Below, in pieces: positions 1 to 30,676 of a stretch of 30,676 bases of DNA (the first letter of the stretch is position 1; every line of letters starts with the position of its first letter). The notes beneath the pieces were generated by a model that was not told the DNA's origin, made no database searches, and was given only the letters and a program-made list of their open reading frames with translations. This stretch comes from Omnitrophica WOR_2 bacterium RIFCSPLOWO2_01_FULL_41_12 (lineage in GTDB: Bacteria > Omnitrophota > Gorgyraeia > Gygaellales > Profunditerraquicolaceae). The position numbers were made by a program, and so were the translations under genes. Location: assembly GCA_001805765.1 (NCBI GenBank), contig MHGW01000042.1, forward strand, positions 1 through 30,676. The letters are read 5' to 3'.

Positions 1-21
1 GTTCGAATCCCTCCCTACCCA
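1..21 (+). tRNA. 3' fragment of a tRNA cut by the window start; possibly tRNA-Tyr
   Basis: T-loop TTCGAAT (2-8), T-stem 3' arm CCCTC (9-13), acceptor 3' arm CCTACCC (14-20), discriminator A21. The anticodon is outside the window. Tyr is only a guess from the common Tyr-Gly(UCC) tRNA order. Confidence 0.75.
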
Positions 22-55
22 TTTTCGCCTTAAATTAAATTGTCTGCGAAAATGG
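19..55. repeat. 10-bp perfect inverted repeat overlapping the 3' end of the partial tRNA
   Basis: CCATTTTCGC (19-28) and GCGAAAATGG (46-55) are exact reverse complements, with a 17-nt loop. Confidence 0.6.
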
Positions 56-89
56 TCCTAAGGAGCGAACGAAGTGAGCGACGAAGGAC
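55..89. repeat. Small REP-like element in the tRNA spacer
   Basis: GTCCT (55-59) and AGGAC (85-89) form inverted ends around an imperfect tandem repeat, GAGCGAACGAAG (63-74) and GAGCGACGAAG (76-86). Confidence 0.4.
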
Positions 90-105
90 ATATATTAAAG
101 ATGAC

Positions 106-176
106 GCGGGTGTAGTTCAATGGCAGAACAATAGCCTTCCAAGCTATATATGTCGGTTCGATTCCGATCACCCGCT
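106..176 (+). tRNA. tRNA-Gly (anticodon UCC)
   Basis: Full cloverleaf: acceptor GCGGGTG/CACCCGC, anticodon stem ATAGC/GCTAT with loop CTTCCAA (TCC at 138-140), T-loop TTCGATT, discriminator T176. CCA is not encoded. Confidence 0.96.
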
Positions 177-204
177 TAGTTTTGCGACGATAGGAGCAAA
201 AATA

Positions 205-220
205 TCCCGCCATAGCGGGA
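205..220. repeat. Short GC-rich hairpin (ATCCCG-type REP-like)
   Basis: TCCCGC-CATA-GCGGGA. Similar ATCCCG...CGGG(A/G)T hairpins occur at 2623-2640 and 3057-3083. Confidence 0.55.
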
Positions 221-228
221 CCAGAAAT

Positions 229-987
229 ATGCCTGAAAAAGAATTTTTAGAACCGATTTTTATTGATGCCTTTGATTTGGATGACGCTTGGTTTCAGTCT
301 CTTAGCTCAATTCTGGAAAAAGGCCATGTCTATACTATCACCCGGGGAAGTTATGAAGGCCAAAAGCGCCTGGAATTTGATTTTGTGGTAGTCAGGGTAA
401 AAAAGCCCGGCCATCAGATTATCCCCCTAATTCCAGAAGGGATGAGCATACCCGCGCCCACAGATATGGACTACATACAGGGCTATTTGAATTATCTGCT
501 TACCGGCACAAAAACAGAGACTGAGGATTACACTTATGGGGAAAGGTTGGTTGAGCCAAAGGCGAGGGTAAAAGAAAATATTAACGGAAAAGAAATGGTC
601 AAAGAAATGCCTTTAAATACCAATCAGATAGAGGAAGTAATTAAGATTTATAAAGAAAAGGGTTTTGGTACAAACCAGGCAATAATGGAAATAGGCATGC
701 CTTCGGATATTAAATTAGCTGACCCGCCGTGCCTACGAATTATTGATACCCGGGTGCGTTATGGTAAATTGCATTTTATTTTATATTTTCGTTCCTGGGA
801 TTTATGGGGCGGGTTTCCTTCTAATTTAGGGGGGCTACAACTGGTAAAACAGTATATGGCGCAAGAGATTGGCGTAGAAGACGGAGAGATCATCGCTACC
901 AGCAAGGGGCTGCATTTATATGAATATAGCTGGGAATTAGCCAAAATCAGAACCAATAAACCCCGCCCCTCCTCATTAAAAAGTTAA
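229..987 (+). CDS. thyA: Thymidylate synthase, archaeal/methanogen-like ThyA type
   Basis: Catalytic PPCL motif, then YFRSWDLWGGFPSN and GLHLY. Start moved to ATG229 (MPEKEF) because the longer ORF from 40 runs through tRNA-Gly. Confidence 0.85.
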   Translation: MPEKEFLEPIFIDAFDLDDAWFQSLSSILEKGHVYTITRGSYEGQKRLEFDFVVVRVKKPGHQIIPLIPEGMSIPAPTDMDYIQGYLNYLLTGTKTETEDYTYGERLVEPKARVKENINGKEMVKEMPLNTNQIEEVIKIYKEKGFGTNQAIMEIGMPSDIKLADPPCLRIIDTRVRYGKLHFILYFRSWDLWGGFPSNLGGLQLVKQYMAQEIGVEDGEIIATSKGLHLYEYSWELAKIRTNKPRPSSLKS

Positions 988-1009
988 ATTAGTTAAGAAA
1001 GGGCGGGGT
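960..1009. repeat. GC-rich inverted repeat straddling the thyA stop
   Basis: ACCCCGCCC (960-968) and GGGCGGGGT (1001-1009) form 9 bp with a 32-nt AT-rich loop. There is no U-tract. Confidence 0.5.
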
Positions 1010-1020
1010 CTGCAGATAAA

Positions 1021-1527
1021 ATGAAAGAAAAAAAATATAAAGGCCGGGAACGCCGGCAATTTGTGAGATTAGACTATGTAACCCCGCTGGACTATAAAGT
1101 CTGTAAGAAAAAAACTATCTCTAAATTGCTTCAGGGATATACTGCCAATGTCAGTGAATCTGGTTTATTGTGTAATATAAAAGATAAAGTAAAGAAAGGC
1201 GATATCTTATGGCTTTCTTTTGATAGGGGTACGCTGTCTTTTTGCGAGGGACTGGATAAAAAAAGCCTGATTTATCAAAATGGGATAATCGGCAAAGTGG
1301 CCAGGATAGAGCAGAAAAAAAACTCTTTTGATATCGGTATCTACTTTATTGACCGGGAAGAAAAAAACTCAACCCATATCTACCCCAAGATACACTTTCT
1401 TAAATACCAGAAGCAGGACGTAGATTACGCAGCCGAAGAGAAAGAATTAGAAATAGAAGCGCCTTTAGAACGAGAACGCCAAGAAGAGCGGGAAGAAGAG
1501 CAAATTGAAGAAAATGAGGAAAATTAA
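1021..1527 (+). CDS. PilZ domain protein with acidic C-terminal tail
   Basis: RRQFVR (RxxxR) and NVSESG (D/NxSxxG) c-di-GMP-binding motifs, followed by a Glu-rich tail. Confidence 0.8.
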   Translation: MKEKKYKGRERRQFVRLDYVTPLDYKVCKKKTISKLLQGYTANVSESGLLCNIKDKVKKGDILWLSFDRGTLSFCEGLDKKSLIYQNGIIGKVARIEQKKNSFDIGIYFIDREEKNSTHIYPKIHFLKYQKQDVDYAAEEKELEIEAPLERERQEEREEEQIEENEEN

Positions 1528-2515
1528 TATCTCGATTTTAGGTGACGGTGGTTGGGGAACTACCTTAGCGATTTTATTACAGCGTAAAGGTTTTAACGTG
1601 ACCCTCTGGGGAGCATTTGCGGATTATGTTGTATTGCTCAATAAGAAAAGGATAAACACAAAATTTCTACCCGGCATCAAAATTCCCAGACAAATAGAAA
1701 TTACCCATGACTTAAAGAGCGCCTTTAGAGATAAACAATTAATAATTTTTGCCATACCCTCGCAGTATCTGCGCGGGATTCTGAAGAAAAGCGAAAAATT
1801 TAATAGTTGTGCTGACGAAACAGTCTATTTAAGCGTGGTGAAAGGCATAGAAATAGGGACATTAAAAAGGATGTCTGAGGTAATCTATGAGGAGTTGGGC
1901 AGGATAAAACTAGCAGTGCTTTCCGGGCCAACTATTGCTCATGAGATAGCTAAAAATATACCCAGCGCAGCAGTGATTGCCGGTCATGATAAAAATCTGA
2001 GGAAATATCTGCAAGGAATTTTTATGACCGAAAGATTCAGGATTTATACTAATGACGATGTGATTGGCGTGGAATTAGGAGGGAGTTTTAAAAATATCAT
2101 TGCCATTGCCTGCGGTATATCGGATGGCTTAGGGTTTGGCACAAATACTAAGGCCGCGCTTTTAGCGCGGGGTTTAGCAGAAATTTCCCGGCTCGGCCTA
2201 GCTATGGGCGCCAAAGCCTGCACCTTTAGCGGCATCAGCGGGTTAGGCGATTTGGTCACTACCTGTATCAGCCCATATAGCCGAAATAGATTTGTCGGCG
2301 AGCAAATCGGTAAAGGCAGGACGCTTAAACAAATACAAGGCCGGATGCAAATGGTGGCCGAAGGTATACCGACCACTAAATCCACCTATGTATTAAGTTT
2401 AAAATATAAAGTAGATATGCCCATTACCAGAGAAATTTTCGCGGTTCTTTATAAAAATAAATCCCCTTTTAAGGCAGTCAGGGATTTAATGGCCAGAGAG
2501 AAGAAAGAAGAATAA
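1514..2515 (+). CDS. gpsA: NAD(P)H-dependent glycerol-3-phosphate dehydrogenase
   Basis: Rossmann motif GDGGWGT, LSGPT, VELGGSFKNIIAI, GLGDLVTTC, SRN and VAEG. ATG1514 preferred over TTG1505. Confidence 0.95.
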   Translation: MRKINISILGDGGWGTTLAILLQRKGFNVTLWGAFADYVVLLNKKRINTKFLPGIKIPRQIEITHDLKSAFRDKQLIIFAIPSQYLRGILKKSEKFNSCADETVYLSVVKGIEIGTLKRMSEVIYEELGRIKLAVLSGPTIAHEIAKNIPSAAVIAGHDKNLRKYLQGIFMTERFRIYTNDDVIGVELGGSFKNIIAIACGISDGLGFGTNTKAALLARGLAEISRLGLAMGAKACTFSGISGLGDLVTTCISPYSRNRFVGEQIGKGRTLKQIQGRMQMVAEGIPTTKSTYVLSLKYKVDMPITREIFAVLYKNKSPFKAVRDLMAREKKEE

Positions 2516-2519
2516 AGTT

Positions 2520-2594
2520 CGGGGCGTGGCTCAGTTTGGCTAGAGCGCTTGAATGGGGTTCAAGAGGTCGACAGTTCAAGTCTGTCCGCCCCGA
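2520..2594 (+). tRNA. tRNA-Pro (anticodon GGG)
   Basis: Acceptor CGGGGCG/CGCCCCG, anticodon stem CTTGA/TCAAG with loop ATGGGGT (GGG at 2555-2557), T-arm GACAG-TTCAAGT-CTGTC, discriminator A2594. Confidence 0.96.
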
Positions 2595-2606
2595 CTTACT
2601 TAATTC

Positions 2607-2655
2607 GCACAATAACTTACTCATCCCGAAGGTTCGGGATTCGTAAGTTATGTGC
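2607..2655. repeat. Long compound hairpin between tRNA-Pro and the PilZ gene
   Basis: GCAC/GTGC, ATAACTTAC/GTAAGTTAT (9 bp) and inner ATCCCGAA/TTCGGGAT, separated by a 1-nt bulge and a 2x2 loop. No U-tract follows. Confidence 0.7.
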
Positions 2656-2673
2656 TCATTAAAGGAGGTAAGA

Positions 2674-3027
2674 ATGGCATACGCAGGACCGGATAGAAGA
2701 AAAAGTCCCCGCATCAGTGCTCGGTTTATAGTTTCCTACCGCATCATGGACGAGGTAGACAACGTAGATATCTCGCAGACCAAGAATATGAGCATGGGAG
2801 GGATGCTGATTACTACGAATAAAAAATTTGACTCGGGCACAAATTTAGCCTTGGAGATCAGATTGCCTTTTGACCCGCATCCCATTATAATGGTCGGAAA
2901 AGTCATAGATTCGCGTGAAATTACCAAAGGATTAATCTATGATACCAGGCTTGAATTTTTGGCGGTGGATGAAAAACACAGAAAGTTAATCGGTCAGACC
3001 GTAGAGTATTATTTAAACAAGAGTTAA
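2674..3027 (+). CDS. Stand-alone PilZ domain protein
   Basis: RRKSPR and NMSMGG motifs. Strong SD AAGGAGG (2662-2668) before ATG2674. Confidence 0.88.
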   Translation: MAYAGPDRRKSPRISARFIVSYRIMDEVDNVDISQTKNMSMGGMLITTNKKFDSGTNLALEIRLPFDPHPIIMVGKVIDSREITKGLIYDTRLEFLAVDEKHRKLIGQTVEYYLNKS

Positions 3028-3055
3028 TTTTAAATAGCTGCTTAATAAAAAGAGG

Positions 3056-3107
3056 CATCCCGCACCTTTCTGTAGTGCGGGGTGAATAAAGGAGAATGTG
3101 CGGGATG
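3056..3107 (+). promoter_or_regulatory. Alternative hairpins over the hom RBS/start (putative cis-regulatory or REP-like element)
   Basis: CATCCCGCAC (3056-3065) can pair with GTGCGGGGTG (3075-3084, one G-U) or with GTGCGGGATG (3098-3107, perfect, includes ATG3105). Confidence 0.45.
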
Positions 3108-4400
3108 AAAAAAATCAATGTGGGATTGATTGGATTTGGCCATGTCGGCCTTGGAGTGGTAAAGATATTGCGCGATAAAAAAACCTTCCTCGCGCAAAAA
3201 TTAGGGTTAGAGATAAATATCAAGAAGATTTGCGATAAGGATATTGTTTCTAAGAGAAATATTAATGTGGATAGGAATCTTCTGACGCGCGAGGCAAAAG
3301 AAATCATCAATGACCCTCAGGTAGATATTGTAGTGGAATTAATCGGCGGTATTCATCCGGCCAAGGAATTCATAATAGAGGCATTAAAGAAGGGTAAGAG
3401 TGTGGTTACGGCAAACAAGGCACTTTTAGCGCAGGAAGGAAAGGAACTGTTCGCCTTAGCAGCCGACCGCCAAAAGAGCATTTATTATGAGGCATCCGTG
3501 GGCGCAGGCATTCCCATCATAAAATCCCTGCGCGAAGGACTGGTGGCTAATAAATTTAACGGCATATTTGGCATTGTCAATGGCACTTCTAATTTTATAC
3601 TTTCTAAGATGTCTGATGAAAACCTGGCCTTTAATGCCGCGCTTAAAGAAGCAAAGATAAAGGGATTTGCCGAAAAAGACCCCACTTTAGATATTGAAGG
3701 CATAGATTCCGCGCATAAGTTGATACTACTTACTTATCTTTGTTTCGGCAGGTTAGTGAATGTAGGGGATATATTTGTGGAAGGTATTTCCCGTATTTCT
3801 CTTTCGGATATTAATTACGCCAAGGAAATGGGATGGCAGATAAAATTATTAGCCATTGCTAAAAAAGACGCAGATGAATTAGAGGTAAGGGTGCACCCTA
3901 CCCTTATTCCGAAGTCGCATTTATTGTCTTCGGTATCAGGAATATTTAATGCCATATATGTTTCTAGCGACCTAGCCGGCCAGTTGCTCTTTTACGGCCC
4001 GGGCGCCGGGCAGATGTCTGCGGCCTCAGCAGTAGTAGCGGATTTGGTGGATTTAGTCCAGGATATTAAGGCCGGGCTTTTTAGGCCGACATTAAATACT
4101 GTTCTAGATAAGTCCATAAAGAAGTTGCGCAAGATAGACGACATTGAGAGCAGGTATTATATCCGTTTTATGGCCAAGGATCAGCCGGGTGTGTTGGCTA
4201 AAATTTCCGGCATATTAGGTAAATTTGGGATTAGTATTGCTTCGGTCAACCAGAAAGAAAGGCACAAAGCGAAGGAAGTGCCGGTAGTGATGATATTGCA
4301 CGAAGCAAAAGAAAAGAATTTGCGCAGCGCCATTGAGATGATTGACCGTTTAAATATCATCAAGGAAAAGTCAGTGGCCATCAGGATGGAGGAGGTATGA
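3105..4400 (+). CDS. hom: Homoserine dehydrogenase with C-terminal ACT domain
   Basis: GLIGFGHVG, VVTANKAL, YEASVGAGIP, NGTSNFIL, DIEGIDSAHK, GPGAG and an ACT domain (DQPGVLAKI). SD AAAGGAG (3088-3094) fits ATG3105 better than ATG3096. Confidence 0.95.
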   Translation: MKKINVGLIGFGHVGLGVVKILRDKKTFLAQKLGLEINIKKICDKDIVSKRNINVDRNLLTREAKEIINDPQVDIVVELIGGIHPAKEFIIEALKKGKSVVTANKALLAQEGKELFALAADRQKSIYYEASVGAGIPIIKSLREGLVANKFNGIFGIVNGTSNFILSKMSDENLAFNAALKEAKIKGFAEKDPTLDIEGIDSAHKLILLTYLCFGRLVNVGDIFVEGISRISLSDINYAKEMGWQIKLLAIAKKDADELEVRVHPTLIPKSHLLSSVSGIFNAIYVSSDLAGQLLFYGPGAGQMSAASAVVADLVDLVQDIKAGLFRPTLNTVLDKSIKKLRKIDDIESRYYIRFMAKDQPGVLAKISGILGKFGISIASVNQKERHKAKEVPVVMILHEAKEKNLRSAIEMIDRLNIIKEKSVAIRMEEV

Positions 4401-5458
4401 ACTACAGCGGCGTAATTGAGCGCTATAAAAAATATTTACCGGTAACAGCAAAGACGCCGATAATTACTTTAAAAGAAGGAAATACGCCTTTGATATACGC
4501 CCAATATTTGAGTAAAATGATGGGGAAAAATTTTCAAGTTTACTTAAAATATGAAGGATTAAATCCAACCGGTTCATTCAAAGACCGGGGTATGACTGTG
4601 GCAATTTCTAAGGCCTGCGAGAGCAGGGCAAAGGCAGTGATGTGCGCTTCTACCGGAAATACTTCTGCTTCCGCAGCGGCTTACGCAGCTAAGGCAGGAT
4701 TAAAATGTATCGTCCTTATCCCGCACGGTGAAATTGCTTTGGGAAAACTGAGCCAGGCGCTTATCCACGGCGCAACTGTTTTAGCAGTGGATGCAAATTT
4801 TGACGCGGCCTTAAATTTAGTCAAAGAAATTACGGCAAAATACCGCCTCACCTTAGTAAATTCTTTGAATCCTTACCGCATTGAAGGGCAAAAAACCGCC
4901 AGCTTTGAAATCTGCGATGCTTTAGGTAATGCCCCGGATTTTCAGGTCATGCCCGTGGGAAATGCCGGAAATATCACTGCCTATTGGAAGGGTTATAAAG
5001 AATATAAAGGGCATCATAAAATTAACAGGCTACCTAAGATGTTGGGATTTCAGGCCGAGGGTGCAGCGCCTATTGTGAAAGGCCATCCCATCAAGAACCC
5101 AAAGACCATTGCCACCGCTATCCGTATTGGCAATCCAGCGAGTTGGAAACAGGCAGAAAGGGCGCGCGATGAGTCAGGCGGGCTTATTGATATGGTTTCA
5201 GATAAACAGATATTAGAAGCTTATAAACTATTAGCCGCCAAAGAAGGAATATTTGTAGAGCCGGCTTCAGCTGCCTCAGTTGCCGGATTGTTAAAGTTGG
5301 TTAAAAAAGGCTATTTTAAAAAATTACGGATTACGAAAATAGTTTGTATTTTAACTGGCCACGGCTTAAAAGACCCAGATCGGGTCATAAAAACAGTAAA
5401 AGAACCGAAGGTGGTAAAGGCAAATTTGCAGGCAATTTTAAAAGAAATTGGCTACTAG
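4397..5458 (+). CDS. thrC: Threonine synthase
   Basis: PLP-lysine motif NPTGSFKDRG, ASTGNTSAS, PVGNAGN, EPASAA and LTGHGLKD. Confidence 0.96.
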   Translation: MNYSGVIERYKKYLPVTAKTPIITLKEGNTPLIYAQYLSKMMGKNFQVYLKYEGLNPTGSFKDRGMTVAISKACESRAKAVMCASTGNTSASAAAYAAKAGLKCIVLIPHGEIALGKLSQALIHGATVLAVDANFDAALNLVKEITAKYRLTLVNSLNPYRIEGQKTASFEICDALGNAPDFQVMPVGNAGNITAYWKGYKEYKGHHKINRLPKMLGFQAEGAAPIVKGHPIKNPKTIATAIRIGNPASWKQAERARDESGGLIDMVSDKQILEAYKLLAAKEGIFVEPASAASVAGLLKLVKKGYFKKLRITKIVCILTGHGLKDPDRVIKTVKEPKVVKANLQAILKEIGY

Positions 5459-6101
5459 ATTAGCGCAGAAAAGAATTTTAATCACCGCAGGGCCGACGTG
5501 GGTTCCTATAGATACAGTCAGAGTCATCAGTAATATCGCAACCGGTGAAACGGGAATTTTATTGGCAGAGAAACTGCAGGCACAAGGTGCTAAAGTTACT
5601 TTGTTGCTTGGGCCGGTAGAATCCTGTTGTTTAAATAAAAAGATAAAAGTGTTAAGATTTAAGTTTTTTGATGAATTAAGGCGTATCATGGTCAGAGAGT
5701 TAAAAGCCAAAAAATATGATATAGTAATACATTCGGCAGCAGTTTCAGACTACCGGCCGTTAAAGGCTTATTCGCTTAAAGTTAAATCTAGTTTACATGG
5801 TTGGGCACTTAAACTTGTGCCAACGGAAAAAATCATAGATTTGGTCAAAAAAATTGATCATTCTCTATTTTTAGTGGGTTTTAAATTTGAATCATGGCAG
5901 AATCAAAAAATACTCATCGATAAAACAAGGGCGCTGCTCAGGAGGGCAAAACCGGATTTAGTCATTGCCAATACCATTAAGAGAAATAAATATGAGGCTT
6001 ATATTGTTAATCTAAAGGATGTCTTTGGGCCTTTAGAGAATAAAGAAGCGCTCTGCAGAAAATTAATTGCGGTAATGGGAGGATATAGATGGGGCAGCTA
6101 A
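5448..6101 (+). CDS. Stand-alone CoaB-like protein (phosphopantothenate-cysteine ligase domain)
   Basis: ITAGPT..PID.VR.ISN, HSAAVSDY, LVGFKFE and VIAN match the CoaBC C-terminal domain. TTG start is uncertain. Confidence 0.75.
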   Translation: MATRLAQKRILITAGPTWVPIDTVRVISNIATGETGILLAEKLQAQGAKVTLLLGPVESCCLNKKIKVLRFKFFDELRRIMVRELKAKKYDIVIHSAAVSDYRPLKAYSLKVKSSLHGWALKLVPTEKIIDLVKKIDHSLFLVGFKFESWQNQKILIDKTRALLRRAKPDLVIANTIKRNKYEAYIVNLKDVFGPLENKEALCRKLIAVMGGYRWGS

Positions 6102-6811
6102 AGTTATCTCAGAAAGTAGAAAAGAAGCTCAACGGATTTAATCGGTTAATAAAAGAGGCCTATAAAGAAGGATTGATTTCCGTTATTCTTTATGGAAGCG
6201 CTGCCAGCGGTGAATTTGTAGATACGCATTCTAATCTAAATGTGCTCCTGGTTTTGAAAAATACGGATTTAGAAAACTTAAAAAAGGCTGCTTTCGCCGT
6301 AAATAAATTCCCAATGATTAATCCTTTATTTTTAACTGAAAGTTATATCTTGAGGTCTTTAGATATTTTCCCCATTGAATTTTTAGATATGCAGGAGAAT
6401 TATCAGGTATTGTATGGCCAGGATATTTTAAAAGATATTAATATTGATACCCGTAATTTAAGATTTCAATGCGAACAGGAACTAAAGGTAAAACTGATTA
6501 ATTTAAGGCAGGTTTTTTTAAGGATGTATAAAGATAAGGCGGCATTGTGCAATTTACTATTTAAGTCTTTTACTTCTGTCCTGCATATTTTAAGAAATGT
6601 TTTACGCCTGAAAGGCAAGGCCAGCCCTTATAACAAAGAAGAGATTTTAAAAGCATTGGCTTTAGAATTTCAAATTGATATGAATGTATGGCAAAAAATT
6701 TGGTTAGCAAAGAATAGACAGATAAAATTAAATAATAAAAACGCCAAAGAATTATTTATTAAGTTTGTCAGAGACTTAGAAAGAATAGTGGATATTGTAG
6801 ATAGATTATAA
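6089..6811 (+). CDS. Nucleotidyltransferase-fold protein (pol-beta superfamily-like), probably inactive
   Basis: VILYGSAASGE followed by SNLNV in place of SDhD, then FPIEFLDM and a helical C-terminal half. Sits next to TPM and LemA genes. Confidence 0.65.
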   Translation: MGQLKLSQKVEKKLNGFNRLIKEAYKEGLISVILYGSAASGEFVDTHSNLNVLLVLKNTDLENLKKAAFAVNKFPMINPLFLTESYILRSLDIFPIEFLDMQENYQVLYGQDILKDINIDTRNLRFQCEQELKVKLINLRQVFLRMYKDKAALCNLLFKSFTSVLHILRNVLRLKGKASPYNKEEILKALALEFQIDMNVWQKIWLAKNRQIKLNNKNAKELFIKFVRDLERIVDIVDRL

Positions 6812-6816
6812 ATTGC

Positions 6817-7557
6817 ATGCGCAAGATATGTATTCTATTTGCTCTTTTGACTTTAACCTTTTTTGTTTATGCGCAAAATATTCCTCAGCCTCAAGGATTC
6901 GTCAATGATTTTGCCGGAGTTATTAGCCAAGAATATCAAGATAAACTGACTGCGCTGATTAGTGAGGTTGAGGAAAAGACTTCGGCTGAAATAGCCGTAG
7001 TTACTATTGGATCTATCGCTCCTTATGATGAAGTAGGGTATGCGCGGCTGCTCTTTGACAATTGGAAACCCGGTAAAAAAAGTAAGGATAACGGCGTACT
7101 GGTGCTTTTAGCCATAAAAGAAAGGCGCTGGCGCATTGAAACCGGCTATGGCGTAGAAGGGATTTTACCCGACGGCCTTTGCGGTGAAATCGGCCGCAAT
7201 TACATGGTGTCTTATTTTAAGGAGGCAAAGTATGCAGAAGGCCTTTATCAAGGTACACTTAAGATCGCTCAAATTATAGCCCAGGATGCAAATGTTGATC
7301 TAATCGCCTTAGAAAATTTTAAAGAACTGTCGTCAGAAAATAGATTGCCTTTAGATTCAATAGCGCCTTTACTTTTTTTATCATTCTTCATAGGATTTAT
7401 AATTTTAGCTCATTATTTATCGTATAGTCGCAGAAGGGATGGCCATTATTATGGCGGATGGGATTATGGTGGTGGGTCTTGGGGCGGCGGAGGATTTGGA
7501 GGTGGAGGTTTTGGTGGCGGCGGAGGCGGGGGCGGAGGCTCAGGAGGAGGATTTTAA
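6817..7557 (+). CDS. TPM domain membrane protein (YgcG/DUF477-like)
   Basis: Signal peptide, VNDFAGVI, DNGVLVL, RIETGYGVEGILPD, one TM helix and a Gly-rich GGGFGGG tail. Confidence 0.92.
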   Translation: MRKICILFALLTLTFFVYAQNIPQPQGFVNDFAGVISQEYQDKLTALISEVEEKTSAEIAVVTIGSIAPYDEVGYARLLFDNWKPGKKSKDNGVLVLLAIKERRWRIETGYGVEGILPDGLCGEIGRNYMVSYFKEAKYAEGLYQGTLKIAQIIAQDANVDLIALENFKELSSENRLPLDSIAPLLFLSFFIGFIILAHYLSYSRRRDGHYYGGWDYGGGSWGGGGFGGGGFGGGGGGGGGSGGGF

Positions 7558-7569
7558 AGGAGGGAAAAG

Positions 7570-8127
7570 ATGAAAAAGATTTTGATTGGCTTAGGGATAG
7601 CATTAGTATTAATTATTGTATCTTTTATTTCGGTTTATAATAGTATAGTTGCTAAAAACGAAACGATTACCGCTAAATGGGCGCAGGTGGAAAATCAGTT
7701 GCAAAGGCGCAATGATTTAATTCCTAATTTAGTAAATAGCGTCAAGGGTTATGCCGGCCACGAAAGAACGGTTTTTCAAGAGGTGACTAATGCCCGCTCT
7801 CAATGGGCCAAGGCAAATACCGCGGATGAGAAGATAAAGGCTGCAGGCGCCACAGATACGGCATTAGCCAGGCTACTTTTAGTGGTAGAGAATTATCCAA
7901 TCTTAAAGGCAGACCAGACATTTTTAAAACTGATGGATGAATTATCCGGGACAGAAAACAGGATTGCCGTAGAGAGGATGCGTTATAACGAATCTGTCAG
8001 GGACTATAATGTTACGGTGCGTATGTTTCCCGGAAATTTGATCGCCGGAATGTTTGGCTATAAGCCAGCTACAGAATATTTTAAAGCAGAAGAAAAAGCT
8101 AAATCTGTACCGGAAGTGAAATTTTGA
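7570..8127 (+). CDS. lemA: LemA family protein
   Basis: N-terminal TM helix, QLQRRNDLIPNLV, ENYPILKAD, TENRIAVERMRYN and FPGNLIA. Confidence 0.95.
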   Translation: MKKILIGLGIALVLIIVSFISVYNSIVAKNETITAKWAQVENQLQRRNDLIPNLVNSVKGYAGHERTVFQEVTNARSQWAKANTADEKIKAAGATDTALARLLLVVENYPILKADQTFLKLMDELSGTENRIAVERMRYNESVRDYNVTVRMFPGNLIAGMFGYKPATEYFKAEEKAKSVPEVKF

Positions 8128-8131
8128 AAGA

Positions 8132-8160
8132 AGGGACAGTCCCCTGCGGGGACAGTCCCT
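8132..8160. repeat. Double-palindrome repeat, intergenic copy
   Basis: AGGGACAGTCCCCTGCGGGGACAGTCCCT is the exact reverse complement of 15541-15569. Confidence 0.9.
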
Positions 8161-8169
8161 TATAATAAA

Positions 8170-9366
8170 ATGAAATATATAGTCTTAGTTGGCGATGGAA
8201 TGGCGGATTATCCTATAAAAGAATTAGGCGGACGCACGCCCTTAGAGGTAGCTCGGACTCCCAATATGGATTTTATTGCTCAACACGGCAGGCTGGGCCG
8301 GATAAAAACCATTCCGGATAAGATGGCGCCTGCCTCGGATGTGGCCAATATTGCTATTTTAGGTTATGACCCGCAGAAATTCTATACCGGCAGAGGCCCT
8401 TTAGAGGCGGCAAATTTAGGCCTGGATTTAGAAGACGAAGATGTGGCTTTTCGCTGTAACTTGATTACTGCTTCAGGCGACAGCATTGTGGATTATAGCG
8501 CCGGCCATATCAGCTCTAAAGAAGCGGGCGAATTGATAAAATTTATTGACCAGAATTTAGGCACTAATCACATTAAGTTTTATCCCGGGGTAAGTTACCG
8601 GCACCTGATGTTAATAAAAAGAGGTGCTGAAGAACATTTGCAGGATTTAGTCTGTCAGCCGCCGCATGATATTACCGGCTTTAGTATCTCCAAGAATTTA
8701 CCCAAAGGAGAAAGCGCAGAAATTATTATCAGGTTAATGCAGGAGTCACGCAAGATTTTAGAGAGCCATGAAATAAATCAGGTCAGGATTGATTTAAAAG
8801 AGAATCCTGCGAATATGATCTGGCTCTGGGGCCCGGGTAAGAAACCCAGCCTGCCGAAATTTTCGCAAAAATACGGACTTTCGGGAAGCGTAATCTCCGC
8901 AGTAGACTTAATTAAGGGTTTAGGCAGGATATTAGATTTGCAAGTCATCAATGTCAAGGGCGCCACCGGCTATTATGATACGGATTATGCGGCTAAGGCA
9001 AAGGCGGCATTGAAATCCCTGGAGGAAAAAGATTTTGTCTTTTTACACGTAGAAGCGCCTGATGAAGCCGGCCATAACGGAGATCTACGGGAGAAAATTA
9101 CCGCGATTGAAAGGTTTGACCAATTAGTCGTCGGCACTATTTTAAATGCTTTAAAACGCAAAAAGAACTCGCGGATCTTAGTTTTACCCGACCATGCTAC
9201 GCCTGTTTCGCTAAAGACGCATGTGCCGGATCCGGTATTTTTTGGTATATACGGCAAAGGTATTATCGGCAGAGGATTTTTAAATTACAGCGAAAAAGAG
9301 GCAGAGAAATCCGACCTTTATTTTGAAAAAGGCCATGAACTGATGGATTATTTTATTAAATTATGA
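8170..9366 (+). CDS. apgM: Cofactor-independent phosphoglycerate mutase, ApgM type (family also proposed as homoserine kinase)
   Basis: GDGMAD, PASDVAN (phospho-Ser), SYRHL, HVEAPDEAGH and PDHATP. Confidence 0.85.
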   Translation: MKYIVLVGDGMADYPIKELGGRTPLEVARTPNMDFIAQHGRLGRIKTIPDKMAPASDVANIAILGYDPQKFYTGRGPLEAANLGLDLEDEDVAFRCNLITASGDSIVDYSAGHISSKEAGELIKFIDQNLGTNHIKFYPGVSYRHLMLIKRGAEEHLQDLVCQPPHDITGFSISKNLPKGESAEIIIRLMQESRKILESHEINQVRIDLKENPANMIWLWGPGKKPSLPKFSQKYGLSGSVISAVDLIKGLGRILDLQVINVKGATGYYDTDYAAKAKAALKSLEEKDFVFLHVEAPDEAGHNGDLREKITAIERFDQLVVGTILNALKRKKNSRILVLPDHATPVSLKTHVPDPVFFGIYGKGIIGRGFLNYSEKEAEKSDLYFEKGHELMDYFIKL

Positions 9367-10955
9367 ATTCCTTGTTTATTGTTATCATAGCCATAGTATT
9401 GTTTTTCTTGGCCTATAAATTCTATGCTAAAAAATTAGAAGGCCTTTGGCAGATTGACCCTAAAAGGCCGACTCCGGCTTTTTCCAAATATGACAGCGTA
9501 GATTATATCCCGGCAAAAAACTGGCTGGTTTTGTTTGGCCATCATTTTGCCTCTATTGCCGGAGCAGGCCCGATTATCGGGCCGGTGATTGCGGTGATGC
9601 TCTGGGGTTGGCTGCCGGCTTATATTTGGGTAATTTTCGGCACCATCTTTATCGGCGGAGTGCATGATTTTGGGGCATTGATTACTTCCGTGCGGGAAGG
9701 CGGTTCTTCAGTGGCGGATATTGCCCAGCATGTTATTTCCCGAAGGGCGAAGATTATTTTTTCCCTGTTTGTGTGGCTGGCCTTAATTTTAGTCATTGCT
9801 GTCTTTGCCTATCTTTGTGCGGATACCTTTGTCAAAGAACCCAAGATTGTTTTACCATCATTAGGATTAATACCGGTAGCCATGCTGGTAGGGTATCTTT
9901 TATATCATTTACGGGTAAATAGCGTATTGGCTACTATATTTGGCCTGGTATCTTTATTAGGCCTCATATTTTTAGGTAACCACATAGCTATTAATAATAA
10001 TTTAACCTTCTGGTTATTCGTTCTCTTTATCTATTGTTTTTTTGCTTCTGTTTTACCGGTAAACATACTTTTACAGCCGCGGGATTATCTTTCCAGTTTC
10101 TTATTATTTTTTGGCCTAGGCGCAGGATATCTAGGTTTATTATTATTTCCCCCCAAAATGAATATGCCTTTTTATCACAGCGGGATGTCTTCTGAAGGTT
10201 ATCTCTGGCCGGCATTATTTGTGACCGTGGCCTGCGGAGCAGTTTCCGGTTTTCACGCTTTAATTGCCAGCGGCACATCTTCAAAACAAATTGCCAATGA
10301 ACGCCAGGTAAGGAGAATCGGATACGGAGGAATGGTCGCCGAGGGCTTGGTAGCAGTGTTAGCCATAATTGCCACCGCATCTTTATTCAGGCCTGGCGAA
10401 GATTTTAGTAAAGCCTTAAAAACCCTGACCCCTATCGGAATATATGGTAAAGGATACGGGTTAATCACCAATAGAATTTTAGGTAATCACGGCGCTTTTA
10501 TCGCCATAACTATATTAAATGCATTTATCCTTACGACACTGGATACTGCGACAAGAATAGCCCGCTACTTAAGCGAAGAATTATTTAAAATCAAAAACCG
10601 TTATTTTTCAACCTTACTCATTGTCATCTTGGGTGCGGCTTTAGCCTTAAGCGGTAAATGGCAAAAAATCTGGCCGGCCTTTGGCGCATCCAATCAGTTA
10701 GTCGCTGCTCTGGCCTTATTTGTTTTAAGCTGTTGGCTTCTTTCCAAAGATAAAACGATAAAGTTTACTTTATTGCCGGCGTTCTTTATGCTGGTTACCG
10801 CTGTGGCAGCATTAGTATTACAGACCATCAAATATTTTGTCCATAAAGATATTGTGCTTTGTATGATTAGCGGCAGTTTAATTATATTATCGGTAATTAT
10901 GGTTTATGAAATTATCCGCTCATTGAAGGAGAAAAAAGCATGCATAAGGGTTTAA
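9363..10955 (+). CDS. cstA: Carbon starvation protein A family transporter
   Basis: GHHFASIAGAGPIIGP, GGVHDF, ACGAVSGFH, YGGMVAEG, TTLDTATR and WPAFGASNQL, with many TM helices. Confidence 0.93.
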   Translation: MNSLFIVIIAIVLFFLAYKFYAKKLEGLWQIDPKRPTPAFSKYDSVDYIPAKNWLVLFGHHFASIAGAGPIIGPVIAVMLWGWLPAYIWVIFGTIFIGGVHDFGALITSVREGGSSVADIAQHVISRRAKIIFSLFVWLALILVIAVFAYLCADTFVKEPKIVLPSLGLIPVAMLVGYLLYHLRVNSVLATIFGLVSLLGLIFLGNHIAINNNLTFWLFVLFIYCFFASVLPVNILLQPRDYLSSFLLFFGLGAGYLGLLLFPPKMNMPFYHSGMSSEGYLWPALFVTVACGAVSGFHALIASGTSSKQIANERQVRRIGYGGMVAEGLVAVLAIIATASLFRPGEDFSKALKTLTPIGIYGKGYGLITNRILGNHGAFIAITILNAFILTTLDTATRIARYLSEELFKIKNRYFSTLLIVILGAALALSGKWQKIWPAFGASNQLVAALALFVLSCWLLSKDKTIKFTLLPAFFMLVTAVAALVLQTIKYFVHKDIVLCMISGSLIILSVIMVYEIIRSLKEKKACIRV

Positions 10956-12160
10956 TTGTGCAGAAATTCGGCGGCTCTTCCGTAGCTAATCTCAGCCGCA
11001 TCCAGAATGTGGCCAGAAGAGTGGTCAATTACAGCAAAAAAGGCTATGACTTGGTAGTGGTGGTTTCTGCTTTGGGAGATACCACTGACGAACTCATTGA
11101 GTTAGCGCATAAAATTAACCCTGAGCCTGCGGAGAGGGAAATGGATATGCTTTTATCCACCGGCGAACAGATTTCCGTGGCCTTGTTAGCTATGGCTATC
11201 CATAAGTTAGGCTATGAGGCTATATCTTTTACCGGAGCGCAGGTAGGCATTATTACTGATACCAGCCATACCCGCGCCCGGATTTTAAAAATAAATGCGG
11301 ATAAAATAAAGGAAGAACTAAAAAACGGAAAGATCGTGATTGTCGCCGGTTTTCAGGGAGTTACTTTAAATCAAGATATTACTACTTTAGGCCGGGGCGG
11401 TTCGGATTTAACTGCCGTGGCCTTGGCCAAGGAATTGTGTGCCCGCGAATGCCAGATATATACTGATGTCGCGGGTATTTATACTACTGACCCGCACATA
11501 GAACGCCGGGCCAAGAAAATTTCCCGTATTACTTATGATGAGATGCTGGAGATGGCATCGTTGGGTGCCCAGGTAATGCAGGCGCGCTCCATAGAGGTAG
11601 CCAAAAAATTCAATGTGCCTATACATGTGCGCTCTTCATTTTCTAAAAAATCCGGAACCATGATTGTAAGGGAGGTTAAAAGAATGGAAGACGTAGTGGT
11701 AAGCGGGGTAACTCTAAATAAAAAAGAGGCCAAGATTACGGTTTGTAATGTCCCTGACCGTCCGGGCGTAGCCGCCAAGATATTCAAAGAATTATCCAGC
11801 GGCGGAATAAGTGTGGATATGATTGTGCAGAATGTCAGCCATACCCGGCAAACCGACATTTCTTTTACCGTAAATAAATCCGGCTTGAGCAAGGCATCCC
11901 GAATCACTAAAAAGATTGCCCGGCAAATACAGGCAGATGATGTCTTGGAGGATCAAGATATCGCCCGGGTTTCCATTGTGGGCGTAGGGATGAAGTCACA
12001 TCCGGGTGTCGCTGCTAAGATGTTTGAATCTCTGGCTAAAAATAAGATTAATATTGAGATGATTTCTACTTCCGATATCAGCATATCCTGTATTATCAAA
12101 AAGAAATCCGGAGAGACCGCAGTCAGGGCATTGCATGAAAAATTCGGGTTAGCAAAATAG
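10940..12160 (+). CDS. lysC: Aspartate kinase with two ACT domains
   Basis: VQKFGGSSV, VVVVSALG, TTLGRGGSDLTAV, IYTDV and two C-terminal ACT repeats. Confidence 0.96.
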   Translation: MHKGLIVQKFGGSSVANLSRIQNVARRVVNYSKKGYDLVVVVSALGDTTDELIELAHKINPEPAEREMDMLLSTGEQISVALLAMAIHKLGYEAISFTGAQVGIITDTSHTRARILKINADKIKEELKNGKIVIVAGFQGVTLNQDITTLGRGGSDLTAVALAKELCARECQIYTDVAGIYTTDPHIERRAKKISRITYDEMLEMASLGAQVMQARSIEVAKKFNVPIHVRSSFSKKSGTMIVREVKRMEDVVVSGVTLNKKEAKITVCNVPDRPGVAAKIFKELSSGGISVDMIVQNVSHTRQTDISFTVNKSGLSKASRITKKIARQIQADDVLEDQDIARVSIVGVGMKSHPGVAAKMFESLAKNKINIEMISTSDISISCIIKKKSGETAVRALHEKFGLAK

Positions 12161-12171
12161 CGAGGTTGAAG

Positions 12172-13740
12172 ATGTCTAAAGTAAAATTATACGATACCAC
12201 TTTAAGGGACGGAGCGCAGGGAGAAGGTATTTCTTATTCGGTAATGGATAAGGTTAGGATTGCCCAGGAATTAGATAAATTAGGCATCCATTATATTGAG
12301 GGCGGCTGGCCGGGTTCTAACCCCAAAGATATGGAATTCTATTTAAAAATGGCAAAGGTACGCTTAAAGAATAGCGTATTGGTGGCTTTTGGTTCCACAC
12401 GTAAAGCCCATACCCACGCAAATCAAGACCAGAACTTAAAAGCTATTTTGAAATCACAGGCAAAGATTGTGGCTATCTTTGGTAAGACCTGGGATTTACA
12501 TATTAAAGACGTCTTAAAGACTACACTCGATGAGAACCTGCAGATGATTAAAGATAGTTTGAGTTTTCTGGCCTCAAAAGGCCTGATCGTATTTTATGAT
12601 GCCGAGCATTTCTTTGATGCCTATAAGGCTAATAAAGAATATAGCCTAAAGTGTCTGTTGACTGCTCAGGAAGCAGGCGCAAAGGCCATTGTTCTCTGCG
12701 ATACAAACGGCGGGACACTTACCTCTGAGATTTCCCGGGTTATTCAGGAAATCCGGCCTAAAATAAATGTTGGCTTAGGTATTCATTGTCATAATGATGC
12801 TGGTTTAGCAGTAGCAAATTCCCTGGTTGCCGTTGAGGCGGGTTGCGATATGGTCCAGGGTACAATTAATGGTTATGGCGAACGCTGCGGCAACGCGGAT
12901 TTAATCCCGCTTATTGCCAACCTGAAATTAAAATTGGGTATTGACTGTATCAGCGACGATAAATTAAAAGAATTGACTAGGGCTTCGCATTTTGTCAGCG
13001 AGATAAGCAATATGCGGCAAAAAGATGATCAACCTTATGCCGGCGTATCCAGTTTTGCCCATAAAGGCGGTGTGCATATTAATGCCGTAATGAAGAATCC
13101 CAGAACCTATGAGCATATTGAACCGTCACTGGTAGGGAATCGGCGCAGGATCTTGGTTTCGGAATTAGCGGGTAAGACCGGGATTTTAATTCGCGCCAAA
13201 GAATTAGAATTAGATTTAAGCAAAGAAGACCCCCAGACCAAAAGGATCCTTAAGCTCATCCAGAATTTAGAGCACCAGGGTTATCATTTTGAGGCGGCAG
13301 AGGCTTCCTTTGAATTATTAATGAAAAAAGCCCTGAAGAAGTATAAGAAATTTTTTGAATTAGAGGGTTTTCGGGTAGTGGTAGAGAAGCGTTCTGATAA
13401 AAAGATTGCGTCGGAGGCGATTATCAAATTAAAGGTAAAAGGCGTAAAAGAACACACTGCTGCTGAAGGCGACGGCCCGGTAAATGCCTTGGATAATGCC
13501 CTGCGTAAGGCATTAAAAGATTTTTATCCCACCCTATCCAAAATGCATCTTTCTGATTTTAAGGTGCGCGTATTGGAGGAGAAGGCAGGCACAGCTAGCC
13601 GGGTGCGTGTGCTTATCCAGTCTCAGGATGAAACAGATACCTGGAGCACTATCGGTGTTTCCGGAAATATTATTGAAGCCAGTTGGCAGGCATTAGTGGA
13701 TAGTGTGGAATATAAGTTATTGAAGGATAGAGTAGAATAA
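12172..13740 (+). CDS. cimA: Citramalate synthase (LeuA/CimA family)
   Basis: DTTLRDGAQGEG, IEGGWPGSNPKD, YDAEHFFD, HCHND, GERCGN, HKGGVH and a regulatory C-domain. SD GAGG precedes ATG12172. Confidence 0.88.
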   Translation: MSKVKLYDTTLRDGAQGEGISYSVMDKVRIAQELDKLGIHYIEGGWPGSNPKDMEFYLKMAKVRLKNSVLVAFGSTRKAHTHANQDQNLKAILKSQAKIVAIFGKTWDLHIKDVLKTTLDENLQMIKDSLSFLASKGLIVFYDAEHFFDAYKANKEYSLKCLLTAQEAGAKAIVLCDTNGGTLTSEISRVIQEIRPKINVGLGIHCHNDAGLAVANSLVAVEAGCDMVQGTINGYGERCGNADLIPLIANLKLKLGIDCISDDKLKELTRASHFVSEISNMRQKDDQPYAGVSSFAHKGGVHINAVMKNPRTYEHIEPSLVGNRRRILVSELAGKTGILIRAKELELDLSKEDPQTKRILKLIQNLEHQGYHFEAAEASFELLMKKALKKYKKFFELEGFRVVVEKRSDKKIASEAIIKLKVKGVKEHTAAEGDGPVNALDNALRKALKDFYPTLSKMHLSDFKVRVLEEKAGTASRVRVLIQSQDETDTWSTIGVSGNIIEASWQALVDSVEYKLLKDRVE

Positions 13741-16445
13741 TGCATGTTGAGCTTCCCAGTCAATATAACCCCAAAGAAACCGAAAATAAGTGGTATAAGT
13801 TTTGGCAAGAGCATAATCTATTTTCCGCAAAACCTAATCCTACCAAAAAACCTTTCTGCATAGTTATTCCTCCGCCCAATGTTACAGGTATCCTGCATAT
13901 GGGCCATGCCCTTAATAATACTATCCAAGATATCCTCATTAGATACCATCGGATGAAAGGCGAAGAATCTTTGTGGATGCCGGGAACTGACCATGCCGGT
14001 ATTGCCACGCAGAATGTAGTGGAGAAGGCGATTGCCAAGGAAGGATTAAAACGCCAGGATTTAGGTAGAGAGAAATTCCTGGAACGCGTCTGGCAGTGGC
14101 AGAAGGAATACGGCTCTACGATTATCCATCAACTGCAGAAACTGGGCGCATCCTGCGATTGGCAGAGGACGCGCTTTACTATGGACGAAGATTATTCCCG
14201 GTCAGTGATAGAGGCTTTTGTACGGTTATATGAAAAGGGACTGATTTACCAAGGTAATTATATTATCAACTGGTGCCCTCGGTGTCAGACTGCGCTTTCT
14301 GATGAAGAGGCGCCGCATAAAGAAATCCAAGGGAATCTTTATTATTTAAGATATCCTTTAAAGCAGGGACAGTCCCTTTCAGGGACAGTCCCTGCTTATA
14401 TTGTAGTGGCTACTACTCGTCCAGAAACTATGCTCGGCGATACCGCAGTAGCAGTAAATCCTAAAGATAAACGCTATAAGAAATATATTGGCCAAACTTT
14501 AATTTTACCTTTGATAAACCGGGAAATAAAAGTAATTGCGGACGCTATGGTAGATATGAAGTTCGGCACAGGCGCAGTCAAGGTAACGCCAGCGCACGAT
14601 CCCAATGATTATACATTGGGCAAGAAACATCATCTTGAATTTGTAAATATAATGTATGCTGATGCACGCTTAAACGAAAATGCCGGAGAATACAAGGATA
14701 TGGATAGGTTTGCAGCCAGAGATATTATCCTGAAGGACCTAAAAGAAAAAGGGCTATTGGAGAAAATAGAGCCGCATCAGTTGTCCGCAGGCCATTGTTA
14801 TCGTTGCCATACCATCATTGAGCCATATTTATCCAAGCAATGGTTTGTAAAAATGTCACCCCTTTCCAAACCCGCATTGGAAGTGGTGAGAAAAGGAAAA
14901 ATTAAATTCTATCCTAAACGTTGGACTAAGGTTTATCTTAACTGGATGGAGAATATCCAGGATTGGTGCATCTCGCGCCAAATCTGGTGGGGACACCGCC
15001 TGCCTGTTTATTATTGTAAAAACTGCCCAAATCTTCAACAAGCTGGTATTATTGTTTCCAGAATAAAGCCAGATAAATGTCCGAGCTGTGGCTCAACGGA
15101 TATTTATCAGGATGAAGATGTCTTGGATACCTGGTTTTCCTCGTGGCTGTGGCCGTTCGCCACTTTTAAAAATGGAGAAGATTTAAAATATTTCTATCCT
15201 ACCTCAAGTTTGGTCACTGCTCCGGAAATAATTTTTTTCTGGGTGGCGCGCATGATTATGGCGGGATTAGAATTTATGCAGGATATACCCTTTAAAGATG
15301 TTTATATCCATGGTACTGTACGCGATATTGAAGGTAAAAAAATGTCCAAATCCCTGGGGAATATTATTGACCCCTTAGAGATTATCCATGAATATGGCGC
15401 AGATGCCCTGCGTTTTAGCTTGATATCTATTACCGCCCAAGGCCAGGATGTGTTTTTATCCAAAGAAAGGTTCCAACAAGGCAGAAACTTCGCCAATAAA
15501 ATCTGGAATGCCTCCCGCTTTATTTTAATGAATCTTACCCAGGGACTGTCCCCGCAGGGGACTGTCCCTGCTATAGATTTATGCGTGTTTTTTAAGAAAG
15601 AGGACCTGGATATTGTCAACCGCTGGATATTAAGTAGGTTTTATACTGTACTGAAAGAGACTAATAAAAATTTAGAGGCCTATAAATTTAATGAGGCGGC
15701 AAATACCTTATACGGCTTTTTCTGGCATGAATTCTGCGATTGGTATTTAGAGATGATTAAATCCGATATTAAAAACCAGCGCAATCAAGTAGTGATGTAT
15801 AAAGTCTTAGAAAAATTCTTAAGGCTGATACACCCTTTTATGCCTTATATTAGCGAAGAAATCTGGCAGAGAATATATAATCAGGGACAGTCCCCTGGGG
15901 GAGGAGTCCCTGGAAATAGTATTATGATTCAGCCCTGGCCGCATGTGCAGGAACAGATGATCGATAAAAAAAAGGAAGATAAGTTGAATCTAATATTTGA
16001 GATAATTGCCAGCATCCGCAATATACGCCAGGAATTAGAAATACCACTCCAGAAGGAGATAGGGGTAATTATCGCCTCCCCAAATCAAGAAAACAGAAAA
16101 CTTATTGAAGAAATGTCCGGCCAGATAAAAAAAATAGCCAAATTAAGCAATCTCAATATTAATGCAAAATACAGCCACGTTAAATCCAGCGTTAGTGGCG
16201 TGATAAAGGATGTGCATGTAACCTGCCTGCTTTCTGGAATAATTGATTTGGAAAGAGAGAAAGCAAAGCTGGATGCACGTATCCGAGAATTAGCAGCACA
16301 GATAAGCGCTAAGAAAAAAACTTTAAGTAATAAAGCATTCTTAAAGAAAGCCCCGGAAGAAATAGTAGAAAAAGAGAGTGATGGACTTAAGGAATTAAAT
16401 GGTATTTTAAAGCGGATTAAGGAAATTAAGAATGAATTACAGTAA
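13740..16445 (+). CDS. valS: Valine--tRNA ligase, with three in-frame repeat insertions
   Basis: PPPNVTG, HMGH (HIGH), TTRPET, FGTGAVKVTPAHD, WCISRQIWWGH, KMSKS and a C-terminal coiled coil. Confidence 0.98.
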   Translation: MHVELPSQYNPKETENKWYKFWQEHNLFSAKPNPTKKPFCIVIPPPNVTGILHMGHALNNTIQDILIRYHRMKGEESLWMPGTDHAGIATQNVVEKAIAKEGLKRQDLGREKFLERVWQWQKEYGSTIIHQLQKLGASCDWQRTRFTMDEDYSRSVIEAFVRLYEKGLIYQGNYIINWCPRCQTALSDEEAPHKEIQGNLYYLRYPLKQGQSLSGTVPAYIVVATTRPETMLGDTAVAVNPKDKRYKKYIGQTLILPLINREIKVIADAMVDMKFGTGAVKVTPAHDPNDYTLGKKHHLEFVNIMYADARLNENAGEYKDMDRFAARDIILKDLKEKGLLEKIEPHQLSAGHCYRCHTIIEPYLSKQWFVKMSPLSKPALEVVRKGKIKFYPKRWTKVYLNWMENIQDWCISRQIWWGHRLPVYYCKNCPNLQQAGIIVSRIKPDKCPSCGSTDIYQDEDVLDTWFSSWLWPFATFKNGEDLKYFYPTSSLVTAPEIIFFWVARMIMAGLEFMQDIPFKDVYIHGTVRDIEGKKMSKSLGNIIDPLEIIHEYGADALRFSLISITAQGQDVFLSKERFQQGRNFANKIWNASRFILMNLTQGLSPQGTVPAIDLCVFFKKEDLDIVNRWILSRFYTVLKETNKNLEAYKFNEAANTLYGFFWHEFCDWYLEMIKSDIKNQRNQVVMYKVLEKFLRLIHPFMPYISEEIWQRIYNQGQSPGGGVPGNSIMIQPWPHVQEQMIDKKKEDKLNLIFEIIASIRNIRQELEIPLQKEIGVIIASPNQENRKLIEEMSGQIKKIAKLSNLNINAKYSHVKSSVSGVIKDVHVTCLLSGIIDLEREKAKLDARIRELAAQISAKKKTLSNKAFLKKAPEEIVEKESDGLKELNGILKRIKEIKNELQ
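14364..14393. repeat. Double-palindrome repeat, in-frame copy 1 in valS (QGQSLSGTVP)
   Basis: CAGGGACAGTCCCTTTCAGGGACAGTCCCT. With flanks (14361-14397, AAGC/GCTT) it forms a near-perfect long hairpin. Confidence 0.9.
15540..15569. repeat. Double-palindrome repeat, in-frame copy 2 in valS (QGLSPQGTVP)
   Basis: CAGGGACTGTCCCCGCAGGGGACTGTCCCT. Positions 15541-15569 are the exact reverse complement of 8132-8160. Confidence 0.9.
15882..15911. repeat. Double-palindrome repeat, degenerate in-frame copy 3 in valS (QGQSPGGGVP)
   Basis: CAGGGACAGTCCCCTGGGGGAGGAGTCCCT has 4 mismatches over 29 nt to the intergenic copy, all in the second half. Confidence 0.82.
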
Positions 16446-17292
16446 AGTTATTCATCTAGTCAGGAGTAGTTTAAAGGAAGATATCGGAAAAAGAGATATT
16501 ACTACAGGACTGTTTATCCCAAAAGATAAGATGGCCAAGGCGGTAATATTAGCCAAGGAGGATTGCGTAGTTTGTGGTATGGAGATTGCTAAAATTGTAT
16601 TCAAGGCTACAGATAATAAAATTAAATTTAAATCTTCTGCTGCAGACGGCCAGCATATAAAAAAAGGAAAGGTTATGGCCCGGATACAAGGTAAGGCCAG
16701 GTCCATTTTAATTGCGGAACGAACCGCCTTAAATTTTTTAAGCCATCTTTGCGGCATCGCTACTTTAACCAGAAGATTCGTTCAGGCCATTAAGCCCTAC
16801 CGAGTAAAGATTATGGATACGCGTAAGACCATTCCCAATCTTAGGGCTTTACAGAAATATGCGGTCAGAATAGGAGGAGGGATTAACCATCGGTTTAAAT
16901 TGGATGAGATGGTATTGATTAAGGACAATCACTTAAAGGTTATAGGTGATAGGTTATGGGTTATAGGTTTTAAAAAAATAAAAAATAAAATCCCGACTAA
17001 AATCAAAAAAGAAGTAGAAGTAAAAACACTTCAAGAATTTAAGCAGGCTTTAAAAATCAGAGCAGATATAATTATGTTGGATAATATGAAGTTAAGCGAT
17101 ATAAAAAAAGCAGTTATGATAAGAAACTGCCTATCACCTAACACCTATCACCCAACACCTAAGCTAGAGGCTTCAGGTGGTATTACTCTGAAAAGTATCA
17201 AAAAAGTAGCAGCCACAGGCGTAGATATGATTTCCGTGGGAGTATTAACTCACTCCGCAAAATCGATTGATATTAGTTTAGAGGTTTTGTAG
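16432..17292 (+). CDS. nadC: Nicotinate-nucleotide pyrophosphorylase (carboxylating)
   Basis: [45 protein letters not shown] and ISVGVLTHS. Confidence 0.96.
16940..16967. repeat. Heptamer tandem array in frame in nadC
   Basis: TTATAGG TGATAGG TTATGGG TTATAGG, translated as [10 protein letters not shown]. Confidence 0.8.
17130..17157. repeat. Heptamer tandem array in frame in nadC, inverted relative to 16940-16967
   Basis: CCTATCA CCTAACA CCTATCA CCCAACA, translated within [18 protein letters not shown] is the reverse complement of TGATAGG. Confidence 0.8.
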
Positions 17293-17294
17293 CA

Positions 17295-19268
17295 GTGGAA
17301 AAATTTAAACTCGTTTCTCATTACCAGCCCTGCGGCGACCAGCCCAAGGCCATCAAAGAATTAATAGAATCGGTTCTTTCGGGAAGACAATATCAGACAT
17401 TGCTGGGTGTAACCGGATCAGGTAAGACCTTCACCCTGGCCAATGTGATTGCCCAGGTCAACTTGCCTACTTTGGTGATTTCCCACAATAAAACCTTAGC
17501 TGCGCAGTTATATTCGGAATTCAAAGAATTTTTTCCCCAAAACGCGGTAGAATATTTTGTGAGTTACTATGATTACTATCAGCCGGAGGCATATGTGCCT
17601 TCCACAGACACATATATTGAAAAGGATGCCTCTATTAATGATAGATTAGACCGGCTGCGGCTTTCCGCGACCTCTAGTTTAATGTCGCGTAATGATGTTT
17701 TGATTGTTGCCTCTGTATCCTGTATTTATAACTTAGGTTCTCCGCAAGATTATCGGGAATTATTGGTTTTTGTGGAAAAAGGCCAGGTGATTTCCCGCGA
17801 TAAGCTAATTTCCAGATTTATTCAGATACAATATGAGAGAAACGACTATGAATTTGTGCGGGCAAAATTACGCGTCAGGGGAGATGTCTTAGAGGTATTT
17901 CCTTCCTATCTACAGGAGGCAATACGCATAGAATTTCAAGGCGAGACCGTTGCCGGGATTGCCGAGATCAATCCTCTATCAGGAGAAGTTTTAAATCCAT
18001 TAGAAAGAATAGCCATATACCCGGCTAAGCATTTTATTGTTTCCGGAGACAGGATTAACGCCGCGCTTAAGTCTATAGAATGGGAATTGGAAGATAGATT
18101 AAAAATTTTGAAGAGCAAGAATAAGTTATTAGAAGCGCAAAGGCTGGAATCGCGCACGCGTTACGATATGGAGATGTTAAAAGAGATCGGTTATTGCCAT
18201 GGCATTGAAAATTATGCGCGCCATCTTTCCACAAGAGAGCCGGGGTCAAGGCCGTATTGTTTAATTGATTATTTTCCTAAAGAATTTTTAACCGTAATCG
18301 ACGAGTCCCATGTAACCCTACCACAAATTAGGGGTATGTACGAAGGAGACCGTTCCCGAAAAGAGGTTTTGGTAGATTATGGTTTTCGGCTGCCTTCTTG
18401 TTTGGATAACCGGCCTTTAAAATTTACGGAGTTTGCAGGATTGGTAAAGCAGGAAATTTTTGTCTCCGCTACCCCTAATGAATTTGAAATTAAAAAGAGT
18501 GAAGGCCAGGTCATTGAACAGATTATCCGGCCCACAGGTTTAGTGGATCCGGAAATTATAGTTAAGCCCAGCGCAGGCCAGATCGAGGATCTAATGGAGG
18601 AGATAAAAAAACGAGAGCAAAGAAATGAACGGGTCTTGGTCACTTGCCTGACTAAAAGAATGGCTGAGGATTTAGCCAGTTTCCTGCAGGATAAAGGATT
18701 AAAAGTAAAATATTTGCATTCTGAAATTCAAACTATTGAGCGCTCCAAGGTACTTCGGGAATTAAGGCAAAAGGAATTTGATTGTCTAGTGGGAATAAAC
18801 CTATTGAGAGAAGGCCTGGATTTGCCTGAAGTTTCATTGGTAGCAATTTTAGACGCGGACAAGGAAGGATTTTTACGCTCTGCCACTTCTTTAATTCAGG
18901 TGTCAGGCAGGGCAGCGCGCAATATTAATGGCGCGGTAATTATGTACGCGGATACTTTGACCGGTTCGATGAAAAAGGCGATTTCTGAAAGTATGCGCCG
19001 GAGGAAAATACAAATAGAATTTAATAAAGCTAATAATATCACCGCGCGCACTATTGAAAAGGAAATCAAGGCAGGGATTGAGGATTTAGCCGAGGCAGAT
19101 AAATTTGTCCAGAATTTGACCGGACTGGAAAAGGATGAATACGAATTAAATAAATACTTGTCAGAACTGGAATACGAAATGGAACTCGCTGCCAGAAACC
19201 TGCAGTTTGAAAAAGCAGCCCTTTTGAGGGATAAAATAAAGGAGTTAAAAGTTGCTCTTAGCCATTGA
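17295..19268 (+). CDS. uvrB: Excinuclease ABC subunit B
   Basis: [18 protein letters not shown] beta-hairpin, [14 protein letters not shown] and a C-terminal UVR domain. GTG start. Confidence 0.97.
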
Positions 19269-19992
19269 TATAGGAAATACTAATATAAGTATCGGGGTAT
19301 TTGAAGATAAGCGTTTATGGAAAAGATATTCTATCCCGGCAAAAGAAAAAAAATATTCAGCGCAGCTACAGAAGATATTCAGACAGAATAAAATCCATGA
19401 CGCCATAATCTGTAGCGTAGTGCCAAGCGTTACCAAGATTTTGGCAAAGGACATAGAAAGATTATTGGGCCAGCCACCATATATTATAGGTAAGGATATA
19501 GTTGTGCCGATTAATAATCTTTACCGTAAGCCCAGGCAGGTTGGCCAAGACCGTTTAGTGAATGCCTATGCCGGCATTATGCTTTATGGCGCGCCTTTGA
19601 TTGTAGTGGATTTTGGCACGGCAGTGACCTTTGATCTAGTTTCCAAAGATAAGGCATATTTAGGAGGAATGATTTTGCCGGGCCTGGAGATTTCTTTAGA
19701 TGCGCTGGCAGAAAGGACAGCCTTACTGCCAAAAATAAAGTTAACTCGGCCAGAAGAATTTATCGGCCGTGACACCAAAAATAGTATGTTAAGCGGCATA
19801 ATCTATGGGTTCAGCAGCCTTGCTGACAGTTTAATCAAAAAATTAAAGCAGAAATTGGGTAAAAATGCACAGGTTATCGCTACGGGCGGGAATATCAGCC
19901 TAATTAGTAATTATTGCCGCAAGATTAATAAAATTAACCGGGATTTGACTTTGCAGGGATTATGCTTGCTTTTTTTAAGGCATAATATATAA
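19252..19992 (+). CDS. coaX: Type III pantothenate kinase
   Basis: [31 protein letters not shown] and ATGG. TTG start overlaps the end of uvrB. Confidence 0.93.
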
Positions 19993-19993
19993 T
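19966..19993 (+). promoter_or_regulatory. Possible internal sigma70-like promoter upstream of marC
   Basis: TTGCTT (19966-19971), a 16-nt spacer, then TATAAT (19988-19993). The surroundings are AT-rich, so a chance match is possible. Confidence 0.35.
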
Positions 19994-20001
19994 ATAAAGC
20001 T

Positions 20002-20601
20002 ATGCTTAAAATATTAGAACCGTTTATCTTAACCTTCATACCGATATTTGTGGCTGTGGATGCTATCGGCAATATTCCTGTGTTTATCTCTTTGGTAGGA
20101 GGGGCGGGCAAAAAAGAGAGGCACAAGATTATTGTAGATTCAGTTGTCACGGCTTCGGTATTAGCCATCCTGTTTATGTTTGTGGGCAAATGGGTATTAA
20201 GGATGGTGGGGATTACTATTTCGGATTTTCAGGTTGCCGGCGGCGCGCTTTTGTTTGTGATTTCGCTGCGCCTGTTGCTTCCCGGAGCGCAAAAAATTAT
20301 TTTATCCGACGGCCACGATAAAGACCTGGGGGTATTTCCCTTAGGCACGCCTTTAATCACCGGTCCCGCAGTATTAACTACTACCTTAATGATGTTAGAC
20401 AGCTTTGGAATCACACCCACCTTTGTTTCTCTGATTATGAATATGCTTATTGTCTGGGTTACTCTGATCCGCGCAGATTTTATCATTAAACTCATGGGTG
20501 CCAGCGGCGCGCGCGCCTTTTCCAAAATTATGTATATCTTGCTGGCAGCTATCGGAGTGATGATGGTCAGGCGCGGTATTACAGGATTATTAATCAGATG
20601 A
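20002..20601 (+). CDS. MarC family integral membrane protein
   Basis: [35 protein letters not shown] and six hydrophobic segments. Confidence 0.92.
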
Positions 20602-21821
20602 TGCGCAAGGTCTTAACCTTTATTATGGCTGGAGGAAAAGGCGAGCGGCTCTGGCCTTTAACCAAAGACCGCACCAAGCCCGCAGTGCCTTTCGGCGGGA
20701 TATATAGAATCATTGATTTTACCTTAAGCAATTGCGTTAACTCTGGCCTGCGCAAGATTTATGTGCTCACCCAATATAAATCCGCATCCCTGCAAAGGCA
20801 TATCCGCTTAGGCTGGAATATTTTATCCTCAGAATTAGGAGAATATATTGAATTATTGCCGGCGCAGCAGCGGATAGGGGAGTCCTGGTATTTGGGCACT
20901 GCCGATGCTATTTATCAAAATTTTTATACTGTGGAAATAGATAAGCCCGATGAAGTCTTAATTCTGGCTGGAGACCATATCTATAAAATGAATTATTATA
21001 CGATGATTGATTTTCATCGGGAAGTGGACGCGGATTTAACTGTGGGCGTGGTGGAAGTAGAAAAAGAACGCTCCAGCCATCTGGGGGTAGTAGAGGTAGA
21101 TAATCTAGGCCGGGTCAGAGGTTTTCAGGAAAAGCCGGCTAAGCCTAAGACCATACCTCATCAACCGGATAAGGTTTATGCCTCCATGGGGATTTATGTT
21201 TTTAAGCATCCGGTGCTGGAAGCCGAATTACAAGAGGATGCCCAGAAAAAAAATTCCTCCCATGATTTCGGAAAAGATATTATTCCGCAGATGCTGAAAA
21301 AGAATTTAAAGGTAGCCGCTTTTAATTTTATTGACGAGAACAAAAAAGAGGCAAAGTATTGGCGCGATATCGGAACTATAGATGCCTATTATGAAGCGAA
21401 TATGGACTTGGTGGCAGTTGACCCTGTCTTTAACCTTTACGATAAAGAATGGCCGATCCGCACTTATCAGGAACAGTTTCCTGCAGGCAAAACAGTTTTT
21501 TCCGGTGAAGAGGTTGCCGGAAGGGTGGGGTTGGTGCTGGATTCTTTGATGTGCGGAGGCTGTATTGTCAGCGGCGGCAGGGTGCAACGCTCCATACTTT
21601 CTCCCAATGTCAGGATTAATAGCTATTCTCAGATTTATGAATCTATACTTTTGGAAGGCGTTAATGTCGGCAGATATGCTAAAATAAAACGGGCAATCGT
21701 TGATAAAGACGTGGTTATTCCTCAAGGCATGGTCATCGGCTATGATTTAGAAGAAGATAAAAAAAAGTTTGCCGTAAGCGACACCGGTATTGTCGTGGTA
21801 GCCAAAGGCACAGTGATATGA
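20598..21821 (+). CDS. glgC: Glucose-1-phosphate adenylyltransferase
   Basis: [53 protein letters not shown] and YWRDIGT. Confidence 0.97.
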
Positions 21822-22267
21822 TGAGAAAAGCAAAAATAGAAGACATAAAACAGATACAAAACCTGATTAATTATTTTGCCCAACAGGACTTGATGCTGCC
21901 GCGTTCTTTAAATGAATTATATGAGAACATTAGAGACTTTTGGGTCTGCCTAGCAGATAAAAAAGTGGTGGGGTGTGCCGCCTTGCGTGTTTCCTGGGAG
22001 GATTTAGCCGAGATAAAATCCCTGGCCGTGCACAAGGAAAAGCAAAGCCAGGGCATCGGCAGAAAATTAGTGGAGTCTTGTATTGATGAGGCCAAGGTTC
22101 TGGGAGCAAAAAGGATATTCGTGCTTACTTATCAGCCGGATTATTTCAAAAAATTCGGATTTAAAATAATCAAGAATTCAGCACTGCCCCATAAAATTTG
22201 GGCAGAGTGCATTAATTGCTGTAAGTTCCCGAATTGCCAGGAAATCGCTATGGTGAAAAAGTTATAA
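21818..22267 (+). CDS. GNAT N-acetyltransferase, short ArgA-like amino-acid N-acetyltransferase
   Basis: MLPRS, LAEIKSLAV, GIGRKLV, VLTYQ..YF..FGF and LPHKIWAEC..C. Confidence 0.8.
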   Translation: MMRKAKIEDIKQIQNLINYFAQQDLMLPRSLNELYENIRDFWVCLADKKVVGCAALRVSWEDLAEIKSLAVHKEKQSQGIGRKLVESCIDEAKVLGAKRIFVLTYQPDYFKKFGFKIIKNSALPHKIWAECINCCKFPNCQEIAMVKKL

Positions 22268-22277
22268 GGAGAAGAAA

Positions 22278-23429
22278 ATGGATTATTTGTTTAGCGAAGA
22301 ACAGAAGATGATTCAGGAATTAACGCGTAAGATTGCCGAAGATAAGGTGCGGCCAGTAGCAGCAAAATATGATACTACGCAGGAATTTCCCTGGGATGTC
22401 TTAAAGATTTTAGCCCAGTCAGACTTGTTTGCCATATTTGTGCCGACAGAATATGGCGGAACCGGCGGCGGGGTCTTAGATTTATGTATTGCTACCGAAG
22501 AATTATCCCGCGCCTGCGGCGGGATTGCGGTCTGCTATGCAGCTTCAGCTTTAGGCACATTTCCGATCGTTCTTTTTGGCACTGATGCACAGAAGAAAAA
22601 ATACCTTCCGGATTTAGCCAGCGGCAAGAAAATCGCCGCTTTTGGCATTACTGAACCAGAAGCAGGTTCAGATGCTTCAAGCATTAAAACTACCGCCGTA
22701 AAAAAAGGAGACCATTATATTTTGAACGGCACCAAACATTTTATTACTAATGGCGGCGAGGCGCAGGTTTATACTGTGATTGCCATGAGTGATAAAACTA
22801 AAGGCGCGCGGGGCGCCTCAGCATTTATTGTGGAAAAAGGTACGCCCGGATTTACCTTTGGCAAGAAAGAAGACAAATTAGGTATACGCGCTTCTGTAAC
22901 TTGCGAACTAGTCTTTACGGATTGTAAAGTTCCTGCAGAGAATCTACTCTCCAAAGAAGGAATGGGTTTTATTGTGACCATGAAGACCTTTGATATGTCG
23001 CGTCCGGGTGTGGCGGCGCAGGCAGTGGGTATTGCGCAAGGGGCATTAGATCTGGCCGTAAAATATGCCAAAGAGAGACATCAGTTTGGAAAATCTATCT
23101 CTAGTTTTCAAGGCATCCAATGGATGCTGGCAGATATGGCTACAAAAGTAGAGGCATCCCGGGCTTTAGTTTATGCGGTGGCTAAAATGATTGATAGCGG
23201 AAAGACCGGTGTAGCTAAAGAGTCAGCCATGGCTAAGTTGTTCGCCTCTGATACCGCCATGCAGGTGGCTACTGATGCCGTGCAAATTTTAGGCGGCTAT
23301 GGCTATATGAAGGATTACCCGGCAGAAAAATATATGCGCGATGCCAAGATTACCCAAATTTACGAAGGGACCAATCAAATCCAACGCAATATTATTGCCC
23401 TCCAGTTAATCAAACAAATGGCAAAATAA
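22278..23429 (+). CDS. Acyl-CoA dehydrogenase (butyryl-CoA dehydrogenase-like)
   Basis: GITEPEAGSD, NGTKHFITN, KEDKLGIR, RHQFG, ILGGYGY and catalytic IYEGTNQIQR. Confidence 0.93.
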   Translation: MDYLFSEEQKMIQELTRKIAEDKVRPVAAKYDTTQEFPWDVLKILAQSDLFAIFVPTEYGGTGGGVLDLCIATEELSRACGGIAVCYAASALGTFPIVLFGTDAQKKKYLPDLASGKKIAAFGITEPEAGSDASSIKTTAVKKGDHYILNGTKHFITNGGEAQVYTVIAMSDKTKGARGASAFIVEKGTPGFTFGKKEDKLGIRASVTCELVFTDCKVPAENLLSKEGMGFIVTMKTFDMSRPGVAAQAVGIAQGALDLAVKYAKERHQFGKSISSFQGIQWMLADMATKVEASRALVYAVAKMIDSGKTGVAKESAMAKLFASDTAMQVATDAVQILGGYGYMKDYPAEKYMRDAKITQIYEGTNQIQRNIIALQLIKQMAK

Positions 23430-23439
23430 AAAATAAGAT

Positions 23440-24222
23440 ATGAATATTATCGTTTGTATAAAGCAGGTTCCGGAAACTACCGAAGTCAGGATTAATCCCG
23501 AAACTAATACCTTGATTCGCGAAGGGGTAAAATCCATGATCAATCCCTTTGATATGTACGCGATTGAAGAAGGGATAAGATTAAAGGAAAACCTAGGTGG
23601 TAAAACTACGGTTATTACTATGGGCCCACCTCAGGCAGAATCAGCCCTGCGTGACGCTATAGCCATGGGTATAGATGAGGCGATATTGCTTTCTGACCGC
23701 GCCTTTGCCGGCAGCGATACCTGGGCCACTAGTTATACCTTAGCCAAGGCCATTGAAAAAATAAAAGATTTTGACTTAGTCATCTGCGGTAAGCAGGCTT
23801 CAGACGGAGATACTGCTCAGGTTGGCCCGGGAATAGCCAGCCATCTTAATCTTCCTCAGGTAACTTATGTGAAAAAGATAGAAGAAATCAAAGAAAAAAC
23901 CTGCCGCGTGCAAAGAATGACCGAAGAAGGATACGAAATTATTCAGGCGCCCTTACCGGCGCTTTTAACTGTGGTCAAAGAAATTAATACCCCGCGCCTG
24001 CCTTCATTAAGGGGCATGATGCGCGCCAAACAGGCAAAGGTTTTGCACTGGATGACTAAAGACCTGGATTTAAATAGTGAATTTATTGGTTTAAATGGCT
24101 CGCCTACCCAAGTGGTAAAAATTTTTACCCCACCCCAGCGGCCATCCGGTAAGATGCTGCAAGGCGAACCGCAAGAAATAGCCGAAAAATTAGTGGAAAT
24201 AATAAAACCCGAACTACATTAA
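23440..24222 (+). CDS. etfB: Electron transfer flavoprotein beta subunit
   Basis: VCIKQVP, INPFD, GSDTWAT, GKQASDGDTAQVGP and INTPR. Confidence 0.94.
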   Translation: MNIIVCIKQVPETTEVRINPETNTLIREGVKSMINPFDMYAIEEGIRLKENLGGKTTVITMGPPQAESALRDAIAMGIDEAILLSDRAFAGSDTWATSYTLAKAIEKIKDFDLVICGKQASDGDTAQVGPGIASHLNLPQVTYVKKIEEIKEKTCRVQRMTEEGYEIIQAPLPALLTVVKEINTPRLPSLRGMMRAKQAKVLHWMTKDLDLNSEFIGLNGSPTQVVKIFTPPQRPSGKMLQGEPQEIAEKLVEIIKPELH

Positions 24223-24226
24223 AAAT

Positions 24227-25426
24227 ATGCCAATTGGAATCATCATAGAAAAATGCACCGGCTGCACCTTATGCATTAAGGTCTGCCCTTTTGACGCCAT
24301 ACGGATTATGGATAAAAAAGCGGTTTTGGACTTAGACAAATGCAATCTTTGCGGAGCCTGTGTTCCTGCCTGTAAATTTAAGGCCATTTTGCTTGAAAAA
24401 GAAGAGGCTAAAACTAAAGTTAATGTTAGTGATTATAAGGGAGTTTGGGTTTTTGCCGAGCAGAAAAAAGGCAAGGTTCAACCCGTGGCCTATGAATTAA
24501 TCGCTAAGGCTAGAGACTTGGCCGCTACGCTTGGTACAGAGGTGGCGGCAGTTTTATTAGGAGACCGCTTAGAAGAAGAAATTCAGGAATTAATCTGGCG
24601 CGGCGCAGATAAAGTTTATGTGGTGGAAAAAAGAGAACTGGCTAATTTTCAGGATGAGCCATACACCCATATCTTAGTGGAATTGATTAAAAAATATAAA
24701 CCCGAAATTGTTTTATGCGGAGCAACTTCTATTGGCCGTTCACTGATCTCGCGGGTAGCAGTGCAAATACGCGCTGGCTTAACTGCGGATTGCACGGGGT
24801 TAGATATTGACCCGCAAAAAAAGATTCTCCTGCAGACCCGCCCTGCTTTTGGCGGAAATATTATGGCCACCATTATCTCTCCGGATTATCGGCCGCAAAT
24901 GGCTACGGTCAGGCACAAGGTTTTTGCTGAATCTGTTTCGGATATGAAACGCAAAGGAAAAATTATCCGCGAGAATTTTGACAACGCATTACTTGCTAGC
25001 CACACCCAACTTCTGGATATTATAGATGAGATTGAGGCCACGGTTAATATGGCAGAAGCAGATATCATTGTTTCCGGAGGAAGAGGCATGCAGGCGCCGG
25101 AAAATTTTAAACTCATTAAAGATTTAGCCCAGGTTTTAGGCGCGGCAGTAGGCTCATCCCGCGCTGCAGTAGATAGCGGCTGGATGCCTTATTCGCATCA
25201 AGTAGGACAAACCGGCCGCACAGTCAGCCCAAAAATCTATATTGCATGCGGTATCTCCGGACAGATTCAACATTTAGTAGGAATGCAGTCGTCAAAAATT
25301 ATCATCGCCATCAACAAAGACCCTGATGCGCCCATCTTTAAAGTAGCAAATTATGGCGTAGTCGGCGACCTTTTTCAAATCCTGCCTTTACTCACCAGAA
25401 AATTCCAGGAAGTCCTAAAGAAGTAA
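24227..25426 (+). CDS. etfA: Electron transfer flavoprotein alpha subunit with N-terminal 2x[4Fe-4S] ferredoxin domain
   Basis: [12 protein letters not shown] and [39 protein letters not shown] and AINKD. Confidence 0.94.
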
Positions 25427-25431
25427 TTCAC

Positions 25432-25459
25432 GTAAATTTTCTCGACGGGTAAAATTTAC
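25432..25459. repeat. 9-bp perfect inverted repeat after etfA (weak terminator or operator)
   Basis: GTAAATTTT-N10-AAAATTTAC, followed by ATCTTTT. Confidence 0.4.
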
Positions 25460-25520
25460 ATCTTTTAGCAATTATTTTATTCTAATTACATATATATGTT
25501 AAAGAATGTAAAGATTTTCC

Positions 25521-25549
25521 TTGACAAATTTGAGTTTACTATTTATAAT
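25521..25549 (+). promoter_or_regulatory. Consensus sigma70 promoter for the HTH-smc unit
   Basis: TTGACA (25521-25526), a 17-nt spacer, then TATAAT (25544-25549). SD AAGGAG (25564-25569) precedes ATG25577. Confidence 0.85.
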
Positions 25550-25576
25550 TGAACCAATAAGTTAAGGAGAAACTTT

Positions 25577-25759
25577 ATGGCAAACGGCACATTAATGACG
25601 ATTGATGAATTAGCAGGATATCTTAAAGTTACACGTCGGACTATTTATGAATGGCTGAAAAACAATAAGATTCCCGCGCTGAAACTCGTTGGCCAGTGGC
25701 GGTTTAGAAAAGATAGAATTGATGCCTGGCTTGAGAAAGGAGCCCATTATGTATCTTAA
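25577..25759 (+). CDS. Excisionase-like (HTH_17/MerR-type) DNA-binding protein
   Basis: LMTIDELAGYLKV...TIYEW....KIPA.K..GQWRF pattern, with a good SD and promoter. Confidence 0.88.
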   Translation: MANGTLMTIDELAGYLKVTRRTIYEWLKNNKIPALKLVGQWRFRKDRIDAWLEKGAHYVS

Positions 25760-28700
25760 GAAATTAGAACTCATTGGTTTTAAATCTTTCCTGGATAAGA
25801 CCATCCTTCATTTTGAGCCGGGGATAACCGCCGTAGTTGGCCCGAATGGATGCGGAAAATCCAATATCTTTGATTCCATGCGCTGGGTATTAGGCGAACA
25901 GTCAGTAAAGGCACTGAGGGGCTCAGAGATGCAGGATGTGATTTTTAACGGCACTGATATTAAGGAACCCTTGAGCATGGCTGAGGTGAGTTTGACCTTT
26001 GATAACTCCCATAAATTTTTTAATGTGCCACAGGATGAAGTGACCGTTACCCGCAGGATTTTTCGTTCCAGCGAAAGCGAGTACCTCCTGAATAAGACCC
26101 AGGTCAGGCTAAAAGATATTTTAGATTTAATGATGGGTACCGGCATTGGCGCCGAGAGTTATTCTCTGGTAGAACAGGGCAAGATCGATTTAGTCTTAAG
26201 TTCCAGGCCCGAAGAGAGGCGTTTAGTCTTTGATGAGGCCTCCGGCATTACCAAGTATAAGGCGCAGAAAAAAGAGGCGCTTAGGAAATTAGAAGAGACA
26301 GAGCAGAATTTACTCCGGGTCAATGATATTATCACCGAGGTAAAACGCCAGATCGGCCATTTAGAGCGCCAGGCAAATAAGGCGCGTAGGTACAAAGAGG
26401 TATTTGAAGAGCTTAAAAGCAAAGAGATAAATTTATCCTCTTTACAAAAAACATTACTGGAGAAAGAAAAGAATGAAATTATCGATAATTTAAGCCAATT
26501 GCAATCTAAAGAAGCAGGCCTGCTGAGTATTATTGCCGAGCAGGAAGCAAAGATTAGCGGCAGAAAGGAAGAAATAGAAACGCTGGAAGATAATATTCTG
26601 CAGATCAAGAATGAGATATTGAACCTGGATAATCTGGCGATAAGAAATAAAGAGCACATCGGCTTAAATGAAGAAAGGCTTAAGGAATTAGAGGGCGCTA
26701 AAAACTATCTTCAAGCGCAGATGGAACAGGCAAAGAACAGGCTCGTATTAGATGAGGAAAAGTTAGGCAAAATACAAAACGAATATAACGGTATAAATAA
26801 AAATATTCAGGATAAGTCAGAAAGCCTAAAAGTTAAAGAAGCAGAACTCAGTAACCTCAGCCAGGCAATCAAGTCTTCATTAGAGAATATTGCGCAGGCC
26901 AAGAGAAAAATTTTAGACTTAGTGGCACAAATTGCCCACAGCAGGAATGAATTTAATGATGCCCAGGCAAAACAGCAGATTTCTGCTGCGCGCAAAAGAA
27001 GGCTGGAATTGGAAAAGGCGAAGGTAAAGGAAGAAAAGGCGCAGTCTGAAAATTATCTTAACTCTATCGCGCAGGAATTAAGTGCGTTGGAGAAAGACTT
27101 TCAGGATCTGGACCTAAAAATAACTAATTTAAAAAGCGAACTGGATAATGAGGGCTTGTCTTTAAATGCGCTGAATGCAGATTTGCAGAATTTAGCAGCC
27201 CGTAGCTTAACCTTAGAATCCCAAAAGGAATTCATCGAGAAATTAAAAACCAGATATGAAGGCATAGATGAATCTATGAATGCTACCATATTTTTAGATA
27301 AACTGCCTAAGGAGAAGTTAACCGGGTTGGTGGTAAAAATAAAATCTATTGATGAAAAGAGCCAGAAATTATCCGGCGAGGCAAAGCCCATTGAATTGGA
27401 TATACAAAAAATAGATGAGAAAATAAGGGAATTAAGGTTGAGTATAGCGGATTTAACCCAGAAAAAAACAGCCAGACAAGGACGCATTCAAGAATTAAAT
27501 AATTCTATCGGGCAATTACAGCAAGACTTGCGTAATCAAGAACTGGCCTTGGCGAATAAAAAAAGCCAGCATCAGACTAGCCAAGAACAATGCCATAAAA
27601 TCAAAGAGGAACAAGACTTGGTGAACTTGGAATTAGAGGATACCGAAAAAGACCTATCTATATGGGATGAGCAGTTAGCCCGCCTTAAAATATCATTAGC
27701 GGAGTTAGAGAAAGAGCAAAAGACCAGCGAAGATTTAATCAATAGCGCACAAAATAATATTGCCCAGAACGCTAACCTCAAGGAAAGAACCCTGGTATTG
27801 ATTACCCAGACTAGGACCGAGATAGAGGCATTGGTTAAGCGGGTGGCTTCAGATGAGGCCACCATAAAAATATGGGAAGATACTTTTCGGCAGGATAAAG
27901 AAGGCTTGTTAAATTTTGAAACACAACTTAAAGAAAATCTGGATAAAAAAGAGCTCTTACAGATTGAGATAAAAGATTTGGAGGATAAAACAGAAGAAGC
28001 AGGTAAGCTGGCTCAGGAAAAAGAGGGATTATTAAAAATAACTCAAGGTAAATATCAGGAAATCTCTCGGACTTCAAGTGATGTAATTCAAAGCCTAGAA
28101 TTAGAAAAAAAAGAGCTGGATGCGATGAAAGACAAATTATATGAACTGCAGATGCAGAGTAAAGATGTAGAATTTAAGGCCACCAGTATAAGGAACAGAA
28201 TTTTACAGATTTATAAAATAGATTTGGATACCCTGGAAGAACAGATTCTTAGCGCAGGAACGGATGAAAATAATTTGGCTCAAGACATACAAAGCTTAAA
28301 AGAAAAATTAGATTCTTATGGCAGCGTGAATCTGGTAGCGATTGAAGAATACGATGAATTAAAGAAACGTTATGATTTTCTCATCCAGCAGCAGAATGAC
28401 CTTTTTTTAGGCAAAGAATCATTGCATGAGGCCATACTAAAAATTAACCGCACCACCAAAAAGATGTTTCTGGATACCTTCGAGCGCATCCGCGCAGAAT
28501 TCCGGAATTACTTTAAATTGCTTTTTAACGGAGGAGATGCCCAGCTTTTCTTGATTGACGAGCAGGACCCCTTAGAATCCGGGATCGAGATCATCTGCCG
28601 GCCTCCGGGGAAAAAATTACAAAACGTGCTTTTACTTTCCGGAGGGGAAAAGGCGCTTTCGGCCATAGCGTTGATATTCGCCATATTTAAAGTCAAGCCA

Positions 28701-28961
28701 TCGCCATTTTGCGTATTAGATGAGATAGACGCGGCATTAGATGAGGCAAACGTAGATAGATTCGGCAGGCTGCTGCAGGAATTCGCCAAAGGTTCTCAGT
28801 TTATTGTGATTACCCATAATAAAAGGACGATCAATAATGCTGATGTGATGTATGGAATCACCATGCAGGAATCCGGCGTTTCTAAGATTGTCTCGGTAAA
28901 ATTTGCCAAGGAAGAGTTACCAGAGAATAATAAAGAACCCCTGGTTGCAGAACCGGTTTAA
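25749..28961 (+). CDS. smc: Chromosome segregation protein SMC with strongly reduced hinge
   Basis: MYLKKLELIGFKSF start, Walker A GPNGCGKSN, VEQG Q-loop, LSGGE signature, Walker B/D-loop LDEIDAALD, VITH and long coiled coils. 1070 aa from ATG25749. Confidence 0.92.
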   Translation: MYLKKLELIGFKSFLDKTILHFEPGITAVVGPNGCGKSNIFDSMRWVLGEQSVKALRGSEMQDVIFNGTDIKEPLSMAEVSLTFDNSHKFFNVPQDEVTVTRRIFRSSESEYLLNKTQVRLKDILDLMMGTGIGAESYSLVEQGKIDLVLSSRPEERRLVFDEASGITKYKAQKKEALRKLEETEQNLLRVNDIITEVKRQIGHLERQANKARRYKEVFEELKSKEINLSSLQKTLLEKEKNEIIDNLSQLQSKEAGLLSIIAEQEAKISGRKEEIETLEDNILQIKNEILNLDNLAIRNKEHIGLNEERLKELEGAKNYLQAQMEQAKNRLVLDEEKLGKIQNEYNGINKNIQDKSESLKVKEAELSNLSQAIKSSLENIAQAKRKILDLVAQIAHSRNEFNDAQAKQQISAARKRRLELEKAKVKEEKAQSENYLNSIAQELSALEKDFQDLDLKITNLKSELDNEGLSLNALNADLQNLAARSLTLESQKEFIEKLKTRYEGIDESMNATIFLDKLPKEKLTGLVVKIKSIDEKSQKLSGEAKPIELDIQKIDEKIRELRLSIADLTQKKTARQGRIQELNNSIGQLQQDLRNQELALANKKSQHQTSQEQCHKIKEEQDLVNLELEDTEKDLSIWDEQLARLKISLAELEKEQKTSEDLINSAQNNIAQNANLKERTLVLITQTRTEIEALVKRVASDEATIKIWEDTFRQDKEGLLNFETQLKENLDKKELLQIEIKDLEDKTEEAGKLAQEKEGLLKITQGKYQEISRTSSDVIQSLELEKKELDAMKDKLYELQMQSKDVEFKATSIRNRILQIYKIDLDTLEEQILSAGTDENNLAQDIQSLKEKLDSYGSVNLVAIEEYDELKKRYDFLIQQQNDLFLGKESLHEAILKINRTTKKMFLDTFERIRAEFRNYFKLLFNGGDAQLFLIDEQDPLESGIEIICRPPGKKLQNVLLLSGGEKALSAIALIFAIFKVKPSPFCVLDEIDAALDEANVDRFGRLLQEFAKGSQFIVITHNKRTINNADVMYGITMQESGVSKIVSVKFAKEELPENNKEPLVAEPV

Positions 28962-28964
28962 TAA

Positions 28965-30137
28965 TTAACAACAAGTGCTGTTTTTACCCTTGCTCTTGGC
29001 TTGATAAAGTGCTTTGTCAGAAGCCAAAATAAGCTGGGAAGGCGAAGAACCGTCTTTAGGAAAGGAAGACACTCCTAAACTGGCGGTTAATTGTTGGGAA
29101 GGTAAAATTTCTTTGTGGCTAAAGGGATGTTTCAGGATACGCTCTCTTAAGCGCTCGGCAATTACAAATGTTTCGTTTTTATCTGTCTGTGGCAGTATTA
29201 TCGTAAATTCCTCCCCGCCATAACGGCAGACATAATCCATTTTCCGCGACTGATTTTTAAGAATCACCGCCAATTCCTTTAAAATGTTATCTCCTGCCTG
29301 ATGGCCCAGCGCGTCATTATAAACCTTAAAGTCATCAATATCTAACATGATCAGGCTTAAAGGCAAAGAGCCAGCTTTGGCTTTCTCAATTTCTACCTGT
29401 AGGATGTATTGAAAATAACCGTGATTCCAGAGTTCGGTGAGCGAATCGGAGTGCGCGCGCATCACTGTTCTTTCGTAAAGTTGCGAATTTTCTATAGCCA
29501 GGCCTGCCTGGTTAGCCAGCATGATTAACATTCTGATATCATCCTTAGTAATGGGTTCTTTGGTAATAAAGTTATCCGCTAAGATTAATCCGTTTACTTT
29601 ATCTTTTGCTTTTAAAGGCACGACAATCAGTTCATCGGTCTTCAGTATTTGGAGCACCGGGTCATGGGCGTAATTTTGGATAGTTTCTCCGGTTAAATGT
29701 AAAGGCATTCCATCCAATACACCTAAGGCAAGTATTCCTCCGCTTTGCTCTCGTAGAGGAATTTTTAGCCGTTTTATTTGTGGGTTAAAGCCGGATTCAG
29801 TAACATCATTAGCGCTACCGGATATTTTATAGGCATTGATCAGGTCTTCCAGGTCCATTTTATCGGCTTCAATCTGCGACCAGATGCGATTGGCTTCTTC
29901 TCCGGTTTCCGGTCCAATACCCATTTTTCCTTCAATCAGGCCGTCTTTTTCATTGACTAAAAAGAGCAGGGCCCGGTTAAAACCCAGTCCGATATGCGCG
30001 GTCACTCCGGTAAGGATGATGTATAAAATCTCGTCTAATTTCAGGGTGGTGCGCATGGCATTGGAGATCTCATAGAGTATGCCCAATTCCATCTTAGTGC
30101 GCTCCAACTCTTCCTTAGTCTTGGTTATCTCTTCCAT
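28965..30137 (-). CDS. GAF-domain diguanylate cyclase
   Basis: DSLTELWN, MLDIDDFK..ND..GH..GD, RKMD (RxxD I-site) before RYGGEEF, and LYQAK. GAF-like N-terminal region. Confidence 0.93.
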   Translation of the reverse strand: MEEITKTKEELERTKMELGILYEISNAMRTTLKLDEILYIILTGVTAHIGLGFNRALLFLVNEKDGLIEGKMGIGPETGEEANRIWSQIEADKMDLEDLINAYKISGSANDVTESGFNPQIKRLKIPLREQSGGILALGVLDGMPLHLTGETIQNYAHDPVLQILKTDELIVVPLKAKDKVNGLILADNFITKEPITKDDIRMLIMLANQAGLAIENSQLYERTVMRAHSDSLTELWNHGYFQYILQVEIEKAKAGSLPLSLIMLDIDDFKVYNDALGHQAGDNILKELAVILKNQSRKMDYVCRYGGEEFTIILPQTDKNETFVIAERLRERILKHPFSHKEILPSQQLTASLGVSSFPKDGSSPSQLILASDKALYQAKSKGKNSTCC

Positions 30138-30178
30138 TTATGCCGTTTTAACAAACTCCATAACTTGTGGTTTCACTA

Positions 30179-30207
30179 AAGATATCATATTTTAAAGCCC
30201 CTGTCAA
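30179..30207 (-). promoter_or_regulatory. Putative sigma70 promoter of the GGDEF gene
   Basis: On the minus strand: TTGACA (30207-30202), a 17-nt spacer, then TATCTT (30184-30179). Confidence 0.55.
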
Positions 30208-30292
30208 CCCCCTTAGAAATGCCAGTTTTTAATCAGAGGATTGCTTATTTAAACAGCCAGTAATAATTTTATTTTCTGGAAGGACATATTAT

Positions 30293-30326
30293 AAAAAGAG
30301 GGAAGGAAAACTCCTTCCCTCTTTTT
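30293..30326 (-). terminator. Intrinsic terminator after the pilin gene, potentially bidirectional
   Basis: Perfect 15-bp inverted repeat AAAAAGAGGGAAGGA-AAAC-TCCTTCCCTCTTTTT, with T-tracts on both strands. Confidence 0.88.
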
Positions 30327-30352
30327 TCTGAGAGTAGATAAAAATAGTGAGG

Positions 30353-30676
30353 TTATAACGGCGTAAGTACTCCACCTGTAGTAGCAGTATAAGTAGTATC
30401 GCCGGTTGTGCCTACGGTTTGAGGTGCTGCCACAAATGTGTAACCAGTAGAAGCCATTGTACACCTGTAAAGATAGCCTTGTAATGTTGTTGTTTGTCCA
30501 CCTGCACCTGCACAGTAGCTACCAATGGAAGTCATATATTGTCCTAACTGAACTGTGGTAGCTGGATACAGACCGCTATTTGTAATGGAGTATGTTTCTG
30601 CTGAAGTAGATATACTGCGTAGAGTAGATTTTGCTGCTGCAGTATTAGCCGTTCTTCTCGCACTTAACAAATTAGG
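30353..30676 (-). CDS. Type IV pilin-like protein, 5' end truncated by the window
   Basis: The frame continues to the window edge: PNLLSARRTANTAAAKSTLRSISTSAETY resembles the post-hydrophobic alpha-helix of type IV pilins. It has a Cys pair and a Thr/Gly-rich beta region. The prepilin motif is outside the window. Confidence 0.65.
   Translation of the reverse strand, partial: PNLLSARRTANTAAAKSTLRSISTSAETYSITNSGLYPATTVQLGQYMTSIGSYCAGAGGQTTTLQGYLYRCTMASTGYTFVAAPQTVGTTGDTTYTATTGGVLTPL

Follow-up and report, generated by a model that had tools for sequence, protein, structure and literature searches.

A REP-like family of hairpin repeats in an Omnitrophota genome, with in-frame copies in valS and a probable origin through RAYT/TIRYT-type Y1 enzymes

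The window analysed here is a 30,676-nt stretch of DNA (contig MHGW01000042.1, positions 1 to 30,676 of the forward strand) from Omnitrophica WOR_2 bacterium RIFCSPLOWO2_01_FULL_41_12, in which the 11-mer GGGACWGTCCC occurs seven times, compared with 0.01 occurrences expected from shuffles. An intergenic repeat unit lies at 8132..8160, in the A-form on the plus strand, with the loop TGC (GCA on the complementary strand). It is located 5 nt past the stop codon of a LemA-family gene (ending at 8127) and 10 nt ahead of the start codon of a phosphoglycerate-mutase-like gene (starting at 8170), both genes being named from Pfam marks on a sister contig, and it is present and identical in the sister strains L281–L283.

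Three further units are found in frame within valS (13740..16445, plus strand), which encodes a valyl-tRNA synthetase of 901 amino acids with the Pfam families tRNA-synt_1, Anticodon_1, and Val_tRNA-synt_C, as seen on the sister contig. The unit at site 2 (15541..15569), a T-form with the loop GCA, is read as GLSPQGTVP (amino acids 602–610), and, as the original prediction held, the intergenic unit is its exact reverse complement over 29 of 29 positions. The two other valS copies were described there as diverged, which they are, in different ways. The A-form at site 1 (14365..14393), read as GQSLSGTVP (amino acids 210–218), carries two mutually compensating stem changes (inner pair C-G to T-A) and still folds perfectly, while the A-form at site 3 (15883..15911), read as GQSPGGGVP (amino acids 716–724), has a decayed second half and folds no better than shuffles. 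No Rfam family was matched at any unit, the sole match in the window being a tRNA at 106–176.

The repeat unit can be written as A-GGGACWGTCCCC-NNN-GGGGACWGTCCC-T and is 29 nt long. Its basic module, the 13-nt palindrome GGGGACWGTCCCC, usually occurs as a doublet of direct copies 16 nt apart, and the first 8 nt of this 13-mer are GGGGACAG. Two small hairpins or one long hairpin had been proposed. The predicted fold is the long one, a single 13-bp hairpin interrupted by a central W/W mismatch and capped by a triloop (7 bp, 1x1 mismatch, 6 bp, triloop), at −13 to −14.6 kcal/mol as DNA, making up 80–89% of the ensemble and strongly better than shuffles (z −5 to −7); two small hairpins are unrealistic, since each 13-mer palindrome would have a loop of 1 nt. 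As RNA, the fold energies are −23 to −25 kcal/mol. The unit is thus an imperfect palindrome that forms a stem-loop, at a length within the 20–40 nt of the REP class. On the T-form strand, the mismatch in the 13-bp hairpin of the doublet is a conserved T/T and the triloop is GNA. Among loci of other phyla in a scan of public collections, 126 of 135 units have the same central W in both halves, and 104 of 126 have a GNA loop on the T strand; this preference, together with the shared W, indicates a strand-specific constraint. The core unit of 27 nt corresponds to nine codons and is stop-free in all frames, except for a TAG in one frame if the loop is GTA.

Rather than merely four copies, there are about 30 units genome-wide in the window genome (G000), a 0.70-Mb (704 kb), 64%-complete Omnitrophota MAG, establishing a dispersed hairpin-repeat family. 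There are 54 exact half-sites in the 704 kb and 18 exact 27-mers, against none for a reversed control pattern. About 10 units fall between genes, about 6 extend across the 3′ end of a gene, and about 8 are located well inside genes; the density is moderate, and the intragenic share is above that usual for REPs. The family is relatively abundant in this Omnitrophota genome, with units held at gene ends and in permissive loops. One reading frame is shared by six of the eight deep intragenic copies and by all units in valS orthologues, and the sense strand shows no orientation bias with respect to transcription (about nine T-forms vs. eight A-forms). A candidate on contig C19, a larger repeat before tandem paralogues, was rejected, as units were found at plsX/fabD gene junctions instead. 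The original prediction took the 29/29 identity as a sign of recent movement or homogenisation. However, one identical 29-mer accounts for 8 of the 17 canonical G000 units, 28% of all pairs are identical, and the same 27-mer recurs in other phyla, so that identity is the rule in this family and by itself no proof of recency.

The valS loops of other genera carry units too, always read as G(L/Q)SPxGTVP. Units are found at the site 1 loop in many orthologues, G240 has a unit at the codon position of site 2 in the opposite orientation, and site 3 holds an intact unit in G240 and remnants in G024 and G011. A metagenome scan for nearer valS relatives gave a best identity of 73%.

Among the strains compared, the units are fixed (site 1, for example, is occupied in all four members of the strain cluster) except at site 2, where the unit is absent from the sister strains P0002–P0004 and L281–L285; five sister assemblies, 99.6–99.9% identical, encode EPCETKV instead of TQGLSPQGTVPAI. 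Occupancy is therefore not fixed, as the proposed comparison of filled and empty sites had sought, but the difference is no clean insertion. It consists of a 54-nt patch (15527..15580, plus strand) that differs from the sister strains by 10 substitutions and a net 18 nt; some of these changes are synonymous and fall in the Arg, Asn, and Leu codons next to the unit. In the remaining 22.6 kb, L281 has only three other mismatches with the window. Since the flanking codons are changed as well, the patch points to recombination with a diverged allele rather than to clean transposition, and no donor was found among about 110 valS orthologues. A contig comparison of four runs, noisy at 85% likeness, gave only the empty allele in run X2. 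It is also conceivable, if unlikely, that the filled allele is an assembly chimera in which about 54 nt run through the valS of a related co-occurring organism. The filled protein form was found on the window's own contig only and the empty form on 11 contigs, and the divergence of the patch is as expected of another genus. However, the patch preserves the reading frame, 100% identity is regained only a few codons away to either side, run X3 lacks the gap pattern of the empty form at a depth of 36–51 (weak evidence), and the unit at the exact codon position in the related genus G240 argues that such alleles are real. A chimeric window would affect the claim of strain polymorphism alone and leave the nature of the family untouched.

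Outside Omnitrophota, the exact unit brackets RAYT-type Y1/HUH transposase genes in inverted orientation in seven genomes of at least five other phyla. The loci are L093 in Aminicenantes, L060 and L321 in Planctomycetota, L144 with L064 and L304 in Actinomycetes, L301 in Myxococcaceae, and L307 in Eubacteriales, and in several phyla the T-form stands to the left of the gene and the A-form to the right. Five of the seven flanked enzymes (L093, L307, L301, L060, and L321) fall in one clade with support of 96/98. The flanked enzymes match the REP-associated tyrosine transposase model NF047646 at 68–89 bits, and among solved structures E. coli TnpA-REP (4ER8) is the nearest to them. They are only 31–36% identical to one another, while the 27-mer is constant. 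The signature of TIRYT/subclass 2.1 enzymes comprises NHVH or NH(Y/F)H, W(E/Q) or FQ, and a YIELNP-like motif in a long protein extended by an HTH at the C terminus. Read by eye from the translations against the motif table of PMC6006769, the L093 enzyme shows NHFH, WQ, and YIEGNP, and the Y1 protein on contig C35 of G000 shows NHVH, FQ, and YIERNP. The Y1 proteins are 175–231 amino acids long vs. a median of 238 for TIRYT/subclass 2.1, and searches for a C-terminal HTH domain in four G000 Y1 proteins (Pfam) and four unit-flanked enzymes (NCBIfam) gave only Y1/REP-transposase matches.

The window itself holds no Y1 gene, as originally noted, and the flanked Y1/RAYT gene that had been anticipated was found in those seven genomes of other phyla but neither in the window genome nor in the sampled Omnitrophota. 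No Y1 gene of the cognate clade was detected in the 64%-complete G000, whose four Y1 genes have different repeats beside them; among 200 other Omnitrophota genomes, units were absent from the flanks of all 30 best homologues; and a relative that is 94% complete contains three exact units but yielded no Y1 match. Inverted unit pairs 300–500 nt apart in G084, G240, and G171 enclose no candidate enzyme gene. Contig C6 begins with a unit, and no Y1 gene was found beyond this contig start on sister contigs. The repeats of the C35 RAYT itself, GGGGACGYTCCCC plus GGTGNCACC, resemble the unit, but this enzyme was rejected as the mobiliser, as genomes with close orthologues (G017, G018, and G005) lack exact units, genomes with units (G010, G011, and G024) lack the C35 RAYT, and no correlation between the two was found. 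Of the proposal of an active element mobilised in trans, the varying occupancy is borne out, but the sole filled/empty site is the diverged patch and no cognate mobiliser was found in G000 or the sampled Omnitrophota, so that activity and mobilisation in trans can only be inferred.

The kind of element is known already, since the unit flanks RAYT-type Y1 genes and its sequence fits the published GGGGWSAS repeats of TIRYT/RAYT enzymes. The repeats of TIRYTs and TIRtrons share GGGGWSAS, and some were described as "double palindromic" (Di Nocera et al., 2013, PMC3733652). Related enzymes were classified as Y1 transposase subclass 2.1, for which "no REP" was entered (Quentin et al., 2018, PMC6006769), and as Group 1 RAYTs (Bertels et al., 2017, PMC5581495). 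The 11-mer was found in the literature only in unrelated eukaryotic and viral primers, and the REP survey papers contain the motif in neither text nor supplement. The present units resemble TIRtrons in that the GGGGACAG half-unit fits GGGGWSAS and the Y1 gene is flanked in inverted orientation; double palindromes and dispersed families of moderate abundance are on record for TIRtrons too, and the present enzymes show the motifs NH(F/V)H, (W/F)Q, and Y(I/V)xxNP, read by eye. By contrast, the present flanking repeat forms a hairpin as a doublet and occurs in dispersed copies as well, the present enzymes have no detected HTH, and no cognate enzyme was found for the G000 family.

Classical REP/REPIN-RAYT systems of E. 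coli and Pseudomonas (PMC2817692, PMC3116915) likewise consist of short, imperfect palindromes in many copies, most of them at gene ends, and also flank a single-copy Y1 gene in inverted orientation. Their hairpin is recognised in single-stranded DNA, which for the present unit is putative. Unlike them, the present family has no conserved GTAG/GTGG head at the 5′ foot of the hairpin: GTAG overlaps the first stem G in about half or fewer of the G000 copies and is absent from the copies flanking Y1 genes in L093, L060, and L144. Further, the G000 units are mostly singletons rather than REPIN doublets, the intragenic share is larger, and the sequence is conserved across phyla, whereas classical REPs are species-specific. 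Rickettsia palindromic elements (RPE) are about 100–150 nt long, whereas the present insert is unrelated to them in sequence, comprises only nine codons, and fills the same three valS loops in several genera. In-frame REPs inside genes, tRNA synthetases included, were already described, and RPE and other intragenic REPs (Opitutus terrae, Xanthomonas) resemble the present units as in-frame palindromes in conserved genes, aminoacyl-tRNA synthetases among them, that lengthen the protein by short peptide segments and are tolerated where these form loops (PMC3733652).

Alternative to mobile DNA, the units might be RNA or DNA structures with a function of their own (terminators, attenuators, or stabilisers of mRNA 3′ ends, for example) that selection maintains where they stand, their similarity resulting from selection for one very stable hairpin. 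Many units do lie 5–25 nt from gene ends or over stop codons (LpxA, MurJ, TGT, and PlsX), in other genomes the hairpin of some copies is preceded by an A-run and followed by a T-run, and the RNA fold has energies of −23 to −25 kcal/mol. However, about eight units lie deep inside genes, the G000 copies show no orientation bias with respect to transcription and mostly lack a T-run, selection for stability would explain neither the same 24 bases in many phyla nor a central mismatch kept in 93% of units, and Y1 genes are bracketed by units. We therefore regard this explanation as improbable, while a secondary role of the units as 3′ hairpins may exist.

The symmetry of the 13-mers could also suggest double-stranded sites for a dimeric protein (a regulator or nucleoid protein), with the doublets as operator-like pairs, as each half is perfectly palindromic about a single central base, the two centres are 16 bp apart, and arrays with periods of 16–19 bp exist. 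We give this little credence, since a symmetric dimer would be indifferent to the strand of the central T, yet the two halves share the same W in 126 of 135 units and the GNA loop is on that strand; moreover, sites in coding regions across many phyla would need one conserved regulator everywhere, and the Y1 enzyme gene is the only gene repeatedly found beside units. It is very improbable that G(L/Q)SPxGTVP is a loop motif selected at the protein level with DNA identity as a by-product. The single frame in six of eight deep intragenic G000 copies and in all units of valS orthologues would be expected from such selection, but it is better explained as a filter on tolerated insertions; about one third of the copies are intergenic, others at gene ends are in different frames, synonymous positions are also identical, and both orientations occur.

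Taken together, we consider it likely that the repeats are a REP-like family of small hairpin elements cut and joined by a RAYT/TIRYT-type Y1 enzyme, this being the likeliest origin given that the exact unit brackets such genes in several phyla. Such a Y1 HUH enzyme would cut and join the single-stranded hairpin, as in REP/REPtron systems. Copies landing in surface loops of proteins could then persist, since the unit has no stop codon in nearly any frame, as in the G(L/Q)SPxGTVP readings of valS. Occupancy probably also shifts by recombination between alleles; on this account, a 54-nt segment of a diverged valS allele brought the copy at 15541–15569 into the window strain or removed it from its sisters. 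More speculatively, and with low confidence, the Omnitrophota units may be orphan REPs that have outlived, or never had, their cognate Y1 enzyme. They would be kept sequence-perfect at the same loops across genera by unit-unit copy correction (flipping and refreshing at the palindromes) and by short-patch recombination between lineages, acting as portable nine-codon loop modules, and the 27-mer with its T/T mismatch would be the hairpin recognised by a single RAYT clade that spans at least five phyla, and would be deeply conserved, even more so than the enzyme itself.

The element is of an ordinary kind with some unusual details. It provides a concrete DNA substrate candidate, a 29-nt hairpin whose T/T mismatch is fixed and whose loop is GNA, for the domesticated Y1 transposases of Group 1, subclass 2.1, or TIRYT, a large and poorly understood group to which a hairpin REP was previously unassigned. 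In-frame hairpin repeats are documented in essential genes of a small-genome uncultured phylum, and one site that varies between 99.9%-identical strains offers a handle on the gain, loss, and tolerance of such inserts. For annotation, the units account for contig breaks at repeats and explain why Omnitrophota proteins have odd nine-residue G(L/Q)SPxGTVP segments and tails at the C terminus.

The copies of the REP-like hairpin unit at 8132-8160 and 15541-15569 are exact reverse complements (29/29), as originally observed. The former is intergenic, in a 42-nt spacer with a LemA-family gene (7570-8127) on one side and a phosphoglycerate-mutase-like gene (8170-9366) on the other, both named from Pfam marks on a sister contig, and the latter lies inside valS (13740-16445). 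The two further, diverged copies were confirmed and lie in valS, at 14366-14392, where a stem change is compensated, and at 15884-15910, where the second half has decayed. Seven occurrences of the 11-mer GGGACWGTCCC were counted in the window, where 0.01 would be expected. In a separate observation, a tRNA (Rfam, 73 bits) at 106-176 lies within a mechanical ORF (40-987) that, given the tRNA inside it, is probably wrong at its 5' end.

The unit reads A, GGGACWGTCCCC, three loop bases, GGGGACWGTCCC and T. Single-stranded, it is predicted to fold as one hairpin, with a 7-bp outer stem, a 1x1 W/W mismatch and a 6-bp inner stem capped by a triloop (DNA, −13 to −14.6 kcal/mol; RNA, −23 to −25 kcal/mol; Z-scores −5 to −7; 78-94% of the ensemble); the two small hairpins proposed as another fold are not realistic, as they would need 1-nt loops. 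Its 27-nt core equals nine codons and is free of stop codons in all six frames, with one exception: a GTA loop creates a TAG in a single frame. Across the loci from other phyla, 126 of 135 units have the same W in both halves, and 104 of 126 carry a GNA loop on the T-strand, the strand with T as its central W base. C-GNA-G triloops are unusually stable in DNA. Because the mismatch is conserved and the loop is strand-specific, these features favour a model in which a single strand is recognised in hairpin form. IS200/IS605 and REP enzymes act in this way (PMC6006769).

The genome holding the window (G000) is a 704-kb MAG of 52 contigs (64% complete, 41% G+C). Counting doublets genome-wide, as had been proposed, revealed a dispersed family of about 30 units, with 54 exact half-sites (the 13-nt palindromes) and 18 exact 27-mers, against 0 for the reversed control pattern. 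The T-strand loops are GCA, GAA, GTA or GAAA. Of the 17 canonical 29-mers, eight share the sequence of the 8132-8160/15541-15569 pair, and 28% of all pairs are identical. Since about a quarter of pairs are expected to be identical within the family, the 29/29 match alone is no sign of recent movement, and the exact identity that had been read as recency is the family norm.

By a simple codon-usage gene call (92% coding density, reproducing the window ORFs), about ten units fall between genes. About six others reach into the final codons of a gene, where they encode short C-terminal tails (LpxA, MurJ, TGT and PlsX), and about eight lie deep inside genes: three in valS, one in a fumarate hydratase subunit, one between the two domains of a GltD-like oxidoreductase, and three in proteins that lack Pfam matches. 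Orientation relative to the sense strand is balanced (about 9 vs 8), and G(L/Q)SPxGTVP is the frame read in six of the eight deep copies. One unit stands at a contig start (C6:11-37) and another (C19:1718-1744) is followed by a run of N, a scaffold gap; because units coincide with such ends, the family probably breaks the assembly, and its true copy number is probably higher than counted. A composite subfamily was also observed at C19:5021-5083, C19:7114-7176, C21:9287-9372 and C39:38864-38927 (loci L278 and L279), in which a T-form unit (the orientation with T at the central W) is directly followed by two direct repeats GCGAGATAAG that lie 8 nt apart, the second running on to ...GCC; after these come an A-run, a ribosome-binding site and a start codon. 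The genome has just four of these motif pairs, each behind a unit, and similar flanks are present in L052 and L061; the subfamily could represent a longer element, or it could be a regulatory module.

In a scan of one genome per prokaryotic species, the exact 27-mer was found in more than 118 stretches, the hosts among the matches listed being Omnitrophota, Aminicenantes and other Acidobacteriota, Actinomycetes, Gammaproteobacteria, Planctomycetota, Myxococcaceae, Eubacteriales and others. Mis-binning was ruled out as the source of this cross-phylum spread, since some matches are on contigs over 1 Mb. The proposed search for a Y1 (RAYT-type HUH) gene flanked by units succeeded in other phyla: among the matches listed, such a gene is bracketed by the unit, T-form left and A-form right, in seven genomes (L093, L060, L144+L064, L301, L304 with mixed forms, L307 and L321), and the predicted tie of the element to Y1/HUH enzymes was thus right in kind. 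One clade (support 96/98) holds five of the seven unit-flanked enzymes; the four clade members tested against NF047646 all match (68-89 bits), pairwise identity among three of them is only 31-36%, and E. coli TnpA-REP (4ER8) is the closest solved structure to the L093 enzyme. At L093:4453-4490, L307:2024-2058 and L144+L064, the 3' end of the Y1 open frame runs into the downstream units, and the C-terminal residues of the enzyme may be encoded by its own repeat.

The dispersed unit belongs to a known kind of element. "TIRtrons" are RAYT-like genes (TIRYT) with flanking inverted repeats that share GGGGWSAS, some of them "double palindromic" and some forming moderately abundant families (Di Nocera et al., 2013; PMC3733652); likewise, the half-unit begins GGGGACAG, fitting this consensus. 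Most TIRYT fall in subclass 2.1, corresponding to Bertels' Group 1, for which the authors list motifs and report finding no REP-like hairpin (Quentin et al., 2018; PMC6006769), and the motifs of the unit-flanked enzymes fit this subclass by eye. In-frame intragenic REPs, including those in tRNA synthetases, and Rickettsia RPEs have also been described (PMC3733652). We found no description in the literature of the hairpin doublet or of its cross-phylum conservation with one enzyme clade.

The exact 27-mer is patchy in Omnitrophota (28 of 201 genomes), with the highest count in G000 (18), followed by the related genomes G214 and G240 (11 each). None of the Y1 genes of G000 and 40 relatives belongs to the clade that the unit flanks in other phyla or is itself unit-flanked, nor is any of the best 30 homologues of the L093 enzyme in 200 other Omnitrophota genomes (≤45% identity) unit-flanked; G024, 94% complete, has three exact units and no Y1 match. 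Therefore, within the limits of incomplete MAGs, the units look like orphans in Omnitrophota. The window itself has no Y1 gene, as originally noted, and G000 has four (PF01797), two of them just below the NCBIfam cut-off for REP-associated tyrosine transposase. Each of the four is flanked by inverted repeats of its own, and the dispersed unit is not among them.

A second REPtron, a 162-aa RAYT-like gene, has two AAAACGTTTCTAA repeats on either side in inverted orientation (C18:6078-6113 and 6817-6852, L001), with a few dispersed copies as inverted pairs (C24:15523/15590, C45:1137/1181 and C25:17482/17505). At C50:3609-5507 (L003, L004) there are two adjacent divergent Y1-like genes (239 and 256 aa), which match PF01797 weakly; the palindrome CTGATTAAC-TWA-GTTAATCAG flanks the first of them and has no other copy in the assembly. 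In the C35-type RAYT clade (C35:145-175 and 869-899, L002; L339, L341, L342, L162 and L163), the repeats follow the layout of the unit but differ in sequence: the 13-nt palindrome GGGGACGYTCCCC is followed, after 3-4 nt, by GGTGNCACC. They are found about 120 nt ahead of the RAYT gene and immediately after it.

Strain comparison, suggested originally for filled and empty sites, showed that not all sites are fixed, since valS site 2 (15541-15569) differs. In a four-member 90% ValS protein cluster, members are 99% identical and differ in length only at this site, where the window's protein (901 aa) reads NL-TQGLSPQGTVPAI-DLC and the three others (895 aa) NL-EPCETKV-DLC. The shorter form is present in five independent assemblies, on contigs 99.6-99.86% identical to the window over 11-22.7 kb. 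Its resemblance to orthologues (NLEPxxxKVDLC), and its presence in several strains that differ slightly from one another, make it probable that this form is the older one in the species. A caveat is that only a single contig on record has the filled form; sequencing run X2 shows the empty form, and X3 has no empty-form gaps. Between the window and locus L281, 15527-15580 accounts for 10 of the 13 mismatches and for every one of the 18 gap letters, three mismatches lie outside, and the Arg, Asn and Leu codons flanking the site differ synonymously. Judged from this alignment, what differs is a short patch that derives from a diverged valS allele, rather than an insertion of 27 or 29 nt. With this patch, and with no cognate enzyme found, the proposed active element mobilised in trans is not borne out for G000. 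The remaining window units are identical in sister strains, and those in fumarase, MurJ, LpxA and the GltD-like protein are fixed apart from occasional point variants. A second strain-level patch was seen at the C terminus of the GltD-like protein on C13 (P0017 vs P0019 and P0020), where the last ~60 residues of two cluster members depart from the others at scattered positions and finish in a 6-residue extension, the protein being near-identical elsewhere; it suggests that short-patch recombination is common in this population.

The valS sites are recurrently occupied. At site 1 (14365-14393), the loop after YPLK normally has six residues among ~110 orthologues from relatives and metagenomes; about a dozen carry the unit there, in either orientation, at times with a spacer between the halves, and always in the frame G(L/Q/E)SPxGTVP. 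Many other orthologues, from Omnitrophota-like genomes, have different in-frame repeats in this loop, including heptamer arrays and paired, mutually complementary arrays that could form long hairpins (L219, L228, L036, L194, L195, L203, L214, L020, L224, L035 and L239). The valS of G240, from another genus of the same family, carries exact units at the window's site-2 codon position in opposite orientation, and units at site 3 (15883-15911) and at a fourth site, while G011 valS retains decayed remnants at all three sites. Orientation is no proof of independent insertion, because flipping a palindromic unit alters only the two W bases and the loop. Given the units and remnants in G240 and G011, either the valS sites are old, with some lineages keeping them "fresh", or they have been hit more than once. 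Within this bacterial family there are filled alleles able to donate the window's patch, and allelic recombination is the best-supported mechanism of the one observed change, at site 2.

Follow-up and report, generated by a model that had tools for sequence, protein, structure and literature searches.

Palindromic repeats of the REP/TIR type accompany HUH/Y1 tyrosine transposases (RAYT and TIRYT, of the IS200/IS605 superfamily), which are thought to spread them. A REPIN joins two REPs in inverted orientation into a doublet of approximately 100 nt; REPINs are species-specific, are passed on vertically and lie almost exclusively outside genes. Rickettsia palindromic elements (RPEs) measure approximately 100–150 bp. 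The small dispersed repeats (SDRs) of cyanobacteria, said to have been described by Elhai et al. in 2008, are reportedly about 21–27 nt long, have a palindromic core and insert inside genes. We know of no transposase linked to RPEs and, to our knowledge, no Y1 transposase has been linked to the SDRs. Bertels and Rainey (2011; PMC3116915) tied over-represented short palindromic hairpin repeats to a single-copy, repeat-flanked Y1 transposase, and RPEs are named in PMC3733652 and PMC10969869. The GTAG- and CGTC-tagged REPs of Di Nocera, De Gregorio and Rocco (2013; PMC3733652) are stem-loops of 20–40 bp located mostly just 3' of genes, some of them wholly intragenic. The intragenic copies, which peak in number in Opitutus terrae, a member of the PVC bacteria, add residues to the protein, in some genes at two places (uvrA, uvrB), and were suggested by the authors to occupy flexible linkers or loops; as they also occur in tRNA synthetase genes, intragenic REP-type repeats in such genes are an already described phenomenon (PMC3733652).

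The window analyzed here, a stretch of 30,676 nt, belongs to a 0.70 Mb (704 kb) Omnitrophota MAG that is 64% complete. Its valS gene (13740–16445, forward strand, from the ORF and its translation) encodes a valine–tRNA ligase of 901 aa, a name that its Candidatus Omnitrophota homologues also bear; it matches T. thermophilus ValRS (1GAX) with E = 1e-221. An earlier reading of the sequence alone (the sequence-only reading) had claimed three in-frame palindromic copies in this gene, starting at 14364, 15540 and 15882, with the peptides given below; these were confirmed, and all read in one frame despite their differing orientation. Site 1 (14364–14394, forward strand; half-site scan and fold) is an 'A'-oriented copy, CA-GGGACAGTCCCTTTCAGGGACAGTCCC-TG, whose positions 14364–14393 encode QGQSLSGTVP. 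Its palindrome reaches 14361–14397 (AAGCA...TGCTT), its loop-proximal pair is altered in both arms from C:G to T:A, and its DNA fold scores −17.5 kcal/mol (z = −8.7). Site 2 (15540–15570, forward strand; half-site scan and fold) is a 'T'-oriented copy, CA-GGGACTGTCCCCGCAGGGGACTGTCCC-TG, with a perfect core (27/27), a fold of −14.6 kcal/mol (z = −5.9) and the peptide QGLSPQGTVP from 15540–15569. Site 3 (15882–15912, forward strand; sequence scan and fold) is 'A'-oriented and degenerate, with 4 of 27 positions changed, a decayed second arm (GGGAGGAGTCCC) and a weak fold (z = −1.5); 15882–15911 encode QGQSPGGGVP.

The earlier reading stopped at these three copies, which stand, and a fourth lies outside valS. 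It is intergenic (8131–8161, core 8133–8159, forward strand; half-site scan and fold), reads AA-GGGACAGTCCCCTGCGGGGACAGTCCC-TT, folds at −12.9 kcal/mol (z = −6.1), and has a core that matches the reverse complement of the site 2 core exactly. It lies 5 nt past the stop of a LemA gene (7570–8127) and 10 nt short of the next gene (8170–9366), the names of these neighbors coming from Pfam matches on strain contigs. The DNA folds of three of the four window copies thus have z-scores between −6 and −9, and the window holds seven instances of the half-site GGGACWGTCCC with at most one mismatch, where 0.2 would be expected.

The repeat follows the consensus GGGACWGTCCC(C)-N3-5-(G)GGGACWGTCCC, in which the arms (A)GGGACWGTCCCC and GGGGACWGTCCC(T) enclose a 3-nt loop (GAA/TTC, GCA/TGC or GTA/TAC) and form a stem of 13–16 bp with a conserved central mismatch, A:A or T:T. 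This W:W mismatch persists in 153 of the 163 copies, and the −1/+1 pair covaries, being A:T in Omnitrophota and G:C in high-GC phyla. The 'A' orientation reads GGGACAGTCCC (valS sites 1 and 3) and the 'T' orientation GGGACTGTCCC (site 2). A unit of 30 nt had been proposed; the repeat is there, with a 27-nt core extending to 29–31 nt when the A/T and CA/TG foot is included, and its third copy is degenerate. The size and the stem-loop lie within the REP definition of a 20–40 bp imperfect palindrome, while the half-sites, each of them a dyad, are arranged as direct repeats 16 nt apart and not as the inverted REP doublet with spacer of a REPIN. The core amounts to nine codons, and in its main, common-loop variants each of the six frames is free of stop codons, in line with the proposal that either strand can be read through. 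The valS copies carry a CAG-GGAC foot and in high-GC phyla G is the usual base at −1; a GTAG-GGAC foot occurs in approximately 5 of 34 copies of the source MAG (e.g., gcaGTAGGGAC...), and TAG-GGAC in several more. The flanks of the copies are inverted (CA..TG, GA..TC, AA..TT), TA..TA being ambiguous. A MITE derived from a DDE-type IS, with terminal inverted repeats and a direct target-site duplication, was rejected, as the flanks are inverted rather than direct, internal sequence is lacking and no related IS came to light. A CRISPR-like array was likewise rejected owing to irregular spacing. An Rfam covariance-model scan of window positions 7900–16500 at E ≤ 1 gave no match. GGGAC is also a BsmFI-type (Type IIS) site; nothing here supports an explanation of the repeat along that line.

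The source MAG holds approximately 30–34 elements, inside and between genes, and 54 exact half-sites against none in shuffles; its commonest 12-mers are those of the repeat. The suggestion of a compact, dispersed palindromic family is borne out by these counts. About 12 copies are intergenic, 5–54 nt from a stop codon, about 6 lie within the last 15 codons of a gene and about 10 are internal to long ORFs. Around half are therefore intergenic or at gene 3' ends, and since some 10 are internal to long ORFs, the term 'extragenic' fits only about half of the copies. They occur on both strands and in differing frames, and their host genes are mutually unrelated. At about 34 elements per 704 kb, 0.13 would be expected in valS, and the probability of three or more is 3e-4.

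This distribution bears on the possibility that G[Q/L]SPxGTVP is itself a selected protein motif, such as a linker, a modification site or a binding site, that arose convergently with the DNA repeat as a by-product. A frame bias, which the sequence-only reading had proposed to check, does exist: frame 2 is used by all ValRS copies and by 18 of 26 other internal copies (P = 2e-4). However, the DNA is identical (27/27) where synonymous codons could vary, the same sequence is found on both strands, and decayed copies such as site 3 are tolerated. Intergenic copies and copies in other frames, with peptides GTVPxGDSP and RDSPxRGQS, contradict the protein-motif reading outright, and we regard it as highly improbable; what recurs is a DNA element rather than a motif of the protein.

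Beyond the source MAG, the exact 27-mer was found in at least 118 contigs from many phyla. Among the Omnitrophota, 49 of 401 genomes carry it, the source MAG being the densest; most repeat-bearing genomes have only 1–4 copies, and clusters spaced by about 45 nt occur only in some high-GC genomes. Exact conservation across phyla, with perfect copies outlasting diverged gene flanks, could be read as the mark of a selected genome-wide DNA or RNA signal (a protein-binding site, a signal for uptake or recombination, or a hairpin that stabilizes mRNA or causes pausing) whose in-gene copies are kept for function instead of being selfish insertions. The conserved central mismatch and covarying foot would agree with this, as would the operator-like direct repetition of half-site dyads 16 nt apart and the many copies 5–50 nt past stop codons, a position at which REPs are presumed to affect mRNA (PMC3733652). 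Yet the 88% of sampled Omnitrophota without the repeat, together with the low copy number of most carriers, give a patchiness unlike that of a housekeeping signal. Copies decay freely at site 3 of the window and at all three sites of the relative G011, the host genes are unrelated, and the repeat flanks transposase genes in two phyla. A functional signal therefore appears unlikely to us.

The three valS copies had been placed in variable loops between conserved blocks, and the predicted structure agrees. Site 1 is predicted in coil 208–219, between strands E197–207 and E220–225 (pLDDT below 50 at 211–216), site 2 in the coil between helices H575–598 and H614–620 (below 50 at 603–607), and site 3 in the coil past helix H702–714 (below 50 at 716–723), so that in the model confident secondary-structure elements border insert coils of low pLDDT. 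The alignment with 1GAX leaves gaps of 8 aa opposite site 1 and 10 aa opposite site 3. Orthologue loops, which might have proved equally long, are in the modal case shorter, with net gains of +6, +6 and +9 aa at sites 1, 2 and 3; clean 10-aa indels, as first supposed, were not what the alignment returned. The copy in a fumarase gene has a net length change of about zero. As aligned, these values do not fit a simple insertion of 27–31 nt. Given the intact frames in an essential, single-copy gene, the inserts are presumably translated as loop extensions that leave the enzyme unharmed. QGQSLSGTVPAYIVVATTR is an example of a tryptic peptide spanning a valS insert.

The suspicion that valS is unusually hit gained weight from its relatives. 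Four ValRS loops are occupied by the repeat in approximately 40 Omnitrophota lineages, and the copies always read G[Q/L]SPxGTVP, whichever their orientation. Decayed copies occupy the same three sites in G011, with orientation unchanged, and another lineage (L224) also has three copies, all perfect (27/27), at sites 1, 4 and 2. Across 141 ValRS sequences, the 42 well-kept copies in the four loops require a minimum of 37 changes of state along the tree, a rough number because the tree was built by a quick method from a single protein. Judging from this comparison, valS is a real hot spot for the repeat. The same loops also host other repeat families. Perfect copies share a loop across lineages whose ValRS is only about 70% identical, and sister lineages carry opposite orientations at an identical position; both observations call for repeated insertion, in-place renewal or lateral transfer of alleles.

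Strain-level data were consulted for the same sites. Six independent assemblies of near-identical strains from several samples agree exactly with the window at sites 1 and 3 and at the intergenic copy, and Logan contigs do so at sites 1 and 3. Site 2 is enclosed in a polymorphic 66-nt patch (15516–15581, forward strand; protein comparison, DNA alignment and difference map), in whose place six contigs from near-identical strains have NLEPCETKVDLC, an allele that lacks the element and is 18 nt shorter. Because the element-free patch shows synonymous changes in its flanks (CGC/AGG, AATCTT/AACTTA, TTA/TTG), the comparison points to allele exchange through a short recombination tract or to a local mis-assembly, and not to a clean insertion or transposition. 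No clean pair of empty and filled sites was found, the sole strain-level presence/absence difference being site 2 with its diverged flanks.

One way to account for this pattern is that copies spread between lineages and sites chiefly when loops that are already occupied undergo homologous or short-patch recombination and gene conversion, the copies being renewed and flipped in place, new transposition being rare and the hot spots being old, overwritten landing pads. The site 2 alleles differ over the 66-nt tract in genomes that otherwise differ at only 3 positions in 22.7 kb (strain contig L049 against the window). Another strain contig (L048) has a second in-frame hairpin indel, at window position 24311, with the same signature, and further short divergent tracts are present in the strain population. 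The unchanged orientation of the decayed copies in G011, the flipped copies of sister lineages and the other repeat families in the same loops can be read in the same direction. Still, recombination works poorly on 27 nt of identity, no allele that could have served as donor was found, the allele at site 2 may be an assembly bubble, and the count of events is as rough as the tree. We consider recombination as the main route possible, though we would not expect it to prove correct.

An assembly artefact, whether repeat-induced or a cross-population chimera in the metagenome bin, would concern above all site 2, which turned up in none of the other assemblies, contig collections and indexed runs searched. 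Both of its junctions gave 0 matches in JGI metagenome contigs, the Logan contigs of two runs (X1 and X3) that cover the position have the allele lacking the element, and a run search with the 81-nt stretch around site 2, sampled by only 4 words, returned at most 1 word per run. In the MAG, elements are also found where contigs end and next to an N gap. Contigs from the four runs compared omit rare variants, so that absence from them does not prove the allele absent. Against an artefact, the patch retains the frame and the conserved residues, and the contigs of two further runs (X2 and X8) break exactly at its borders, as would a two-allele bubble. Moreover, nine other lineages carry the repeat in the site 2 loop, which indicates that the allele derives from a real valS gene. 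Agreement among the six assemblies speaks against an artefact at sites 1 and 3, a concern raised beforehand for all the copies; for site 2, seen in this assembly only, that concern stands. Taken over all copies, or site 2 at least, we judge an artefact a serious possibility but not the probable one.

A link with transposases comes from two other phyla. In one Aminicenantes genome (L104) and one Planctomycetota genome (L071), inverted copies of the repeat lie on both sides of a RAYT-like gene, which matches only NF047646 (REP-associated tyrosine transposase) with 69–71 bits, below the curated NCBIfam cut-off of 80 bits. Such a gene occurs in 3 of 80 repeat-bearing loci, against a roughly estimated chance expectation of about 0.2. 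The arm GGGGACAG, contained in the flanking copies of both L104 and L071, fits the TIRYT motif GGGGWSAS. The source MAG has four Y1_Tnp matches, three of which also match NF047646, and none of its transposase genes, in the 64% of the genome recovered, is flanked by the exact element. RAYT-like proteins of the MAG are encoded at C18 6163–6651 and C35 278–868. Likewise, among 44 Y1 loci of 35 Omnitrophota relatives (30 loci from 30 genomes and 14 from the five most element-rich), none had the exact element within 1.5 kb; the hairpin TIRs flanking the Omnitrophota Y1 genes examined share only the (T/C)AGGGAC foot with the repeat.

Since the repeat flanks a RAYT-like gene in inverted arrangement in two phyla, we assign it to the REP/TIR kind of Y1 transposases, and the valS segments are probably copies of a small dispersed hairpin repeat of this type, linked to HUH/Y1 enzymes. 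A Y1 transposase would recognize the single-stranded hairpin and copy it to new places, and in the small, gene-dense genomes of Omnitrophota many landings would fall inside genes. A landing would survive if it is in frame, stop-free and in a floppy surface loop, the most frequent surviving frame giving the Gly/Ser/Pro/Thr linker G-[Q/L]-S-P-x-G-T-V-P. The intergenic 'TAGGGAC' subtype would give a TAG stop in that frame, and the in-gene copies accordingly show C, G or A there. The idea of a new repeat 'built' for coding did not hold, given a hairpin of REP/TIR type with about half of its copies intergenic or at gene 3' ends and with intragenic REPs already published (PMC3733652).

A more speculative and rather doubtful extension is that the four ValRS loops are true landing pads and more than tolerant positions, in which the hairpin is renewed, flipped or replaced in place while occupied alleles move between Omnitrophota lineages. 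Renewal could proceed by the Y1/HUH nuclease or by gene conversion, flipping could occur as in hairpin transfer, and occupied alleles could travel on recombination tracts of 60–100 nt. Landing pads would explain the 27/27 copies at about 70% identity, the flipped orientations in sisters, the variable net lengths and the AAGCA...TGCTT extension into native flanks. If true, this would amount to concerted, site-specific evolution of translated selfish hairpins within an essential gene.

Together, our results add to the published picture four ValRS hot-spot loops, filled in approximately 40 lineages, and the location of all three window copies in predicted low-confidence coil. An essential aminoacyl-tRNA synthetase can tolerate several selfish hairpins simultaneously, and ValRS offers a natural series (four loops, both orientations, all stages of decay) for studying site choice and survival, decay rate and in-place renewal of REP/TIR repeats. 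The motifs GQSPxGTVP, GLSPxGTVP, GTVP and GDSP that recur in many proteins predicted from Omnitrophota and from further uncultivated bacteria are explained by the DNA repeat, and annotators should therefore avoid calling them a protein domain. For metagenomics, such repeats break contigs and can create or mask short allelic patches in conserved genes.

Searching the full-text literature with 11- and 13-mers of the repeat returned only eukaryotic, viral and other unrelated matches, and the literature search found no paper on palindromic repeat insertion in Omnitrophota. The GGGACWGTCCCC-N3-GGGGACWGTCCC family was not found in the text supplements of PMC3733652, which also lack GGGACAG/GGGACTG and GTVP/GQSP. 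Like RPEs, the repeat is a palindromic selfish element found in frame in protein genes, including essential ones, where RPEs are translated and tolerated at the surface; it differs in its 27–31 nt, its sequence and its taxon. The cyanobacterial SDRs are similar in size, palindromic core and intragenic insertion, and differ in sequence and taxon. With REPINs (PMC3116915) it shares over-represented oligonucleotides, a hairpin and a Y1 transposase flanked by repeats; unlike them, it consists of one hairpin with two arms of 12 nt, frequently lies inside genes and is common to many phyla. In terms of the TIRtron/TIRYT motif in Figure 9 of PMC3733652, it resembles the TIRs in the fit of its arm to GGGGWSAS and in the inverted copies flanking RAYT-like genes of Aminicenantes (Acidobacteriota) and Planctomycetota, and also in forming moderately abundant singles, dimers and clusters in several phyla. 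This likeness concerns the motif and not listed TIR sequences, and the Omnitrophota Y1 genes examined are, unlike those of TIRtrons, flanked by other hairpins. Finally, part of the present copies carry a GTAG/TAG foot, as in the GTAG REPs of PMC3733652, whereas, unlike the intragenic REPs described there, about half of the present copies touch coding sequence, one frame is dominant, and four loops of ValRS have been struck in dozens of lineages.

The source MAG (704 kb in 52 contigs, 64% complete, 41% G+C) was assigned to Candidatus Omnitrophota by database homologues, and the ORF at 13740–16445 of the window encodes a valine–tRNA ligase (ValRS) of 901 aa. Translation of this valS gene bore out the three repeat copies that the sequence-only reading had placed in it, together with their peptides: site 1 at 14364 (QGQSLSGTVP), site 2 at 15540 (QGLSPQGTVP) and site 3 at 15882 (QGQSPGGGVP, decayed at 4/27 positions). 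All three share the valS frame despite differing orientation. The repeat unit is GGGACWGTCCC(C)-N3-5-(G)GGGACWGTCCC, and since W is T at site 2 and A at sites 1 and 3, site 2 is of the reverse complement type. A fourth copy in the window is intergenic (8133–8159), and reverse-complementing its core gives exactly the core of site 2. The window contains seven half-sites, with one mismatch allowed, where 0.2 would be expected; exact half-sites number 54 in the whole genome and none in shuffles; and valS holds three elements where 0.13 would be expected (P = 3e-4).

The valS repeat is an element at the DNA level rather than a peptide motif. The commonest 12-mers of the source genome are those of the element, and its approximately 34 copies there (a lower bound) comprise about 12 that are intergenic, 5–54 nt downstream of a stop codon, about six within the final 15 codons of genes (MurJ, PlsX and others), about three at annotated N-termini and about ten inside long ORFs, i.e., valS (three copies), fumarate hydratase, a GltD-like oxidoreductase, RecG, a periplasmic binding protein and two unknown large proteins. 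Both strands carry it, and each of the three frames is used (GQSPxGTVP, GTVPxGDSP, RDSPxRGQS). Folded as single-stranded DNA, the copies form a stem of 13–16 bp, interrupted by a single W:W mismatch at its centre and closed by a loop of 3 nt, with z-scores of −6 to −9 except at the decayed site 3. Both W are the same letter in 153/163 copies, marking the central mismatch as a kept feature. The pair immediately outside the core covaries, being A:T in Omnitrophota and G:C in high-GC phyla; about half of the Omnitrophota copies also pair at the next position outward (TA, AT and CG pairs in the source genome), so the palindrome often extends into the flanks, as it does at site 1 (AAGCA...TGCTT).

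In the source genome, one element adjoins an N run inside recG (contig C19:1718–1744) and others sit at contig ends (C6:11–37, C18:61–71); evidently the repeat causes breaks in assemblies or scaffolds them, hence the lower bound on copy numbers. Seven intergenic copies lie inside a larger conserved composite of ~95 nt, AGCATTGCAGTA-hairpin-TACTAAGCGAGATAAG..TTGATTGCGAGATAAGCCAAAA (C19:5021, C19:7114, C21:9287, C39:38864, C39:42502, C39:5064 and C13:2082), one of which comes after an apparent tRNA 3' end. A compound repeat and a small RNA are both candidate readings of this composite. 'Long-loop' variants, with 21–26 nt of unique sequence between two half-sites, were found at C13:23114–23163, C21:9287–9336, C3:18148–18192, C7:2350–2392 and C27:1186–1230.

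A check for frame bias, proposed from the sequence alone, came out positive: 18/26 internal copies outside ValRS use the ValRS frame (P = 2e-4). In-gene copies carry C, G or A where the common intergenic foot TAGGGAC has T, and one reason for the preference is avoidance of this foot, which would give a TAG stop in that frame; a T-oriented GTA loop would likewise yield TAG. Orthologue comparison makes 'insertion' too simple a word, because the element-coded stretch of fumarase is not longer than the loop of its relatives, and in the GltD-like protein two half-sites stand on either side of an apparent native linker. In alignments, the middle part of this long-loop variant corresponds to the linker native to the orthologues, so it may be that half-sites are gained one at a time or that the loop captures sequence.

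The variable loops of ValRS had been proposed as the home of the valS copies, and comparison with 30 family- or order-level relatives and 120 database homologues agrees, all three places being length-variable. The clean 10-aa indels also anticipated did not appear: modal loop lengths of homologues are shorter than those of the window by 6, 6 and 9 residues at sites 1, 2 and 3. In an AlphaFold2 model (mean pLDDT 66, with the catalytic core modelled poorly), each of the three inserts is predicted as coil, at pLDDT <50, and is flanked by confident elements; site 1 lies between strands 197–207 and 220–225, site 2 between helices 575–598 and 614–620, and site 3 after helix 702–714. When aligned, the solved T. 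thermophilus ValRS (1GAX) is gapped at all three inserts.

Six contigs from several samples share 99.6–99.99% identity with the window over 11–22 kb. Every one of the six keeps the intergenic copy, site 1 and site 3 without change, and every one lacks the site 2 element. Across the site 2 patch (15516–15581, 66 nt), 37 alignment columns differ; the strain allele is 18 nt shorter, encodes NLEPCETKVDLC and carries synonymous flank changes (CGC/AGG, AAT CTT/AAC TTA, TTA/TTG). Outside this patch, only 3 positions in 22.7 kb separate one strain contig (L049) from the window. The patch is the mark of an allele from a ~20–25% divergent donor, or of an assembly bubble, and not of a fresh insertion. 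The interpretation of the valS repeats from sequence alone is right in part, the observation itself being confirmed and site 2 carrying the caveat. The filled site 2 allele gained no support from outside this assembly: neither of its junctions was found in JGI metagenome contigs, and none of the indexed runs held more than one of four words sampled from the site 2 stretch. Logan contigs span the empty allele in two runs and end at the patch borders in two further runs. Contig collections lose rare variants, so the missing filled allele is no proof of artefact; the element occupies the site 2 loop in nine other lineages.

The strain contigs contain comparable short divergent tracts at other places, free of indels; these suggest that short patches are often exchanged with divergent relatives by recombination, or that the assemblies contain bubbles. 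Substitutions cluster, 11–14 per short tract, at 20723–20792 and 21152–21258 in near-identical contigs (L051, L048). In the ferredoxin/ETF gene (ORF 24227–25426), L048 has a 42-nt in-frame insert at 24311 (L048:20540–20610 against window 24295–24311) that adds SEDSGLASVSQSHK and contains a hairpin repeat of a different family (GGTTTGGCTTCCGTTAGCCAAAGCC), also present at C19:8864 of the source genome. Five synonymous changes lie directly upstream, a signature shared with valS site 2.

Among the new features, the series of ValRS hot spots is the most useful. Among 141 Omnitrophota ValRS sequences, well-kept copies (matches to G[QL]S[PLQ]xG[TA][VA]P) number 16, 13, 9 and 4 in the loops at residues ~210, 478, 600 and 718, respectively; the window ValRS has no copy at the 478 loop (site 4). 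These copies keep one frame throughout, with the two orientations roughly equal in frequency, and a quick ValRS tree with loops masked requires at least 12, 12, 9 and 4 state changes. Sister lineages (genome G010 and homologue P0019) carry opposite orientations at one residue, in another lineage (L224) sites 1, 4 and 2 each hold a perfect 27/27 copy, and one relative (G011) has decayed copies at all three window sites with orientation unchanged. The same loops also house long-loop variants, numerous decayed copies and other repeats (AAATCC-type heptamers, QVTGHR-type and RTTNYELRT-type peptides). The element resides in frame in predicted loops, occupies the same loops recurrently, and shows frame bias and a decay series. 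The hot spots may reflect tolerance alone, or else targeting or the renewal of sites that already hold a copy.

A second abundant family in the source genome, the AAAATCC/AAATCCC heptamers, supplies the next most frequent 12-mers and occupies the ValRS site 1 loop in frame (EEIQNPKSKIPNKSQIPNPNFQN) in two relatives, G001 (L005) and G024. A repeat scan found inverted arrays of GGTTATAGG-like heptamers at 16937–17160 in nadC (quinolinate phosphoribosyltransferase, ORF 16432–17292).

The exact 27-mer was found in at least 118 contigs of a species-representative genome collection, from hosts including Omnitrophota, Aminicenantes/Acidobacteriota, Gaiellaceae and other Actinomycetota, Gammaproteobacteria, Planctomycetota and Myxococcaceae, with 39 to 74% G+C. 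Of 80 fetched loci, three carry a gene that resembles the Y1 transposase-like genes of the source genome, and in two of them, L104 (Aminicenantes) and L071 (Planctomycetota), the element lies inverted on either side of it, tying the hairpin family to Y1 transposase genes in two phyla. The sole match of both proteins is NCBIfam NF047646, 'REP-associated tyrosine transposase' (E ~1e-19), at 69–71 bits, below the curated cut-off of 80 bits. The source genome has four Y1_Tnp matches, three of which also match NF047646; the exact element flanks none of the four, and the Y1 gene on contig C35 lies between inverted GGGACGTTCCC-type hairpins. At 44 Y1 loci in 35 other Omnitrophota genomes, the flanking hairpin inverted repeats share a foot, (T/C)AGGGAC, and then diverge. 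Most RAYT-like genes in L175–L199 and L210–L223 lie between such hairpins, which continue as GGTTCTGA..., ACCCTTTC..., GTTTCT... or AGCGACC.... The common start suggests one conserved cleavage or recognition foot across many repeat families. We propose that a Y1/HUH transposase acting on single-stranded hairpins could copy the element, that purifying selection would leave stop-free, in-frame, loop-located copies, that the inserts are probably translated, and that loop alleles may be swapped via short-tract recombination.

The GGGACWGTCCC family itself was not found in the literature searched; its kind, intragenic REP/TIR repeats, is already known. Di Nocera et al. described GTAG-tagged REPs of 20–40 bp and TIRs of 'TIRYT' transposases with a common motif, GGGGWSAS (PMC3733652), which the element arm GGGGACAG matches. 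Their intragenic cases include tRNA synthetase genes and twice-hit genes and are most numerous in Opitutus terrae, a PVC bacterium; the authors propose that intragenic inserts occupy flexible linkers or loops (PMC3733652). The inverted layout of L104 and L071 is the arrangement that defines REPtrons and TIRtrons. In high-GC Gammaproteobacteria and Actinomycetes MAGs (L059, L075, L087, L099, L110, L119), the 27-mer is clustered, with 2–3 copies ~45–200 nt apart, resembling BIME-type REP clusters, whereas the Omnitrophota copies are single. Within the established class of intragenic REP/TIR repeats, the element is a new member from a phylum that has received little study.

Follow-up and report, generated by a model that had tools for sequence, protein, structure and literature searches.

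In-frame heptamer arrays occupy two loop slots of nadC in an Omnitrophota genome

The window analysed here, the whole stretch of 30,676 nucleotides taken from contig MHGW01000042.1 of Omnitrophica WOR_2 bacterium RIFCSPLOWO2_01_FULL_41_12, carries on its plus strand the gene nadC (16432-17292), which codes for quinolinate phosphoribosyltransferase. The gene was taken from the list of open reading frames and matches the Pfam families QRPTase_N (PF02749, E 5e-24) and QRPTase_C (PF01729, E 3e-59), and the names of its nearest NadC homologues are Candidatus Omnitrophota or Omnitrophica. Its start is overlapped by the end of valS, and uvrB begins 3 nt past its stop codon. Two arrays of 7-nt tandem units lie within nadC on the plus strand, each called by TRF at period 7. 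The first, arm 1 (16933-16969, 5.3 copies), has the consensus (GGTGATA/GGTTATA)n, the antisense form of CCTATCA, and its units at 16940-16967 read TTATAGG TGATAGG TTATGGG TTATAGG. The second, arm 2 (17130-17162, 4.7 copies), holds (CCTATCA/CCTAACA)n in sense orientation; its units at 17130-17157 read CCTATCA CCTAACA CCTATCA CCCAACA, and it is also called by TRF as period 14 with 94% matches. A second short heptamer run, AAAAAAT in 2.6 copies (16973-16990, plus strand, TRF), sits directly behind arm 1 and encodes KKIKNKI. Orthologues that bear arm 1 also encode IKNKI-like residues there, and site 1 of nadC may thus be a composite of two arrays.

The sequence-only reading of the window had described the two arrays as a pair of mutually complementary heptamer runs in the frame of nadC, and every coordinate and count in that description holds on recheck. 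An inverted-repeat search pairs 16937-16967 with 17130-17160 over 31 nt, of which 24 (77%) are complementary, with the arms 162 nt apart. Both arrays are read in the nadC frame without stops, the arm 1 peptide following LIKDNH and the arm 2 peptide preceding LEASGG, while translation of the open reading frame places EVEV and LDNM in the 162 nt between them. The heptamers were also rightly set apart, as a repeat class of their own, from the GC-rich palindromes of the window. A degenerate three-unit pattern matches the window five times, three on the plus strand and two on the minus strand, always within the two nadC arrays, compared to no match in 100 dinucleotide shuffles. As a separate observation, the arm 1 units at 16943-16960 read AGGTGAT, an extended Shine-Dalgarno sequence, and the ATCACCT of arm 2 resembles the 3' end of 16S rRNA.

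To judge from the alignment and the structure model, the enclosed 162 nt (16968-17129, plus strand) are host sequence, the conserved core of NadC, rather than cargo. They encode the EVEV strand, a helix, the IIMLDNM strand and a further helix, and residues E194, E196, V197, D217 and N218 of this core are invariant in the NadC alignment. In the AF2 model (mean pLDDT 84) the core contains the strands E192-197 and E213-217; the arm 1 region (residues 166-182) is modelled as coil with pLDDT below 50, and the arm 2 region (residues 233-243) as coil. The spacer from KDNH to ExE measures 26 aa in proteins with arm 1, including that of this genome, and 19 aa in 89 of 122 Omnitrophota-like loci. From LDNM to LEASG there are 25 aa here and in 92 of the 122 loci, with a minimum of 18 aa among them, and mostly 17 or 20 aa in loci of other phyla, which came from a contig search with the full NadC alignment, too general a pattern, and served solely as an outgroup for spacer length. 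Since the spacers step by exactly 7 aa, each array corresponds to a loop slot of +7 residues (21 nt, three units). The reading frame is kept in all orthologues, with a slot length fixed at +7 aa, and the same slots are filled by wholly different peptides, such as YRLPITDYRLP, TPHTVHRKP and VHGSRFMAQG. The slot at site 1 appears prone to repeats of other periods as well: where arm 1 is missing, a tandem 10-mer, AAGGTTACGG, is present in 2.5 copies in locus L082 of relative G001, and a similar pair, AGTTACCGGA, in L131.

NadC homologues at 60-73% identity often encode arm 1-like and LSPNTYHLTPK-like peptides, and the DNA of over 100 orthologous nadC loci carries heptamer arrays at the same two sites with differing units. 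In arm 1 the unit is GGTGATA/GGTTATA in this genome and in L111-L113, GGTCATA in L117, L241 and L242, GGTTCTA in L116, L239 and L240, and GGTTCAT in L123. Arm 2 is built of five perfect copies of CCTATCA in L112, of CCTAAGA in L117, of CCGCACA in L123 and of four copies of TTACCGA in L135. Units are more alike within one array than between orthologues. Thus read, the nadC arrays display concerted evolution at the DNA level, in which whole units of the peptides change, in each of the three frames: in L117, three units of arm 2 have changed from C to G, turning S into R, N into K and H into D, and in L116 three units of arm 1 have changed together. The sequence-only reading would have been undermined by orthologues that encode the same peptides without the periodicity; orthologues do encode similar peptides, but the heptamer periodicity is kept.

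Most close orthologues have both arms, yet this does not extend to every gene of the clade, in which one-arm or no-arm orthologues are common. All four combinations of presence and absence are found, including arm 1 alone (P0062, P0081, P0105), arm 2 alone (P0067, L082, L124, L131, L135) and neither arm (L086, L091, L003). In a tree computed from an alignment whose array columns were masked, nadC genes with and without arrays are intermingled; L112 is sister to L131 (support 0.84), and the clade with GGTTCTA is sister to the arm 1-free pair L124 and L091 (support 0.93). An unrelated feature of another nadC locus, the metagenome contig L246 (1076-1270), is the uvrB gene downstream of nadC, which encodes a 1214-aa product with matches to Intein_splicing and LAGLIDADG_3, an intein-bearing UvrB.

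The coding capacity of such arrays is limited by stop codons. A run of at least three heptamers is read in all seven phases, and therefore a unit whose cyclic sequence includes a stop trinucleotide is non-coding on that strand. Read in sense, CCTATCA gives no stop, while its complement TGATAGG contains both TGA and TAG. Codon 8 of arm 1 is TGG where the array's own pure consensus gives TAG, and the same codon is TGG in all the arm 1-bearing orthologues shown whose consensus holds TAG (9 of 10, the unit of L123 being without a stop). In L112, codon 7 of arm 1 is TTA where a pure array has TGA. Codon 7 of arm 2 is TAT in this genome, where the pure CCTAACA unit gives TAA, and across orthologues it is TAT, AAA or CAT where a pure CCTAACA or CCTAAGA array has TAA. 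On these comparisons, the degenerate positions in T(T/G)AT(A/G)GG are read as scars of stop removal, and the "conserved" Trp of arm 1 as a TAG repaired to TGG. A pure antisense array has TGA and TAG in every frame, and thus a clean arm 1 of at least 21 nt could not have arrived without inactivating nadC. Throughout the genome, in-gene arrays whose unit is stop-free on one strand only number 11 with the sense strand stop-free and 3 with the antisense strand.

The genome assembly examined comprises 704 kb in 52 contigs, with 41% GC and about 64% completeness. Period 7 accounts for 123 of its 478 TRF rows. A strict self-comparison over periods 4 to 15 gives 27 arrays of period 7, six of period 14, three of period 15 and 0-2 of the others. 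When merged, the heptamer arrays number 85, 49 of them inside long open reading frames and 28 intergenic; the in-gene counts are approximate, because open reading frames were called by length only, without a gene caller. Hosts checked against Pfam are ordinary enzymes, namely PrmC, a heptosyltransferase, PyrK, CobT and a class-I glutamine amidotransferase (GATase). An inverted partner with a score of at least 16 was found for 14 arrays, all intergenic, and a direct partner at that score for none. The loops of these strong inverted pairs measure 0-11 nt in all but one, whose arms are 405 nt apart and flank a PF05635 gene. The nadC pair, with a score of 13.5 and a gap of about 160 nt, is the only clear complementary pair inside a gene that brackets coding sequence, and the genome-wide partner scan revealed no comparable complementary partner for the other in-gene arrays of this genome. 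Across the phylum, the three-unit CCTATCA pattern is patchy, appearing in 18 of 301 sampled genomes, in a few of them in multiple copies.

Two side observations concern the intergenic arrays. The exceptional pair (contig C12, 8121-8589, locus L192) is formed by the inverted arrays TAAACTC... and ...GTTTAGG, which clamp a gene for a 120-aa PF05635 protein (23S rRNA intervening-sequence protein, a four-helix bundle). Intergenic hairpins that hold no gene and have near-identical arms, on contigs C4 (16550-16685), C7 (5783-5923) and C23 (3839-3973), look like empty PF05635 cassettes.

PrmC serves as a second case. Its gene (contig C44, minus strand) carries arrays at two loop sites, before DIGTGSG and before NPPY, and these sites are also filled in many relatives, with units that differ between orthologues. 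In most orthologues the units of the two sites are unrelated, and in L208, from relative G007, GGTCTAC occurs at both sites in direct orientation and gives RSTVYGL at each. Inverted pairing is therefore no rule for in-gene arrays. Near its N-terminus, the PrmC of L208 further carries about 37 additional residues inserted in frame, which include VIARSEATKQS.

The general class to which the nadC arrays belong is known, namely heptamer microsatellites similar to the STRR of cyanobacteria, and the resemblance pointed out in the sequence-only reading is well founded: the units are tandem and 7 nt long, they form many dispersed arrays of several unit families, and between genes they build inverted hairpins. 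STRR have reportedly been described inside a functional gene, that of RNase P RNA, by Vioque in 1997. The cyanobacterial heptamers are arranged in tandem, in several dispersed families, and include inverted intergenic hairpins, for example between hupS and hupL; their function and origin are unknown (PMC2670836). The likeness thus comprises arrays of period 7, several unit families, dispersal and frequent inverted hairpins between genes. The hosts of STRR, however, are heterocystous cyanobacteria, whereas here the host belongs to the Omnitrophota and the units are others, so that the arrays are not STRR in the strict sense. In contrast to STRR, about half of the arrays of this genome lie in frame in internal enzyme loops, with unit variants that remove stops, and what separates the nadC arms is not a short loop but 162 nt of conserved coding DNA.

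Small dispersed repeats (SDR) are said to have been found embedded in heptamer arrays of Nostoc by Elhai and colleagues in 2008. A comparable arrangement, a GC-rich palindrome of about 20 nt in frame inside a heptamer array, is observed in L115 (1501-1812), L118 (1501-1812), L186 (nadC site 2) and L198 (PrmC site B), but is absent from the nadC of the window. These palindromes are of the type CCTGCCTG.CCGG..CAGGCAGG, encode peptides such as PAGRQ or PACPVGR, and differ from the GGGAC-W-GTCCC palindromes in the valS of the window. To our knowledge, their sequence is unrelated to the cyanobacterial SDRs.

Rickettsia palindromic elements are selfish single palindromes of 100-150 bp that occur in frame in genes for essential proteins, at surface regions. 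The nadC arrays are likewise tolerated in frame in an essential gene, but they are two tandem arrays of 31-37 nt, 162 nt apart, and not one palindrome of 100-150 bp; sequence resembling these elements was not found in the nadC arrays.

Heptamers are an over-represented class of long simple sequence repeats in many bacteria, as the work of Mrazek et al. (2007) is cited in Rehm et al. (2015, PMC4692102). The GGGAATC arrays of Xanthomonas, some of them inverted with the potential to form stem-loops, vary in length and sequence between close relatives, for which polymerase slippage has been proposed (PMC4692102). They share with the present arrays the excess of period 7 and the inverted pairs, yet they are intergenic and G-rich (G4-forming), whereas the nadC arrays are coding, not of the G4 type, and confined to slots of fixed length. 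The TAACTGA repeats of Beggiatoaceae sometimes occur inside open reading frames, where stops in all frames allow coding only in the reverse orientation (MacGregor 2015, PMC4679880). The stop-codon logic is the same as that of the nadC arrays, but the in-frame copies of TAACTGA are found at protein termini or in hypothetical proteins, whereas the Omnitrophota arrays occupy internal loops of proteins such as NadC, PrmC, CobT and PyrK and recur as slots from one orthologue to the next. No literature was found on heptamer arrays in Omnitrophota, and in-frame, slot-bound, self-homogenising heptamers in enzyme loops were found in no paper.

The reading preferred here, with a probability of about 0.65, is that the nadC arrays are lineage-wide, STRR-like, in-frame heptamers in loop slots, which have been acquired and lost independently and do not constitute a mobile inverted pair. 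Heptamer arrays would, accordingly to this reading, pervade Omnitrophota genomes, usually as hairpins between genes, and inside genes would survive only in frame and in loop slots that tolerate any peptide. Both NadC slots of this genome would hold the TGATAGG/CCTATCA family, arm 1 antisense and arm 2 sense, and the arms would be complementary because one unit family lies in opposite orientations. Selection would only have removed in-frame stops, in arm 1 by turning TAG into TGG and TGA into TTA, in arm 2 by turning TAA into TAT. A process at the DNA level, either slippage or conversion, would keep the units alike within each orthologue, and this homogenisation would cause the encoded peptides to drift as whole units. 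Arms 1 and 2 would have been gained and lost separately. A further candidate, genome-wide drift or homogenisation of the unit family as the cause of the similarity of the arms, is unsupported in this genome: contigs C51 and C52 carry AGGTCTT-type (C-type) arrays alongside the G/T-type arrays of nadC, so that there is no single genome-wide unit variant.

The complementarity of the arms might go beyond what a shared unit family provides. The predicted long-range stem between arm 1 and arm 2, proposed in the sequence-only reading, can indeed form: the minimum free energy of -51.3 compares with -34.4 +/- 4.2 kcal/mol for shuffles (z -4.0), and the stem is present in both the minimum-free-energy and the centroid structures of 16925-17172. 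Many long-range pairs between the ends are predicted in most orthologues, and loci without arm 1 give similar counts. A matrix of ungapped complementarity assigns the arm 1 of the window a score of 22 with the arm 2 of L112 vs 13.5 with its own arm 2; the permutation p of 0.0015 obtained from this matrix was rejected as a sign of covariation, as it reflects lineage structure and the own pair is not the best.

Covariation was followed in an alignment of 17 orthologues in the fixed register i+j=293. With kinship uncontrolled, 80.6% of the cells pair between arms of the same genome; exchanging arms among orthologues gives 78.3 +/- 0.8, the observed share being reached in 7 of 2000 permutations, and the covariation score, subject to the same limit, is 0.132 vs 0.10 for arm swaps (5 of 2000 as good). 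Columns 46/247, which represent unit position 5, hold G:C in nine sequences, C:G in L117, L241 and L242, and T:A in L239, L240 and L120, and the change at this unit position is also seen at columns 39/254, 53/240 and 60/233. The pairs are broken in L116, L243, L244, L246, L123 and L121. Eight loci, L239-L246, were fetched after the peptides had been read, four of them (L239-L242) on account of peptides suggestive of covariation; with four of the 17 sequences picked in this way, the statistics are inflated. In an unselected tally of peptides, His in arm 1 goes with Asp in arm 2 in 3 of 3 cases and Ser with Asn in 3 of 4, and the Tyr, Asn and Arg variants are uncompensated. The support of the tree backbone is 0.3-0.4, and hence there may have been only two or three independent events of covariation.

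Taken from these alignments, the covariation is suggestive of local coupling between the nadC arms, which is possible. The small excess of complementarity within genomes would most likely stem from nearby inverted arrays serving as templates for each other, through conversion or template switching, and less likely from a selected mRNA stem. Such conversion, or template switching of the quasipalindrome kind, would yield "compensatory" changes without selection, and the three Watson-Crick types at columns 46/247 fit a selected stem and conversion equally well. A stronger proposition is that the arms are actively kept complementary, so that when a unit of one arm changes (G to C or G to T), the complementary change spreads through the units of the other, 160 nt off within an essential gene; this is a tentative idea that is rather unlikely to hold. 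If it were true, such upkeep would represent either an intragenic, long-range mRNA stem made of microsatellites and maintained by selection or directional inverted-repeat conversion of coding DNA, by which two protein loops are rewritten together.

Among the explanations that compete with the preferred one, the selected stem survives best. It holds that complementarity is selected because the arms pair, in the valS-nadC-uvrB transcript or as single-stranded DNA, into a long-range stem that governs how nadC is stabilised, processed (RNase III being one candidate) or translated. The predicted stem in both structures, with its z of -4.0, would be expected from it, as would the exchange of G:C, C:G and T:A that affects unit position 5 across several units and clades, and the His-Asp and Ser-Asn pairs of the unselected tally. 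Yet either arm stands alone in many orthologues, and the partnerless arm 2 arrays of L131 and L135 are as pure as partnered ones, which means that the purity and maintenance of an array need no stem. Six orthologues break the pairs, the arm 2 of L112 is a better partner for the arm 1 of the window than the window's own arm 2, the putative stem lies wholly within translated sequence, and the other in-gene arrays have no partner. With the inflated statistics, the weak tree backbone and the small number of events also counting against it, a selected stem is improbable.

In the sequence-only reading the arrays were attributed to a system that inserts as inverted pairs and provides a substrate for the inversion or deletion of the 162 nt; gene inactivation or phase variation would be the outcome. 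The intergenic arrays of this genome are usually inverted pairs, and the pair with the 405-nt gap around the PF05635 gene is a cassette with inverted heptamer arms, so that cassettes of this build are present in the genome. The enclosed 162 nt of nadC, however, are the ancestral NadC core in every orthologue and phylum, so that nothing can have been inserted around them, and the separate gain and loss of the arms, in all four combinations, speaks against insertion as a pair, as does the inactivation that a clean antisense arm 1, with TGA and TAG in any frame, would bring about. In a mobile cassette with inverted arms, whether IVS-like or MITE-like, the arms would enclose non-host DNA and come and go jointly, and neither applies to the nadC pair. 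Other in-gene arrays are partnerless, inverted-partner scores of at least 16 being confined to intergenic arrays, and the PrmC sites hold units that are unrelated or in direct orientation. That reading would have given way to arrays occurring elsewhere singly and in random orientation, and this is the case in part, as arrays in genes are mostly single.

Rearrangement of the enclosed segment was sought in assembler contigs that hold the locus, from four groundwater and soil runs. Joints at 16968/17129 that would indicate inversion or deletion were absent from the contigs of the four metagenome runs, in which rare rearrangements could be missed, and these contigs likewise displayed no indels within the nadC arrays, of the kind by which a phase-variable contingency repeat would shift the frame; one contig spans the whole stretch without any difference. 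The sole joint listed by the search belongs to the nadC of another organism. An identity of 24/31 over 31 nt is also poor for homologous recombination. Insertion as an inverted pair, together with its role as a rearrangement substrate, is thus very unlikely. The arm 1-type array recurs between unrelated flanks on many other contigs, in one case apparently as a short-loop hairpin in which CCTATCACCTA follows some 20 nt downstream, which means that the unit family is widespread in the community.

It is scarcely probable that the peptides are conserved protein motifs with an incidental DNA periodicity, the swap of Asp/His to His/Asp reflecting contact between residues of the two loops: arm 1-like and LSPNTYHLTPK-like peptides do recur in many orthologues and the D/H to H/D exchange resembles a swapped polar pair, but the changes are unit-wise in all three frames at once (L117, L116), wholly different peptides fill the same slots, both loops are low-confidence coil, and the Trp lies exactly one step from the TAG of the unit.

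Tandem repeats of 7 bases are usually seen as intergenic curiosities. In the preferred reading, that of independently acquired and lost arrays in loop slots, they would here be long-lived, self-homogenising tenants of enzyme loops. The nadC pair raises the question of whether arrays in opposite orientation, about 160 nt apart, interact via templated conversion or an RNA stem. Part of the sequence of essential proteins would be set by the dynamics of repeats and the avoidance of stops, and not by protein function, which would matter for annotation, for the inference of functional residues from conservation and for the origin of new loop sequence.
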